From NCBI GenBank assembly GCA_045535375.1, contig JAZSLM010000044.1, positions 1 to 55,958 of the forward strand: 55,958 nt of DNA, given 5' to 3'. The translations under genes were made by a program, and so were the position numbers. Source of the stretch: Eubacteriales bacterium (lineage in GTDB: Bacteria; Bacillota; Clostridia; Oscillospirales; CAG-272). This document shows positions 1 to 55,958 of this stretch, in pieces (position 1 is the stretch's first letter; each line of letters begins with the position of its first letter). The notes below the pieces were generated by a model. The model was given only the letters and a program-made list of their open reading frames with translations. It made no database searches and was not told the DNA's origin.

Positions 1-1
1 G

Positions 2-30
2 TTGACATTTCAAATTCAATCGTCTATAAT
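2..30 (+). promoter_or_regulatory. sigma-A promoter of tRNA-Leu
   Basis: TTGACA (2-7), 17-nt spacer, TATAAT (25-30); perfect consensus. Confidence 0.9.
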
Positions 31-43
31 AATAAACGTTCAC

Positions 44-128
44 GCGAGAGTGGCGGAACTGGCAGACGCGCACGTTTGAGGGGCGTGTGGTTCACACCGT
101 ACGGGTTCAAGTCCCGTTTCTCGCACCA
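44..128 (+). tRNA. tRNA-Leu(GAG)
   Basis: Acceptor stem GCGAGAG/TTCTCGC, D-arm TGGCGGAACTGGCAGAC, anticodon stem CACGT/GCGTG with loop TTGAGGG, long variable arm, T-loop GGTTCAAGTCC, encoded CCA. Confidence 0.96.
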
Positions 129-168
129 AAGAGATCGCACAGCCACTTGTGGCTGTGCGATCTCTTTT
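128..168 (+). terminator. Rho-independent terminator after tRNA
   Basis: ~18-bp inverted repeat AAAGAGATCGCACAGCCA/TGGCTGTGCGATCTCTTT plus T run. Confidence 0.85.
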
Positions 169-183
169 ATGCAGGATGGTATT

Positions 184-291
184 ACTTGAACCCGCTTCGT
201 GTTGCAAAGCAACACGAAAGGTTGCGCGCGAGAGATCGGATTATAGCAGTAAAGCATATGCGCAACCGTGGGTTCGTAAGTCCCGTTTCTC
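184..291. repeat. structured element with partial copy and complement of tRNA T-arm/3' end
   Basis: ACTTGAACCCG (184-194) is the reverse complement of tRNA 102-112; GGGTTC-gt-AAGTCCCGTTTCTC (270-291) copies the tRNA 3' end; internal hairpins. Confidence 0.65.
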
Positions 292-300
292 CTTTTTTTC

Positions 301-329
301 TTGACAATTCCACTCAAATATTGTATAAT
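301..329 (+). promoter_or_regulatory. sigma-A promoter
   Basis: TTGACA (301-306), 17 nt, TATAAT (324-329). Confidence 0.88.
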
Positions 330-356
330 ATCTAAAACACAAATTTTGGAGGCACT

Positions 357-1718
357 ATGAAAACCCGACTCTTGCGTCTTGGCACATTTTTACTTGCTTT
401 GATAACTCTTCTTACTGCCTTTGCCGCTTGCACAAACAACGTAGCGGGAGAGGTTACAACAGAAGAGATCGTTACCACAGAAGCTCCCGCGCTTGAAGAA
501 ACGACCGCAGAGGAAACCGAGCCGGCACCGAAGGTTTATCTCACCGTAAACGCAGAAAATGCAAGCTCGGTAACCATTGTCAGATCCGACAGCATTCAGA
601 AGCTTACGACACAGCTCGATCTCTTTACCGCTTTCCGCAAGGAGATAAACAAGCGATTCGGCGCTACCTTCCCCATAGCTACCGATTTCGTTATGCCCGG
701 TCAATCGGTTGACGAAAATATCGAAATTCTTGTCGGAGAAACCGTCCGCGACGCAAGCGTTGAGCTTAAGACAAAGCTCGAGACTCTCGGTTCGCACGGA
801 TTTGGGATCATCGTCCGCGGCAACAAGATCGCGGTGGACGGAACTACCTTTGATATGCTCTACAAGGGACTCGATCACCTCCTTGAAAATTTCGTAACCA
901 AGGACGAATCCGGCAATCCGCAGATCAAACTTGAGGAAGGCTTTGAATACATCGAAAAGACCGCGGACGGCTATATTTCCCCCGAGGAAGTTATGGCGTC
1001 GGGAAGAGAAATGGCGTTCTATAGCATTGAAAAGCTCGCAGAAGTTCCTACTTATAACGGCTGTGACGTTATGCAAGGGGGAGGAAGCGACGGAAAATAC
1101 GCTTACTACGCAATGATCAACAAGTCCACCACTCCCGAGACGGGAATGATCTATAAATATGATAAAGAAACCTGGGAGCTCGTTGCAAAATCCAAACCTA
1201 TGCCCTCGGGTCATACCAACGACATCACCTACGATTCGAAGAATCACCGTCTCGTTATCTCCTTCTGTTCGGCCTCCGACGGCTACAAAGGCCTTGTTTT
1301 CGTAAATCCCGACACCCTTGAGTTTATTGAATACGTAGTATGTCCCACCTCAAACAGAGGCGTTTGCTACCTTCCCGCAACGAATCAGTATCTCTTCGCG
1401 ACCGGTTATACCTTCCATCTCACGGATGAAAACTTCAATACAATAAAGAGCACCCAAGACGGGTATGCCGAGCTGACCACACAAGGTTTCTACTGCGACG
1501 GCAAGTATATCTTCGATCCCCGCTGGAAGTCGGGTGCAAGATACCAGACCATTACAATAAACACTCTTGATGGCGAGTTTATTGCCGCAGTGCCGTTTTA
1601 TAACGTCGATGGCGAACCCGAAAATATCTACCGCGATGGCAATAGCTTTATTATGGGATGTAACAAGTCGGATGCGGTATTCCGCATCGCACTCCTCTAT
1701 AAGAATTGGTGGGAATAA
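357..1718 (+). CDS. lipoprotein, hypothetical; probable C-terminal beta-propeller
   Basis: GGAGG RBS, signal peptide with lipobox FAAC, Thr/Glu/Pro linker, repeated beta-rich blades. Confidence 0.75.
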   Translation: MKTRLLRLGTFLLALITLLTAFAACTNNVAGEVTTEEIVTTEAPALEETTAEETEPAPKVYLTVNAENASSVTIVRSDSIQKLTTQLDLFTAFRKEINKRFGATFPIATDFVMPGQSVDENIEILVGETVRDASVELKTKLETLGSHGFGIIVRGNKIAVDGTTFDMLYKGLDHLLENFVTKDESGNPQIKLEEGFEYIEKTADGYISPEEVMASGREMAFYSIEKLAEVPTYNGCDVMQGGGSDGKYAYYAMINKSTTPETGMIYKYDKETWELVAKSKPMPSGHTNDITYDSKNHRLVISFCSASDGYKGLVFVNPDTLEFIEYVVCPTSNRGVCYLPATNQYLFATGYTFHLTDENFNTIKSTQDGYAELTTQGFYCDGKYIFDPRWKSGARYQTITINTLDGEFIAAVPFYNVDGEPENIYRDGNSFIMGCNKSDAVFRIALLYKNWWE

Positions 1719-2248
1719 TGGAACTTAACATCATAATAGGACAGATACTCAGCGTTGTCGCTCCGATAATCACGTTCGTATCATATCAGGTAAACTCAAA
1801 GAAAAAGCTCCTGATACTCCAGACCGCGGCGACGCTTGCAACCTGTCTCTCATACCTTCTTCTCGGTGCGAAATCGGGCTTTGCGCTCAATATCGTCTGC
1901 ATCATCCGAAATATCGCATTCTTCTTCCAGGATTCAAAGTCGAAGTTCAATCTCATTTCGGCTTGCGTTCTTGCCGCGGTAATGGGCGGACTCGGATTCC
2001 TTTCCTGGGAAGGACCGATCTCGCTGCTCGTAATCATCGCGCTGGCGGCAAACACGATCTTTATGTCCTTTGGCGACGCTCAGTTGCTGCGTAAGAGTGT
2101 GATATGCACGTCCTCTATGATACTTGTCTACAATATTTGCATTCCCAATCCCACAATAGGCGGCATTATCAACGAAAGCGTCGCCATCGTCGCATCGATC
2201 ATAGGTATTATTACTTTTGTTAAAATGAAAAAGGAGATAACCAAATGA
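1718..2248 (+). CDS. YgjV-family inner membrane protein
   Basis: Hydrophobic multi-TM protein, SYQ..KKKLL and LLLGA.SG..LN...IIRN motifs; TAATG overlap supports start at 1718. Confidence 0.75.
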   Translation: MELNIIIGQILSVVAPIITFVSYQVNSKKKLLILQTAATLATCLSYLLLGAKSGFALNIVCIIRNIAFFFQDSKSKFNLISACVLAAVMGGLGFLSWEGPISLLVIIALAANTIFMSFGDAQLLRKSVICTSSMILVYNICIPNPTIGGIINESVAIVASIIGIITFVKMKKEITK

Positions 2249-2994
2249 TTATTAAACGTGAATTGCCCCCCAAAAGTGAGCGTAAGATCGACCCCTTCAG
2301 AATGTTCGGAAACGTATACTTCGTAGGTACCTATGCCGAATCGTCGCACGTTATCGACACAGGAGAGGGACTGATAATGATCGACACAGGCTCACCGTCA
2401 AATCTCTCCGTGATCCTTGCGGGACTTGAAAAACTCGGATTCGTTCCCTCGGATGTAAAATACATAATCAATTCCCATTGGCACTGGGATCATACCGAAG
2501 CTACCGGCGCAATGGTTGAACTTTCCGGCGCAAAAACTCTGATCGGACGTGAGGATTACGAAAAGGCAAAGAGATATTTCGATGCAGATATCCTCATCTC
2601 CGAGGGCGATACGCTCACTCTCGGAAACACCACGATAAACTTTATCGAAACTCCCGGGCATACCAAAGGTACGCTTTCCTTCTTCTTCAATGTCGAGGAG
2701 GAGGGAAGAGTAGTTCGCGCGGGAATGTTCGGCGGCGCGGGAGTCAACACGCTGCATCAAGGTAAATTTGATTACGAGGGTTGCCGAGAGGACTACCGCA
2801 AATCTGTCAACCGACTTCTGGGCGAAAAAGTCGAGCTCTTCCTCGGCAACCACAGTTGGAATAATCACACCTACGAAAAATGGCTCGATCTCTGTGAGAC
2901 CGGCGAAAACCTCTTTGTCGATCCTTCCGAGTGGACCCGATTCCTCGAATCCTGCTTGCGCAAGCTCGACGAAACGATTGCAAAAGATAATTGA
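2245..2994 (+). CDS. MBL-fold metallo-hydrolase, subclass B3-like
   Basis: PFRMFGNVYFVGT, IDTG, SHWHWDH, TPGHTKG, LGNH. Confidence 0.88.
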   Translation: MIIKRELPPKSERKIDPFRMFGNVYFVGTYAESSHVIDTGEGLIMIDTGSPSNLSVILAGLEKLGFVPSDVKYIINSHWHWDHTEATGAMVELSGAKTLIGREDYEKAKRYFDADILISEGDTLTLGNTTINFIETPGHTKGTLSFFFNVEEEGRVVRAGMFGGAGVNTLHQGKFDYEGCREDYRKSVNRLLGEKVELFLGNHSWNNHTYEKWLDLCETGENLFVDPSEWTRFLESCLRKLDETIAKDN

Positions 2995-3022
2995 AAAAAA
3001 CGAGGCTTTGGCCTCGTTTTTT
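2995..3022. terminator. bidirectional terminator
   Basis: A run, CGAGGC/GCCTCG stem, T run between convergent genes. Confidence 0.8.
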
Positions 3023-4089
3023 CAGTATTTCTCAATACTGCAAATACCGCTTTTCATAATGACCTTGCGGAGGAGCGGAGAGCAGAGTATCTTCATTTTC
3101 GGGATCTTGAAGAAAAGCTTGAGGCGCAACTTTGAGGTCTTTTTCTTGTAAGCTTTAAGTACCTTATCGGGATCACTCTTCGACGCAAAAGCGTCTGCGA
3201 GATATTTTCCGCTGAGAAATGCACTGCTTATTCCCTCGAAAGAGCTTGCGCTGATAAGTCCCGCCGCTTCACCGATGAGGAATACACCGTCTTTGCCCGA
3301 GATAAAATCACGTGGACTTCTTGGACTTGTCAACAGACAAGCTTCGATCCTCACAGCATCGCCAAATGAGTGCCCGAGGTGTTTTTCTACTCTTTCTTTC
3401 TGCTTGAAATATGCTTCGCGCCCGCCCTTGATGTCAAAGGCACCGCCGAAAATGACGTATCCGTCCTTGCGGATAGTCCACGAACAGCTATCCGAGGTCT
3501 CGGGGTCGTAGATGCAGGAATAGCTGGGCATATCTCCGCCGTCATCCTTGAAATGCTCCTGGATCGAAATGTAAAGCTTGCTCGGAGAATCGAAATATGT
3601 GCGTCTGACAATAGACGAGCCTCCGTCCGCGCCGACAATATAATCAGTGAGTATTTCGATGTTTTTATCGTCGCGTTCAATTTCGATTTTCGTTTTTCCG
3701 GCAGAGCATTTTGAAATAGAATGGCATCTTCCTCGGATTATATCAACATTTTCGGGAATCAGCTCCAGAAGCCACTCGTCAAAAGCCGCACGATCCATAT
3801 TCAGATAATGACGCTGATAGTTTCGAGTGATACCGGATGCAAGATCTATCGTTTTGACGTCAAAGATCTGCGGGTCGGCAAGAATGCTCTTGGGCAGATC
3901 GAGATCAAACTGCGCCAGCACCTTTTGCGCATCGGGTGCAAGAAGACCGCCGCAGACTTTGCTTCCCGTCCTCGGCTTTTCATCTATAAGTACTATCCTT
4001 TTTTCGGGGCAGGATTTTGCAAGCTCGCGGGCAAAAGTCGCTCCCGCGGGCCCTCCACCGATAACGGCGATATCGTAGTGAGTGTTCAT
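3022..4089 (-). CDS. cbrA: CbrA-like FAD-binding oxidoreductase (geranylgeranyl reductase family)
   Basis: GGGPAG FAD motif, CGGLLAPDAQ, VGADG, IGEAAG.IS.SSFEGIS; start reassigned to ATG 4089. Confidence 0.8.
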   Translation of the reverse strand: MNTHYDIAVIGGGPAGATFARELAKSCPEKRIVLIDEKPRTGSKVCGGLLAPDAQKVLAQFDLDLPKSILADPQIFDVKTIDLASGITRNYQRHYLNMDRAAFDEWLLELIPENVDIIRGRCHSISKCSAGKTKIEIERDDKNIEILTDYIVGADGGSSIVRRTYFDSPSKLYISIQEHFKDDGGDMPSYSCIYDPETSDSCSWTIRKDGYVIFGGAFDIKGGREAYFKQKERVEKHLGHSFGDAVRIEACLLTSPRSPRDFISGKDGVFLIGEAAGLISASSFEGISSAFLSGKYLADAFASKSDPDKVLKAYKKKTSKLRLKLFFKIPKMKILCSPLLRKVIMKSGICSIEKY

Positions 4090-4117
4090 GAGAATTACTC
4101 CGTTATTTGATGAATTA

Positions 4118-4219
4118 ATTATACAATATAATCGATGCAAAGTCAATAGAAATTATTTTTATAAAATTATATCAAATTATCTCATTCCTCTTGATTTTTT
4201 TTACATTTTGGTGTATTAT
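4118..4219. promoter_or_regulatory. divergent sigma-A promoters (cbrA / glnA)
   Basis: Minus strand TTGACT-17-TATAAT (4146-4118); plus strand TTGATT-17-TATTAT (4191-4219). Confidence 0.7.
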
Positions 4220-4249
4220 ATTATCAATTAAAAACACGGAGGCACAAAA

Positions 4250-5674
4250 ATGAGCAAGAATGTAAAAGATATTATCCGGATGATCGAAGAAAACGGTATC
4301 AAGATGATCGACTTCAAGATGGTCGATATCAACGGTCAGTACCGTCATGTATCCATCCCCGCGGCAAACTTCTCCGAGGACACCATGAAGAGCGGCATCG
4401 GTTTCGACGCGTCCAACTACGGCTACGCAGTTGTAGAGAAGAGCGATATGGTCTTCATCCCCGACCCCGACACCGCAGTCATCGACCCCTTCTGCTCCAT
4501 CCCTACTCTTTCGATGACGGGTAACGCTATGATCATCGACACACCCGAAAACCGTCCCCTTCCTCAGTACCCCAGAAACATCATCAAGGCTGCCGTTGAG
4601 CAGATGAAGCAGAGCGGTATCGCCGACGAGATGTTCATCCTTCCCGAATTTGAGTTCTACCTCTTTGACCGCGCAGGCTGGCAGGTCAGCGGAAGCGAGA
4701 TCAGCGCCACCGTTGACGCAAAGCAGTCTTATTGGAACAGCGCGACCGAGGGCCTCGGCGTCGTCGTTCCAAAGCAGAAGAATTACCATATAGCAAAGCC
4801 CTTCGACGTTTCCTATGAAGCGCGCAGTGAAATGTGCCTTCTTATGAAGGAAATGGGCATCGAGATCAACTACCACCATCCCGAGGTTGCCGCTTCGGGT
4901 CAGTTCGAGATCGAACCTCAGCTCGGCGAGGTCGTTCATATGGCGGATGCAACGATGATGATCAAGTACATCATTCACAACACCGCCCTCAAGTACGGCA
5001 AGACCGCAACCTTTATGCCCAAGCCCATCTACGGCGAGGCAGGAAGCGGAATGCACGTTCATATGCTCCTTATGAAGGACGGCAAGCCCGTATTCTCGGA
5101 CGATAACGGCTACGCGCATCTTTCCGAGACCGCGCATTACTTCATGGGCGGACTTCTCAAGCATATCGCGTCCCTCTGCGCACTCACCAATCCCAGCACC
5201 AACTCCTTCAAGCGTCTCGTCCCCGGCTTCGAAGCACCCGTAACCGTCGGCTATGCGACCTCGAACAGAAGCGCCGTCATCCGTATCCCTGCATACGCAA
5301 AGTCGCCCGAGAAGCGCCGTTTCGAGCTCCGTAACCCCGATGCGACCTGCAACCCCTACTTCTGCTACGCCGCTATCCTTATGGCGGGACTCGACGGTGT
5401 CAAGAATAAGATAGACCCCCACGCTGAAGGCTGGGGACCCTACGACTTCAACCTCTTCCACCTTCCTGAGGAAGAGAAGGCAAAGCTCAAGGGACTTCCC
5501 ACCTCGCTCGAGCAGGCTCTCACCGCTCTCGAGGAGGACCACGACTACCTCACCGCAGGCGGCGTATTCCCTGAGGAGCTTATCACCAATTTCATCAAGA
5601 CCAAGCGCGCCGAGTGCAGCGAGATGTCCAAGATCCCGCACCCCGCAGAGTTTGATAAGTACTTCAACCTTTGA
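4250..5674 (+). CDS. glnA: type I glutamine synthetase
   Basis: FDAS, EFEFY, HHPEV, ATFMPKP, GSGMHVH, NRSAVIRIP, RFELRNPD..CNPY. Confidence 0.97.
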   Translation: MSKNVKDIIRMIEENGIKMIDFKMVDINGQYRHVSIPAANFSEDTMKSGIGFDASNYGYAVVEKSDMVFIPDPDTAVIDPFCSIPTLSMTGNAMIIDTPENRPLPQYPRNIIKAAVEQMKQSGIADEMFILPEFEFYLFDRAGWQVSGSEISATVDAKQSYWNSATEGLGVVVPKQKNYHIAKPFDVSYEARSEMCLLMKEMGIEINYHHPEVAASGQFEIEPQLGEVVHMADATMMIKYIIHNTALKYGKTATFMPKPIYGEAGSGMHVHMLLMKDGKPVFSDDNGYAHLSETAHYFMGGLLKHIASLCALTNPSTNSFKRLVPGFEAPVTVGYATSNRSAVIRIPAYAKSPEKRRFELRNPDATCNPYFCYAAILMAGLDGVKNKIDPHAEGWGPYDFNLFHLPEEEKAKLKGLPTSLEQALTALEEDHDYLTAGGVFPEELITNFIKTKRAECSEMSKIPHPAEFDKYFNL

Positions 5675-5682
5675 TCGTAATT

Positions 5683-5970
5683 ATGGACAATATGAAATGT
5701 CTCCGCTGCGGAGAGGATATGCAGTATCTGTCGCGTGAGAGGATCCAACTCGGCAAGACCGGATGGGTCCTCGGCGACCTGCCGAATCTTTTGTCGGGCG
5801 CACTTGAAGTGCAGATATACGTTTGCCCAAAGTGCCGAAAGCTTGAGTTCTTCCTCGCGGAAAACGAAACGCTCGACGATGAGACCCCGAAAAAGACCTG
5901 CCCCGACTGCGGCACGGTCCACGATTTCGATTATCCGAAGTGTCCAAACTGTAAGCACGAATATTTCTGA
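5683..5970 (+). CDS. small double zinc-ribbon protein
   Basis: Four CxxC pairs (CLRC, CPKC, CPDC, CPNC). Confidence 0.8.
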   Translation: MDNMKCLRCGEDMQYLSRERIQLGKTGWVLGDLPNLLSGALEVQIYVCPKCRKLEFFLAENETLDDETPKKTCPDCGTVHDFDYPKCPNCKHEYF

Positions 5971-5976
5971 TAATTA

Positions 5977-6004
5977 ACAGAGCACCGCCCGCGCGGTGCT
6001 CTGT
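5977..6004. terminator. hairpin terminator between convergent genes
   Basis: ACAGAGCACCGC/GCGGTGCTCTGT inverted repeat. Confidence 0.7.
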
Positions 6005-6008
6005 GATT

Positions 6009-7310
6009 TTAATTCTTTTTCTTTGTGACTTTGACAATGTAGATCCCTGCGAACAGTGCAATCTCTGCAAAGATAGCGATACCAAGCATAGATATGATCT
6101 CCGATTTTATAGTGTTTGCCGCTCTCATCGCCTCGCGGGTGTAAACGATTATCGGACAGCGATCTTCGGAGTCGGTGTTATACTTAATGCTCGAATACAG
6201 ATTTGAATGAAAATAGTATTCGAGAATTTCGTTCCCGTGCTTGTCTCGCAGAACGACAGAGTTCTTGAAAGGCTCGGGATCGTTCTCGTCGATGATGAGC
6301 GCACTGCCAACTAAATTTCCGTCAGAGTCGTAATACCACTCGCCCGATTCGTTTTTCGTTTCGTCATAGCTTGATTCCATATATTTTTTGAACTCTTCGG
6401 GAGTTTCAAGTACTACCTTGTCGGCAAATGCCGTGGTAGCGATACTCTCAACGACCGCTATTGCAATACCGAGAAGAATGGCGATAACCAAGCTTACCGA
6501 CGAAAGACGAATGAGAAGCTTTCGCGTATATTTTTCACGCGAAAGTCCCACTTCATTAAAAATGAGAATATTCCGACGAATCAGCGCAGGCTTGATAATA
6601 ATGCGGTAGATCAGGTATGCAAGAATGAAGCCTGCGACAGCGAAGGCGATTCCGTACAATAGCCAAGAACTGAATCCAAGACCGAAATTCACACCGTTGA
6701 TGAGCGTGACGAGGGGCAGACAGAACGCGAAGATCGCGATATTTACAAAATAAACAGCTATTGATTTTTGTAAAAACGATGTGTTTGCCTCGTCTATAAG
6801 CTCGCGATAATCGTCATCATCGTTCACTGCGATTTTTGTGTTGGATGTAAAGCAGATCTGGCAGATAGTGCCTGTGAGCAGGAACGCCGATGTAACAAAG
6901 AACGCGATCAATCCCTTCGAGAAGCCGAGGTTGATTATCATTCCAACGATGAGACCGAACAGGGATATTCCGATCGAGATGAGCGTGAGATTGTCGAATT
7001 TTCGCTTCATATTGAAAAGCATAGCCTTGAATTGCTTTTCGCTTTTCTTCTTTTGCTTGATCGCTGCTTCCTCGTTTGGCTGTTCGTATGATTCGCCCGC
7101 GTTTCGCTCCCCTCTCAAAAGCTCATCCGTCGTGATCCCGAAGATCTCCGCAATCGCAGGGATCAGCGAAAGCTCGGGCGCACACTCGTCGCGCTCCCAA
7201 CGGCTGACTGTCTTATCCGAAACGAATAATTTGTCACCGAGTTCCTTTTGTGTCATGCCGTTCGCTTTGCGCAGAACGGCTATAAATTTGCCTATTGTTT
7301 TCTTTTCCAT
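6009..7310 (-). CDS. XRE-family HTH regulator with multiple TM segments
   Basis: IGKFIAVLRK..GMTQKELGDKLFVSDKTVSRWE HTH followed by about six hydrophobic helices. Confidence 0.9.
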   Translation of the reverse strand: MEKKTIGKFIAVLRKANGMTQKELGDKLFVSDKTVSRWERDECAPELSLIPAIAEIFGITTDELLRGERNAGESYEQPNEEAAIKQKKKSEKQFKAMLFNMKRKFDNLTLISIGISLFGLIVGMIINLGFSKGLIAFFVTSAFLLTGTICQICFTSNTKIAVNDDDDYRELIDEANTSFLQKSIAVYFVNIAIFAFCLPLVTLINGVNFGLGFSSWLLYGIAFAVAGFILAYLIYRIIIKPALIRRNILIFNEVGLSREKYTRKLLIRLSSVSLVIAILLGIAIAVVESIATTAFADKVVLETPEEFKKYMESSYDETKNESGEWYYDSDGNLVGSALIIDENDPEPFKNSVVLRDKHGNEILEYYFHSNLYSSIKYNTDSEDRCPIIVYTREAMRAANTIKSEIISMLGIAIFAEIALFAGIYIVKVTKKKN

Positions 7311-7491
7311 AACGTACCTCCATAGGTTTCAGTGCAGCCTGCCGGCTTGGCTGTGACTACATTCTACCATAACGTCGGAGAAAATACCACCCCCGCGACC
7401 GAGAATGACTCTCGGAAAGCGAGAATTTGCCTTATTTGACACTATTATATCATATTTCCGCCCTCTTTTCAATCGGAAATCAAATTATCTA

Positions 7492-7520
7492 TTGTAAAAA
7501 AGAGGAATTTATGATATAAT
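7492..7520 (+). promoter_or_regulatory. sigma-A promoter of decarboxylase-like operon
   Basis: TTGTAA-17-TATAAT with extended TG. Confidence 0.7.
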
Positions 7521-7551
7521 TAATTGATTATATAATTTTGGAGATATATCT

Positions 7552-9012
7552 ATGGATAACAACTCTAAAGAAAAGAATAAAAGCCTGCGCCGCGCGATGA
7601 CGGCGGAAAAGCTGACCGAAATGCTTCGCGAGATCGACGTTTCTGCGGCAGTTGAAAGCGAGGGTACTTATACCGCCTCCGCTCGCCTGACTGCACTTTT
7701 CGATCACGGCACTTTCTCGCGTGTCGGCGCGTATATGAACCGCTCGTCCGACCCCGACGAGCCCGCGGGCGTTATTTGCGGCTACGGTGCCGTCGGCGGC
7801 AGACTCGTCTACGCCTTCGCGCAGGACCGTGCGCGAATGAACGGTGCGTTTGATTCGACTTCGGGCAAGCTGATCTGCGATCTTTACTCGATGGCTCTGC
7901 GCAACGGCGCGCCGATCGTCGGTATCTTCGACAGCGACGGCGCGTATATCTACGAGGGCGCAAAAATGCTTGCCGCGCTCGGAAGGACCGTGTCGGCTAA
8001 CAGTTCTGCAGTAGGAATCGTTCCGCGAATCGCGCTCGTTCCCGGCGTTTGCGGCGGTACTCACGCCGTTCTCGCGTCGTCCTTCGACTTCCTTATTTCA
8101 GTAAAGGAATCGACAGAGGTTTACGCAGTATCTCCCTTCGTCAACGGAACGAAAACCTTCCCCGCACCCGAGGGTATTGCCGCTTATGAAGCAGAGGACG
8201 AGGGTGAGCTTTACCGCTTTGCCCGCAATCTGATCGGATTCCTTCCTTCTAATAACACCGAAGGAACTGCCGTCGACCCCGACGTTCCCGAATTTGAGCT
8301 TCAGCGCGCACCCGATCTCCGTTCGCTTTGCGGAGAGGCTTTGATTTCGGAGATGGCGGACAAAAAGAATTACATCCGACTCTTTGCCGAATACGCACCC
8401 GAGGTCGCGGTCGGATTTGCCTCCGTCGGCGGAGTTGGATGCGCTTATATGGCATCCGAACGCACTTATAAAGACGGCTCGCTCACACCCGCAGCGTGTC
8501 GTGTTATAACGAAGATACAGAAGTTCGCCGATGCCTTCGGTCTGCCGATGCTTTCCTTCGTTGATTGCCCCGGATTTGATAATTCGGTCACCGATAATGC
8601 ATTTTATCTCGAAAGTGCGGCGGCGATGATCGATGCGTTTGCATTCTCGTCGAATCCGAAGATAACAACAGTTATCGGCAGGGCGTACGGTCCCGGATTT
8701 ATCTGTATGGCGTCAAAGTCGATCGGCGCTGATATCAGCTTTGCACTCACCGATTCGATAATCAGCGCGCTCTCGCCCGAGGCTTCGGTTGCTTTCCTCT
8801 GGAACGACAAGATCAGAGAGGGTGATCTCACCGCAAGCCGCGAAATGTTTGAGCTTGATTGGCGCGAGAAGCATTCTTCGCCGAACGATGCCGCACTTTG
8901 CGGTGAGATCGACGACATTCTGACCTCCTCCGAGCTCCGCCCGAGGATCGTTTCCGCGCTTTATATGCTCCTCGGCAAGATGCGCTCACAGCCCTCCCGC
9001 CGCAAGAGGTGA
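7552..9012 (+). CDS. acyl-CoA carboxylase/decarboxylase carboxyltransferase-domain protein (divergent)
   Basis: GVICGYG.VGGR.VY.FAQD, FLPSNN, FADAFGLP..SFVDCPGF, PKIT..IGRAYG, G.IDDI. Confidence 0.9.
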   Translation: MDNNSKEKNKSLRRAMTAEKLTEMLREIDVSAAVESEGTYTASARLTALFDHGTFSRVGAYMNRSSDPDEPAGVICGYGAVGGRLVYAFAQDRARMNGAFDSTSGKLICDLYSMALRNGAPIVGIFDSDGAYIYEGAKMLAALGRTVSANSSAVGIVPRIALVPGVCGGTHAVLASSFDFLISVKESTEVYAVSPFVNGTKTFPAPEGIAAYEAEDEGELYRFARNLIGFLPSNNTEGTAVDPDVPEFELQRAPDLRSLCGEALISEMADKKNYIRLFAEYAPEVAVGFASVGGVGCAYMASERTYKDGSLTPAACRVITKIQKFADAFGLPMLSFVDCPGFDNSVTDNAFYLESAAAMIDAFAFSSNPKITTVIGRAYGPGFICMASKSIGADISFALTDSIISALSPEASVAFLWNDKIREGDLTASREMFELDWREKHSSPNDAALCGEIDDILTSSELRPRIVSALYMLLGKMRSQPSRRKR

Positions 9013-9016
9013 CGCG

Positions 9017-9301
9017 ATGTTTATGCTTGAAAGTGCCGTAACTTTACCGAAGGAGGGCATCTTCACTCTCATCGGTATCGCGGTTTTATTGGTATTGTAC
9101 CTCGCTTTGCGATTTGTAAAAAATAAAAAGAAGGAAGCCCTTATCGAGGCAGTCGAAGAAGTCAGCGAGGAAGAGATCGCCGCAATAACAGCGGCTGTGG
9201 CTCTTATCCTCGAAGAGGAAGCCGAAAGTGAAGAGCGCAAGCCCACTCCCTTCCGCGTAATTTCCTTCAAAAAAACAAACAAACGCCGTATAGGAGAATG
9301 A
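9017..9301 (+). CDS. OadG/MmdD-like membrane anchor subunit
   Basis: Single TM, EEIAAITAAV motif, basic C-terminal FRVISFKK; operon position. Confidence 0.75.
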   Translation: MFMLESAVTLPKEGIFTLIGIAVLLVLYLALRFVKNKKKEALIEAVEEVSEEEIAAITAAVALILEEEAESEERKPTPFRVISFKKTNKRRIGE

Positions 9302-9302
9302 T

Positions 9303-9434
9303 ATGAGAAAGTTCAAAGTCAAAGTCAACGGTAAGGAATATGAAGTTGAGATCGAAGAGATCAAGACCGAGGAAAAGACAGAATCCGAAGACAAAGAAAA
9401 TAAAAAAGAAGAAACCGAAAAGACGGATAAATAA
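9303..9434 (+). CDS. 43-aa truncated biotin-carrier-like peptide (N-terminal hairpin only)
   Basis: AGGAG RBS; MRKFKVKVNGKEYEVEIEE matches the N-terminus of MmdC/GcdC-type carriers; no MKM motif; TAA overlaps next ATG; absent from the ORF track. Confidence 0.8.
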   Translation: MRKFKVKVNGKEYEVEIEEIKTEEKTESEDKENKKEETEKTDK

Positions 9435-10495
9435 TGGATAAGTCAAAAAGAGTGCTGAACCTCACGCACCAAGATATCGAGATCTTCGAAAAGAAGGATT
9501 TTGAAGGTTACGCCGCGATAGATGTCACCGAATATTGCTTCGGGGAGCTCGAGGAAGACCCGTGGGACACCATGCGCTTTCTGCGTGCGCTTCTGAGGGA
9601 TTCAAAGCTGAGACTGACCCTCGGCGGTCAGGCTTTGCTCGGATACCGCCACTACCCCGACGAGATCGTTGATGCATTCGTAGCCGCCGCTGTCGATAAC
9701 GGAATAAACGCTTTCAGAATTTTCGACGCGCTGAATGATGCAAGAAATCTCGAAACCGCCGCAGCATCGGTAAAAAAATACGGGGCAGAACTTGAAATAG
9801 GCATTGTCTATGCCGAAAGCCCCGTGCATTCGACTTCTTATTTTGCGGGATACGCTTCGCAGATCGCCGCAATGGGCGCGGATGCGGTATGCATTATCGG
9901 AGTATCGAATGAGTTTGCCTGCCGTGAGCTTACCGAGGCGGTCATAAAAGCCGCCGCGATTCCCACTTCGATTTCCGCAAATTGCGAAAAGATCGCGGAT
10001 ATCGCCCTTGATGCGGGCGCCAAAACCGCCGAGGTCTATAATCTCGATGTTTGCGGCGAAGACATTGCCGAGGAAGTCGAACGGGTCAGAATTGATGCGG
10101 GATATCCTCCAATGGTATATCCGATCTCATTCACCGTCGGAGCCCAGGCAATCAGAAATATTCATTCCGAAAAAAGGTACGAAACCGTGTCGGAAGATTT
10201 CAAGGATCTCATACTCGGCAAATTCGGCAAACTGCCGATGGCAGTATCTCCCGAATTTATAAAAGAAATATGCGGCGAAGAACCGCTTGTGCTTGTTCGC
10301 CCGGCAGATCTTCTTGAACCCGAATACGACCGCATCCGCGAATACACAGCCCCTTGGTTCGAGCAGGAGGAGGATATCCTCACCTACGCTCTTTACCGCG
10401 GCGTCGCGATAGTCTTTTTCGAAAAGAGAAAAGCAAAAAAATACGCGCTCGATATGCCTCACGCGCACAAGGAACGCGGAATTCATACTGTATAA
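9434..10495 (+). CDS. oxaloacetate decarboxylase alpha / transcarboxylase 5S-like protein, catalytically degenerate
   Basis: EDPW, LGYRHY.D, RIFDALND, SPVH, GYPP, VG.QA, RPADLLEPE, EEDILTYAL retained; active-site motifs absent. Confidence 0.85.
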   Translation: MDKSKRVLNLTHQDIEIFEKKDFEGYAAIDVTEYCFGELEEDPWDTMRFLRALLRDSKLRLTLGGQALLGYRHYPDEIVDAFVAAAVDNGINAFRIFDALNDARNLETAAASVKKYGAELEIGIVYAESPVHSTSYFAGYASQIAAMGADAVCIIGVSNEFACRELTEAVIKAAAIPTSISANCEKIADIALDAGAKTAEVYNLDVCGEDIAEEVERVRIDAGYPPMVYPISFTVGAQAIRNIHSEKRYETVSEDFKDLILGKFGKLPMAVSPEFIKEICGEEPLVLVRPADLLEPEYDRIREYTAPWFEQEEDILTYALYRGVAIVFFEKRKAKKYALDMPHAHKERGIHTV

Positions 10496-10530
10496 AAAAT
10501 AACGGAAAGCCTAGCTTTCCGTTATTTTTT
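10494..10530. terminator. bidirectional terminator
   Basis: AAAAATAACGGAAAGC/GCTTTCCGTTATTTTT. Confidence 0.85.
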
Positions 10531-10974
10531 ATTCTCTTTCTCCGCAAATCCCGCAATATAAACCTCGAATCTGTGCGAACAGCAAGGACAGCAAACCTTA
10601 TGCTTGCCCGGTTTTTTAGGCAGACGGAGCACGTTCTTGCATTTTTTGCATCGGCGGTAAACGTGAGTTTTTCTGTCGCGGATGCGGTCGCGCTGGAGTC
10701 GGAAAAATCCCGTGAAATTCTTTGCGAATCGAAGAAAATCAGCGTTCTCTTTACGCCGTTTATATAGATTTTTTGAGAGATATCTGAAAAGCGCCCAGGA
10801 TATCAGCGCAATATAGATTGCGTTGACGATAAGCTTCGGTATGCCTTGCAGAAACAGCGCGATAATGATAAGGAACAGACAAATGATCAGCAAAAAGTTA
10901 TAAAGCGCGTCAACGCCGTTGCGCCCTTGCATGAAGCGCCAGACACGCTCGCGGAATGGAGTTTTGTTTTTCAT
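10522..10974 (-). CDS. membrane protein with C-terminal zinc ribbon
   Basis: RFMQGRNGVD, 2 TM, SKN..KR..EN, CxxC..LRLP...CxxC; GGAGG RBS before ATG 10974. Confidence 0.8.
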   Translation of the reverse strand: MKNKTPFRERVWRFMQGRNGVDALYNFLLIICLFLIIIALFLQGIPKLIVNAIYIALISWALFRYLSKNLYKRRKENADFLRFAKNFTGFFRLQRDRIRDRKTHVYRRCKKCKNVLRLPKKPGKHKVCCPCCSHRFEVYIAGFAEKENKK

Positions 10975-11031
10975 TTTTATCCTCCGGGGAATGCGCAGGG
11001 GACGACTCAAAGCCGTCCCCATAATTGATAA

Positions 11032-11565
11032 TTACTTCTTGAGAGAATCGCGGATCTCAGCGAGAAGCGCGGTCTGCTGTACGAGAGATGCACGGAATGC
11101 AGCCTCTTCTTCAGCCTTTGCCTTTGCAGCTTCAGCATCAGCGGCAGCCTTTTCCTCTGCAGCCTTAGCAGCAGCGGCATCTGCTTCTGCCTTTGCGAGA
11201 GCTTCCTTCTCGTTTGCCTTGTCGCGGATCTTGTTGATCATTCTGACAACGCAGAAGATGCAGAACGCGATGATGAGGAAGTCGATGATGGTCTGGAGCC
11301 AAGTACCCCAAAGGATAGCAACCTCTGCGGTTACAACTTCACCCGCTTCATTGAGCTCTTCGGGAGTGATGATAGTCTTGATCGAATCAAGGCTGCCGCT
11401 CTTGAGGAAGATACCGACGAAGGGGTTGATGATGTAGTTGACAAAACCGGTTACGATCTTGCTGAACGCGCCGCCGACAACAACGCCGACTGCCATATCC
11501 ACCACGTTACCGCGGGAGATGAATTTTTTGAAATCCGCACCAAAGGTGCTCTTTTTCTTTGCCAT
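11032..11565 (-). CDS. mscL: large-conductance mechanosensitive channel
   Basis: FKKFISRGNVVDMAVGVVVGGAF, IIDFLIIA, LLAEIRDSL; GGAGG RBS. Confidence 0.95.
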   Translation of the reverse strand: MAKKKSTFGADFKKFISRGNVVDMAVGVVVGGAFSKIVTGFVNYIINPFVGIFLKSGSLDSIKTIITPEELNEAGEVVTAEVAILWGTWLQTIIDFLIIAFCIFCVVRMINKIRDKANEKEALAKAEADAAAAKAAEEKAAADAEAAKAKAEEEAAFRASLVQQTALLAEIRDSLKK

Positions 11566-11601
11566 AATAATACCTCCGGCATAAAACAATAGTATGATAT
11601 A

Positions 11602-11630
11602 ATTATAAAACTATTTGTGCGCCGTGTCAA
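11602..11630 (-). promoter_or_regulatory. sigma-A promoter of mscL
   Basis: TTGACA-17-TATAAT on the minus strand. Confidence 0.85.
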
Positions 11631-11702
11631 GAGCAAATTTGAATTTTGTTATAAATTAAATGAATATTTACAGTTATTTTGTATCGTGAGGGTAAAAAAG
11701 GG

Positions 11703-11731
11703 TTGACCTTTTTACTAAAATATAGTATAAT
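11703..11731 (+). promoter_or_regulatory. sigma-A promoter
   Basis: TTGACC-17-TATAAT. Confidence 0.75.
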
Positions 11732-11772
11732 TAATCTGTATGAAAAAATATCTTCGGAGGAAATTATTAAAA

Positions 11773-13617
11773 ATGAAGAGATTCAGAGAAGAACATTATT
11801 CTTTCGTCGTTGTCGGCGGAGGTATGTCGGGTCTTTGCGCTGCTATTGCGGCTGCTCGTGAGGGCGTTAAGACCGCGCTCATCCACGCTCGTCCCGTGCT
11901 TGGCGGAAACGCATCCAGCGAGATTAGAATTCATATCTCGGGCGCGGACCAGAGCCTTCGTCAGCCCGACTATGCAGAAAGCGGACTTGTTTACGAGCTT
12001 ATGCTTGAGAACAAGGCTTGCAACGATTCATTCAGCTATTCCACTTGGGATATGGTCCTTTTCCGCAAGGCGAAGGAAGAGCCCAATCTAACTACATATT
12101 TCAATACCTCTATGTACGATTGCGAAGTCGAGGACGACCGCATCGTAGCTATCAGATGCTTCCAGGAGACCACCGAGCTCCGTCTGCGCATCACCGCTCC
12201 CATTTTTGCTGACTGTACCGGTAATGGTACCCTCGGTTACTTCGCAGGTGCTGAGTACAGACAGGGAAGCGAATCCAAGGCAGAGACCGGCGAGCCCCAC
12301 GCTCCCGAAAAGGCAAACAACGAGAGAATGGGTAACACCATTCTTATGAAGGCTGTTGATACCGGCAAACCCGTCAAGTTCACTCCTCCTCCTTTCGCAA
12401 AGCACCTCTCCGAGCATCAGCTCCGTTACAGAGTTCACTCGAGAACTATGAAGGTCGACGCTTCGATGGCTCCCGATCCCGAGGAATGGCTCCGCCTTTC
12501 CGCAACCTCCTGCGCGGCAGTCGACTACGGCTACTGGTGGCTTGAGCTTATGGGCGACGGCGAGGACATCATCGAGGACTACGAGAAGATCCGCGACGAC
12601 CTCTACGCATACGCATACGGTCTCTGGGATCACATCAAGAACGGCGGCGAGCACGGCGCGGACAACTTCGAGCTTATCTGGGTAGGCGCACTTCCCGGAA
12701 TGCGCGAGAGCCGCAGACTTATGGGCGACTATATGCTCAGCGAATCCGATATTCTTGATCACAAGGTATTCGACGATGCGGTTATCCACGCGGGCTGGTG
12801 CGTTGACCTCCACGCTCCTCACGGTCTGCTTGACTTCGATCTTCTCCCCTCTGATTGCAACCACTTCGAGGGCATCTACACCATTCCTTACCGCTGCTAC
12901 TACTCCAAGAATATCAAGAACCTCTTTATGGCGGGCAGAAACATTTCCACCACCAAGCTCGGACTTGCTTCGACCCGAATCATCGCTTGCTGTGCAAACG
13001 GCGGTCAGGCTGTCGGCGTTGCGGCTTCTCTCTGCGAGAAGTACGGCTGCGATCCCCGCGGCGTAGGCGAGCACATCACCGAGCTTCAGCAGATCATGCT
13101 CCGCGAGGACGGCTATCTCCCCCTGCCCTATAAGAACGAGGATGCAAAGGATATGGCACTCACCGCGACCGTTTCCGCTTCCTCCTTTATCGCAGGCGGC
13201 GAGCCCGAGAAGGTAATCAACGGCGTTTCGAGAAAGATCGGCGAGGAGCACAACGCCTGGATGACCGATTCCATCTCCGAGAACGGAGAGACCCTTACCC
13301 TCAAGCTCGACGGCGCCAAGACCGTAAGCCAGGTAAGAGTGACCTCCGACTCCAACTTCGCGTACCCCATCCGCGTTACCATGTCCGCAAACAGACAGGC
13401 ACAGCAGAGAATAGGTATCGCTCCCGAGCTCCTCCGTGACTTCGACGTTGTTCTTTATAAGGACGGCAAGGAAGTTGGCAAGAAGGAAGTCCGCGGCAAC
13501 TATCTCCGCCTTGCAGTCTGTGACGTTGAGCCCACCGAGGCAGACGAGGTCAAGATCCACGTCCTCGCAACCAACGGTGCTCCCGCGATCAAGGTTTATG
13601 AGGTAAGAATCTATTAA
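11773..13617 (+). CDS. FAD-dependent oxidoreductase (FAD_oxidored family) with C-terminal beta-sandwich
   Basis: VVGGGMSGLCAAIAAAREG, VLGGNASSE, DCTG.G, RESRRL.G, IPYRC.YS.NI.NLFMAGRNIS. Confidence 0.9.
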   Translation: MKRFREEHYSFVVVGGGMSGLCAAIAAAREGVKTALIHARPVLGGNASSEIRIHISGADQSLRQPDYAESGLVYELMLENKACNDSFSYSTWDMVLFRKAKEEPNLTTYFNTSMYDCEVEDDRIVAIRCFQETTELRLRITAPIFADCTGNGTLGYFAGAEYRQGSESKAETGEPHAPEKANNERMGNTILMKAVDTGKPVKFTPPPFAKHLSEHQLRYRVHSRTMKVDASMAPDPEEWLRLSATSCAAVDYGYWWLELMGDGEDIIEDYEKIRDDLYAYAYGLWDHIKNGGEHGADNFELIWVGALPGMRESRRLMGDYMLSESDILDHKVFDDAVIHAGWCVDLHAPHGLLDFDLLPSDCNHFEGIYTIPYRCYYSKNIKNLFMAGRNISTTKLGLASTRIIACCANGGQAVGVAASLCEKYGCDPRGVGEHITELQQIMLREDGYLPLPYKNEDAKDMALTATVSASSFIAGGEPEKVINGVSRKIGEEHNAWMTDSISENGETLTLKLDGAKTVSQVRVTSDSNFAYPIRVTMSANRQAQQRIGIAPELLRDFDVVLYKDGKEVGKKEVRGNYLRLAVCDVEPTEADEVKIHVLATNGAPAIKVYEVRIY

Positions 13618-13628
13618 TTTCATAAATT

Positions 13629-13662
13629 AAAACAACACAGCATCCGCGCTGTGTTGTTTTTT
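13629..13662 (+). terminator. Rho-independent terminator
   Basis: AAAACAACACAGC/GCTGTGTTGTTTT plus T run. Confidence 0.85.
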
Positions 13663-13673
13663 ATTGAAAACTA

Positions 13674-13702
13674 TTGACAAATCTCCCGTTTTGTGATATA
13701 GT
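13674..13702 (+). promoter_or_regulatory. sigma-A promoter
   Basis: TTGACA-17-TATAGT with extended TG. Confidence 0.75.
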
Positions 13703-13738
13703 TATCTTAACCTTAATTTAAGAAAGGAAATTTTACCA

Positions 13739-14737
13739 ATGAAAAAGCTTTTATCCCTTACCCTCGCGCTCGTTATGGTCCTTTCGGTATTTGCGTTTTC
13801 CGCATCTGCCGTAACCTATGAGGAAAAGATCGTTGACGCAAAGTGGAACTTCGGTTATGTCGGTTCCTCCACCAACTCCCAGGGATTCATTAACATGATC
13901 AACCCTAATGGCGGCAACTATTCCTATACCGATGTTATCGATATGGGTCCCGCAGGCTCCACCATCACTTTCGCCGATGATACCTCCGCATACGCTTCCG
14001 CGGCGGCTTACGTATTCTCCTTCTGGACCAAGAACGGCGATGCTTATGAGCTTGACCCCAATGCCGACCACATCCCCGGCGGCAAGGGCGCTTCCAGATC
14101 CTACGAATTCGTAACCACCGAGGATAATCAGGCTATCCGCGTTACCTACCGCTCCGAACAGAAGGCTGACTTCGTTCCCGAACACGAAGAGATCTTCGTT
14201 GACGGCGTTAAGGTCGACGTTAAGTGGAACTTCGGTTACGTAAAGAGCGACGGAACCATCAACCCCACCGGCGGTTCTTACTCTCACACCGATGTTTTCG
14301 TAGTTGAAAAGGCGGGAAGCAAGGTAACCTTCACCGATACCAACAAGAACGGCACCGCATTCTGCTCCAACAGCGCGTACGTTTTCTCGACCTGGACCAA
14401 GGACGGCGAAAATTGGGTATTCGCAAGCGGTGTTCAGGGTGAAGGCGGAACATTCACCACCAATCCCGTTGTATATTCCTACACCTCCACCAAGGACAAC
14501 GAGCTCGTAAGACTTTGCTACCAGTCGGCTGAGACCGCCAGTGCTCCCGTCGATCCCGCTCTCCGTCCCGTAGTTACCCTCAAGAGTCCCGTAGCGGAAA
14601 CTCCTGTTGAGCCTCCCGTAGAGCCTCCCGTAGAGCCCGAGAACCCCGGCACCGGCGACTCTGTTTTCTCGATCATCGCAGTGGTTCTTGCTACTATGTC
14701 CATAGCAGTAGCTGTTACCAAGAAGAGATCCTTCTAA
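13739..14737 (+). CDS. cell-surface protein with duplicated domain and sortase-like NPxTG anchor
   Basis: Signal peptide, two ~105-aa repeats starting KWNFGYV, PVEP linker, NPGTGD plus TM plus KKR tail. Confidence 0.85.
   Translation: MKKLLSLTLALVMVLSVFAFSASAVTYEEKIVDAKWNFGYVGSSTNSQGFINMINPNGGNYSYTDVIDMGPAGSTITFADDTSAYASAAAYVFSFWTKNGDAYELDPNADHIPGGKGASRSYEFVTTEDNQAIRVTYRSEQKADFVPEHEEIFVDGVKVDVKWNFGYVKSDGTINPTGGSYSHTDVFVVEKAGSKVTFTDTNKNGTAFCSNSAYVFSTWTKDGENWVFASGVQGEGGTFTTNPVVYSYTSTKDNELVRLCYQSAETASAPVDPALRPVVTLKSPVAETPVEPPVEPPVEPENPGTGDSVFSIIAVVLATMSIAVAVTKKRSF
14609..14637 (+). repeat. 12-bp coding tandem repeat (EPPV linker)
   Basis: GAGCCTCCCGTA x2 plus partial copy. Confidence 0.8.
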
Positions 14738-14747
14738 AAAGATAATA

Positions 14748-14780
14748 TAAAAACCGCGGATTTTGCATCTGCGGTTTTTA
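14748..14780 (+). terminator. Rho-independent terminator
   Basis: TAAAAACCGCGGAT/ATCTGCGGTTTTTA. Confidence 0.8.
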
Positions 14781-14796
14781 TTTTTCGGAAAAAGTA

Positions 14797-14842
14797 TTGA
14801 CAAAAGGCAAAAACTGTATTATAATAATAGTACACTAATACA
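14797..14842 (+). promoter_or_regulatory. sigma-A promoter overlapped by YtrA-type operator
   Basis: TTGACA (14797)-17-TATAAT (14820); palindrome ACTGTA-N12-TACACT spanning the -10 resembles YtrA-family operators. Confidence 0.8.
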
Positions 14843-14857
14843 AAAAGGAGTGATGAA

Positions 14858-15223
14858 ATGAATTGGACGCTTGACAAATCCCGTCCGATATGCCCGCAGA
14901 TATGCGAGCTTATCTGCGCCGCTGTGGCGAACGGGGATTTTTTGGCGGGAGAAAAGCTTCTTTCGGTGAGAGAGATTGCGCTTCTTGCGGGTGTCAATCC
15001 GAACACGGTTCAAAAATCCTTCGAGGAGCTTGAGAGGCGCGGGGTGATACATTCGGTGCGTTGCTCGGGATGGTACGTAAACGACAACACCGAAGCCGCC
15101 GAGGAAGAGCTGAACTCTCTTCGGCTCCAAAAGACCCGTGAATATCTGACTCAAATGGCACAGCTCGGATGCGGTATGGATGAGATCATAAAATATATTA
15201 ACGAATGCGAGGGAGGTAAATAA
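14858..15223 (+). CDS. GntR family regulator (YtrA subfamily)
   Basis: PI..QI, GEKL.SVRE.A...GVNPNTVQK; ~120 aa preceding ABC genes. Confidence 0.92.
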   Translation: MNWTLDKSRPICPQICELICAAVANGDFLAGEKLLSVREIALLAGVNPNTVQKSFEELERRGVIHSVRCSGWYVNDNTEAAEEELNSLRLQKTREYLTQMAQLGCGMDEIIKYINECEGGK

Positions 15224-15921
15224 TGAGCGAACTTCTTAAATGCACGGGCTTGACGAAGAGATACGGCAACGTGCTTGCACTCAATAAAGTCGATCTGACC
15301 GTTGAACGCGGCAAGATCATAGGAATTTTAGGTCCTAACGGATCTGGTAAGACCACGCTTATCAAGCTTATCAACGGTCTGCTCACCCCGACCGAGGGAA
15401 GCGTACTTGTCGGTGGCGAAGCGCCCGGTGTGGAAACCAAAAAGATAGTTTCCTATCTCCCGGATAACAGCTTCCTGCCGTCCTGGATGACCGCGGAGCA
15501 GATAATTGAGCTGTTTTGCGATTTTTACGAGGACTTCCGCCCCGAGCTTGCATACGAAATGCTTGACAGGCTCGGAGTGTCGCGGAATACAAGGCTTAAA
15601 AACCTTTCGAAAGGAAACAAGGAAAAGGTCTGTCTTATCCTCGTCATGAGCCGTAACGCGCTTTTATACGTCCTCGACGAGCCGATCGCGGCGGTTGACC
15701 CCGCAACGAGAGATTACGTAATTTCCACTATCATTAACAATTACAATCCCGAAGCCTCGGTGCTTATCTCGACGCACATCATCGCCGATATCGAACCCGT
15801 GCTTGATGAAGTTATATTCATTGATCGCGGACAGATCGTGCTTCACAAGACGGTTGACGAGATCCGCGAGGAGAAGGGAATGAGCGTTGATGCACTCTTC
15901 AGGGAGGTATTCAAATGGTAA
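15223..15921 (+). CDS. ABC transporter ATP-binding protein
   Basis: GPNGSGKTT, LSKG, VLDEP, STH. Confidence 0.95.
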   Translation: MSELLKCTGLTKRYGNVLALNKVDLTVERGKIIGILGPNGSGKTTLIKLINGLLTPTEGSVLVGGEAPGVETKKIVSYLPDNSFLPSWMTAEQIIELFCDFYEDFRPELAYEMLDRLGVSRNTRLKNLSKGNKEKVCLILVMSRNALLYVLDEPIAAVDPATRDYVISTIINNYNPEASVLISTHIIADIEPVLDEVIFIDRGQIVLHKTVDEIREEKGMSVDALFREVFKW

Positions 15922-16730
15922 CAAAGCTTCTTAAACACGAATTTATATACTATTTCCGCACCTTTGGCGTCTTTTTGCCGATAGTTCTGGTCATCGGCGT
16001 GATGGCTCGAGTGTTCAGACTCTTCGAAAACAGTGACAGCGTAATAGTTGAGATCGCGATATTTTCGTCTTTCTCCATGCTCATTGTTGCCTGCGCGGCG
16101 CTCATTATGCTTTCGGTGGTGGTGGCAGTCGTGCGCTTCTATAAAAATATGTTTTCTGCCGAGGGATATCTTACCTTTACCCTGCCTGTTACAAATTCGG
16201 AGCATATATTCGTAAAGCTCCTGACAGCGATGTGTTGCCAAGCGGTCTGCTTTCTGACCGTTATCGTGACTGCCACGATCGCGCTTTCGGGGGAGCCTTT
16301 TAGGGATCTTTCCGAGTTGTCTTCTGTTATATTTTCCGAATTTTACGAATTATGCGGTGCGGCAAATCTGATCGGGTTTATTATCGAAATGCTTCTGATC
16401 ACGCTTTTGTCCGTTGTGGGAAATATGCTTTTGTACTATGCCTGCATTACTGTCGGACAGACGGCGAAGAAGAACAGGATCCTTATGGCTGTCGGTGCTT
16501 ATTTCGTCTATTACATTGCAACACAGATTATTTCCACGGTGCTTGTAATGGTAGTTACGGTGCTCGGAATCTCCGGTGCATTTGACGGCATTGTAGCGTG
16601 GCTCGAAGACAATATGATTGCAACACTGCACATATCTTTTGGCATTTCGATAGTGATCTATGCAGCAATGGCGGTAGCATTCTGGATCGTGACACAGATG
16701 ATAATGACCAAAAAACTCAACCTTGAATAA
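15915..16730 (+). CDS. ABC transporter permease
   Basis: 6 TM, KLLKHEF, EGYLTFTLPV..., KKLNLE end. Confidence 0.88.
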   Translation: MVTKLLKHEFIYYFRTFGVFLPIVLVIGVMARVFRLFENSDSVIVEIAIFSSFSMLIVACAALIMLSVVVAVVRFYKNMFSAEGYLTFTLPVTNSEHIFVKLLTAMCCQAVCFLTVIVTATIALSGEPFRDLSELSSVIFSEFYELCGAANLIGFIIEMLLITLLSVVGNMLLYYACITVGQTAKKNRILMAVGAYFVYYIATQIISTVLVMVVTVLGISGAFDGIVAWLEDNMIATLHISFGISIVIYAAMAVAFWIVTQMIMTKKLNLE

Positions 16731-16738
16731 AAAAGAAG

Positions 16739-16764
16739 AACCGAGCGGATTTCCGCTCGGTTTT
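16739..16764. terminator. bidirectional terminator
   Basis: AACCGAGCGGA/TCCGCTCGGTT. Confidence 0.75.
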
Positions 16765-16773
16765 ATCTTTTTA

Positions 16774-17696
16774 TTAACCTTGATAAATAAACGTTTCTCC
16801 GTCCGTGACGAATACTATGCTTCCGAGTTCATCGGTGCGGTAGATGAGATCGCCAACGTATGGCTTGATCCTCGCAAGAGCCTCAGCGTGCGGATGACCG
16901 TATGAATTATCCTTTCCGCAGGAAATGATCGCAATGCTCGGCTTTACCGCCGCAAGCCATGCGTCTGTAGACGAGGTTCTCGAACCGTGGTGTCCCATTT
17001 TGAGCAGCATAGAGCCGAGCTCCGCGCCCGAATAGGTACGAAGTATCGATTCCTCTGCGGGTTTTTCCGCATCGCCCGTAAGCATCGCAGTGGTTTTACC
17101 CCACGTAGCCTTGATGACTATCGATGAATTGTTTGAGTCAAGGTCTTTGTTGGTAGGATCGGGACCGAAAACGAACATATCAAACTCGCCCAGAGAGTAG
17201 GTCTCGCCGGGAAGAGCATTGTAGACCTTGCATCCCTCCGCTTCGATGGCGTCCATCATTGCCTTATAAACTTTCGTCGTTTTTTCAAGCTCGGGTTTGA
17301 TTACGTTGATAACTTCATATTCTTCAAGAATCATATCTGCGCCGCCTATGTGGTCGGAGTCGGGATGGGTGAATATTGCGTAATAAAGAACGTCAACGCC
17401 TTGAAGGTCGAGATATGCCTTAAGCTCGTCTTCCGCGCTGTTTTCACCCGCGTCAATGAGGATGTCGCCCTCGGGAGTGCGTATCAGCGTCGAGTCACCC
17501 TGACCGACGTCGATGAAGTGGTATTCGACCTCGCCGAGCTCGCCCGAACTGACGGTAATTCCGCTCGTGCTTTCGGGAGTCGTTTCAGCCGGAGCTTGCC
17601 GGGAATCTATGTATTGAGCAATAATATAAAGCGCGATCGCGATAAGCAATAAAACGATAATGACTTTTATATCAAGCTTTTTCTTTTTTGTGCCAT
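16774..17696 (-). CDS. ComEC/Rec2-type MBL-fold hydrolase with N-terminal TM; apparent frameshift near start
   Basis: FIDVGQGD, LIDAG, THPDSDH.GG, NNSSIV, LTGDAE, GHHGS.TSS, N.YGHPH, YRTD..G; RBS-linked ATG 17696 is out of frame with the body. Confidence 0.85.
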
Positions 17697-17852
17697 AATA
17701 TCCTCCAGATCTTCCTTTTATAACATTATACACTTTTTTTCGCCGCTCTTCAATACTTTTTTCAAATTCATCAAAGTTTTTTCGGTTTTTGAGTTGATTA
17801 TTTCCGAACTTCGTGGTAAAATAATCACAGATTATTTTTCGGAGACATAACA

Positions 17853-18734
17853 ATGATTAAACTTGAAAGAAATAAACTGAAAAAAATACTGTCGGACGTT
17901 TTTTTGCTTACCCTCGGTTCGGTAATTTTCGCCGCAGGAGTTGCCTGCTTTCTTGACCCTAACAGCATTGCCTCGGGTGGTGTTTCGGGTATAGCGATCA
18001 TTATCACGAAGTTTATTGATCTTCTTCCTACAGGTACTGTGATCGCGCTCATCAACGTGCCGATCCTTTTGGTCGGAACTATCAAATTTGGATTCAAATT
18101 CCTCGCATCGACGATGTATACCGTTCTTGTTTCTTCGCTGGCGGTAGATGCCCTCGCTGTGTTTGTGGGACCTCTTACCGACAATCTTTTTCTTGCCTCT
18201 GTCGGCGGCGCCGTATTGGTCGGTTCCGGTATCGGTCTTGTGTTCAGAGCCGGTGCGACGACGGGCGGAACCGATGTTATTGTCAAACTGCTTCGCACAA
18301 AATTCCGCCACTTGCCCACGGGTATCGTTTTCACGATAGTTGACGGATGTGTCTGCCTCACTTCGGGTCTGGTCTTTCATAATATCGAGATTACGATATA
18401 CGCCGTTATCACGCTTATGCTGTCGAGTATGATTATCAACAAAGTGCTTTACGGCAGCGACAGCGCGAGAATGATATATATCATCAGTTCGGAAAACAAA
18501 ACTATTGCAAAGCGGCTTATGAAAGAGGTTGACGTCGGTGCCACGTTCTTCCGGGGCAACGGTGCGTACTCGGGCAGAGATTTTGACGTTCTTATGGTAG
18601 TTATGAGAGCCAAGGTCCTCCCGCAGGCGCGCGATATCGTCAAGCAGGTCGATGACGGTGCGTTTATGATCGTCACGAACGCAACCTCGGTTTTCGGAGA
18701 GGGTTTCAAAGAATACGACTCGGAAGAGGTATGA
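17853..18734 (+). CDS. YitT family membrane protein
   Basis: ASGGVSG, NVP, GATTGGTD, GAT...G.GAYSG, D..AF......VFGEGF. Confidence 0.93.
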   Translation: MIKLERNKLKKILSDVFLLTLGSVIFAAGVACFLDPNSIASGGVSGIAIIITKFIDLLPTGTVIALINVPILLVGTIKFGFKFLASTMYTVLVSSLAVDALAVFVGPLTDNLFLASVGGAVLVGSGIGLVFRAGATTGGTDVIVKLLRTKFRHLPTGIVFTIVDGCVCLTSGLVFHNIEITIYAVITLMLSSMIINKVLYGSDSARMIYIISSENKTIAKRLMKEVDVGATFFRGNGAYSGRDFDVLMVVMRAKVLPQARDIVKQVDDGAFMIVTNATSVFGEGFKEYDSEEV

Positions 18735-18741
18735 TTTTTAT

Positions 18742-21069
18742 ATGAATATTTTCGGTGGAAGACCGGGAATTGCGGCGGGGGTTCTGGCGGTCACAGCCAT
18801 CCTCGCCGCCTTTTGTTTCATAAAAGCAGTCGCCGTTGCTTTGCTTGTGAGCGCAATTTTTCTTTTGATCGTGCTTACGGTACTCTGTGCCTGCGGATAT
18901 ATCAGACCTTATAGGCTGTTTGCTTTGTTTTTTGTCATAGCGGTATTTTGCACGGCTCTTTTTCGGGGATACCATGTTTTTGAGCGTGATATGACGGTTG
19001 CTCAAAGCTTTGAGGGTGCCGACCGCTACATACACGCTACTGTTGTTGAAAGACACGGTGCCGCCGACTATTTTGCGGTTTTTGTTTTGCGCCTTCATTC
19101 CGTTGACGGTGTGGAATATAAAGAAAAAGCCATTCTTAATTGCGAATATAACGCGGATTTTCAAGTTGGATATGAAATAGTCCTGCGCGGAGCGGAGGTT
19201 ACCCCATCGTCCGGATTGTCCGAAGAGGAGGCATACGAATTATTGTCAGAGGGAATACTCCTCTCGATAATATCCGAAAACGAAAACGATTCTGCGGTTA
19301 TTTCAAAGAATAATCTCTCGTTTGCCGACAGATGCCGATCTCTCAATTTGCTGTGTTCCGCAAAATTGAAAAACTCAATAAAAGGCGATGCAGGTAAGCT
19401 TGCCGCAGCAATGCTTCTCGGTGATAAAAGCGCCGTGCCTGCAAATATCTACCGTGATTTCAGCCGCGCGGGTCTTTCACATTATCTTGCCGTCAGCGGA
19501 CTTCACGTTTCGATCATCACCGGTATCGTTTCGTTTATCCTGTTGAATCTTCGTATGAAACGCGCGTACCGCAATATCCTGCTTGCTGTTTTTGCCGTGG
19601 GGTATCTCTGCTTGCTCGGTTTCCCGATAAGTGCTGTGAGATCTGTCGCGATGCTTCTGACAGTATTTATAGCATATTCTTTGGGCGACAGTTCGGATGC
19701 ACTTAATGCGCTCGGACTTGCCGCCGTTGCGATCGTGATCGCAAATCCCTGTGCGGTATTTGACAAAAGCTTTATTCTTTCCTTCAGCGCAACGCTTGGC
19801 ATAGTTGCATTTATGCCCGTATTCAATGAACTGATCGCAAAGTTATTTGAGAAAGAAGAGAACAGTAAAGTAAAATTTATTATTCGCAAAATCTTTTCTT
19901 TCCTTTTCGGAACGCTGATGAGCATTGCCGCCGCGCTTTCGCTCACACTTCTGCCCGCGAGGTATTTCTTCGGTGAGGTGTCTGTACTTTCTTTCAGATC
20001 GAACCTTGCCGCATCGGTCGCGGCAATGCCTCTTTTGGCGGCATCGCTGTTTTATCTGATCCTTGGCGGAATTCCTTACTTCGGGGCGCTGCTTGAATGG
20101 GTCGTTGAGATTACTGCGGGATATATGATCTCTCTTACCTCAAAGCTGTCCGACACCCGCGGCGCACTCGTGTCGCTTGTGTCAGAAGAAGCGCGTGCTC
20201 TTGTGCTGATCTTCAGTTTTATCGTATTCTTTGTTCTTATTATCAAGGTAAAGAACAAAAAGCCGCTGCTGGTTTTTCCCGCACTGTATCCCGCTGTTCT
20301 TGCGGGACTTGTTCTGATATCGGTAGCAAACCGTCCGGCAAATACGGAATTCGAGATCCTTTCTTTGTCCGGAAGCGAGATGATGAGCATCACTCGGGGC
20401 GCTGACACGGCAGTCGTTGATATATCGGAAGGAAATCTTTCGTCTTTGCGTACTGTATATATGTTGGCAAATGATGAAGGGATAACCGAGGTCAACACTC
20501 TTATGCTTACGCATTACCATTCAAAACACATCTCATCGGTATCAAGATTCATGTCCGAGGTGAAGGTGCGCAGACTCTTGCTCCCACGCCCGCAAAACGA
20601 GAATGATGCCTGGATAATGGCACAGCTTGCACAAACGGCGAATTCCTTGGGCGTCGTGCCCGAACTATTGCCCGAAAACGGCAATGTTGAGCTGATTGAC
20701 GGTGTTATTTTCGACCATAGCGGTATCGAACGTATAAAAAGATCGAACTCACCGCTGCTTTGCCTATCCTTCAGCGACGGAACCGAGCGGTTGACATATC
20801 TTTCCGAATCTTCATGGGAAAGTGACGGCGAGTTCCGTTCAAATCTCGAATTACTTGCAGGTGAAAGCGATTATATACTGATCGGCGAGCAAGGACCCGT
20901 GGCAAAGAAAATTTTTGACGTTCCGCTTTCAAACGCGAAAAGTGTTTATTTGCTTGGGAAACTCGGTGGGGGCTATTGTATTCATCCCGATTCGTCGCTT
21001 TACGGCAAAATAAATGACACGGATATTGAAATCGGAGTTTGCCGGAAAACGATAGTCTTTGGCGAATGA
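18742..21069 (+). CDS. comEC: ComEC/Rec2 family competence membrane protein
   Basis: AMLLGDK, F..AGLSHYLAVSGLH, SAVRS, NP......SF.LSF.AT; degenerate C-terminal MBL (THYHSKH). Confidence 0.88.
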   Translation: MNIFGGRPGIAAGVLAVTAILAAFCFIKAVAVALLVSAIFLLIVLTVLCACGYIRPYRLFALFFVIAVFCTALFRGYHVFERDMTVAQSFEGADRYIHATVVERHGAADYFAVFVLRLHSVDGVEYKEKAILNCEYNADFQVGYEIVLRGAEVTPSSGLSEEEAYELLSEGILLSIISENENDSAVISKNNLSFADRCRSLNLLCSAKLKNSIKGDAGKLAAAMLLGDKSAVPANIYRDFSRAGLSHYLAVSGLHVSIITGIVSFILLNLRMKRAYRNILLAVFAVGYLCLLGFPISAVRSVAMLLTVFIAYSLGDSSDALNALGLAAVAIVIANPCAVFDKSFILSFSATLGIVAFMPVFNELIAKLFEKEENSKVKFIIRKIFSFLFGTLMSIAAALSLTLLPARYFFGEVSVLSFRSNLAASVAAMPLLAASLFYLILGGIPYFGALLEWVVEITAGYMISLTSKLSDTRGALVSLVSEEARALVLIFSFIVFFVLIIKVKNKKPLLVFPALYPAVLAGLVLISVANRPANTEFEILSLSGSEMMSITRGADTAVVDISEGNLSSLRTVYMLANDEGITEVNTLMLTHYHSKHISSVSRFMSEVKVRRLLLPRPQNENDAWIMAQLAQTANSLGVVPELLPENGNVELIDGVIFDHSGIERIKRSNSPLLCLSFSDGTERLTYLSESSWESDGEFRSNLELLAGESDYILIGEQGPVAKKIFDVPLSNAKSVYLLGKLGGGYCIHPDSSLYGKINDTDIEIGVCRKTIVFGE

Positions 21070-21134
21070 TGTCAATGATGTGTGCAGTTAATGAGTCGTT
21101 TTTGTCTTAAGTCGTAATATTTTGTGAAAAACTG

Positions 21135-21163
21135 TTGACTTTTTCGCGAAAAATTGATATAAT
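21135..21163 (+). promoter_or_regulatory. sigma-A promoter
   Basis: TTGACT-17-TATAAT with extended TG. Confidence 0.8.
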
Positions 21164-21181
21164 ATATGCGTATTTGTGTTT

Positions 21182-21251
21182 GCTTATATATCATCTGAAA
21201 TAAGGTCAGAAAGTTTCTACCGGATATGCCGTAAATCATCCGACTATAAGC
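21182..21251 (+). ncRNA. purine riboswitch (guanine-type, C74)
   Basis: P1 GCTTATA/TATAAGC, L2 AATAAGG, J2/3 GTTTCTAC, L3 CCGTAAA, J3/1 AC; upstream of nucleoside ABC; downstream hairpin CGGGAGAAGAG/CTCTTTTCCCG is a candidate expression platform. Confidence 0.93.
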
Positions 21252-21363
21252 TCCCATAAAATTTTGATACGGGAGAAGAGTCGGTATCCTCTTTTCCCGA
21301 TCTTGTATTTTCGGCACAAAGTGCTGCAAATAAATTTTTCATTATTATTTTATGGAGGAAACC

Positions 21364-22563
21364 ATGAAAAAAGCACTGTCACTCATTCTCGCAGTTCTTA
21401 TGCTCCTTTCCGTCACCCTTGCGTTCGCGTCTTGCGAGACCGATGATTCCTTTAAGGTAGGCTTCATCTTCCTGCACGACGAGAACTCCACCTATGACAA
21501 GAACTTCATCGACGCTGCTAAGGCAGCTTGCGCAGCTCTCGGCCTTACCGAGGATCAGATGATCCTGAAGGTCAATATTCCCGAAGGCGCAGAGTGCTAC
21601 GATGCAGCTTGCGAGCTTGTTGAAGCAGGTTGCGATCTCGTTTTCGCTGACTCTTTCGGTCACGAGGACTTTATGATCCAGGTAGCAAAGGAATTTCCCG
21701 AGGTTCAGTTCTGCCACGCTACCGGTACCAAGGCTCACACCGAAAAGATCGCTAACTACCACAACGCATTCGCTTCTATCTACGAAGGACGTTACATCGC
21801 AGGTATCGTTGCAGGTATGAAGCTCAACCAGATGATCGCTGATGGCCAGATCACCGCTGAGCAGGCTGTTATCGGTTACGTTGCTGCATGGCCTTATGCA
21901 GAGGTTAAGTCCGGTTACACCTCCTTCTTCCTCGGCGCACGTTCCGTATGCCCCAGCGCTACCATGAAGGTTGAATACACCAACTCCTGGTTCGACATCG
22001 CACTTGAGAAGACCGCAGCAGAAATGCTCATCGGCGCCGGTTGCGTTCTTATTTCTCAGCACGCTGACTCCGAGGGTGCTCCCAAGGCATGTGATGCTGC
22101 AGGCGTTCCCAACGTTGCATACAACATCAGTACCAAGGATATCGCTCCCAACACCTGGCTTATTTCTTCCAAGATCAACTGGGAACCCTACATGAAGCTC
22201 ATCATCGAAAAGACTCGTGACGGCAAGGGCAACGAGATCCCCTATGACTGGTGCGGCGGCTTTGAGGAAGGCTCCGTTCAGCTCACCGAGCTCAACACAG
22301 CATACGCCGCTCCCGGCACTCAGGAAGCTATCGATGCTGCTATCGCAGCTTTCAAGGCAGGCACTCTTAAGGTATTCGATACCGCTACCTTCACCGTTGG
22401 CGGTCAGAAGCTCGAGTCCTATCTTGCAGACGTTGACGATCTTGGCGATTTCGTAGGCGAAACTGAGGTTGTCCTCAACGGTTACTTTAACGAGTCCGCA
22501 GACGGCATGCGTTCCGCTCCTTACTTCGATCTCATCATCGACGGTATTACTGCAGCACAGTAA
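21364..22563 (+). CDS. BMP family nucleoside ABC transporter substrate-binding lipoprotein
   Basis: Lipobox FASC, DSFGH, YEGRY.AG..AG, F.LGARSV.P, SWFD, ISQHAD. Confidence 0.93.
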   Translation: MKKALSLILAVLMLLSVTLAFASCETDDSFKVGFIFLHDENSTYDKNFIDAAKAACAALGLTEDQMILKVNIPEGAECYDAACELVEAGCDLVFADSFGHEDFMIQVAKEFPEVQFCHATGTKAHTEKIANYHNAFASIYEGRYIAGIVAGMKLNQMIADGQITAEQAVIGYVAAWPYAEVKSGYTSFFLGARSVCPSATMKVEYTNSWFDIALEKTAAEMLIGAGCVLISQHADSEGAPKACDAAGVPNVAYNISTKDIAPNTWLISSKINWEPYMKLIIEKTRDGKGNEIPYDWCGGFEEGSVQLTELNTAYAAPGTQEAIDAAIAAFKAGTLKVFDTATFTVGGQKLESYLADVDDLGDFVGETEVVLNGYFNESADGMRSAPYFDLIIDGITAAQ

Positions 22564-22584
22564 TTTTCAGTACTAAAGCCTATA

Positions 22585-22611
22585 GGGGATGTCGATTTTA
22601 TCGGCATCCCC
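22585..22611 (+). other. intercistronic stem-loop (mRNA stabiliser or partial terminator)
   Basis: GGGGATGTCGAT/ATCGGCATCCCC after the binding-protein gene. Confidence 0.6.
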
Positions 22612-22711
22612 GTGGGCGTTTTTCTGTATCCGAAGGTTTTATGCGAAAGCAGAAAATTTTCTGTTTTGGGATAAAAGTTTCGGAAGCTTGCTTATGAAAG
22701 GGAAGAACCTA

Positions 22712-24256
22712 ATGAATAACGTAGCAATAGAACTCCGCGGAATCACAAAGAGATTCGGAAGCGTTGTTGCAAACAGCAATGTAAACCTCACCGTTTGCAA
22801 CGGCGAGATACTTTCGCTTCTCGGAGAAAACGGAAGCGGAAAAACTACACTTATGAATATGATCTCGGGTATCTACCACCCCGATGAAGGACAGATAATC
22901 ATCGGCGGCGAAGCGGTATCGATCAACTCTCCGCACGATGCGTTCAATTACAAGATCGGTATGATCCACCAGCATTTCAAACTGGTAGATCTTTTCACCG
23001 CGGCTGAGAATATCGTTCTCGGACTCGATGAAAAGGGAAAATTTGATATCAAATCGGTATCCGCAAAGGTTGGCGAAATCAGCTCGAAATACGGCTTCGA
23101 TATTGACCCCGCAAAGAAGATATACGAAATGTCGGTGTCCGAAAAGCAGACGGTTGAGATCATCAAGGTCCTTTATCGCGGCGCAGATATCCTTATCCTT
23201 GACGAACCGACGGCGGTACTGACTCCCCAGGAGACCCGCAAGCTTTTCGATATCCTCCGCCGTATGCGTGATGACGGTAAGGCAATAATAATCATAACTC
23301 ATAAACTTCACGAAGTTCTTGATCTTTCGGACAAGGTCGCCGTTCTCCGCCATGGAGAATACGTAGGCACTATCAACACAAGCGAGGCTGACGAGAATAT
23401 CCTCACCGAAATGATGGTAGGTAAGAAGGTCGAGCTCAATATCGAGCGCCCCGACCCCGTTGACCCGCAGGACAGACTTGTTGTTGAGCATATCGACTGC
23501 AAGAACCGCGACGGAATCAAGCTCCTTGATGACGTCAGCTTCACGGTCCGTTCGGGTGAGATCCTCGGTATCGCGGGCATCGCCGGAAGCGGTCAGCGCG
23601 AGCTTCTCGAAGCCATTGCGGGACTGCAGAAGCTTGACGGCGGTTCTATCATTTATCATAACCCCAAAAACGGAAGATCCGAAGATCTGCGCGATAAAAC
23701 GCCTCTCGAAATTCGCGAGCTCGGCGTGCGTCTTTCCTTCGTTCCCGAGGACAGACTTGGAATGGGTCTTGTCGGTAATATGAGTGTTGTTGACAATATG
23801 ATGCTCCGAAGCTACCGCAGAGGAAAGTCCGTATTCGTTCAGCGTCAGGGTCCCGAGGAGCTTGCGCAGAAGATCATCAAGGATCTTGAAGTCGTAACCC
23901 CCGATGCGGAAACCCCCGTTCGCCGTCTTTCGGGCGGTAACGTTCAGAAGATACTTCTCGGACGTGAAATATCTTCGTCGCCCACACTTCTTATGGCGGC
24001 GTACCCCGTGCGAGGGCTCGATATAAATTCCTCGTACCTTATATACGATTTGCTCAACGATCAAAAGCGAAAGGGCGTTGCCGTTATATTCGTTGGCGAG
24101 GACCTTGACGTTCTTCTCGACCTCTGCGACCGCATTATGGTCATCGGAAGCGGAAAGATCACGGGCATTCTTGACGGCAGGACCGCGACCAAGAACGAGG
24201 TCGGCTATCTTATGACCAAGACTGACAGAGAGGAGGAGAGAAGCGATGCAGAATAA
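22712..24256 (+). CDS. nucleoside/sugar ABC ATP-binding protein (duplicated NBD)
   Basis: GENGSGKTT, GMIHQHF, LDEPTAVLTPQE, LSGGNVQK. Confidence 0.95.
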   Translation: MNNVAIELRGITKRFGSVVANSNVNLTVCNGEILSLLGENGSGKTTLMNMISGIYHPDEGQIIIGGEAVSINSPHDAFNYKIGMIHQHFKLVDLFTAAENIVLGLDEKGKFDIKSVSAKVGEISSKYGFDIDPAKKIYEMSVSEKQTVEIIKVLYRGADILILDEPTAVLTPQETRKLFDILRRMRDDGKAIIIITHKLHEVLDLSDKVAVLRHGEYVGTINTSEADENILTEMMVGKKVELNIERPDPVDPQDRLVVEHIDCKNRDGIKLLDDVSFTVRSGEILGIAGIAGSGQRELLEAIAGLQKLDGGSIIYHNPKNGRSEDLRDKTPLEIRELGVRLSFVPEDRLGMGLVGNMSVVDNMMLRSYRRGKSVFVQRQGPEELAQKIIKDLEVVTPDAETPVRRLSGGNVQKILLGREISSSPTLLMAAYPVRGLDINSSYLIYDLLNDQKRKGVAVIFVGEDLDVLLDLCDRIMVIGSGKITGILDGRTATKNEVGYLMTKTDREEERSDAE

Positions 24257-25358
24257 TCACAAGACCCATAAAGAGCCGCTCGTGTATATCACCAAGCGCG
24301 GCGAGCTTCCCAAAATTAAGCAAATGCTTATCAAGTCGATAGTTATACTCGTCGGAATTTTGTTCTGCGCAATCGTAACGATCCTGCTCACCAACGAAAA
24401 TCCCCTCAAGGTCTTCAAGGCGATGTTTACCGGAAGCTTCGGCAGTCCCAGAAAAATGTGGAACCTGCTTCAGGCGTCGGCAATTCTTCTCGGTATCTCG
24501 CTTGCAGTAACTCCGGCATTTAAGATGCGCTTCTGGAACACGGGCGCCGAGGGTCAGGTGCTTATCGGTATGCTTGCAAGCATCACGTGCATGTTCTATA
24601 TTGGCAACAAGCTCCCCTCGTGGCTTCTTATCATTGTTTGCCTTTTTGCAAGTATCATTGCCGGTGCTGTCTGGGCCGGAATCCCCGGATTTTTTAAGGC
24701 AATTTGGAACACCAACGAAACGCTCTTTACTCTTATGATGAACTACGTTGCGGCGCAACTTGTTTCACTTCTCATCATGTATTGGGTTCCCAGCGGATCG
24801 ATGGTTCTCGGCCTCGTCAATTCGGATACACAAAACGGCTGGTTCCCTTCGGTATTCGGACAGAAATATCTGATGAATATCCTTATCGTTGCGCTCCTTA
24901 CCTTTATGGTTTATATCTACCTCAAAAAGAGTAAGCAAGGCTACGAGATCGCGGTCGTTGGCGAAAGCGAAAATACCGCAAGATATATCGGTATCAATGT
25001 AAAAAAGGTCATCATCCGCACGGTTCTCATCTCGGGCGCTCTCTGCGGAGTTATGGGTTGGATCCTTGCCGCCGGCACAGACCACTCCATTAACGCAAGT
25101 GCCGTCGGTGGAAACGGCTTTACCGCTATAATGGTATCCTGGATGTCAAAATTCAATCCTATTACTATGATCTTCTCCTCGCTCCTTGTATGCTTCTTAC
25201 AGAAGGGCGCGGGCGAGATCGCATCGAACCTCGGACTTAATTCCAGTGTCGGCGAGGTGCTGACGGGAATTATGATCCTCTTTATCATCAGCAGCGATTT
25301 CTTTGTAAATTATCAGATCCACTTCAGAAAGAACGAAAGAAAGGAGAAGGACGCATAA
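24246..25358 (+). CDS. nucleoside ABC permease
   Basis: WNTGAEGQ, NETL.TLMMNY, GYEI..VGE. Confidence 0.93.
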   Translation: MQNNHKTHKEPLVYITKRGELPKIKQMLIKSIVILVGILFCAIVTILLTNENPLKVFKAMFTGSFGSPRKMWNLLQASAILLGISLAVTPAFKMRFWNTGAEGQVLIGMLASITCMFYIGNKLPSWLLIIVCLFASIIAGAVWAGIPGFFKAIWNTNETLFTLMMNYVAAQLVSLLIMYWVPSGSMVLGLVNSDTQNGWFPSVFGQKYLMNILIVALLTFMVYIYLKKSKQGYEIAVVGESENTARYIGINVKKVIIRTVLISGALCGVMGWILAAGTDHSINASAVGGNGFTAIMVSWMSKFNPITMIFSSLLVCFLQKGAGEIASNLGLNSSVGEVLTGIMILFIISSDFFVNYQIHFRKNERKEKDA

Positions 25359-26350
25359 TGGACTTTTTTGCTAAAATAATGGCGTTTATCGCCGCCGCAA
25401 TAGTTCAGGGAACTCCTCTTCTTTTCGGAGCAACGGGCGAGATCATCACGGAGAAGAGCGGAAACCTCAATCTCGGTATCCCCGGTATTATGTATATCGG
25501 AGGTATCTCCGGCATCATCGGCGGATATCTTTACGAGCATTTTTGCGCAGAACCCGTACCGATACTTTGCGTAATTATCTCCTTCCTTGCATCCGTCATC
25601 GGTTCGACCTTTATTGCGTTTATTTACAGTTTCCTTACGATCACTCTCAAAGCAAATCAGAACGTCGTCGGTCTTGCGCTGACTACCCTCGGTGTCGGTC
25701 TCGGAAATTTCTACGGCGGATCGCTCCTTAAATTTTTCGGAGAAAACGGTTCTATTTCGCTCTACATTACCGGTAACGCCTATAAGGCGAAGATCCCCTT
25801 CCTTTCGGATCATCTCGGAATCGTCGGCGAGACCTTCTTCTCATTCGGATTCCTCGTATATCTTGCTGTCATTATCGCAATCCTTTCGCAGTGGTTTATA
25901 AACCGTACCCGCGTGGGTCTTAATCTCCGCGCGATCGGAGAAAATCCCGCGACAGCGGATGCGGCGGGCATCAACGTTTCGCTTTATAAGTACGTTGCAA
26001 CCTGCGTTGGCGGTGCTATTGCGGGACTTGGCGGACTTTACTTCGTTATGGACTATACCACGGGCGCATGGACCAACAACGGCTTCGGCGATCGCGGATG
26101 GCTTGCTATCGCGATCGTAATCTTTGCGCTCTGGAAACCGAGAAGCGCGATATTCTCCTCCTACATTTTCGGCGGACTCTATATCGCCAGTGTGTTTATC
26201 TCCGGTCTTTCGGGAAGCACGAAGGAGCTCATCAAGATGCTCCCGTATCTTGTCACAATTGCAGTTCTCGTATTCACAAGCTCCCGCAAAAAGCGTGAGC
26301 ATCAGCCCCCCGCGGCGCTTGGACAGTCGTATTTCAGAGAAGAAAGATAA
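25358..26350 (+). CDS. nucleoside ABC permease
   Basis: GEIITEKSG.LNLG, GENP..ADAAGINV, GWLAIA.V, MLPY. Confidence 0.93.
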   Translation: MDFFAKIMAFIAAAIVQGTPLLFGATGEIITEKSGNLNLGIPGIMYIGGISGIIGGYLYEHFCAEPVPILCVIISFLASVIGSTFIAFIYSFLTITLKANQNVVGLALTTLGVGLGNFYGGSLLKFFGENGSISLYITGNAYKAKIPFLSDHLGIVGETFFSFGFLVYLAVIIAILSQWFINRTRVGLNLRAIGENPATADAAGINVSLYKYVATCVGGAIAGLGGLYFVMDYTTGAWTNNGFGDRGWLAIAIVIFALWKPRSAIFSSYIFGGLYIASVFISGLSGSTKELIKMLPYLVTIAVLVFTSSRKKREHQPPAALGQSYFREER

Positions 26351-26356
26351 ATCAGT

Positions 26357-27079
26357 ATGGAAATATTCAGATTTGAAACTATAGATTCGACCTTCGTTGA
26401 AGCGGGCAGAAGGATGAACGAGCTATCCGACGGCGCGTATCTCTTCACCGCACGCGAACAGACAGCGGGCAGAGGACAGGGTACTCACAACTTCTATTCG
26501 CCCAAGGATAACGGCATTTATGCCACGCTGCTTCTTGTGGGCGAATATGCAGACGTTTGTATGCCGGCTTTTTCAGCCAAGCTCGGTCCCTTTGCAACGA
26601 CGACGATCACGAATGCCGTTCTCGATGCTTGCTCTGATTTCGATCAGCGCCTCGGCATAAAGTGGCTCAACGACCTCCAACTCGACGGCAAAAAATACGG
26701 AGGAGTCATCACAGCCGTCACCGTAAAGCAAGGCAAGCTTACGACGATCAGAATCGGATTCGGCATCAACACAGGATATGCCGATATGCCCGATGAGCTT
26801 CGCGGCAGAGTGACGACTCTCGGTCTTGATCCCGAGGATACCGAAAAGCTTATGATCGAGATCTCGGATAGACTCTGCAACCATCTTCCCGAAGTAAAGG
26901 AAGAGGAACTTTACAATGAATACGTCAGGTATTGCACCACGCCGGGCAGAAATATAATGCTTCCCGACGGCAGATGCGCCACGGCAATCAGCATTGCTTC
27001 GGATTTCTCACTTATCTACTCCGTCGAGGGCAAGCGCCCCGAATTTACCAATACGACAGCAGGTCTTATAATCCTCTGA
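26357..27079 (+). CDS. birA: biotin-protein ligase (no HTH domain)
   Basis: IDST, QTAGRG, F.SP, IKWLND, GKK.GG, IGFGIN. Confidence 0.85.
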   Translation: MEIFRFETIDSTFVEAGRRMNELSDGAYLFTAREQTAGRGQGTHNFYSPKDNGIYATLLLVGEYADVCMPAFSAKLGPFATTTITNAVLDACSDFDQRLGIKWLNDLQLDGKKYGGVITAVTVKQGKLTTIRIGFGINTGYADMPDELRGRVTTLGLDPEDTEKLMIEISDRLCNHLPEVKEEELYNEYVRYCTTPGRNIMLPDGRCATAISIASDFSLIYSVEGKRPEFTNTTAGLIIL

Positions 27080-27082
27080 TAT

Positions 27083-27107
27083 AAAAGGGAGCTTCGGCTC
27101 CCTTTTT
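27083..27107 (+). terminator. Rho-independent terminator
   Basis: AAAAGGGAGC-TTCG-GCTCCCTTTTT. Confidence 0.9.
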
Positions 27108-27136
27108 CACATCTGTATATTTTTATTCATATTATG
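27108..27136 (+). promoter_or_regulatory. putative sigma-K promoter of spoVF operon
   Basis: CACA-N16-CATATTAT fits the mACm-16-CATAnnnT consensus; spoVF is sigma-K dependent in Bacillus. Confidence 0.6.
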
Positions 27137-27167
27137 TAGTATAACCTTAATGATTGAGGATCTGGCT

Positions 27168-28067
27168 ATGGATAAAAATATAAAACTTGCCCTGCTCGGC
27201 GGAGATGCAAGGCAATGCTATCTTGCCCGTGAGCTTGCCGAGCGAGGATTTGAAACAGCCGTCTGGGGTCTTGGCGGTGAATATGATATAGGCAAAGCCG
27301 TCAAGTGCCGCGATGCGCGGAGCGCGATAGATTCAGCCTCCGCTGTTATTCTGCCGCTTCCGGCCTCGCTTGACGGAATAAGTGTAAACTGCGGCGATGC
27401 GGAGATTGATAAACTCAAATTACTTTCCCTGCTTGATTATTGCGAAGTGCCGATATTCGGCGGCAGACTCGGCGAGAGTTTCCGCCTTTCCGCGTCGGCA
27501 AGAAAAAAACGCGTTATTGATTATTTTGAATCCGAAACTCTGCAGATAAAAAACGCCACTCCGACGGCGGAGGGCGCTATATATCTTGCAATGCAGAATA
27601 TGAAAAAGACGATCGTCGGCTGCCGTGCCGCTGTTGTCGGTTACGGCAGGATCGGCAGAATGCTTGCCTGTATGCTTGGCAAAATGGGCGCATCCGTCAC
27701 AGTTGCCGCCAGAAATATGCGCCAGCTTGCTGAGGCCTCTTCGTTTGGAAACGAAACTGTACGCATTTCCCGGTCTTACGCCCTCGGCGGGCTCGGTCCA
27801 CTCTGCGACGAGGGCGCTTTCGACGTAATTTTCAACACGGTTCCCGCCCGTCTTTTTGATAAAGAGGTGATCGAAATGCTTCCAAAGGATATTCTGCTGA
27901 TCGACCTTGCTTCCGTTCCCGGCGGAGTTGATTTCGCAGCGGCAAAAGAGAGGGGAATAAACGCACTCTGGGCGCTCTCGCTCCCGGGAAAATACGCTCC
28001 CGAAAGTGCAGGAAAGATCATCGCCGATACGCTCGACGAGCTATTTGAAAGCGAGGGGATAACGTGA
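27168..28067 (+). CDS. spoVFA: dipicolinate synthase subunit A
   Basis: GGDARQ, NA.PTAEGA, GYGRIG, NTVP, IDLAS.PGGVDF, SLPGKYAP. Confidence 0.93.
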   Translation: MDKNIKLALLGGDARQCYLARELAERGFETAVWGLGGEYDIGKAVKCRDARSAIDSASAVILPLPASLDGISVNCGDAEIDKLKLLSLLDYCEVPIFGGRLGESFRLSASARKKRVIDYFESETLQIKNATPTAEGAIYLAMQNMKKTIVGCRAAVVGYGRIGRMLACMLGKMGASVTVAARNMRQLAEASSFGNETVRISRSYALGGLGPLCDEGAFDVIFNTVPARLFDKEVIEMLPKDILLIDLASVPGGVDFAAAKERGINALWALSLPGKYAPESAGKIIADTLDELFESEGIT

Positions 28068-28630
28068 AGATAGGTTTTGCTTTGTGCGGCTCATTTTGTA
28101 CCTTTGCGCCTGCCATTGAACAGCTTAATAAGCTTTCGGGTTCGGGACACGAAATGGTTCCGATAATGAGCTTTAACGCCTCGTCGATCGACACCAGATT
28201 TGGCGCCGCAAAAGAACATATCGAAAAAATCGAGAAGATCTGCGGAAGACCGGTGATAAAAACGATCGAGGATGCCGAACCTCTCGGTCCGAAGGAAAAG
28301 CTCGATATGCTTATCATTTGCCCTTGTACGGGAAATACCCTTGCAAAGCTCGCCCTTGGCGTGACCGATACTCCCGTAACCATGGCGGCAAAAGCTCATC
28401 TCCGCGGTGATCGACCGCTTTTGATCGCGCTCGCCACAAACGACGGACTTTCCGCAAATCTTTCGAATCTGAATGCGATGCAGAAGAGAAAGAGCGTATA
28501 TTTCGTTCCCATGAAACAGGATGATCCCGAAATGAAACCGCATTCGCTTGTCTGCGATTTCACGAAACTCGGCGATGCTTTTTATGCGGCTATCAGACGC
28601 GAACAACTCCGTCCGCTATTTCTGAATTAA
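28064..28630 (+). CDS. spoVFB: dipicolinate synthase subunit B
   Basis: GFALCGSFCT, DTRFG, PCTGNTLAKL, MAAKAHLR, QDDP..KP.SL. Confidence 0.96.
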   Translation: MKIGFALCGSFCTFAPAIEQLNKLSGSGHEMVPIMSFNASSIDTRFGAAKEHIEKIEKICGRPVIKTIEDAEPLGPKEKLDMLIICPCTGNTLAKLALGVTDTPVTMAAKAHLRGDRPLLIALATNDGLSANLSNLNAMQKRKSVYFVPMKQDDPEMKPHSLVCDFTKLGDAFYAAIRREQLRPLFLN

Positions 28631-28634
28631 TCCT

Positions 28635-28661
28635 ATCCTTCCCCTCGGGGAAGGATTTTTT
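28635..28661 (+). terminator. Rho-independent terminator
   Basis: ATCCTTCCC/GGGAAGGAT plus T run. Confidence 0.85.
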
Positions 28662-28752
28662 ATATAATCTATTGAATTTTATTCCTTATTGTGCTATAAT
28701 TATAATTGAAATAATATTGTTTGCGTATTTTTGCGCGAAAGTGAGGATAAAA

Positions 28753-30036
28753 ATGTCTGATTTCAAGATCGAAACAAAATGTATTCAGTCGGGTTACAAT
28801 CCCGGAAACGGTGAACCCCGCGTTCTCCCCATATACCAGAGCACTACCTATAAGTATTGCTCCTCCGAAGAGGTCGGCGACCTCTTTGATCTCAAGGCAG
28901 ACGGCCATATGTATTCCCGTATCTCCAACCCCACGGTTGCGGAGGTGGAGAAGAAGATCACCGACCTTGAGGGCGGTACCGGCGCGATCCTTACGTCTTC
29001 CGGTATGTCCGCTATCCTTCTTGCTGTTCTCAATATCGCCAAGGCAGGGCAGAACATCGTTTCTCTCGCGGCTATTTACGGCGGAACCGTTAACCTCTTC
29101 GCAGTAACTCTCAAGCGCTTCGGCATTGAGGTTCGTTTCGCAACTTCTTCTATGGGTGACGAGGAGATCGAGGCTCTTATTGACGAAAACACCCGTATGC
29201 TTTTCGGCGAGACCATCGCAAATCCCGCGCTCGACGTTCTTGACTTCGACCGCTTTGCAGCTCTCGCTCATAAGAACGGCATTCCCTTCGTTGTAGATAA
29301 TACCTTCCCGACCCCCATCCTCTGCCGTCCCTTCGAGCACGGATGTGATATCGTTATTCACTCCACCACCAAGTATATGGACGGTCACGCAACCGTTGTC
29401 GGCGGATGCGTAGTTGACGGCGGTAAGTTCGATTGGTCAGCAGATCCCGAAAAGTGGCCCGAGCTCAACGATCCCGATCCCTCCTATCACGGCGTTGCTT
29501 ACGTCAAGCAGTTCGGCAATGACGTCGCATACATAACCAAGGCACGCGTTCAGCTCGTCCGCGATATGGGTATCCCCATGACCGCAATGAGCGCGTTCCT
29601 CCTCAACCTCGGTCTTGAGACCCTCCACCTCCGTATGGAAAGACATTGCTCGAATGCTCTTGCGGTTTCGAAATATCTTGCCGCACACGAGAAGGTCGAG
29701 AGCGTTTCCTATCCCGGTCTTGAGGGTGACAAACAGTACGAGCTCGCGCAGAAGTATCTCCCCCTCGGATACGCAGGCGTAATCTCCTTCGTTATCAAGG
29801 GCGGACGCGACGCAGCCGTTAAGTTTATGGATTCGCTCAAGCTTGCCGCAATCGTAGTTCACGTTGCAGACTCGCGCACCAGCGTCCTCAATCCCGCATC
29901 CACCACTCACCGCCAGCCCACCGACGAACAGCTTGCAGCCGCAGGAATCCCCGCAGGTCTTGTCAGACTTTCCGTAGGAACCGAGCATATCGACGATATC
30001 ATCGCCGACATCGAGCAGGCACTTAAGAACGCTTAA
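28753..30036 (+). CDS. metY: O-acetylhomoserine aminocarboxypropyltransferase (sulfhydrylase)
   Basis: PIYQSTT, YSRISNPT, ETIANP, DNTF, HSTTKY, GLETL.LRM.RH, PASTTHRQ. Confidence 0.93.
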   Translation: MSDFKIETKCIQSGYNPGNGEPRVLPIYQSTTYKYCSSEEVGDLFDLKADGHMYSRISNPTVAEVEKKITDLEGGTGAILTSSGMSAILLAVLNIAKAGQNIVSLAAIYGGTVNLFAVTLKRFGIEVRFATSSMGDEEIEALIDENTRMLFGETIANPALDVLDFDRFAALAHKNGIPFVVDNTFPTPILCRPFEHGCDIVIHSTTKYMDGHATVVGGCVVDGGKFDWSADPEKWPELNDPDPSYHGVAYVKQFGNDVAYITKARVQLVRDMGIPMTAMSAFLLNLGLETLHLRMERHCSNALAVSKYLAAHEKVESVSYPGLEGDKQYELAQKYLPLGYAGVISFVIKGGRDAAVKFMDSLKLAAIVVHVADSRTSVLNPASTTHRQPTDEQLAAAGIPAGLVRLSVGTEHIDDIIADIEQALKNA

Positions 30037-30052
30037 TTTTCAGGAGTAAAAT

Positions 30053-30970
30053 ATGCCTATCAAAATTCCCAATCTTCTCCCCGCGACACAGACTCTGCTT
30101 GACGAAAATATCTTCGTTATGACCGAGACCCGCGCGATCACGCAGGATATCAGACCTCTGCATATCCTCATGCTCAATCTGATGCCGCAGAAGATCACCA
30201 CTGAAACCCAGATCGCCCGTCTTATCGGCAACACGCCTCTTCAGGTCGAACTCGAACTTCTGCAGACCGCAACTCACAAGGCGACCCACACCTCCGCCGA
30301 GCATATGCTTGCGTTCTATAAGACCTTCGACGAGGTCAAACATAAAAAATACGACGGAATGATCATCACAGGCGCACCCGTCGAGCAGATGCCTTTCGAG
30401 GAAGTTACATACTGGGACGAGCTCTGCGAGATCATGGAATGGTCGAAGACGAACGTTACGTCAACCTTCCATATCTGTTGGGGCGCACAGGCGGGACTTT
30501 ACTACCATTACGGAATCAAGAAATATCCGCTCGACGCAAAGCTTTTCGGCGTTTTCGAGCATACCGTAGACCGCCGTTCCTCGATGCTTTTCAGAGGCTT
30601 TGACGATAAATTCTTCGTTCCTCATTCGCGCCACACCACCGTGCGCATCGAGGACGTTGAGGCTTGCCCCGAGCTCAAGATCCTTTCGACCTCGCCCGTT
30701 GCGGGACTTTATGCCTGCGCAACCGACCGCGGCAGACAGATTTTCATCACGGGTCATTCGGAATACGATGCCGGCACGCTCAAAGCCGAGTATCTCCGCG
30801 ACAAAAACGCGGGACTGCCCATCGAGATACCCGTAAACTACTTCCCGAACGATGACGATACCCTTGAGCCCATCGTAACATGGAGAAGCTGCGCAAATCT
30901 GCTTTATTCCAACTGGCTCAACTATTTCGTATATCAGACCACGCCCTACGACAGAGAACAGATCAACTGA
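30053..30970 (+). CDS. metA: homoserine O-acetyltransferase (MetA family)
   Basis: QDIRPL, LNLMP, TGAPVE (Glu indicates acetyl-CoA preference), ICWGAQA, PHSR, GHSEYD. Confidence 0.95.
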
Positions 30971-30983
30971 AAGGAGAGCTAAG

Positions 30984-31787
30984 ATGAAACTTGCATCCGA
31001 TTTCAGAGCGTCCGCCCGCGAAGCCCTCAAGGGCAAATGGGGACTTGCGGTTATCACGGGTATTGTTGCGAGCATCCTCGGTGCTTCGATGCACGGAGGA
31101 AGCGGCGTTAGCTTTGATTTCAATTTTTCCGGCATTAATAATCCCGAGATAGAAACAGATATCGGTTTTCCTTCCCTTGGCGGGGCAGACAGTTTCGAGG
31201 AGATCTACTTGGGAATAGATCCCGCATTCTGGGCAATTATGGGAACGGTTCTTGCTGTTGTGTTTGCGATAGGATTTGTTTTCGGAATCGCGTTCTTCAT
31301 TCTCGGCAGTATAGTTTCTCCCGGATATGCAAAATTCAACCTCAATCTTATTGACGGTGAAAACGCAGATCTCAACGATCTTTTCGGTTATTTCAAGTAT
31401 TGGAAAAGCGTTGTTCTTGCCAACCTCCTCCGTTCGGTCTACATATTCCTCTGGAGCCTGCTTTGCTTCATTCCGGGAATTATCGCGTCTTATTCTTACG
31501 CTATGGTACCCTACATTATGGCTGACAATCCCGAGCTTACCGCCCGCGAAGCCTGCGAGAGATCAAAGCAGATGATGGACGGAAACCGTATTCGTCTTTT
31601 CTGCCTGACCTTCAGCTTCATCGGTTGGTCTTTCCTCTGTGCATTCACTTGCGGAATAGGAAATATCGTGCTTACACCCTATATCGAAGCATCGGTTGCT
31701 GATTTCTACCGCGAGATCTCGGATACCAGAAAGATTCCCGAACCCGACGACAGCATTCCCGTTTATATCCCCGATTCTCAGTTTTAA
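30984..31787 (+). CDS. DUF975 family membrane protein
   Basis: ARE.LKGKW, LWSLL..IPGII.SYSY.M.PYI, S..MM.G....LF.L..SFIGW. Confidence 0.9.
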   Translation: MKLASDFRASAREALKGKWGLAVITGIVASILGASMHGGSGVSFDFNFSGINNPEIETDIGFPSLGGADSFEEIYLGIDPAFWAIMGTVLAVVFAIGFVFGIAFFILGSIVSPGYAKFNLNLIDGENADLNDLFGYFKYWKSVVLANLLRSVYIFLWSLLCFIPGIIASYSYAMVPYIMADNPELTAREACERSKQMMDGNRIRLFCLTFSFIGWSFLCAFTCGIGNIVLTPYIEASVADFYREISDTRKIPEPDDSIPVYIPDSQF

Positions 31788-31794
31788 TATTTAT

Positions 31795-31822
31795 AAGGCT
31801 CGCCGGACGGTGAGCCTTTTTT
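31795..31822. terminator. bidirectional terminator
   Basis: AAGGCTCGCC/GGTGAGCCTT plus T run. Confidence 0.8.
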
Positions 31823-32330
31823 AAGGCAAAAGAAAAATTCTTCGTCTTATTTGATCGCAGAATAGAAAAAGCGGCAGCAAGGTAAGATAATGATATATGA
31901 AAAGCGCGGGCAGTTCGGTTGCATAGACTTCGTGAATTGGCGGAAAAGCGGAGAACAGCCCAAAAACAAAAACGTAAACGCACCCCGCAAGCGCCGCAAA
32001 CGCTGTTTTCAGCACAAGAGGAAACCTTCGGTAGAAAATGTTTTTTTCGAAATAATAGATCAGAAGAGAAAAGGTCACCGAAAAGGCGATCTGATAAATC
32101 AAGTTTGATTTCAAAATCGCATCGGGGATCCACGAGTGCAAGGGTGCGTGAAAAAACGGATAGGTAAATGGGTAGAGCGTATCCGAAACGAATACGCAGA
32201 GTCTTACGAATGCAACGGCAATAACGGTATGGAAAACACCTCCCAAAGTTGCGGCGGTCAGCGCCTCTCCCCATCTTGTCGAAAGGAAAAGCTTGATGGG
32301 CGATTCTTCCCTCGGCTTTATATACGGCAT
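31821..32330 (-). CDS. hypothetical membrane protein
   Basis: GGAGG RBS before ATG 32330, four hydrophobic segments. Confidence 0.65.
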   Translation of the reverse strand: MPYIKPREESPIKLFLSTRWGEALTAATLGGVFHTVIAVAFVRLCVFVSDTLYPFTYPFFHAPLHSWIPDAILKSNLIYQIAFSVTFSLLIYYFEKNIFYRRFPLVLKTAFAALAGCVYVFVFGLFSAFPPIHEVYATELPALFIYHYLTLLPLFLFCDQIRRRIFLLP

Positions 32331-32454
32331 TTTGAGCCTCCTTAAATAATTTATAGTAATTATTGACATTCAGTGCTCAAAAAATGCGATTTTCCTATTG
32401 AAAAATCAATAATAATTTGATATAATAATATAATGTATAACTATGGAGGTGCGC

Positions 32455-33609
32455 ATGAAGATCTTATTTGAAAACTGTAAGGTGTTTGATAGCTCAAACA
32501 GAATATTCAAAACGAGGTCGATCCTCGTTTCCGACGGAGTGATCCTCGATCTTTTGCGTCACACCGACAGCAGACCCGAGGTTGATTCGGTGATCGACTG
32601 TGGCGGAAGACAAGTCATCCCCGGTCTTATTGATATCCACACCCACGGCAGAGTGGGCGGAGATTTCAACACCGCGGATGCCAATGATATGCGAAATATG
32701 GCAAAGTCCTATTCCGAATACGGAGTAACCTCAGTATTCCCGACTCTTGCGTCTGCGGAGTTTGAAAGCCTTTGCAGTCAGGCTGAACTTATCGACAATC
32801 TCAAGGGTGATACCGACGGAGCTGAATTCCTCGGTGTTCATCTCGAAGGCAGATATCTCAATCCGACAAAGGGCGGTGCTCATAATCCCGATCTGCTCGT
32901 GCTTCCCAATGCATCGGAGATCGAGGAGTTTGCGGGATATTCGAAGCTTCCTTTGCGTGTCAGCGCGGCGTTTGAGCTGACCGGCGGAGATGCTTTTGCG
33001 GAAAAAGCAAAAGAACTCGGTGCAACACTTTCGCTTGCTCATACGGCGGCAACATATAAAGAGGCAAAAGAGATTTACGGCAAGCATAAGGTGGCTTTTA
33101 CACATCTTTATAACTGCATGCCCCCCATCCATCACCGCGACGGCGGAACGGTCCTTGCCGCGCTCGAATCGGGCGGCTTCTGCGAACTGATCTGCGACGG
33201 ACATCACATCTCGCCCGAAATGGTTGCGTTCACATATCGTATGATCGGTATGGACAGACTTGTTCTCATCAGCGATTCTATGGAAGCAACCGCTCTTTCA
33301 GATGGAGAATACAGCATTGCGGGACTCCCCGTTTACGTCAAAGACGGCGTTGCGCGCACCGAGGGCGGAAATCTTGCGGGAAGCACACTCTCTCTTGTTC
33401 ACGGAGTTGAAAATCTCGCAAAATTCGCCAATATCCCGATCGAGGATGCCCTCATATGTGCTACGCTCACTCCCGCACGCGCCGTGGGGCTCGAAAACAA
33501 GGTTGGCAAACTTGCCGTTGGTAACCGCGCCGATTTTATTATCGGTTCCATCAGCGGAAAGCACATCGAGATCGAGCAGGTCTTCGTTGGCGGCGAAGAA
33601 ATAATCTAA
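32455..33609 (+). CDS. nagA: N-acetylglucosamine-6-phosphate deacetylase
   Basis: PGLIDIHTHG, GVHLEG, KGGAH, THLYN.M, ICDG.H, LISD, LAGS. Confidence 0.95.
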   Translation: MKILFENCKVFDSSNRIFKTRSILVSDGVILDLLRHTDSRPEVDSVIDCGGRQVIPGLIDIHTHGRVGGDFNTADANDMRNMAKSYSEYGVTSVFPTLASAEFESLCSQAELIDNLKGDTDGAEFLGVHLEGRYLNPTKGGAHNPDLLVLPNASEIEEFAGYSKLPLRVSAAFELTGGDAFAEKAKELGATLSLAHTAATYKEAKEIYGKHKVAFTHLYNCMPPIHHRDGGTVLAALESGGFCELICDGHHISPEMVAFTYRMIGMDRLVLISDSMEATALSDGEYSIAGLPVYVKDGVARTEGGNLAGSTLSLVHGVENLAKFANIPIEDALICATLTPARAVGLENKVGKLAVGNRADFIIGSISGKHIEIEQVFVGGEEII

Positions 33610-33643
33610 TTACGAAAACATAACGAAAGGACGGTCAAAAGAA

Positions 33644-35596
33644 ATGACTAAACCTAAGTATTATATAACAACAGCAATCGCGTATGCTTCGGCAAAGCCC
33701 CATATCGGCAACACCTACGAGGCTATCGCGACCGACGCCATCGCCCGCTACAAGAGAGCGAAGGGTTATGACGTCTTCTTCTGCACGGGTACCGACGAAC
33801 ACGGTCAGAAGATCGAAAACTGCGCGGCAGCCGCAGGCATCGCCCCCCAGGCGTACGTTGACAACGTCGCAGGAATCATCAAGGATATGTGGGATAAGAT
33901 GAACGTCAGCTACGACTACTTCATCCGCACCACCGACGATTACCACGTAAAGACGATCCAGAAGATCTTCGAGCGCTTCCTCCGCCAGGGCGATATCTAT
34001 AAGGGATATTACGAAGGCTGGTATTGCACCCCCTGCGAGTCCTTCTTTACCGACACTCAGGTAACGGACGGCAAGTGCCCCGATTGCGGCAGACCCGTCA
34101 AGCAGGCAAGAGAAGAGGCTTACTTCTTCAATATGCAGAAATATGCGCCCAGACTCATCGAGTATTTTGAGACCCATCCCGGTTTCCTCGAGCCCGAGGC
34201 AAGAAAGAAGGAGATGCTCAACAACTTCCTCCTTTCGGGACTCCAGGACCTCTGCGTTTCCCGTACATCCTTCACTTGGGGTATCCAGGTTCCCTCGGAT
34301 CCCAAGCACGTCGTTTACGTTTGGCTCGATGCGCTTGTAAACTATATCACAGCTATCGGTTACGATCCCGATAAGTCCTTCGAGGAACAATCCGAGCAGT
34401 TCAAGAAGCTCTGGCCCGCGGACGTACACATGATCGGTAAGGATATCGTAAGATTCCACTCGATCTACTGGCCCATCTTCCTTATGGCGCTTGATCTTCC
34501 TCTCCCCGAAAAGATCTTCGGTCATCCTTGGTTCAACTTCGGCGCAGATAAGATGTCCAAGTCCCGCGGCAACGTGATCTATGCCGACAAGCTTTCCGAG
34601 TACGTTGGCGTTGACGGAGTCCGTTATTATGCTCTCGCCGAAATGCCCTTCGCATCCGACGGTTCGATCACCTGGGACAGCGTCCTCGCACGATATAACA
34701 CCGATCTCGTAAATACTCTCGGCAACCTTGTCAAGAGAACTCTTGATATGCAGAAGAAGTATTTCGATAAGAAGATCGAGGCTCCCTCGGCTCCCGAAGC
34801 ACTTGACGACGAGTTCAAGTCGGTCTGCGCAGAGGCTGTAAAGACCTATTACGAAGCTATGGACAGCTACCACATTGCTGACGGTATCGACGCGATCCTC
34901 GCGCTCCTTCGCCGTGCTAACAAGTACATCGACGAAACTCAGCCTTGGGTCCTCGCAAAGAACGAGGAAAGCCGCGCGCGTCTTGCAACCGTTCTTTATA
35001 ATCTTCTTGAATCCATTCGTTGGGGCGCTGTAATGCTTGCTCCCATGATCCCCGCAACTGCAGAGACTATCTTCGCACAGCTCGGAACCGGCAACACCTC
35101 CTTCGATAGCATCGGCGGCGAGTTTAACGGTACCGAGGCAGGTGCATCCGTCAACGATTCCGCAGTTCTCTTTGCAAGAATCGACGAGGCAAAGACCCTT
35201 GAGACGATCTACGCCGAGATCGAAGCCGCAAGAAAGGCTGCCGAGGCTCCCAAGATCGAAAAGCCCGAGGGCTGCGCTATCATCGGCTTTGAGGATTTCA
35301 TGAAGGTCGAACTCCGCACCGCGCAGATCATCGAGTGCGAGCCCGTTCCGAAGGCAAAGAAGCTGCTGAAGCTCAAGGTAGACCTCGGCTATGAGCAGAG
35401 ACAGGTCGTTTCGGGTATCGCTAAATTCTACAAGCCCGAGGATCTTATCGGAAAGAAGATCATCCTCGTTGCAAACCTTGCACCCGCGAAGCTTTGCGGT
35501 GTTGAGTCCGAAGGTATGCTTCTCGCGTCCGGTGAGGAGGAAGTAAGGGTTATCTTCCTTGATCCCGCCACACCTCTCGGAGAGCGTGTTCGCTGA
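33644..35596 (+). CDS. metG: methionine--tRNA ligase
   Basis: PHIGN, GTDEHGQK, CxxC..CxxC knuckle, YVWLDAL, KMSKS, C-terminal tRNA-binding domain. Confidence 0.98.
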   Translation: MTKPKYYITTAIAYASAKPHIGNTYEAIATDAIARYKRAKGYDVFFCTGTDEHGQKIENCAAAAGIAPQAYVDNVAGIIKDMWDKMNVSYDYFIRTTDDYHVKTIQKIFERFLRQGDIYKGYYEGWYCTPCESFFTDTQVTDGKCPDCGRPVKQAREEAYFFNMQKYAPRLIEYFETHPGFLEPEARKKEMLNNFLLSGLQDLCVSRTSFTWGIQVPSDPKHVVYVWLDALVNYITAIGYDPDKSFEEQSEQFKKLWPADVHMIGKDIVRFHSIYWPIFLMALDLPLPEKIFGHPWFNFGADKMSKSRGNVIYADKLSEYVGVDGVRYYALAEMPFASDGSITWDSVLARYNTDLVNTLGNLVKRTLDMQKKYFDKKIEAPSAPEALDDEFKSVCAEAVKTYYEAMDSYHIADGIDAILALLRRANKYIDETQPWVLAKNEESRARLATVLYNLLESIRWGAVMLAPMIPATAETIFAQLGTGNTSFDSIGGEFNGTEAGASVNDSAVLFARIDEAKTLETIYAEIEAARKAAEAPKIEKPEGCAIIGFEDFMKVELRTAQIIECEPVPKAKKLLKLKVDLGYEQRQVVSGIAKFYKPEDLIGKKIILVANLAPAKLCGVESEGMLLASGEEEVRVIFLDPATPLGERVR

Positions 35597-36390
35597 TGAG
35601 CGGCATTTTCGATACACACGCCCACTATACTGACAAAAGATTTGAAAACGAATTTGAGGGCGGCGCTTCGGCGCTGCTCTCTGCCGTTTTCGCAAACGGT
35701 GTTGAAAAAATTATAAACGTGGGCACCAACACCGCAAACAGCTTCGAGGTCATAAAAATGGCTTCCGGCTACGACGGAATGTACGCCGCGGTAGGCATCC
35801 ATCCCTCAGACGTTGACGAGGAAGAGTCACTTGAGGACGCTATGGCAAAGCTTCGCGCGTTGCTTGATAAGAGGGAAGAGTACAAGATCGTGGCTCTCGG
35901 CGAGATCGGACTTGACTACCATTGGCGTCAGGATAATAAGGAAAAACAGGCAGAGTATCTTGAAGCTCAGCTGCTCCTTGCCGAGGAATACGATATCCCC
36001 GTCATAATCCACGACCGAGAAGCGCACGGCGATATTTTCGAAGCCGTGGTACTGCGCCACCCCAAAGTGCGCGGTGTTTTCCATTGCTATTCGGGAAGCG
36101 CGGAGATGGCAAAGGATCTTGTCAGACGAGGCTGGTATATTTCTTTCACGGGAGTTATTACCTATAAGAATGCCCCAATAGTCCAGGCATCTGCAAAGGC
36201 CGTGCCTCTCGACCGTATGCTGGTCGAAACAGATGCGCCATATCTCGCACCGATCCCTTACCGCAGTAAGATCAACAGAAGCGATTACATCGAGTATACG
36301 ATACGCAAAATTTCCGAGCTTCTCGGCGTAACGGAAGAAGAGATCCGTACCAGAACCAACGAAAATGCGTGTAAATTATTCTCAATATAA
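35596..36390 (+). CDS. tatD: TatD family hydrolase
   Basis: DTHAH, GIHP, GEIGLDY, IHDREA, HCYSG, ETDAPY. Confidence 0.95.
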   Translation: MSGIFDTHAHYTDKRFENEFEGGASALLSAVFANGVEKIINVGTNTANSFEVIKMASGYDGMYAAVGIHPSDVDEEESLEDAMAKLRALLDKREEYKIVALGEIGLDYHWRQDNKEKQAEYLEAQLLLAEEYDIPVIIHDREAHGDIFEAVVLRHPKVRGVFHCYSGSAEMAKDLVRRGWYISFTGVITYKNAPIVQASAKAVPLDRMLVETDAPYLAPIPYRSKINRSDYIEYTIRKISELLGVTEEEIRTRTNENACKLFSI

Positions 36391-36452
36391 TAAAAAAACC
36401 ATAAAAAATTCAAATTATTATGAAAAAATCGTCAAAAACGACGAAAAAGTAC

Positions 36453-36481
36453 TTGAAATTATCAGAGATTTGTTGTATAAT
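36453..36481 (+). promoter_or_regulatory. sigma-A promoter of EF-G paralogue
   Basis: TTGAAA-17-TATAAT. Confidence 0.75.
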
Positions 36482-36574
36482 AAACATTGGGCGTGCAAAA
36501 ATACCGCCTATTAAACAGTAAAAATAAAAAACATAAATGCCCCGTCCGCGGATGGGGCGAGGAAGGAACCCCCT

Positions 36575-38629
36575 ATGGCAACAATCGATACCAAATCCAT
36601 TAGAAACGTAGCTCTGCTCGGACACGGCGGCTGCGGCAAGACCTCCATCGCTGAGGCTATGCTTTATCTCACCGGCGGAACCGACCGTCTCGGCAAGACC
36701 GCTGATGGCAACACTGTTTGTGACTATGATCCCGAAGAAGTAAAGAGAGGCTTCTCCATTTCCGCATCTCTTGCTCCCATTTCGTGGAAGAATATGAAGA
36801 TAAACGTTTTCGATACCCCCGGTTACCTCGACTTCGTAGGCGAAGTACACCAGTCTCTGCGTGCCGCTGACAGCGCACTTATCTGTGTTGACGCAAAGTC
36901 GGGCGTTGAGGTCGGAACCGAGCTCGCTTGGGACTATGCAACCGCTGCAGGTCTTCCCAAGGCATTCTTCATCAACAAGTGCGAAGATAACGACGCAGAT
37001 TTTGAAAAGGTATTCAACGAACTCCGCGATAACTTCGGCAACACTCTCTGCCCCGTATTCGTTCCCGTTAAGTCCGGTGACAAGGTTACCATGATCGACC
37101 TCGTTGAAATGAAGGCATTTGCATATGACGCAAAGGGCAAGAGAAGCGAAGCTCCCATGACCGACGATCTCAAGGATATCGCAGCTAACTATAAGGAAGC
37201 CTTCAACGAGGCAGTTGCAGGTACATCCGATGATCTTATGATGAAGTATTTCGACGGCGAAGAGATCACCAAGGAAGAGGCTGCTGAGGCTCTCCACCAG
37301 GGTATCTTTGAGGGCACCATCACTCCCGTTTACTGCGGTTCCGCAGTTAATATGTGGGGCATCGTTGCTATTCTCGACGCTATCGTTGAGTCCTTCCCCA
37401 GACACACTGCAAAGAAGGTTGAAATGTCCGTTGACGGCGATGACATAGAGATCGATCCCGCAGGTGCTACCAGCATTTTCATATTCAAGACTGTTGCTGA
37501 CCCGTTCGTAGGTAAGATGTCCTTCTTCAAGGTTATGAACGGTACCCTCAAGAAGGATATGACCCTCAAGAACCTTACCAACGGTACCGCAGAGAAGATG
37601 GCTCACATCTACACCGTTAAGGGCAAGACCCAGACCGAAGTTGAAGAGCTCGCTTGCGGCGATATCGGTATGATCGCAAAGCTTGCAAATACCAACACCA
37701 ACGATACTCTTGCCGACGGCTCCGACGTAGCTTACGCAAAGATCACATATCCCACTCCTTATATGAGCCAGGCTATGGTTCCCGCAACCGCAAAGGACGA
37801 GAGCAAGATCTCCCAGTCCATGGCTCGTATGCTCGAGGAAGACCTCACCCTCAAGTACGTTACCGATCCCGAGACTCATCAGATGGTTCTCTCCGGTATT
37901 GGCGATATGCACCTCGCAGTTCTCTCCGCTAAGCTCAAGGCTCGCTATGGCGTGACCATCAACCTTGAAACTCCCAAGATTCCTTACCGTGAGAAGATCA
38001 CAAAGACCGTTGATATCCACGCTCGTCATAAGAAGCAGAACGGCGGTTCCGGTCAGTTCGGTGACGTTTGGATCAAGTTCGGTCCTGGCGAAGAGCCCGG
38101 CCTTACCTTCACCGTATCCGTTGTCGGCGGCGTAGTTCCCAAGAACTTCAACCCCGCAGTTGAAAAGGGTCTTCTTGAAGCTATGGTTAAGGGCGTTGCA
38201 GGATTCCCGATGACCTACCTCGCAGCAGATCTCCACGACGGTTCCTACCACCCCGTTGACTCTGATGAAATGTCCTTCAAGACCGCTGCTATCATGGCGT
38301 ATAAGCAGTGTCTCGAGCAGGCAGCTCCCGTTCTTATGGAGCCTGTCGGCGATCTCGATATCACCGTTCCCGAGGACCTTGTTGGTGACGTTATGGGCGA
38401 CCTCAACAAGCGCCGCGGCAGCATTATGGGTATGGATCCCGCTGCAAAGAAGGGCTACACCGTTGTTCACGCAACCGCTCCCAAGTCCGAGCTCGTTGAC
38501 TACCCGATCGCTCTCCGCGCTATGTCGCAGGGCCGCGGTTCCTTCGAGTTCAACGTAACCGATTATGCAGTAGTACCCGGCAACATCTCCGCAAAGATCG
38601 TTGAAGAGTACAAGAAGTCTCTCGCATAA
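36575..38629 (+). CDS. fusA: elongation factor G-like protein (stand-alone paralogue)
   Basis: GHGGCGKTS, DTPG, KKQ.GG.GQFG, DGSYHPVDS, GDVMGDLNKRRG, QGRG; not in an rpsL-rpsG-fusA-tuf operon. Confidence 0.92.
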   Translation: MATIDTKSIRNVALLGHGGCGKTSIAEAMLYLTGGTDRLGKTADGNTVCDYDPEEVKRGFSISASLAPISWKNMKINVFDTPGYLDFVGEVHQSLRAADSALICVDAKSGVEVGTELAWDYATAAGLPKAFFINKCEDNDADFEKVFNELRDNFGNTLCPVFVPVKSGDKVTMIDLVEMKAFAYDAKGKRSEAPMTDDLKDIAANYKEAFNEAVAGTSDDLMMKYFDGEEITKEEAAEALHQGIFEGTITPVYCGSAVNMWGIVAILDAIVESFPRHTAKKVEMSVDGDDIEIDPAGATSIFIFKTVADPFVGKMSFFKVMNGTLKKDMTLKNLTNGTAEKMAHIYTVKGKTQTEVEELACGDIGMIAKLANTNTNDTLADGSDVAYAKITYPTPYMSQAMVPATAKDESKISQSMARMLEEDLTLKYVTDPETHQMVLSGIGDMHLAVLSAKLKARYGVTINLETPKIPYREKITKTVDIHARHKKQNGGSGQFGDVWIKFGPGEEPGLTFTVSVVGGVVPKNFNPAVEKGLLEAMVKGVAGFPMTYLAADLHDGSYHPVDSDEMSFKTAAIMAYKQCLEQAAPVLMEPVGDLDITVPEDLVGDVMGDLNKRRGSIMGMDPAAKKGYTVVHATAPKSELVDYPIALRAMSQGRGSFEFNVTDYAVVPGNISAKIVEEYKKSLA

Positions 38630-38646
38630 TTAACTTTTATAACAAC

Positions 38647-38674
38647 ATCGCGGCTGTTTCTTGACAGCCGCGAT
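38647..38674 (+). terminator. hairpin after EF-G-like gene
   Basis: ATCGCGGCTGT/ACAGCCGCGAT; weak T tail. Confidence 0.6.
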
Positions 38675-38691
38675 ATGATTTGAGGAAATAT

Positions 38692-39171
38692 ATGAAATAT
38701 TCGTTGTTTTCCAAAACCCGACTTATACGAATCGTGACGGCATCGCTGATGCTGTCGGTTTATATTTGCACGATATTTCTCAATTATGCATCAAGAGAAA
38801 TAACTGTTGGGAACTTTTTCGCAACTATCGTGTATTTGCTGACCATCGCGCTCTTTTCTGCCTTTGCGAGCGCAAAAAATCACCCTCCGCTGCTTGGGGC
38901 GGCAAGAGGGTGGCTTATACTGTCCGTGCTATTTTGCTTTCTGGCGGCTGTTTTTACCGCCGCAGAAGCGGAATTTACGGGATTCTTCGGTAACCTGATC
39001 GGTTACGGAATAATGCTTTTCGTTTCTCCGTATTTTGGATTGCTTTTTGTTATCGAGAACACGGTGATAGTCGGTTTGCTTTCAATGCTGGTCAGTTTTC
39101 TTTTGCTCTTTCTTCCAATGTGTCTGCAAAGAATAGCTGAAAGAAGAAAACTCAAAAAAGAGTATAAATGA
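38692..39171 (+). CDS. hypothetical membrane protein
   Basis: Highly hydrophobic ORF with GAGG RBS. Confidence 0.7.
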   Translation: MKYSLFSKTRLIRIVTASLMLSVYICTIFLNYASREITVGNFFATIVYLLTIALFSAFASAKNHPPLLGAARGWLILSVLFCFLAAVFTAAEAEFTGFFGNLIGYGIMLFVSPYFGLLFVIENTVIVGLLSMLVSFLLLFLPMCLQRIAERRKLKKEYK

Positions 39172-40089
39172 TCAAAGAACAAAAAGCTTTATCGATTTCA
39201 CCGCAAGACCGTTTTCATACTCGCGTACTTCTCCCAGCGCAAAGAAATTGCCATTTGAGTCAAGCGCTCTGAGCCTCGTTCCTACGGGGTATTCGGGGAG
39301 CTTGGCTTTTTTCAAATATATCTCGCAACCCGAACGGAAGAGCTTTTCATAGAATGTGGGAAGCTTTACAGCTTCAAGCTCGTTGAAGATTTCTTCAACA
39401 GGGCGGAGAAGAGCAAGTCGTTCTTCCGGCGTAAGTCCTTCTATCTCATCAACGCTATGCGCCTCGCTTATCGGGAAACCGCAAGCCGCGCTTCTTTCAA
39501 GACTTGCCATAGCGCCCCCACATCCGAGAGCTTTTCCAATATCCGCGCAAAGCGTGCGGATATATGTGCCGGCAGAGCATTCAACCTCAAGCCGATAATC
39601 GTTATCCTCGATATGTTCGGCAGAAATCGAATAAACCTCTATCTCTCTTGCCTCGCGCTCAACGGTGCCGCCCTCGCGAGCAATGTCGCAAAGCTTTTTG
39701 CCGCCGACTTTCAGCGCGCTGTACATAGGAGGGATCTGCTTTATCTTGCCCTTGAAAGATGCAAGAACTTCTTTTACATCCTTTTCGGTCGCGTTTACAG
39801 GATACTCGGTCAGAATATTGCCCGTTGTATCCTCGGTGTCGGTCTCAATTCCGAGGCGGAGCGTTGCAGTATATTTCTTTCTGTCAGAAAGTGAATATTC
39901 GCAAGCCTTCGCCGCACGGCCTATCAGTACGACCAGAACTCCCGTCGCCATCGGGTCGAGCGTTCCCGTGTGACCAACCTTTTTTGTTGAATAAAGACGG
40001 CGGACGCGGTTGACAATATCATGCGATGTGGGACCTTGCGGCTTGTTAATTATCAGAACACCGCAGGGCTCTTGAATGATCTCTGCCAT
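39172..40089 (-). CDS. truB: tRNA pseudouridine(55) synthase
   Basis: KP.G.TSHD, KVGHTGTLDPMATGVL, Q.PPMYSA, GTYIRTL. Confidence 0.97.
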   Translation of the reverse strand: MAEIIQEPCGVLIINKPQGPTSHDIVNRVRRLYSTKKVGHTGTLDPMATGVLVVLIGRAAKACEYSLSDRKKYTATLRLGIETDTEDTTGNILTEYPVNATEKDVKEVLASFKGKIKQIPPMYSALKVGGKKLCDIAREGGTVEREAREIEVYSISAEHIEDNDYRLEVECSAGTYIRTLCADIGKALGCGGAMASLERSAACGFPISEAHSVDEIEGLTPEERLALLRPVEEIFNELEAVKLPTFYEKLFRSGCEIYLKKAKLPEYPVGTRLRALDSNGNFFALGEVREYENGLAVKSIKLFVL

Positions 40090-40754
40090 TACTCCGCGTC
40101 CTTTACGGGAAACTTAACGTGAGCCGAGAAGATATTCTGACCCATCTCGGTAAATCTTTTCTCATATTCTGTAACGATATTGGTTGCCGCAAGTTCGCTC
40201 GCGTGCAGATCGCGGGTGTAGAATATTATCTCAAGACCGTATTCCTTGAACTGCTCGATCGACCAATCGAAGAGATCCTCGTTGTCGGTCTTGAAATGAA
40301 GCTCACCGCCGGGCACGAGAAGCTTCTCGTATCTCTGAAGGAATCCGGGCGCGGTCAGTCTGCGCTTGTGCTGACCCTTCTTAGGCCACGGGTCGGAGAA
40401 ATTGGCGTAGATACATTCAAAGGTTCCGGGCGCAAACCAATCGGTAAGATATTCAGCGTTGCCGATGATGAATCTTACGTTGTCGGGACGCTCGTCCAGA
40501 GTTGCTTTTGCTTTTTCAAGCGCAAACATGGCGACGTCGGGTACTCTTTCGAGCGCGATTATTCCGTGCTCGGGGTGCATCTTGCTCAGTCCGCGGGCAA
40601 AGTCGCCCTTGCCGCAGCCGATCTCGAGGAGCATCGGGCACTTCTTTCCGAAGATCTCCTCCTCTTTTCCGAAGCATTCTATGGGATTTTTAAGCAAAAG
40701 TTCGGCACATGCTTCAATTCTTTCTGCCGAATGCTTCTTTTTTCTCATTCGCAT
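40089..40754 (-). CDS. trmB: tRNA (guanine-N7)-methyltransferase
   Basis: EIGCGKG, NFSDPWPKK...KRRL, FKTD, TEYE. Confidence 0.97.
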   Translation of the reverse strand: MRMRKKKHSAERIEACAELLLKNPIECFGKEEEIFGKKCPMLLEIGCGKGDFARGLSKMHPEHGIIALERVPDVAMFALEKAKATLDERPDNVRFIIGNAEYLTDWFAPGTFECIYANFSDPWPKKGQHKRRLTAPGFLQRYEKLLVPGGELHFKTDNEDLFDWSIEQFKEYGLEIIFYTRDLHASELAATNIVTEYEKRFTEMGQNIFSAHVKFPVKDAE

Positions 40755-40928
40755 CTTGAAATCTCTCTTAAAATCTGCTATAATATAATATAAGTATGTT
40801 CGGATGCGGCTTTTGCCGCGATCACGACTATATTATATCACATATTTTTGAATTTTTCACCTGTTTTTTGACAAAAACAGAAAAAATTTATCAAATGCCC
40901 AAAAGTATTCAAAGATCCGGAGAATATT

Positions 40929-42086
40929 ATGAAAAAAGATGAATTTTTGAAATCCTTGCAGGCGCGCCTTGTGGAACGCGGTCTTTCCGAAGCTTCGGCT
41001 GAGAAAGAAACTGCGCACGTTCGCACATATCTTGCGGAATCGAGTATGGATGAAGTTGATATCTCGATCGATGAGATGGCGGACGGTATTCTTGCAATGC
41101 TTGAGGATAGCTCCGAGAGCGATCACGAGGATATCGACATTGCGCCCGCTCAAGAAAATGAAGAGAGCGTTTCGGACGAGCTCAGCGCCGCTATTGCAGC
41201 GATCGATTCCGATTCCGTACCCCAGGATGATGCCACTGTGCCCGAGAAAAACGAAGAAGAGGAAAAGTCCGAGCCTATCGCTATCCCGATAGTCGTTGTG
41301 CCCGAAGCCGAAGACTCCGCAGAAGAGCTTGCAGAAGAATCCGCGCAGGAAGAAATTTCCGAAGAGTCTGCACAGGAAGAGGCTGTATCCGAATCCGAAC
41401 CCGCAGAAGAACCAATAACCGAAGAACCCCCACAGCTCGAGGAAGAGCCCGAGAGCGAACCGGAACAATCCGAACCAGCTCCCTCACTTATTTACGTTCC
41501 GACTGACCCGGCTCCCGAAAAGGAAGAAAAGACAGAAGTGCCCGAGGATCCCGCCCCTGCACCGAAACCCGAAGAACAGCCGACAAGCGGTGAAGAGGAT
41601 GCGGATATAGAAAAGTATATACCGTACAATCAAAGAGCAAAAATGAAAAAAAATGATAATACCAAAAAAGGCGGAAACGAGTGGCTTTACGTATTGCTTC
41701 TCGTTGTGACGATACCTATTTCAGTAGTGCTGATTCTGGCCGCATTTGTGCTTTACCTGGGATTCTGGGTAGTTCTGGCACTCGCTATGATCGCCTGCAT
41801 CGCGGTGCTGGTGGTGTTCGTAACCGTATTTGCATTAATTGCAATCGTCGGAATAGTTTACGGCGTTGTGAAACTGATAACGGGAAACGTTCCGGTCGGA
41901 CTTTTCGAGATAGGCCTCGGAATTATGATCGGTGCTGCCGTTATGTTCATCGGCATTCTTGTTTATAATTTTGCCGTAAGATTCATTCCCTTTATTATGA
42001 AGCTTCTCGCGCGTCTTTTCCGTGCGGGATTCAGAGGAATCAAAAAGGGATATCAAGTACTGAAAGGAGCTGTGGAAGAATTATGA
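40929..42086 (+). CDS. DUF1700/HAAS-like membrane protein with long acidic linker
   Basis: MKKDEFLKSL...L N-terminus, ~190-aa Glu/Pro-rich region, hydrophobic C-terminal helices. Confidence 0.65.
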   Translation: MKKDEFLKSLQARLVERGLSEASAEKETAHVRTYLAESSMDEVDISIDEMADGILAMLEDSSESDHEDIDIAPAQENEESVSDELSAAIAAIDSDSVPQDDATVPEKNEEEEKSEPIAIPIVVVPEAEDSAEELAEESAQEEISEESAQEEAVSESEPAEEPITEEPPQLEEEPESEPEQSEPAPSLIYVPTDPAPEKEEKTEVPEDPAPAPKPEEQPTSGEEDADIEKYIPYNQRAKMKKNDNTKKGGNEWLYVLLLVVTIPISVVLILAAFVLYLGFWVVLALAMIACIAVLVVFVTVFALIAIVGIVYGVVKLITGNVPVGLFEIGLGIMIGAAVMFIGILVYNFAVRFIPFIMKLLARLFRAGFRGIKKGYQVLKGAVEEL

Positions 42087-43198
42087 AGCCCACCTCGGTA
42101 ATATTTCTTATAGTATCAATATTGCTGGCTTGCGTTGGTTTTCTGCTCTGCATAACGGCTTCTTCGCTTGCCACCGAGCAGGGAATAGGTCTCTTCACGC
42201 AGATCGGAGATGAGGACGACAACTACGTTGCAACCCAAATCTTTACCGAAGAGGACCTCAAAAAGATCGTGGTTAAAGTCAGCAACGTAAACGTCAACGT
42301 CATCGGCGGAGCAGAGGAGAGCAAGATCGAGCTCGTAAACTTTATGAACAATTCTTATAATATCCAGGCAGGCCGTTCGACCCTGCAGATCTCGGATAAC
42401 TCCGGCATCACGGGTATTATCGACCTGGAAAATTTCAAGATCAACTTCGGCGGCTTCCGCGATTATCTCCATTATATTTTCGATTACATCGAAGGAAATG
42501 AGAAAAAGGTTCAGACTCTCAACGTCTACCTCACCGATGAAGCCGATCTTGTCAACTTCAACATCACAGTCGACGACGGAGATATCACAGTTTCGAATAT
42601 GCAGACCGACTGTGACTATAAAATAGTTCTTGCAAACGGCGTCGTTGAGATCGACGGAGTAACCACAGATTCTTCCGTCCAGATCGAATCGACCGTCAGC
42701 TCGAATATCGAGATAAAGAATACCGTCACCGACGAGCTTCGTATCATGTCTCCCAAGAGCGAATGCTTTATCGAGATTTCCGAAACCACCTTCTCCCGCG
42801 CTATGTATGTTGAGGCAAAGTCCGGCGATATAGTTTATGACAGGGTCGAGGAAGATTTCGCAGGTCTTGACGTTAAGTTCGAGGCTCTCGGCAACACCAT
42901 CAGCGTGTTCGGCGAGAACTATGCGGATACCTACGTTGAATTCAACGCACCCGTTTCGGATGATCCTTCCGTGACTCCCACAGATCCCGAACCCGATGAA
43001 ACTCTTCCCGAAGAGAGCGAAACCGCCGCTCCCGAGGAAACCGAAGAACCTGCTGAAGGAGAAACTACCGCAGAGGAAGAGACCACAGAGCCCGAGGATA
43101 TCGGAGACATCGAGGACGAAGAGGATAACACCACCGTCACCATCCCCGCAAATTCGCTTACCATTATCATCGCAGAAGGTAAGATCGAGGTAAAATAA
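42083..43198 (+). CDS. DUF4097 (toast-rack/adhesin)-like exported protein
   Basis: N-terminal TM, repeated beta strands with GDI/GVV/GKI turns; overlaps upstream gene. Confidence 0.6.
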   Translation: MKPTSVIFLIVSILLACVGFLLCITASSLATEQGIGLFTQIGDEDDNYVATQIFTEEDLKKIVVKVSNVNVNVIGGAEESKIELVNFMNNSYNIQAGRSTLQISDNSGITGIIDLENFKINFGGFRDYLHYIFDYIEGNEKKVQTLNVYLTDEADLVNFNITVDDGDITVSNMQTDCDYKIVLANGVVEIDGVTTDSSVQIESTVSSNIEIKNTVTDELRIMSPKSECFIEISETTFSRAMYVEAKSGDIVYDRVEEDFAGLDVKFEALGNTISVFGENYADTYVEFNAPVSDDPSVTPTDPEPDETLPEESETAAPEETEEPAEGETTAEEETTEPEDIGDIEDEEDNTTVTIPANSLTIIIAEGKIEVK

Positions 43199-43235
43199 AA
43201 AACAATGGCTGCTCAATCGGAGCAGCCATTGTTTT
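43199..43235. terminator. bidirectional terminator
   Basis: AAAACAATGGCTGCTC/GAGCAGCCATTGTTTT. Confidence 0.85.
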
Positions 43236-43241
43236 AGGAAA

Positions 43242-44336
43242 TTATACGTTAAATCTGAAGAGGGTAACGTCTCCGTCCTTCATGACGTATTCCTTGCCCT
43301 CGCTTCGAACAAGACCTGCTTCCTTTGCGGCAGTCATACTGCCAAGGCGCATAAGGTCGTCGAAGGCAACGATCTCTGCACGGATGAATCCGCGCTCAAA
43401 GTCGCTGTGGATCTTACCTGCAGCTCCGGGAGCCTTTGTGCCCTTGCGGATGGTCCAGGCGCGGACCTCCTTGGGTCCTGCGGTCAGGAAGCTGATAAGA
43501 CCGAGAAGATCGTATCCCGCGCGGATGAGTCTGTTAAGTCCCGATTCAGCAAGTCCCATATCTTCAAGGAACATCTGCTTTTCCTCGCCGTCAAGCTCTG
43601 CAAGCTCTGCCTCAAGTCCGCCGCAGATCGAAACGATACCCGAATTCTCGCTCGCAGCAAACTCCTTGAGAGCCGCATAGTGGGGATTTTGCACGGGATC
43701 CTCTTCAAGGCTGTTCTCGTCAACGTTTGCAACGTAGATGATGGGCTTGGCGGAGAGAAGGGGCATGTCCGCAAGCATTACGCGTTCATCATCGTTCATA
43801 TCGATTCCGCGTGCTGATTTGCCGTTTTGCAGATGCTCGATGAGTCTCTCGAGAAACGCAGCCTCGGGCGCGAGCGACTTGTCTGCTTTCATTGCCTTAC
43901 GGGTGCGGTCGAGTCTTCTTTCGGCAACTTCAATGTCGGAAAGGATGAGCTCGTAGTTGATCGTTTCAACGTCGGAAATAGGGTTGACTCTTCCGTCGAC
44001 GTGGATGATGTTGTCATCCTCAAAGCAACGCACAACGTGAAGGATCGCGTCGCACTCACGGATGTGAGAAAGGAATTTGTTTCCAAGACCTTCACCCTGG
44101 GAAGCACCCTTGACAAGACCTGCAATGTCAAAGAATTCTACAACTGCGGGGGTGTACTTTTCGGGGGTATACATCTCAGCCAGCGCATCGAGTCTGGGGT
44201 CGGGCACGGGAACGACACCGACGTTCGGTTCTATAGTGCAGAAGGGGTAGTTAGCCGAGTCTGCACCGCCGCCGCAAAGGGCGTTGAAAAGCGTACTTTT
44301 GCCCACATTGGGCAGTCCAACAATACCAAGTTTCAT
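43242..44336 (-). CDS. ychF: redox-regulated ATPase YchF
   Basis: [58 protein letters not shown]. Confidence 0.98.
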
Positions 44337-44572
44337 TTGTGACTCCGATAAAAAATAGTTTAGCCCTAATATTATATAATAAAATTGTGAAATTTTCAAG
44401 CAAAAGTGCAAAAAATACTAAAATTTTGCGAAAAATATGAACATTTTTTTGAAAAAAGTATTTGCAAAATCGAAATTATGTGATATAATATAAGGGAAAG
44501 TATAAAAATGCCGAAGTTTGCCCAAAATGCGCCAACCCCCGGCAAGTCCAAAAGTTAACATAGGAGGAAAAA

Positions 44573-45265
44573 ATGTATACCAAAATTCTTGTTGTCGATG
44601 ATGACAGCTACATCTGCGACCTTCTGAAAACATCCCTCGAAAAGGAAGGCTATGAGGTACGTACCGCTCCTGACGGCTACCAGGCTATAGACGTGTTTAA
44701 GAAATACGAGCCCGATCTTGTTCTCCTTGATATTATGCTTCCCGGTAAGAACGGAAAAGACGTTTGCACAGAACTTCGCAAGTTTACCAATAAGCCCATT
44801 ATTATGATCACCGCAAAGGGTGAGGTTGTCGATAAGGTAGTATGCCTTGAGCTCGGTGCCGACGACTTCGTTGTAAAGCCCTTTGATATGAGCGAGCTCT
44901 TCGCACGCATCAAGGCTGTTCTCCGTCGCTGCAATACCCACGACGATCCCGATGACGATGAAGTTATCAAGTTTGAGAACATCGAGATCAGCAAGCAGAA
45001 GTATGAGCCCAAGCTCAACGGCAAGAGCGTTGATATCCCCCCCAAGGAGCTTGAACTGCTTTACTTCTTGGCTTCCAACTATAACCGCGTATTTACCAGA
45101 GACCAGCTCCTTGACAAGGTATGGGGCTTCGATTATCTCGGCGACTCGCGTACTGTTGACGTACATGTTAAGCGCCTTCGCGAAAAGCTTGAAGGCGTAT
45201 CCGATAAATGGGTGCTCAAAACAGTTTGGGGCGTAGGCTACAAGTTTGAATTGACAGGCAACTGA
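44573..45265 (+). CDS. OmpR-family response regulator
   Basis: VVDDD, LLDIMLP, TAK, GADD..KPF, RTVDVHVKRLR, TVWGVGY. Confidence 0.96.
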   Translation: MYTKILVVDDDSYICDLLKTSLEKEGYEVRTAPDGYQAIDVFKKYEPDLVLLDIMLPGKNGKDVCTELRKFTNKPIIMITAKGEVVDKVVCLELGADDFVVKPFDMSELFARIKAVLRRCNTHDDPDDDEVIKFENIEISKQKYEPKLNGKSVDIPPKELELLYFLASNYNRVFTRDQLLDKVWGFDYLGDSRTVDVHVKRLREKLEGVSDKWVLKTVWGVGYKFELTGN

Positions 45266-45337
45266 AACTGAACCAGTATTACGCCCGGTTAATCCCCGGG
45301 CGTATGCTTTTATTAGACTTTGGGAAAGGAGAAGGAA

Positions 45338-46828
45338 ATGTTCAAAAGTATTTACGTTAAATATATCGTGACCTTTATGGTAATAATAGGTACAAGCCTT
45401 ATCCTTCTTCTTGCCATTATAGGAACGCTTGTTGACGGATATTCCGAATCTTCAAAGAACGAAGCCGTGACTGCTGCCGCGAGCTCGCTCGGGGAGGGAA
45501 TACAAGTCAAATTGCAAAAATTCGGTTCAAGCGGAAGCTTTGCCACGTTTTGCGATTATTACGAAACCGATATAGATGCACAGATCGATACTGTAAAGGC
45601 TATGGCGAATTTCCCCGTCACTGTCTTTATTGCAGACAGCGAAGGAAGCATTCTTTTGGCGCGTCCCGATGAAAACTGCGATTACGAGGACGGCTCGCAG
45701 ATACCCCGTTCGCTTATGAATGAGATAAATAACGGTGTCGAGCTTTCGGTACTCAATAATCTGGAAGGAATTTTCGATACTCCGCACGTTATCAGCGCAA
45801 CTCCGATCTATCTCCGAAACAACTATGTCTGCGGTACCGTTATCGTTTGCTGCGATATGGAATCGATCAACGATTTTGCGGAGGTCCTTATCAAAACCGT
45901 TGCTATTTCTAGTCTTTGGGTAATGCTTGCCGCACTGATCGCAATATTCTTTATCAGTGAAAGGATCATAAGCCCTCTGCGCGGCATGAGCCAGGCGGCA
46001 AAGAGCTTTGCAAAGGGAGAATTCAGTGTCCGAGTTCCCGTTGTCGGAAACGATGAGGTCGCGCAGCTCGCATCCGCATTCAACAATATGGCGCAAAACC
46101 TCGAATCGCTTGACGAAATGAGAAACAACTTCATGTCGAGCGTTTCGCACGATATGAGAACGCCTATGACCACTATCTCGGGATTCATCGACTGCATTTT
46201 AAGCGGTGCGATCCCGCCCGAAAAGCACGAGTATTATCTCAAGATCATCCGCGATGAAGTCCTCAGACTTTCACGCCTTGTTGCCAGCCTTCTCGATATC
46301 TCGAGAATTCAGGCGGGCGACCGTAAATTCGTCATGGAGCCCTTTGACATCTGCGAAATGGGCCGCCAGATCATCATATCATTTGAACAAAAGATCGATA
46401 AAAAACGCCTTGAGGTCGAATTTAACTGCGACGACGATAATATGTTCGTAACGGGCGACCACGACGCGATCTATCAGATATTCTACAACATCACCGATAA
46501 CGCCGTCAAATTTGCAAACGAAAGCGGTTTGCTCCGCATCTCGCTTACAAAAGTTGAAAATAAGAAAGTCAAGGTTGCCGTCTATAACGAGGGCGACGGC
46601 ATTCCTTATGACGACCAGCCCTATATCTTCGAGCGATTCTATAAGAGCGACCGTAGCCGCGGCAAGGATAAGAGCGGCGTTGGACTCGGTATGTTTATAG
46701 CAAAAACCATTATTGAAGCGCACCACGAGGTTATTGCACTCGAAAGCGAACCCGGCAAGTATTGCGAATTCTACTTTACTATGCCGATAACTCCCGAGGA
46801 TAAGAAACCTCAGAAATCCCGCGAATGA
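45338..46828 (+). CDS. HAMP-domain sensor histidine kinase
   Basis: 2 TM, HAMP, VSHDMRTP, NAVKF, FERFY, G.GLG. Confidence 0.96.
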   Translation: MFKSIYVKYIVTFMVIIGTSLILLLAIIGTLVDGYSESSKNEAVTAAASSLGEGIQVKLQKFGSSGSFATFCDYYETDIDAQIDTVKAMANFPVTVFIADSEGSILLARPDENCDYEDGSQIPRSLMNEINNGVELSVLNNLEGIFDTPHVISATPIYLRNNYVCGTVIVCCDMESINDFAEVLIKTVAISSLWVMLAALIAIFFISERIISPLRGMSQAAKSFAKGEFSVRVPVVGNDEVAQLASAFNNMAQNLESLDEMRNNFMSSVSHDMRTPMTTISGFIDCILSGAIPPEKHEYYLKIIRDEVLRLSRLVASLLDISRIQAGDRKFVMEPFDICEMGRQIIISFEQKIDKKRLEVEFNCDDDNMFVTGDHDAIYQIFYNITDNAVKFANESGLLRISLTKVENKKVKVAVYNEGDGIPYDDQPYIFERFYKSDRSRGKDKSGVGLGMFIAKTIIEAHHEVIALESEPGKYCEFYFTMPITPEDKKPQKSRE

Positions 46829-46837
46829 GGAGTATTA

Positions 46838-48139
46838 ATGAACGAACACGATGAAAAAATTATCGGTGAAGAAGTAACCGAGGCGAAGGAAGAACCCAAA
46901 ACCGAACCCGCTGAGGAAACTGTTCCCAAAACCGATACAGAACAAAACACAGATCCTGCCCCCGCAACCGAAGCTCCTGTTGCAGAGCCCGCACCCGCAC
47001 CGGCGGTGAAAGAATATTGGAGCTTTTCCGAGCAGGTAAAAGCGGATAAAGCGGCACAGAAGAAAAAAGGCCGCCGCGGCGCGCTTGTATACGCAATTAT
47101 AATGACCTGCCTTTTCGCAGTCTGCTTTTCTTTGCTTGCTGTCTTGCTTATAACAGGATTTGGTAATAAAGGTGAGACGATCGTAGTCGGAGGAGATACT
47201 CCGGCACTCGCCGATCTCGTTGACAGCGTCAAGGATGCCGTTGTTACGGTCGTCGTTGAAAAAGATGGCGGCATCGGATTCGGAAGCGGATTCGTTTACA
47301 CCGATGACGGTTATATAATCACCAACTACCACGTTATCGATGGCGCAAAGAACATTTCGGTTATGTGCACCGACGGCAGAGAACTGAAAGCCGAGCTTAT
47401 CGACGGCGATGAGCTTTCCGACGTAGCCGTTATTCTCGTAAGAAATCTCGGTATAGCTCCCCTCGCGGTCGGTGATTCGGATGCCATCCGCGTCGGCGAG
47501 GACGTTATTGCGATCGGTACTCCCGTTGACACCGATTATGCAGGCACAGTAACGAAGGGTATCGTTTCGGGTGTCAATCGTACGGTCAGAGTTTACGAGT
47601 CATCAGGACTTCTTGAAAAGACTATGGAAATGATCCAGACGGATACTACCCTCAACCACGGCAACTCAGGCGGTCCGCTCATCAATATGCGCGGCGAGGT
47701 CATCGGTATCAACACGATGAAGTATTACGCTTCGGATGCGGGCGACACACTTTATTTCTCGATCCAGATCAACGATGCTGTTGAAATTGCAGAAGATATC
47801 ATTGAAGACGGCAAGTATTCGGGCAATAAGGGAAGCGCGACTCAGGGTGTTCAGCTCGGTATTCAGGGCGGCACGGTCTATAAGGGCGAGGAGGCGCGCT
47901 TTACCGACGGCACCTCTATCACTCCCGAGGTTGACGGCGTTTATATCTCGTCTGTAACCGAGGGCTATCCTGCACACGGCAAGATCGAAGCGGGCGATAT
48001 AATCGTTTCCTTCGGAGGCGTAAATACGCCCACTATCGAAAGACTTCGCGCCGAACTCTTCAAGCACAAGGTTGGCGACACCGTTACCGTTGAAGTATGG
48101 AGAAACGGTCAGATAGTTTCCGTTGAAATTACTTTATAA
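46838..48139 (+). CDS. htrA: HtrA/DegP-type membrane serine protease with PDZ
   Basis: GSGF, ITNYHV, SDVA, IQTD...GNSGGPL, C-terminal PDZ. Confidence 0.93.
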   Translation: MNEHDEKIIGEEVTEAKEEPKTEPAEETVPKTDTEQNTDPAPATEAPVAEPAPAPAVKEYWSFSEQVKADKAAQKKKGRRGALVYAIIMTCLFAVCFSLLAVLLITGFGNKGETIVVGGDTPALADLVDSVKDAVVTVVVEKDGGIGFGSGFVYTDDGYIITNYHVIDGAKNISVMCTDGRELKAELIDGDELSDVAVILVRNLGIAPLAVGDSDAIRVGEDVIAIGTPVDTDYAGTVTKGIVSGVNRTVRVYESSGLLEKTMEMIQTDTTLNHGNSGGPLINMRGEVIGINTMKYYASDAGDTLYFSIQINDAVEIAEDIIEDGKYSGNKGSATQGVQLGIQGGTVYKGEEARFTDGTSITPEVDGVYISSVTEGYPAHGKIEAGDIIVSFGGVNTPTIERLRAELFKHKVGDTVTVEVWRNGQIVSVEITL

Positions 48140-48146
48140 AAATAAG

Positions 48147-48173
48147 ATCCGCAGAGCGTTCAGCTCTGCGGAT
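48147..48173. terminator. hairpin between convergent genes
   Basis: ATCCGCAGAGC/GCTCTGCGGAT. Confidence 0.75.
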
Positions 48174-48178
48174 TTACT

Positions 48179-49780
48179 TTATCTGTTTATCTTTTTCATA
48201 ATCGACTCGTGCGAGAGTCCGTATTTGTTTGCGATATCGCGGGCGTAGCTCTTACCGTCGGGCTTTGCGCGGTAGATCTTGAAGGAACGCTTGCCTTCAT
48301 CGATTCCCGCAACGAGCGTGTCGATCGGCGCACCGCCCTCTGTCGCGCATTTTTCGTTGATCTCGTCAAGCATTGCGGCAAGCTCGTGAAGATGGGTGGA
48401 GAAGAGCGTACGGCATTTTACAGCCGAGAATCCCGTAAGTATCTCCGCGGCGATGTAGGAAGCCTCGTAAGAGCCCGTTGACGAGAGTGATTCGTCAAGC
48501 AGAACGAGAGAATGCGAGGTAACGCTGTCGAATATCTCACCCAGACGCGCGCACTCTTCGCCGAGTCGTCCTTTGTCGATAGTGTCATCCGCACCGGTGG
48601 GGAAGTGGGTGTAGATAGCATCAACGGGCGATATCGTTGCGCTTTCTGCCGGAATGAACAGACCGAGCTGAAGCATTACCTGAGCCATACCGAGCGCGCA
48701 GGTGATAACCGACTTACCGCCACGGTTGGGACCCGAGAGTACATATATGGTGGCTTTCTCGTCGAAGATAAGGTCGTTGGTCACGATCTCGTCGTCGATC
48801 TTGAGGGCAACTGCGGGGTTGTAAAGACCTATCGCGCTGAAAGCTCTGTCATCCGCAGGAGCAAGAACTGGAACGCAAAGATCGCAGCCCTTTTCGCGCA
48901 GACGACTCATAAGACGGGTACCCTTGATAAGAAATTCGATCTCGGGCATAAGATTGAGCAGGAAGTCCGTATTCTCGAGAACGTACTGCTGAACTATCTT
49001 CTTCCAGGAGCGGAGAGAGGATTTGTACACCTCGTTGATAGCGGTATTGAAAGCAAGTGAAAGCGCGGTCTTCTGGCTTTCCGACTGCTTTTTGCCGAAG
49101 GGAACGAGGCTTGCAATGCAGGTGTATTCGTCGTCCTTGAAATTAAGGCGAAGGATCTTTTCAAGCACCTCACCGGAGCGGAAGGATTCGGAATTGATCG
49201 AAAGCACGCCGGCGGAGGAAGGACGGAGCTGTGCGTCGAGGTTGACGCCCATCGTCACACTCTTGATCTCGCGCACGCGTTTTGTAAGCTCGCAGAGCTT
49301 TTCATTGAGCTGTGCGTAGTAATCACTTTCGGCAAGCTCGCTGATGCGGTCGCAGAGTGTTCTGAATGCCTGTCCCTTGAGATTGTCCTTGACAGCGTTG
49401 AGTCCGTCGTCGAGAGTATCCACGCAGGAGATGTAAAGCTCGATCTCGGTTATACTTGAAAGATAGTCGTTGGGGTCGCCGCTGTCTGCTTCAAGGCGGC
49501 GAAGCTCCATAATGTCTGAAAGAATGGGGAGCAGATCGTTGAGTGTGCGGATAAGCTCGGGATTGTCGAGCATATCGCCAAAAGTCTCGCGGCGGTAGTT
49601 GATAACATCTTCGTCGGATGTGAAAAATTCGGAAAGAGAACCGTTTTTAAGATCAAAGATCTGGGAAAAACCCATCTCGTCGAGTGTGAAATCCGAAATA
49701 TCGGGACGCACGCCCTCCGACATATGGCGGCTGATGCTCTCGGCGGTGGGATAAAGCAAAGAAAAGTTTGTAAGATCCAA
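48179..49780 (-). CDS. MutS-related ATPase (domain V, no mismatch-binding domain)
   Basis: SGPNRGGKS, Q.GLFIPA, THFP, GRLGEE, LLDES.SST, STHLHEL, SYA..IA; TTG start with GAAAGG RBS. Confidence 0.88.
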   Translation of the reverse strand: MDLTNFSLLYPTAESISRHMSEGVRPDISDFTLDEMGFSQIFDLKNGSLSEFFTSDEDVINYRRETFGDMLDNPELIRTLNDLLPILSDIMELRRLEADSGDPNDYLSSITEIELYISCVDTLDDGLNAVKDNLKGQAFRTLCDRISELAESDYYAQLNEKLCELTKRVREIKSVTMGVNLDAQLRPSSAGVLSINSESFRSGEVLEKILRLNFKDDEYTCIASLVPFGKKQSESQKTALSLAFNTAINEVYKSSLRSWKKIVQQYVLENTDFLLNLMPEIEFLIKGTRLMSRLREKGCDLCVPVLAPADDRAFSAIGLYNPAVALKIDDEIVTNDLIFDEKATIYVLSGPNRGGKSVITCALGMAQVMLQLGLFIPAESATISPVDAIYTHFPTGADDTIDKGRLGEECARLGEIFDSVTSHSLVLLDESLSSTGSYEASYIAAEILTGFSAVKCRTLFSTHLHELAAMLDEINEKCATEGGAPIDTLVAGIDEGKRSFKIYRAKPDGKSYARDIANKYGLSHESIMKKINR

Positions 49781-49861
49781 AACTGATTATTCCTTTCTAT
49801 CGGTTTGGTCAATTAAATATTATATCATATAATTTCGGAAAAGTATATAGGAAAATGTAAA

Positions 49862-50938
49862 TTAGTTGTCCTTTTGGCTGCTATCGAGTGTGCCGATGTG
49901 GATAGTTTTCTCGTTTTCATCCTTTTTCGGTTCTGCAGAGGTAAGTCCCGCAAGAGGATTCTTCGCCATTGCCGCCTCGACCTCGCTGTTTGAAACGTGG
50001 GTGTATATCTGCGTGGTATTGAGCTGCTCGTGCCCGAGGATCTCCTTTAGCACGCGCACGTCAACCCCGCCCTTTGAATACATCAGTGTTGCTGCCGTGT
50101 GACGGAGCTTATGTACCGAAAGTCCTCGGTTTCCAAGCCCCGATGCATCAAGGTATTTGTCCACCGTTTTTTGCACCATTCGCACGTCTATGCGTTTTCC
50201 GAGGCGCGAGATGAAGAGAGCGTTTTCATTCTCGGTCGCTACCTTTTGCTCCTCGCGTAACGGAATATATTCTTCAAGCGCCGCGCGGCAAGCATCGTTG
50301 AAATAAAGAATTCGTTCCTTGCTTCCTTTGCCGAGAATACGCACCGAGCGCAAAAATCTGTCAACGTCGTTGAGGCTGATGCCGACAAGCTCGGAAAGTC
50401 GCATTCCGCAGTTGAGGAAAAGCGTTACCATGCACCAGTTGCGTATGCGGATGAAATCGGTCTGCGATGTATCGTTTCGCACGGTTTCGATGAAGTAAAC
50501 TGCTTCTTCATAGGTCATATGCTTTGGCAGACTTTTCGGCTTCTTCGGTCCATCGACTTTCTCCGCGGGATTGTTATCTATAAGCATTCTTGTCTTGCAG
50601 TAGTATTTGAACAAAGCGCGGATAGCGCAAAGCTTGCGTGCCCTGGCGTTTTGCTTGTTCCCGAGAGTCATGTCGCAGTATGAAAGATAGTTGTATATTT
50701 CCATTACCTCGACAGATCTCAGAAAAGCCAGATCGACTTGCGCCATGGTAATTTTTGCGTATTCCTCCGATTCGGGATCTATACCCGTTCTGTCTGCAAT
50801 CAGGAAGCGGAGAAAATCGCGTATATCTCGCATATATTCATTCACCGTCGACCGCGAGCAACCTGCTATGGTTAGCTTGTAATTTGCAAAGTCGCGCAGC
50901 ACGGGAGAGTATTCTTTGGGATTGTATTCGGTTGCCAT
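49862..50938 (-). CDS. xerC: tyrosine recombinase, XerC-like
   Basis: GMRLSEL, GKGSKER, HKLRHT.AT, LGH...TTQIYTH; full R-K-H-R-H-Y set. Confidence 0.9.
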   Translation of the reverse strand: MATEYNPKEYSPVLRDFANYKLTIAGCSRSTVNEYMRDIRDFLRFLIADRTGIDPESEEYAKITMAQVDLAFLRSVEVMEIYNYLSYCDMTLGNKQNARARKLCAIRALFKYYCKTRMLIDNNPAEKVDGPKKPKSLPKHMTYEEAVYFIETVRNDTSQTDFIRIRNWCMVTLFLNCGMRLSELVGISLNDVDRFLRSVRILGKGSKERILYFNDACRAALEEYIPLREEQKVATENENALFISRLGKRIDVRMVQKTVDKYLDASGLGNRGLSVHKLRHTAATLMYSKGGVDVRVLKEILGHEQLNTTQIYTHVSNSEVEAAMAKNPLAGLTSAEPKKDENEKTIHIGTLDSSQKDN

Positions 50939-51120
50939 AAGCCCACCTCACTTTGAGTATATATAATATTATACAACATTTCGCAAGATTTTAGTGGATA
51001 AAATGTAAATTTTCAGTTTTTTGTGTTGAATATTATTAGATAAAAGTATATAATTTATACGCTTGCGTTCCCGCAAGCCCCAAAAACGCAATTACTACAA
51101 CTTTTACGGAGGAATACCCA

Positions 51121-51729
51121 GTGCGTGATTTTATGCAAAAACACTCATATAACGCAGTTCGTCTGTTTGTGAATCAGATAGCGATATCGATCTTCGGACT
51201 TGTCCTCGCAATTGCCTGCGGTAAAGTCGAAAACGCCACCCTCAAGATCATCACCAGTGGCGGTGCTATTATTTTTTATCTGTTTCTGACCTATGCGGCA
51301 ATGTGGGAGGTCGGATCGAAGGATAAGTTCGGTATCGAAAACGGAACAAAGAAGGAAATGCCGCTTGCAGGACTATACGTTGCTCTTCTTTCAAACAGCC
51401 TCAATCTCCTTCTGGCAATCGTCATCCTCGCTTGCAGCTTCGCTCCCGAAGGCGGAGCACTTTACGCGGCAGGCGCACTTGCAAAGGTGATCGCTCTCTT
51501 TATCGAGGGTATGTATACCGGGCTGCTTTCGCTTAAAGTCGGCGGTATGCCCCTTAACAACTATTGGCTGTCCTATTTTGTAATAATCATCCCCTCACTT
51601 GTGACTTCCGCGCTTGCTTATTGGTGCGGCACGAAGGGATATCACTTCTCGAAAATACTAATTCCCGAGAATCCCGAGGACGCTGAGATCAGAAGAGAAA
51701 AGAAAAAAGCAAGGAATAACAAACAATGA
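51121..51729 (+). CDS. hypothetical membrane protein
   Basis: GGAGG RBS, GTG start, 4-5 TM, upstream TTGAAT-17-TATAAT. Confidence 0.75.
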   Translation: MRDFMQKHSYNAVRLFVNQIAISIFGLVLAIACGKVENATLKIITSGGAIIFYLFLTYAAMWEVGSKDKFGIENGTKKEMPLAGLYVALLSNSLNLLLAIVILACSFAPEGGALYAAGALAKVIALFIEGMYTGLLSLKVGGMPLNNYWLSYFVIIIPSLVTSALAYWCGTKGYHFSKILIPENPEDAEIRREKKKARNNKQ

Positions 51730-52346
51730 ATTACAAACATCTTATCTATGACTTTGACGGAACTCTTTCCGACACATACCCCTGCTTTACAGAGTCTATA
51801 CTTCAGTTACTCAAGAACTACGGTCTTTCCGATACATACCAAAGCGCTTATGACAAACTGAAGGTATCCGTCGGTCATACTATCAAGTGCTATGATTTCG
51901 GTGGTAAGGACAACGCAGAACTCAGACAGGAATTTCACGTGATCCACAACGAGCTCGCTCCGAAGATCCAGAAGCCTTATCCCGAGGCAGAAGAGATCCT
52001 TCGCTACGCTATGGCACAGGGACATAAAAATTATCTCTACACCCATTCGGGCAAGATCGTAAAGCTCCTCCTCGAGCAGTGGGGAATTGCCGATTGCTTC
52101 GAAGATATCATCGACTCGACAATGAAATTCCCGATCAAGCCCGCACCCGACGCGCTCAATTATCTTTGTGAAAAGCACGGACTTGACAAAAAGGACTGCA
52201 TCATGATCGGTGACCGAGATATCGACACCGATTGCGGACGCAATGCCGGAATGAAGGGCTGTCTCTACGATCCCGAACATTACTATGACAGCGCGGACGT
52301 CGATTACAGAATCGAAAATCTTCTTGAATTAAAAAACATTATCTGA
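51726..52346 (+). CDS. HAD-family hydrolase
   Basis: DFDGTL.D, KPAPD, IGDR.ID...G.NAG. Confidence 0.92.
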   Translation: MNYKHLIYDFDGTLSDTYPCFTESILQLLKNYGLSDTYQSAYDKLKVSVGHTIKCYDFGGKDNAELRQEFHVIHNELAPKIQKPYPEAEEILRYAMAQGHKNYLYTHSGKIVKLLLEQWGIADCFEDIIDSTMKFPIKPAPDALNYLCEKHGLDKKDCIMIGDRDIDTDCGRNAGMKGCLYDPEHYYDSADVDYRIENLLELKNII

Positions 52347-52371
52347 TTATAAATTTGAAAGGACAAATAAA

Positions 52372-53424
52372 ATGTCACAGAACATTGCAGAACTGAAGCA
52401 GGAATTTGCGCAGAAACTTGCTGCCGCAGACTCTATGCAGACGCTCGAGGAGATCCGTGTTGATTTCCTTGGTAAGAAGGGAAGCGTGACAGAGCTTCTC
52501 AAGTCCATGAAGGACATGGGACCCGAAGAGAAAAAGGCCTTCGGTCAGGAAGTAAACGTGCTTAAGAACGAGCTCGCGCAGGCTATCACACAGAAGGGCG
52601 AAGAGCTTCGCCGTGCAGAGCTTGAGCGCGAAGTAGCATCCATGCCCGAGTTTGACGTTTCGATGCCCGCTGTGCTCGACCGCGGCTCCTTCCACCCCAT
52701 CACCCTCGTTCAGCGCGAGTGCGAGACCATCTTCAAGTCGATGGGCTTCCACGTTGAGGACTACGCCGAGATCGTAAGCGACTACGAGTGCTTCGAGGCT
52801 CTCAATATTCCCAAGCATCACCCCGCGCGTGATATGCAGGATACCTACTACCTTACCAACGGTCAGCTTCTCAAGACACATACCAGTGCCGCGCAGAATG
52901 CTATCTATAAGAAATACCGCGACGACCTCGTAAATAACGGAGTACCGCTCAAGGCGATCTTCCCCGGACGCTGCTTCAGAAACGAGGCAACCGATGCTTG
53001 CCACGAAAACACCTTCTTCCAGATGGAAGGCGTTATGGTCGATAAGAACATCTCGATCTCGAACCTCATCTTCTTCATGAAGACGATGCTTTCCGAGGTC
53101 TTCAAGCGCGACGTAAAGGTTCGTCTCCGTCCCGGATTCTTCCCCTTTGTCGAGCCCGGCTTCGAGCTTGATATCTCCTGCGCTATCTGCGGCGGCGAGG
53201 GTTGTCCTTCCTGCAAGCACAGCGGTTGGCTCGAGCTTTGCCCCTGCGGTATGATCCACCCCGAGGTACTCAAGGCGGGCGGCATCGACCCCGAGGAATA
53301 CACCGGATTTGCATTTGGTCTCGGACTTACCAGACTTGCAATGATGCGCTATGGCGTTAAGGATATCAGAGACCTCAACAGCGGAAGCCTCAAGGTTCTC
53401 TCGCAGTTCACCGAGGATAAATAA
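52372..53424 (+). CDS. pheS: phenylalanine--tRNA ligase alpha subunit
   Basis: LGKKG, HPARDMQDT, THTS, FQMEG, RP.FFPF.EP, GFAFG.G..RLAM. Confidence 0.97.
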   Translation: MSQNIAELKQEFAQKLAAADSMQTLEEIRVDFLGKKGSVTELLKSMKDMGPEEKKAFGQEVNVLKNELAQAITQKGEELRRAELEREVASMPEFDVSMPAVLDRGSFHPITLVQRECETIFKSMGFHVEDYAEIVSDYECFEALNIPKHHPARDMQDTYYLTNGQLLKTHTSAAQNAIYKKYRDDLVNNGVPLKAIFPGRCFRNEATDACHENTFFQMEGVMVDKNISISNLIFFMKTMLSEVFKRDVKVRLRPGFFPFVEPGFELDISCAICGGEGCPSCKHSGWLELCPCGMIHPEVLKAGGIDPEEYTGFAFGLGLTRLAMMRYGVKDIRDLNSGSLKVLSQFTEDK

Positions 53425-53442
53425 GAAAGGACGGAAAGAAAA

Positions 53443-55803
53443 ATGTTTTTATCTATGAATTGGATATGCGATTACGTTGACCTTTCCGGTCTTGACAAGC
53501 TTTCGCTCATCCACAGATTCTCTCTTTCTACCGCAGAGGTAGAAAACGAAATATTCATGAAGGGCAGTGACCTCTCCGGCATCGTTGTCGCAGAGATCAA
53601 GTCGGTCGAGGAGCATCCCGAATCGAGAAAGCTCCACCTTCTCAAGGTTGACATCGGCGAGGCTGAACTCGTTGACGTCGTTTGCGGTGCTCCCAACGTA
53701 GCAGTCGGACTCAAAGTTCCCTTTGCAAAGCTCGGCGCGCAGATCGGTGACATCACCATCGCTCCCCGTAAACTTGCAGGCTACACCTCGAACGGTATGT
53801 GTTGCTCCGAGAAAGAGCTCGGTATCAGTGATAACAACGACGGTCTTATGATCCTCGATCCCGCTTTTGCAGTAGGTACCGATATCAAGACCCTCTTCGA
53901 CATTGACGATATCATCTTCGAGGTTGATAACAAGTCCCTTACAAACCGCCCCGACCTCTGGGGTCATTACGGCATCGCGCGCGAGTTCGCCGCTATCGCA
54001 GGCAGAGAGCTCAAGCCCCTCGATTGTGCCGATCTTTCCCAGTATTCCGATCTTCCCGCAGTTGATATGAAGATCGAGGACTCGCTCTGCCAGAGATATT
54101 CTTGCCTCCAGGTTGAGAACATCACCCGCAGAGTAAGCCCCGTAAATATGCGTATCCGCCTCTACTACTGCGGTATGCGCTCGATCAACTTCCTCACCGA
54201 CATTACCAACTACATTATGCTCGAGATGGGACAGCCTATGCACGCATTCGACTCGCGCAAGGTTGAAAAGCTCCGCATCAAGAGATACGATCATAAGTTT
54301 TCCTTCAAGACCCTCGACGGCGTAGAGCGCAACATCGACGAGGATATGCTTATGATCTGCAACGGCGACATTCCCGTTTGCATCGCGGGCGTTATGGGCG
54401 GACTTGACTCCGAGATCGTTGAAGACACCACCAAGCTCACTCTCGAGTGTGCTACCTTCGATGCAGTTTCGGTTCGTAAGACCACCGTTCGTCTCGCGCA
54501 CAGAACCGACGCTTCCCAGCGTTACGAGAAGTGCCTTGACCCTGAAATGACTCCCACCGCCGTTGCCCGCTTTGTCAAAATCATGCAGGATGCAGATCCC
54601 GAGGCAAAGGTCGTTTCCTCTCTCACCGACGAGCAGGCGTATAAGTATCCCACCATCACCTTCTCCTTTGACAGATCCTTCGTAAATCGCTATACCGGTA
54701 TCGAGATCTCCGATGAGCATATCCTTACAACTCTCTCGGCTCTTGGCTTCGGTATCTCTCTTGAGGGCACTACCTTCACCGTAACCGTTCCTTCCTGGCG
54801 TTCCACCAAGGACGTAACTATGAAGGCAGATATCATCGAAGAGATCACCCGTATCTACGGTTACGATAACTTCGATATCAATACCGTTTACGCTCCCTCC
54901 TATCCCATCCGTGCGGATATCAGAAAGAGCGTTGAGGAGCTGATCAAGGATCTTCTAGTAAAGAGATTCTCCTGCCACGAGCTTCATTCCTATATCTGGA
55001 CCTACAACGATGAGTATAAGGAACTCGGCATCGAGGTAGAGGATAACGTAAAGATCGCTGGCGCGGCTAACCCCAATATCGAGACCCTCCGCAAGACCAT
55101 CATCCCCACCCAGCTCTGCCAGGTCAAGTACAACACCGCATACGCTCCCGAGTTCGGCGTTTTCGAGATCGGTTGCGTAGTTGACGGCCTCCGCGAGGAC
55201 GGCCTCTGTAACGAAAAGAAAAAGCTTGCGATCACCCTCTACTCGAAGACCGAGAGCATGGAGACCGTTTACGGTAAGCTCTGCAACATTCTTGCAGTTA
55301 TCGCCGACGATATCAAGCACGCTCCCATTAAGTTCGTAAAGAAGGAAGCAAGCCATTCCTATCAGCATCCGAGAAACCTCAACGCGGTTTACTGCGGCGA
55401 GACCGAGATCGGTGAGATCGGTATCGTTTACCCCACCGTATCCAAGAAGATCGACAAGAAGGCTTCAATCGTCTACGCCGAGATTGATGTTTCTGCATTC
55501 GCAAACTGCGCAAAGCAGGCGCTCTTCTATGACGAACCTTCCAAGTACCCCGAGATGGATATCGACCTTACCTTCAAGACCGATATCTACGCGCCCATCG
55601 GCGAGTCTATCAAGGCACACGGCGGCGCACTCGTAAAGAATGTCAAGGTCACCGACAGATACGCCGACGAAGCCGGCAAGTCCGTCACCGTCCGTATCAC
55701 CTTCGCTGATAAGACCAGAACCCTCACCCGCGACGAGGTCATGGTAGTTGCCAATAAGGTAATTGCTGATCTCGCAGGAAAGGGAATCGCGCTTAAGGCT
55801 TAA
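53443..55803 (+). CDS. pheT: phenylalanine--tRNA ligase beta subunit
   Basis: VCGAPN, GM.CS..ELG, NRPD, DITNY.MLE.GQPMHAFD, DIIEEI.RIYGY, C-terminal anticodon-binding domain. Confidence 0.96.
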   Translation: MFLSMNWICDYVDLSGLDKLSLIHRFSLSTAEVENEIFMKGSDLSGIVVAEIKSVEEHPESRKLHLLKVDIGEAELVDVVCGAPNVAVGLKVPFAKLGAQIGDITIAPRKLAGYTSNGMCCSEKELGISDNNDGLMILDPAFAVGTDIKTLFDIDDIIFEVDNKSLTNRPDLWGHYGIAREFAAIAGRELKPLDCADLSQYSDLPAVDMKIEDSLCQRYSCLQVENITRRVSPVNMRIRLYYCGMRSINFLTDITNYIMLEMGQPMHAFDSRKVEKLRIKRYDHKFSFKTLDGVERNIDEDMLMICNGDIPVCIAGVMGGLDSEIVEDTTKLTLECATFDAVSVRKTTVRLAHRTDASQRYEKCLDPEMTPTAVARFVKIMQDADPEAKVVSSLTDEQAYKYPTITFSFDRSFVNRYTGIEISDEHILTTLSALGFGISLEGTTFTVTVPSWRSTKDVTMKADIIEEITRIYGYDNFDINTVYAPSYPIRADIRKSVEELIKDLLVKRFSCHELHSYIWTYNDEYKELGIEVEDNVKIAGAANPNIETLRKTIIPTQLCQVKYNTAYAPEFGVFEIGCVVDGLREDGLCNEKKKLAITLYSKTESMETVYGKLCNILAVIADDIKHAPIKFVKKEASHSYQHPRNLNAVYCGETEIGEIGIVYPTVSKKIDKKASIVYAEIDVSAFANCAKQALFYDEPSKYPEMDIDLTFKTDIYAPIGESIKAHGGALVKNVKVTDRYADEAGKSVTVRITFADKTRTLTRDEVMVVANKVIADLAGKGIALKA

Positions 55804-55808
55804 TTAAT

Positions 55809-55842
55809 AAAACGGCTGACGCTCAACTGTCAGCCGTTTTTT
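55809..55842 (+). terminator. Rho-independent terminator
   Basis: AAAACGGCTGAC/GTCAGCCGTTTT plus T run. Confidence 0.9.
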
Positions 55843-55850
55843 CAATAGCG

Positions 55851-55927
55851 AAAAAGTTTCGTCCACCTTTTCAAAGGTGGCGAATTCTTAAGGCAGCGCC
55901 TTAAGTCGCGCTCCGCAGAGCGCGAAA
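55851..55927. repeat. REP/MITE-like triple-hairpin element
   Basis: CCACCTTT/AAAGGTGG, CTTAAGGC/GCCTTAAG, TCGCGCTC/GAGCGCGA in tandem. Confidence 0.6.
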
Positions 55928-55958
55928 TTACTCTTGTGCTTCCGAATGGCGGCGTACA

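Follow-up and report, generated by a model that had tools for sequence, protein, structure and literature searches.

Descriptions of Na+-translocating decarboxylases present them as assemblies in which the carboxyltransferase (CT), the biotin carrier and the membrane pump are all obligate. The window analysed here (the whole stretch of 55,958 nucleotides, contig JAZSLM010000044.1) carries a four-gene operon that resembles such systems and contains neither biotinyl domain nor pump subunit, which raises the question of whether it encodes an enzyme, a non-catalytic complex or a relic. Its four ORFs lie on the same strand, span positions 7552-10495 and have no internal stops; in the order ORF1 to ORF4 they are spaced by 4 nt, 1 nt and finally a TAATG overlap. 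The ORF coordinates thus bear out the compact, open arrangement described in an earlier sequence-only reading. That reading had also placed a promoter and a terminator around the operon. The intrinsic terminator candidate (10492..10532, + strand), a 19-pair stem followed by a T-run, is a strong one, but the sigma-70-like promoter candidate (7492..7520, + strand; TTGTAA, 17 nt, TATAAT and a TG extension, 10 of 12 matches) is plausible without statistical support, since the region holds two such sites compared with 2.7 expected from shuffles.

By comparing this locus with others in the genus we trace the operon back to a five-gene ancestor that encoded a Na+-translocating decarboxylase. In a sister species (G018) the syntenic locus holds an intact operon encoding a CT, an anchor (129 aa), a BCCP with an EAMKM motif (133 aa), OadB (396 aa; 485 bits to Na_pump_decarbB) and OadA (472 aa; 774 bits, above the OadA cut-off), and the downstream genes, from MscL through to the biotin ligase, are common to both loci. 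The genus is represented by 38 species genomes, of which 13 have the window's layout, here called the short form. Another 8 have a second reduced form, likewise of four parts, which brings the total to 21 of 38; this second form comprises a CT of 497-510 aa, an anchor, a peptide of about 50-65 aa lacking a biotinyl domain and an OadA of 393-413 aa that is dead. In a CT tree, 12 short-form CTs form one clade (97/95) that is sister to G018 (100/99), and intact operons separate the short form from the second form. Constraining both reduced forms to a single CT clade was rejected (AU p 0.00014), for a group picked after the tree had been seen. Because intact operons fall between the two forms on the CT tree, two separate reductions of the operon within the genus are likely. 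The OadA tree was also considered as a test of one versus two origins; it is a three-way star, uninformative on this point, and neither supports nor refutes two origins.

The absence of OadB and of a biotinyl domain, read originally from the operon itself, extends to the genome. OadB (PF03977) gave no match in the window's genome, a MAG that is 71% complete, and the sole Biotin_lipoyl match (PF00364) in this genome is an E2 lipoyl protein. Of the 13 short-form genomes, 12 showed neither a pump nor a PF00364 biotinyl domain; the remaining one (G036) has OadB and a BCCP-sized biotinyl protein, both in a second, complete operon. OadB was found in all five intact-operon controls. Candidates for a hidden carrier were rejected, as weak Biotin_lipoyl matches in four genomes are RnfC-like proteins and a contig end in G026 truncates an E2 lipoyl domain, leaving a frame of 121 aa. 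A profile of the genus's own carriers, run against five short-form genomes, matched only the peptide and E2 lipoyl domains.

A BirA-like biotin-ligase homologue is nevertheless present in every short-form genome (13/13). The 11 that were compared are 78-94% identical to the window's, and with dN/dS of 0.02-0.09 the ligase is so constrained that a fully biotin-free state fits poorly. We considered whether it could serve as a lipoylating enzyme; however, a true LplA adjoins the E2 cluster in the three genomes where one was found (G000, G005 and G029), and lipoylation is thus not the explanation. Among the eight second-form genomes OadB, BCCP and biotin ligase were each found in none.

Which of the four proteins could still be catalytic? 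ORF4 (9434..10495, + strand; 353 aa) is an OadA/5S-like subunit whose only Pfam match is PYC_OADA (82 bits), with no HMGL-like match. It scores 268 bits against the OadA model (cut-off 718), and its best solved-structure relatives are PC-beta and 5S. In alignment it is a partial barrel that has lost the RD..HQS segment, the Arg of RGQ, the Lys of KDMAG, the HxH motif and about 90 barrel residues after strand 6, and that keeps the C-terminal PYC_OADA domain and tail. The losses of RD..HQS, the KDMAG Lys, HxH and the stretch of about 90 residues are common to the 11 aligned short forms (11/11), and the six OadA proteins from full operons (four of the same genus and two outgroup; 6/6) retain every one of these parts. 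Judged by these residues, the protein has neither metal ligands nor catalytic Lys and is certainly catalytically dead; since it combines loss of catalytic residues with purifying selection, it qualifies as a pseudoenzyme. Separately, an ESM Atlas query for a homologue returned clusters of ordinary OadA only.

The CT (ORF1, 7552..9012, + strand; 486 aa) gives a different picture. It matches Carboxyl_trans (PF01039) with 193.5 bits over profile positions 3-490 of 493, that is, across the two-domain fold, and its best solved-structure relatives are PCC-beta and 12S (E about 1e-54). The best NCBIfam match is the MmdA model TIGR01117, at 226 bits for a cut-off of 998.8, so the protein is not an MmdA orthologue; by sequence it is a divergent member of an MmdA/PccB-like subfamily. 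Almost the same score against this model (228.5 bits) is reached by the CT from one of the genus's intact five-gene operons. Of 119 columns conserved among the CTs of intact operons, the short-form CT keeps 104 and the second-form CT 90, and the changes fixed in the clade affect only 13 columns and are mostly conservative. Scoring like an intact-operon CT and evolving more slowly than any other gene of the operon, the CT is undamaged as far as its residues tell. The claim that catalytic motifs had been lost from the complex thus stands for the OadA-like ORF and falls, as far as is visible, for the CT, leaving the OadA-like subunit as the only demonstrable pseudoenzyme.

The active-site motifs of the CT are unusual all the same. 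Acyl-CoA carboxyltransferases have two glycine-based oxyanion holes, one for the substrate enolate and one for carboxybiotin (available part of bioRxiv 10.64898/2026.02.06.704326). Aligned to PCC-beta, with the register inferred from sequence, the window CT has G-T at hole 1, the first Gly being nearly invariant in the subfamily, and P-G at hole 2, where the first position is Pro or Val in the short form, Ile or Met in the second form and Pro or Ala in intact operons. Deviation from PCC-beta at conserved motifs is a property of the subfamily, intact operons included. As CTs beside intact BCCP, OadB and OadA have the atypical motifs too, the loss did not bring them about; deviation at the carboxybiotin hole suggests that the CT might never have been an ordinary carboxyltransferase. 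It does not belong to the MdcD or MdcE families, with 20.6 bits to TIGR03133 (cut-off 278) and 13.8 bits to TIGR03134 (cut-off 237).

The two small proteins between CT and OadA relic resemble the parts by which the parent enzymes are held at the membrane. ORF2 (9017..9301, + strand; 94 aa), an OadG/OadH/GcdD-like anchor subunit, has no significant family match of its own but is 32-40% identical to the anchors of four intact same-genus operons and 32% identical to that of the second operon of G036; the G018 anchor itself only just reaches the oadG_fam cut-off (36.4 vs 36.05 bits). It has a single hydrophobic helix (residues 15-33, mean hydropathy 2.47), an acidic helix and, at the C-terminus, a conserved FRV..F segment in which F79, R80 and F84 are invariant, features that identify it as a small anchor subunit. 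ORF3 (9303..9434, + strand; 43 aa) matches positions 2-31 of the BCCP model and 1-24 of the MmdC model and nothing beyond, in agreement with the sequence-only reading that an N-terminal carrier peptide has been kept. It consists of the carrier's N-terminal anchor segment and a Glu/Lys-rich tail, without a biotinyl domain, and aligns to the N-terminus of intact-operon carriers, which continue into the EAMKM domain. [quoted passage not shown] In G011, a short-form genome, the peptide gene is absent, which shows that the peptide can be dispensed with.

All operon genes are under purifying selection, with dN/dS of about 0.05-0.33 (Nei-Gojobori, medians over pairs with 0.05<dS<2, dS being near saturation in many pairs). 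In the short form the CT is the most constrained gene (0.05-0.14, median 0.084, 45/55 pairs), followed by the OadA relic (0.07-0.22, median 0.119, 15/55 pairs), the peptide (median 0.137, 18/45 pairs) and the anchor (0.14-0.20, median 0.176, 20/55 pairs); in the second form values are 0.075-0.17 for the CT and 0.17-0.33 for the OadA relic. That this is a recently broken operon, heading for loss and open by chance, we regard as very improbable. It could draw on the loss of the peptide gene in one genome and on the OadA relic evolving faster than functional OadA (median pN 0.34 vs 0.13). Against it, 12 short-form and 8 second-form loci have kept open frames at protein identities down to about 31-45%, dN/dS is low in every gene, and among the first 21 codons of the peptide 14 columns vary synonymously only and a single one changes the amino acid. 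Decay is therefore close to refuted, and the view that the operon is a cleanly selected derivative, with dN/dS well below 1, is upheld for every gene and by open four-gene orthologues in 11 further fetched genomes.

The metabolic context offers few clues to a substrate. Methylmalonyl-CoA from the succinate pathway was rejected because none of 20 genomes of the genus showed a methylmalonyl-CoA mutase, and supply of malonyl-CoA for fatty-acid synthesis because neither AccC nor a FabF-type synthase exceeded its cut-off in any of the 20. Biotin supply does not discriminate between the two states of the operon, as BioY and BioB over cut-off are missing alike from intact- and reduced-operon genomes among these 20.

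Loss of the pump, the carrier and one active site, with selection nonetheless persisting, makes a new, biotin-free role probable. The pieces that have been kept are precisely those by which the parent enzymes hold the soluble head on the membrane stalk (the anchor subunit, the first ~30 carrier residues and the OadA body with its C-terminal tail), plus an undamaged CT. We propose, at roughly even confidence, that the four proteins form a membrane-tethered, biotin-independent complex in which the CT would be the working part, and the dead OadA, peptide and anchor would be retained as a scaffold of obligatory structural partners. By homology with the parent enzymes, the four proteins may still assemble and be tethered to the membrane; the CT would then act on or hold an acyl-CoA-type thioester without biotin, and the simplest chemistry, by analogy with MdcD-MdcE, would be plain decarboxylation by way of a thioester oxyanion hole. 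A more elaborate version, which we put forward only tentatively, is that two lineages independently stripped the operon to four parts around a CT with a biotin-independent activity of its own (a thioester decarboxylase or an undescribed reaction) that needs the stalk and dead OadA as a chassis, and that the orphan ligase of the short form serves an unrecognised acceptor or has another ligase function.

The sequence-only reading had gone further and held the whole complex to be non-catalytic, tethered to the membrane so as to bind or sense a CoA ester or keto acid or to act as a scaffold for one. The dead OadA relic, the atypical CT motifs at the carboxybiotin oxyanion hole and elsewhere relative to PCC-beta, and the lack of any metabolic source or sink found for malonyl- or methylmalonyl-CoA all lend weight to it. 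So does the neighbouring gene, which is divergent from the operon and encodes a 433-aa XRE-type helix-turn-helix protein with membrane segments (6009..7310, - strand): among the other loci fetched, 9 of the 11 short-form ones have a homologue of 40-85% identity next to the operon and the intact and second-form ones have none, and the protein could possibly regulate the operon. However, the CT is the most constrained gene and has kept most of its conserved columns, its unusual motifs also occur in CTs beside intact BCCP, OadB and OadA, and family searches with the four proteins brought up no domain for DNA binding or signalling. CT scores, constraint and conserved columns speak against the claim as it was written, and although a sensor or scaffold is a live rival it is not the best-supported reading, and we think it rather unlikely; the earlier interpretation as a whole is partly supported. 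Alternatively, the CT may remain biotin-dependent, using free biotin or an unrecognised or trans-encoded acceptor. This would explain why a constrained ligase, for which lipoylation does not account, has been retained in all short-form genomes, and G036 does have a second complete operon with a BCCP. Yet a biotinyl domain is missing from the other 12 genomes, OadB as the would-be user of carboxybiotin is absent, and the second form keeps the four-part operon with neither ligase nor BCCP in any of its eight genomes; we consider continued biotin dependence doubtful, less probable than the sensor or scaffold.

In more than half of the species genomes of one genus, selection maintains the head-and-stalk remnant of a decarboxylase that has neither carrier nor pump. 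Should the CT turn out to be active, the operon would show how nature can turn a biotin-dependent carboxyltransferase into an enzyme that does without biotin and has a pseudoenzyme as its obligate partner; should the CT be inactive, an entire multi-subunit enzyme head would have been reused as a membrane complex without catalysis, a rare case. Under both outcomes the operon provides a defined system for asking which contacts hold such complexes, still structurally unresolved, together. Genes of this kind are seen annotated as oxaloacetate decarboxylase or pyruvate carboxyltransferase, names that lead to wrong metabolic predictions for these gut bacteria.

In the main texts of the open-access papers searched we found nothing relevant on a pseudoenzyme or reduced form of such an operon. 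The biotin-independent pair MdcD-MdcE is homologous to CTs, decarboxylates a malonyl thioester through one main-chain oxyanion hole and also accepts malonyl-CoA (available text of PMC5534430). The likeness to this pair is confined to the CT fold and the proposed mechanism, with sequence similarity at family level; no ACP-type partner is seen in the window operon. Closer are the split OAD Na+ pumps (OadA, OadB, OadD and OadH of Enterococcus faecalis; OadA-B-G of Vibrio and Salmonella), the roles of whose subunits are described in parts of PMC6193673 and PMC7274780. Their OadA body, single-helix anchor and carrier N-terminal segment are homologous to those found here, but the window operon lacks OadB, the biotinyl domain, the OadA metal ligands and the catalytic Lys, and has an extra MmdA-like CT subunit. 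Such a separate acyl-CoA-type CT alpha subunit is found, together with a small anchor and a carrier whose N-terminal ~30 residues form an anchor region, in the GcdABCD and MmdABCDE pumps (PMC7145394, as far as available); unlike these, the window operon has no beta pump and no biotin, and its CT is not an MmdA orthologue. A PccB/12S-type CT is paired with a 5S-type subunit in the Propionibacterium transcarboxylase (12S, 5S and 1.3S). There the N-terminus of 1.3S glues 12S to 5S, whereas in the window operon the 5S-like subunit is dead, the carrier is represented by its N-terminal peptide only and a membrane anchor is present.

The operon consists of four plus-strand ORFs: a carboxyltransferase (CT; 7552-9012, 486 aa), an OadG-like anchor (9017-9301, 94 aa), a peptide (9303-9434, 43 aa) and an OadA relic (9434-10495, 353 aa), with gaps of 4 nt and 1 nt between the first three and a TAATG at which the last two overlap. 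In family profile searches ORF1 is a full-length Carboxyl_trans protein (193.5 bits), and its top NCBIfam match, MmdA, reaches 226 bits against a cut-off of 998.8. The anchor gave no significant family profile match of its own and has one hydrophobic helix (residues 15-33). The peptide aligns with biotin-carrier models at positions 1-31 only, and ORF4 has a PYC_OADA match, lacks an HMGL-like match and reaches 268 bits with the OadA model (cut-off 718). Candidate plus-strand signals are a sigma-70-like promoter site (7492-7520) and a terminator formed by a 19-pair hairpin with a T-run (10492-10532). Because promoter-like sites are no more frequent in the operon region than in shuffled sequence, the terminator is the only one of the two signals that convinces individually. 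Directly 3' of the operon, on the minus strand at 10522-11589, lie genes for a zinc-ribbon membrane protein (166 aa) and MscL (185 aa), syntenic with the sister species G018.

We surveyed ORF4 homologues in 38 species genomes of the window's genus. Thirteen have a single full-length match with frames of 350-368 aa and 45-100% identity, eight have frames of 396-436 aa, 12 have frames of canonical length (467-554 aa), one has a partial frame and in four no match was found. The six canonical-length loci fetched (G018, G023, G007, G008, G030 and, in part, G009) encode a CT, an anchor (117-130 aa), a biotin carrier (BCCP; 121-138 aa) with EAMKM, an OadB pump (396-402 aa) and OadA (468-502 aa). For G018, NCBIfam models confirm the BCCP, the anchor attains the oadG_fam cut-off, OadB scores 485 bits and OadA, at 774 bits, lies above its model cut-off. 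The window and G018 have a common gene order 3' of the operon, running from the zinc-ribbon protein and MscL to an ABC transporter and a biotin-ligase homologue; judged by this order, the window's operon is an in-place descendant of a five-gene operon. In the wider family an OadA homologue was found in 121 of 151 sampled genomes from 97 genera. Among the frames listed outside the window's genus OadA measures 464-628 aa, bar one of 313 aa that starts 345 bases from the end of its contig.

What the window-type operon, hereafter the short form, has lost is clearest in an alignment of 11 short-form OadA relics with six OadA proteins of full operons (four from the same genus and two outgroup). In the relics the RD..HQS-bearing segment is either deleted or exchanged for other sequence, Gly, Ala or Ser stands in place of the RGQ Arg, the KDMAG Lys is removed, the HxH segment is deleted and about 90 residues of barrel and funnel are gone; the sequence of the first six strands is kept, as are, at the C-terminus, the PYC_OADA domain and a conserved tail. 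The carrier is truncated after its linker, leaving an N-terminal hairpin-like segment followed by a Glu/Lys tail; the first 21 residues of this peptide match fully in seven of 10 orthologues, and the remaining three show a difference at one position. OadB is absent at the short-form locus. The short-form genomes are MAGs of 71-97% completeness (71% for the window's own), so that a single absence is weak and the pattern across genomes carries the weight. Genome-wide searches recovered OadB and a biotinyl protein of BCCP size in one genome alone among the 13, G036, where both belong to a second, distantly related complete operon. Other Biotin_lipoyl matches in short-form genomes were rejected as carriers, being E2 lipoyl domains or RnfC-like proteins, and a profile built from the genus's own carriers recovered only the peptide and E2 domains in five short-form genomes. 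The sequence-only reading, which had the biotinyl domain and OadB as absent from the operon, is confirmed on this point; its claim that catalytic motifs are lost stands for the OadA relic and does not appear to hold for the CT.

The second operon of G036 (L039) has all five genes, its CT shares just 35% identity with that of the window, and the fetched operon closest to it comes from a different family of the order. A three-gene variant in G011 (L033) lacks the peptide gene; its relic (368 aa) has an N-terminal extension, and its anchor lacks the acidic helix and has a Glu/Lys-rich C-terminal extension.

Conserved CT columns were defined as the 119 at which at least six of seven CTs from complete operons agree. 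The short form keeps 104 of these and the second form, another reduced layout described below, keeps 90; clade-fixed changes are confined to 13 columns and are mostly conservative. With the MmdA model the G018 CT, from an intact operon, reaches 228.5 bits and the window's 226, and the motifs that deviate from PCC-beta in a solved-structure alignment are common to the CTs of intact operons. By these comparisons the short-form CT is not degraded. Two glycine-based oxyanion holes are described in such enzymes in a preprint (10.64898/2026.02.06.704326). In a tentative sequence alignment of our own, the substrate hole's first Gly is almost invariant across the CT subfamily, and the first position of the carboxybiotin hole would be Pro or Val in the short form, Ile or Met in the second form and Pro or Ala in intact operons.

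The reduced operon is selected and not decaying. Besides the window, 11 short-form loci were fetched, of which all except G011 keep the order CT, anchor, peptide and relic with open frames. Nei-Gojobori dN/dS against the window, with many pairs near dS saturation, was 0.05-0.14 for the CT, 0.07-0.22 for the relic, 0.14-0.20 for the anchor and 0.13-0.19 for the peptide, whose first 21 codons include 14 columns with synonymous variation alone and one with a residue change. Protein change is faster in the relic than in functional OadA (median pN 0.34 vs 0.13); the reverse applies to the CT, which is slower in the short form (0.10 vs 0.29), the two samples differing in depth. The sequence-only reading of a clean, selected derivative rather than random decay is therefore borne out, and the check it proposed gave the same losses in the 11 aligned short forms and dN/dS well below 1 (0.05-0.22 across the four genes). 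Divergent from the operon lies a gene for an XRE-type HTH protein with membrane segments (6009-7310, minus strand), homologues of which (40-85% identity) flank nine of the 11 other short-form loci; none was found beside the intact or second-form loci fetched. Identities to the window are mosaic at L024 and L030-L032: G029, G034 and G001 reach 87-89% in the CT, only 44-49% in the anchor and relic and about 70% in the peptide, and G025 combines an anchor of the G029 type with a relic of the window type. Such patterns suggest recombination within the operon.

The second form, found in eight genomes, comprises a CT (497-510 aa), an anchor, a small ORF of about 50-65 aa and an OadA relic (393-413 aa), with dN/dS of 0.075-0.17 for the CT, 0.17-0.33 for the relic and 0.15-0.33 for the anchor. 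Its small ORF has the N-terminal motif of the short-form peptide and no biotinyl domain, and its relic likewise lacks RD..HQS, the KDMAG Lys and HxH, with different deletion boundaries. On the CT tree the second form is a single clade (100/97), and the short form is another (97/95), sister to intact G018 (100/99) within an intact-operon clade (98/98). A tree constrained to unite the two reduced forms is worse by 55.9 log-likelihood units (AU p 0.00014), for a grouping chosen once the CT tree was already known. In the OadA tree the short form, the second form and the functional proteins radiate as a three-way star, which does not decide the number of origins. On balance we favour two independent reductions, with fair confidence.

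A BirA-type biotin-ligase homologue lies in the window at 26357-27079 (plus strand, 240 aa; birA_ligase 68.6 bits, under the cut-off of 83.1), 7 nt after a co-oriented ABC-transporter permease gene. It is kept in all 13 short-form genomes (78-94% identity to the window's in the 11 compared; dN/dS 0.02-0.09 over 12 sequences), despite no biotinyl acceptor being found in 12 of them. A lipoylating role was rejected, as lipoylation is accounted for by a bona fide LplA next to the E2 genes in the three genomes where it was found (G000, G005 and G029). These observations speak for a less likely reading, in which the short-form lineage would still use biotin in a way not yet recognised. However, the four-part arrangement persists in the second form, where OadB, BCCP and the biotin-ligase homologue were each found in none of the eight genomes (four have an E2 lipoyl protein), and judging by gene content this shows that the arrangement can work without any biotinylation machinery. 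In 20 genomes of the genus, no AccC, FabF-type ketoacyl synthase or BioB was found above cut-off, and BioY and methylmalonyl-CoA mutase had no match; fatty-acid synthesis, and biotin enzymes besides this complex, appear to be missing from the genus. E2-sized lipoyl proteins occur in 12 of 13 short-form and four of eight second-form genomes and were not found in the intact-operon genomes G018, G007, G023 and G008. One E1-alpha/E1-beta/E2 2-oxoacid dehydrogenase cluster (L001, G000:C10:23489-26707) has LplA adjoining at G000:C10:21864-22724.

[quoted passage not shown] The pieces retained in the reduced operon are these linking pieces plus the CT, from which we infer that the complex would still assemble and stay tethered to the membrane. 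Its function probably sits in the CT, because this alone keeps a conserved core and the tightest constraint. MdcD-MdcE is described as a CT-fold enzyme that decarboxylates a malonyl thioester without biotin (PMC5534430).

Databases name the relic 'hypothetical protein', 'pyruvate/oxaloacetate carboxyltransferase' or 'oxaloacetate decarboxylase alpha subunit', and the CT 'carboxyl transferase domain-containing protein' or hypothetical; a description of such a reduced complex was not found in the open-access literature searched. Three of the features that define the Na+-translocating decarboxylases are OadB, a biotinyl carrier and an active OadA; the reduced operon is without all three, and for this reason it is not a functional member of that family. 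We regard it as a derivative of these decarboxylases that has shed carrier and pump and includes a pseudoenzyme subunit.
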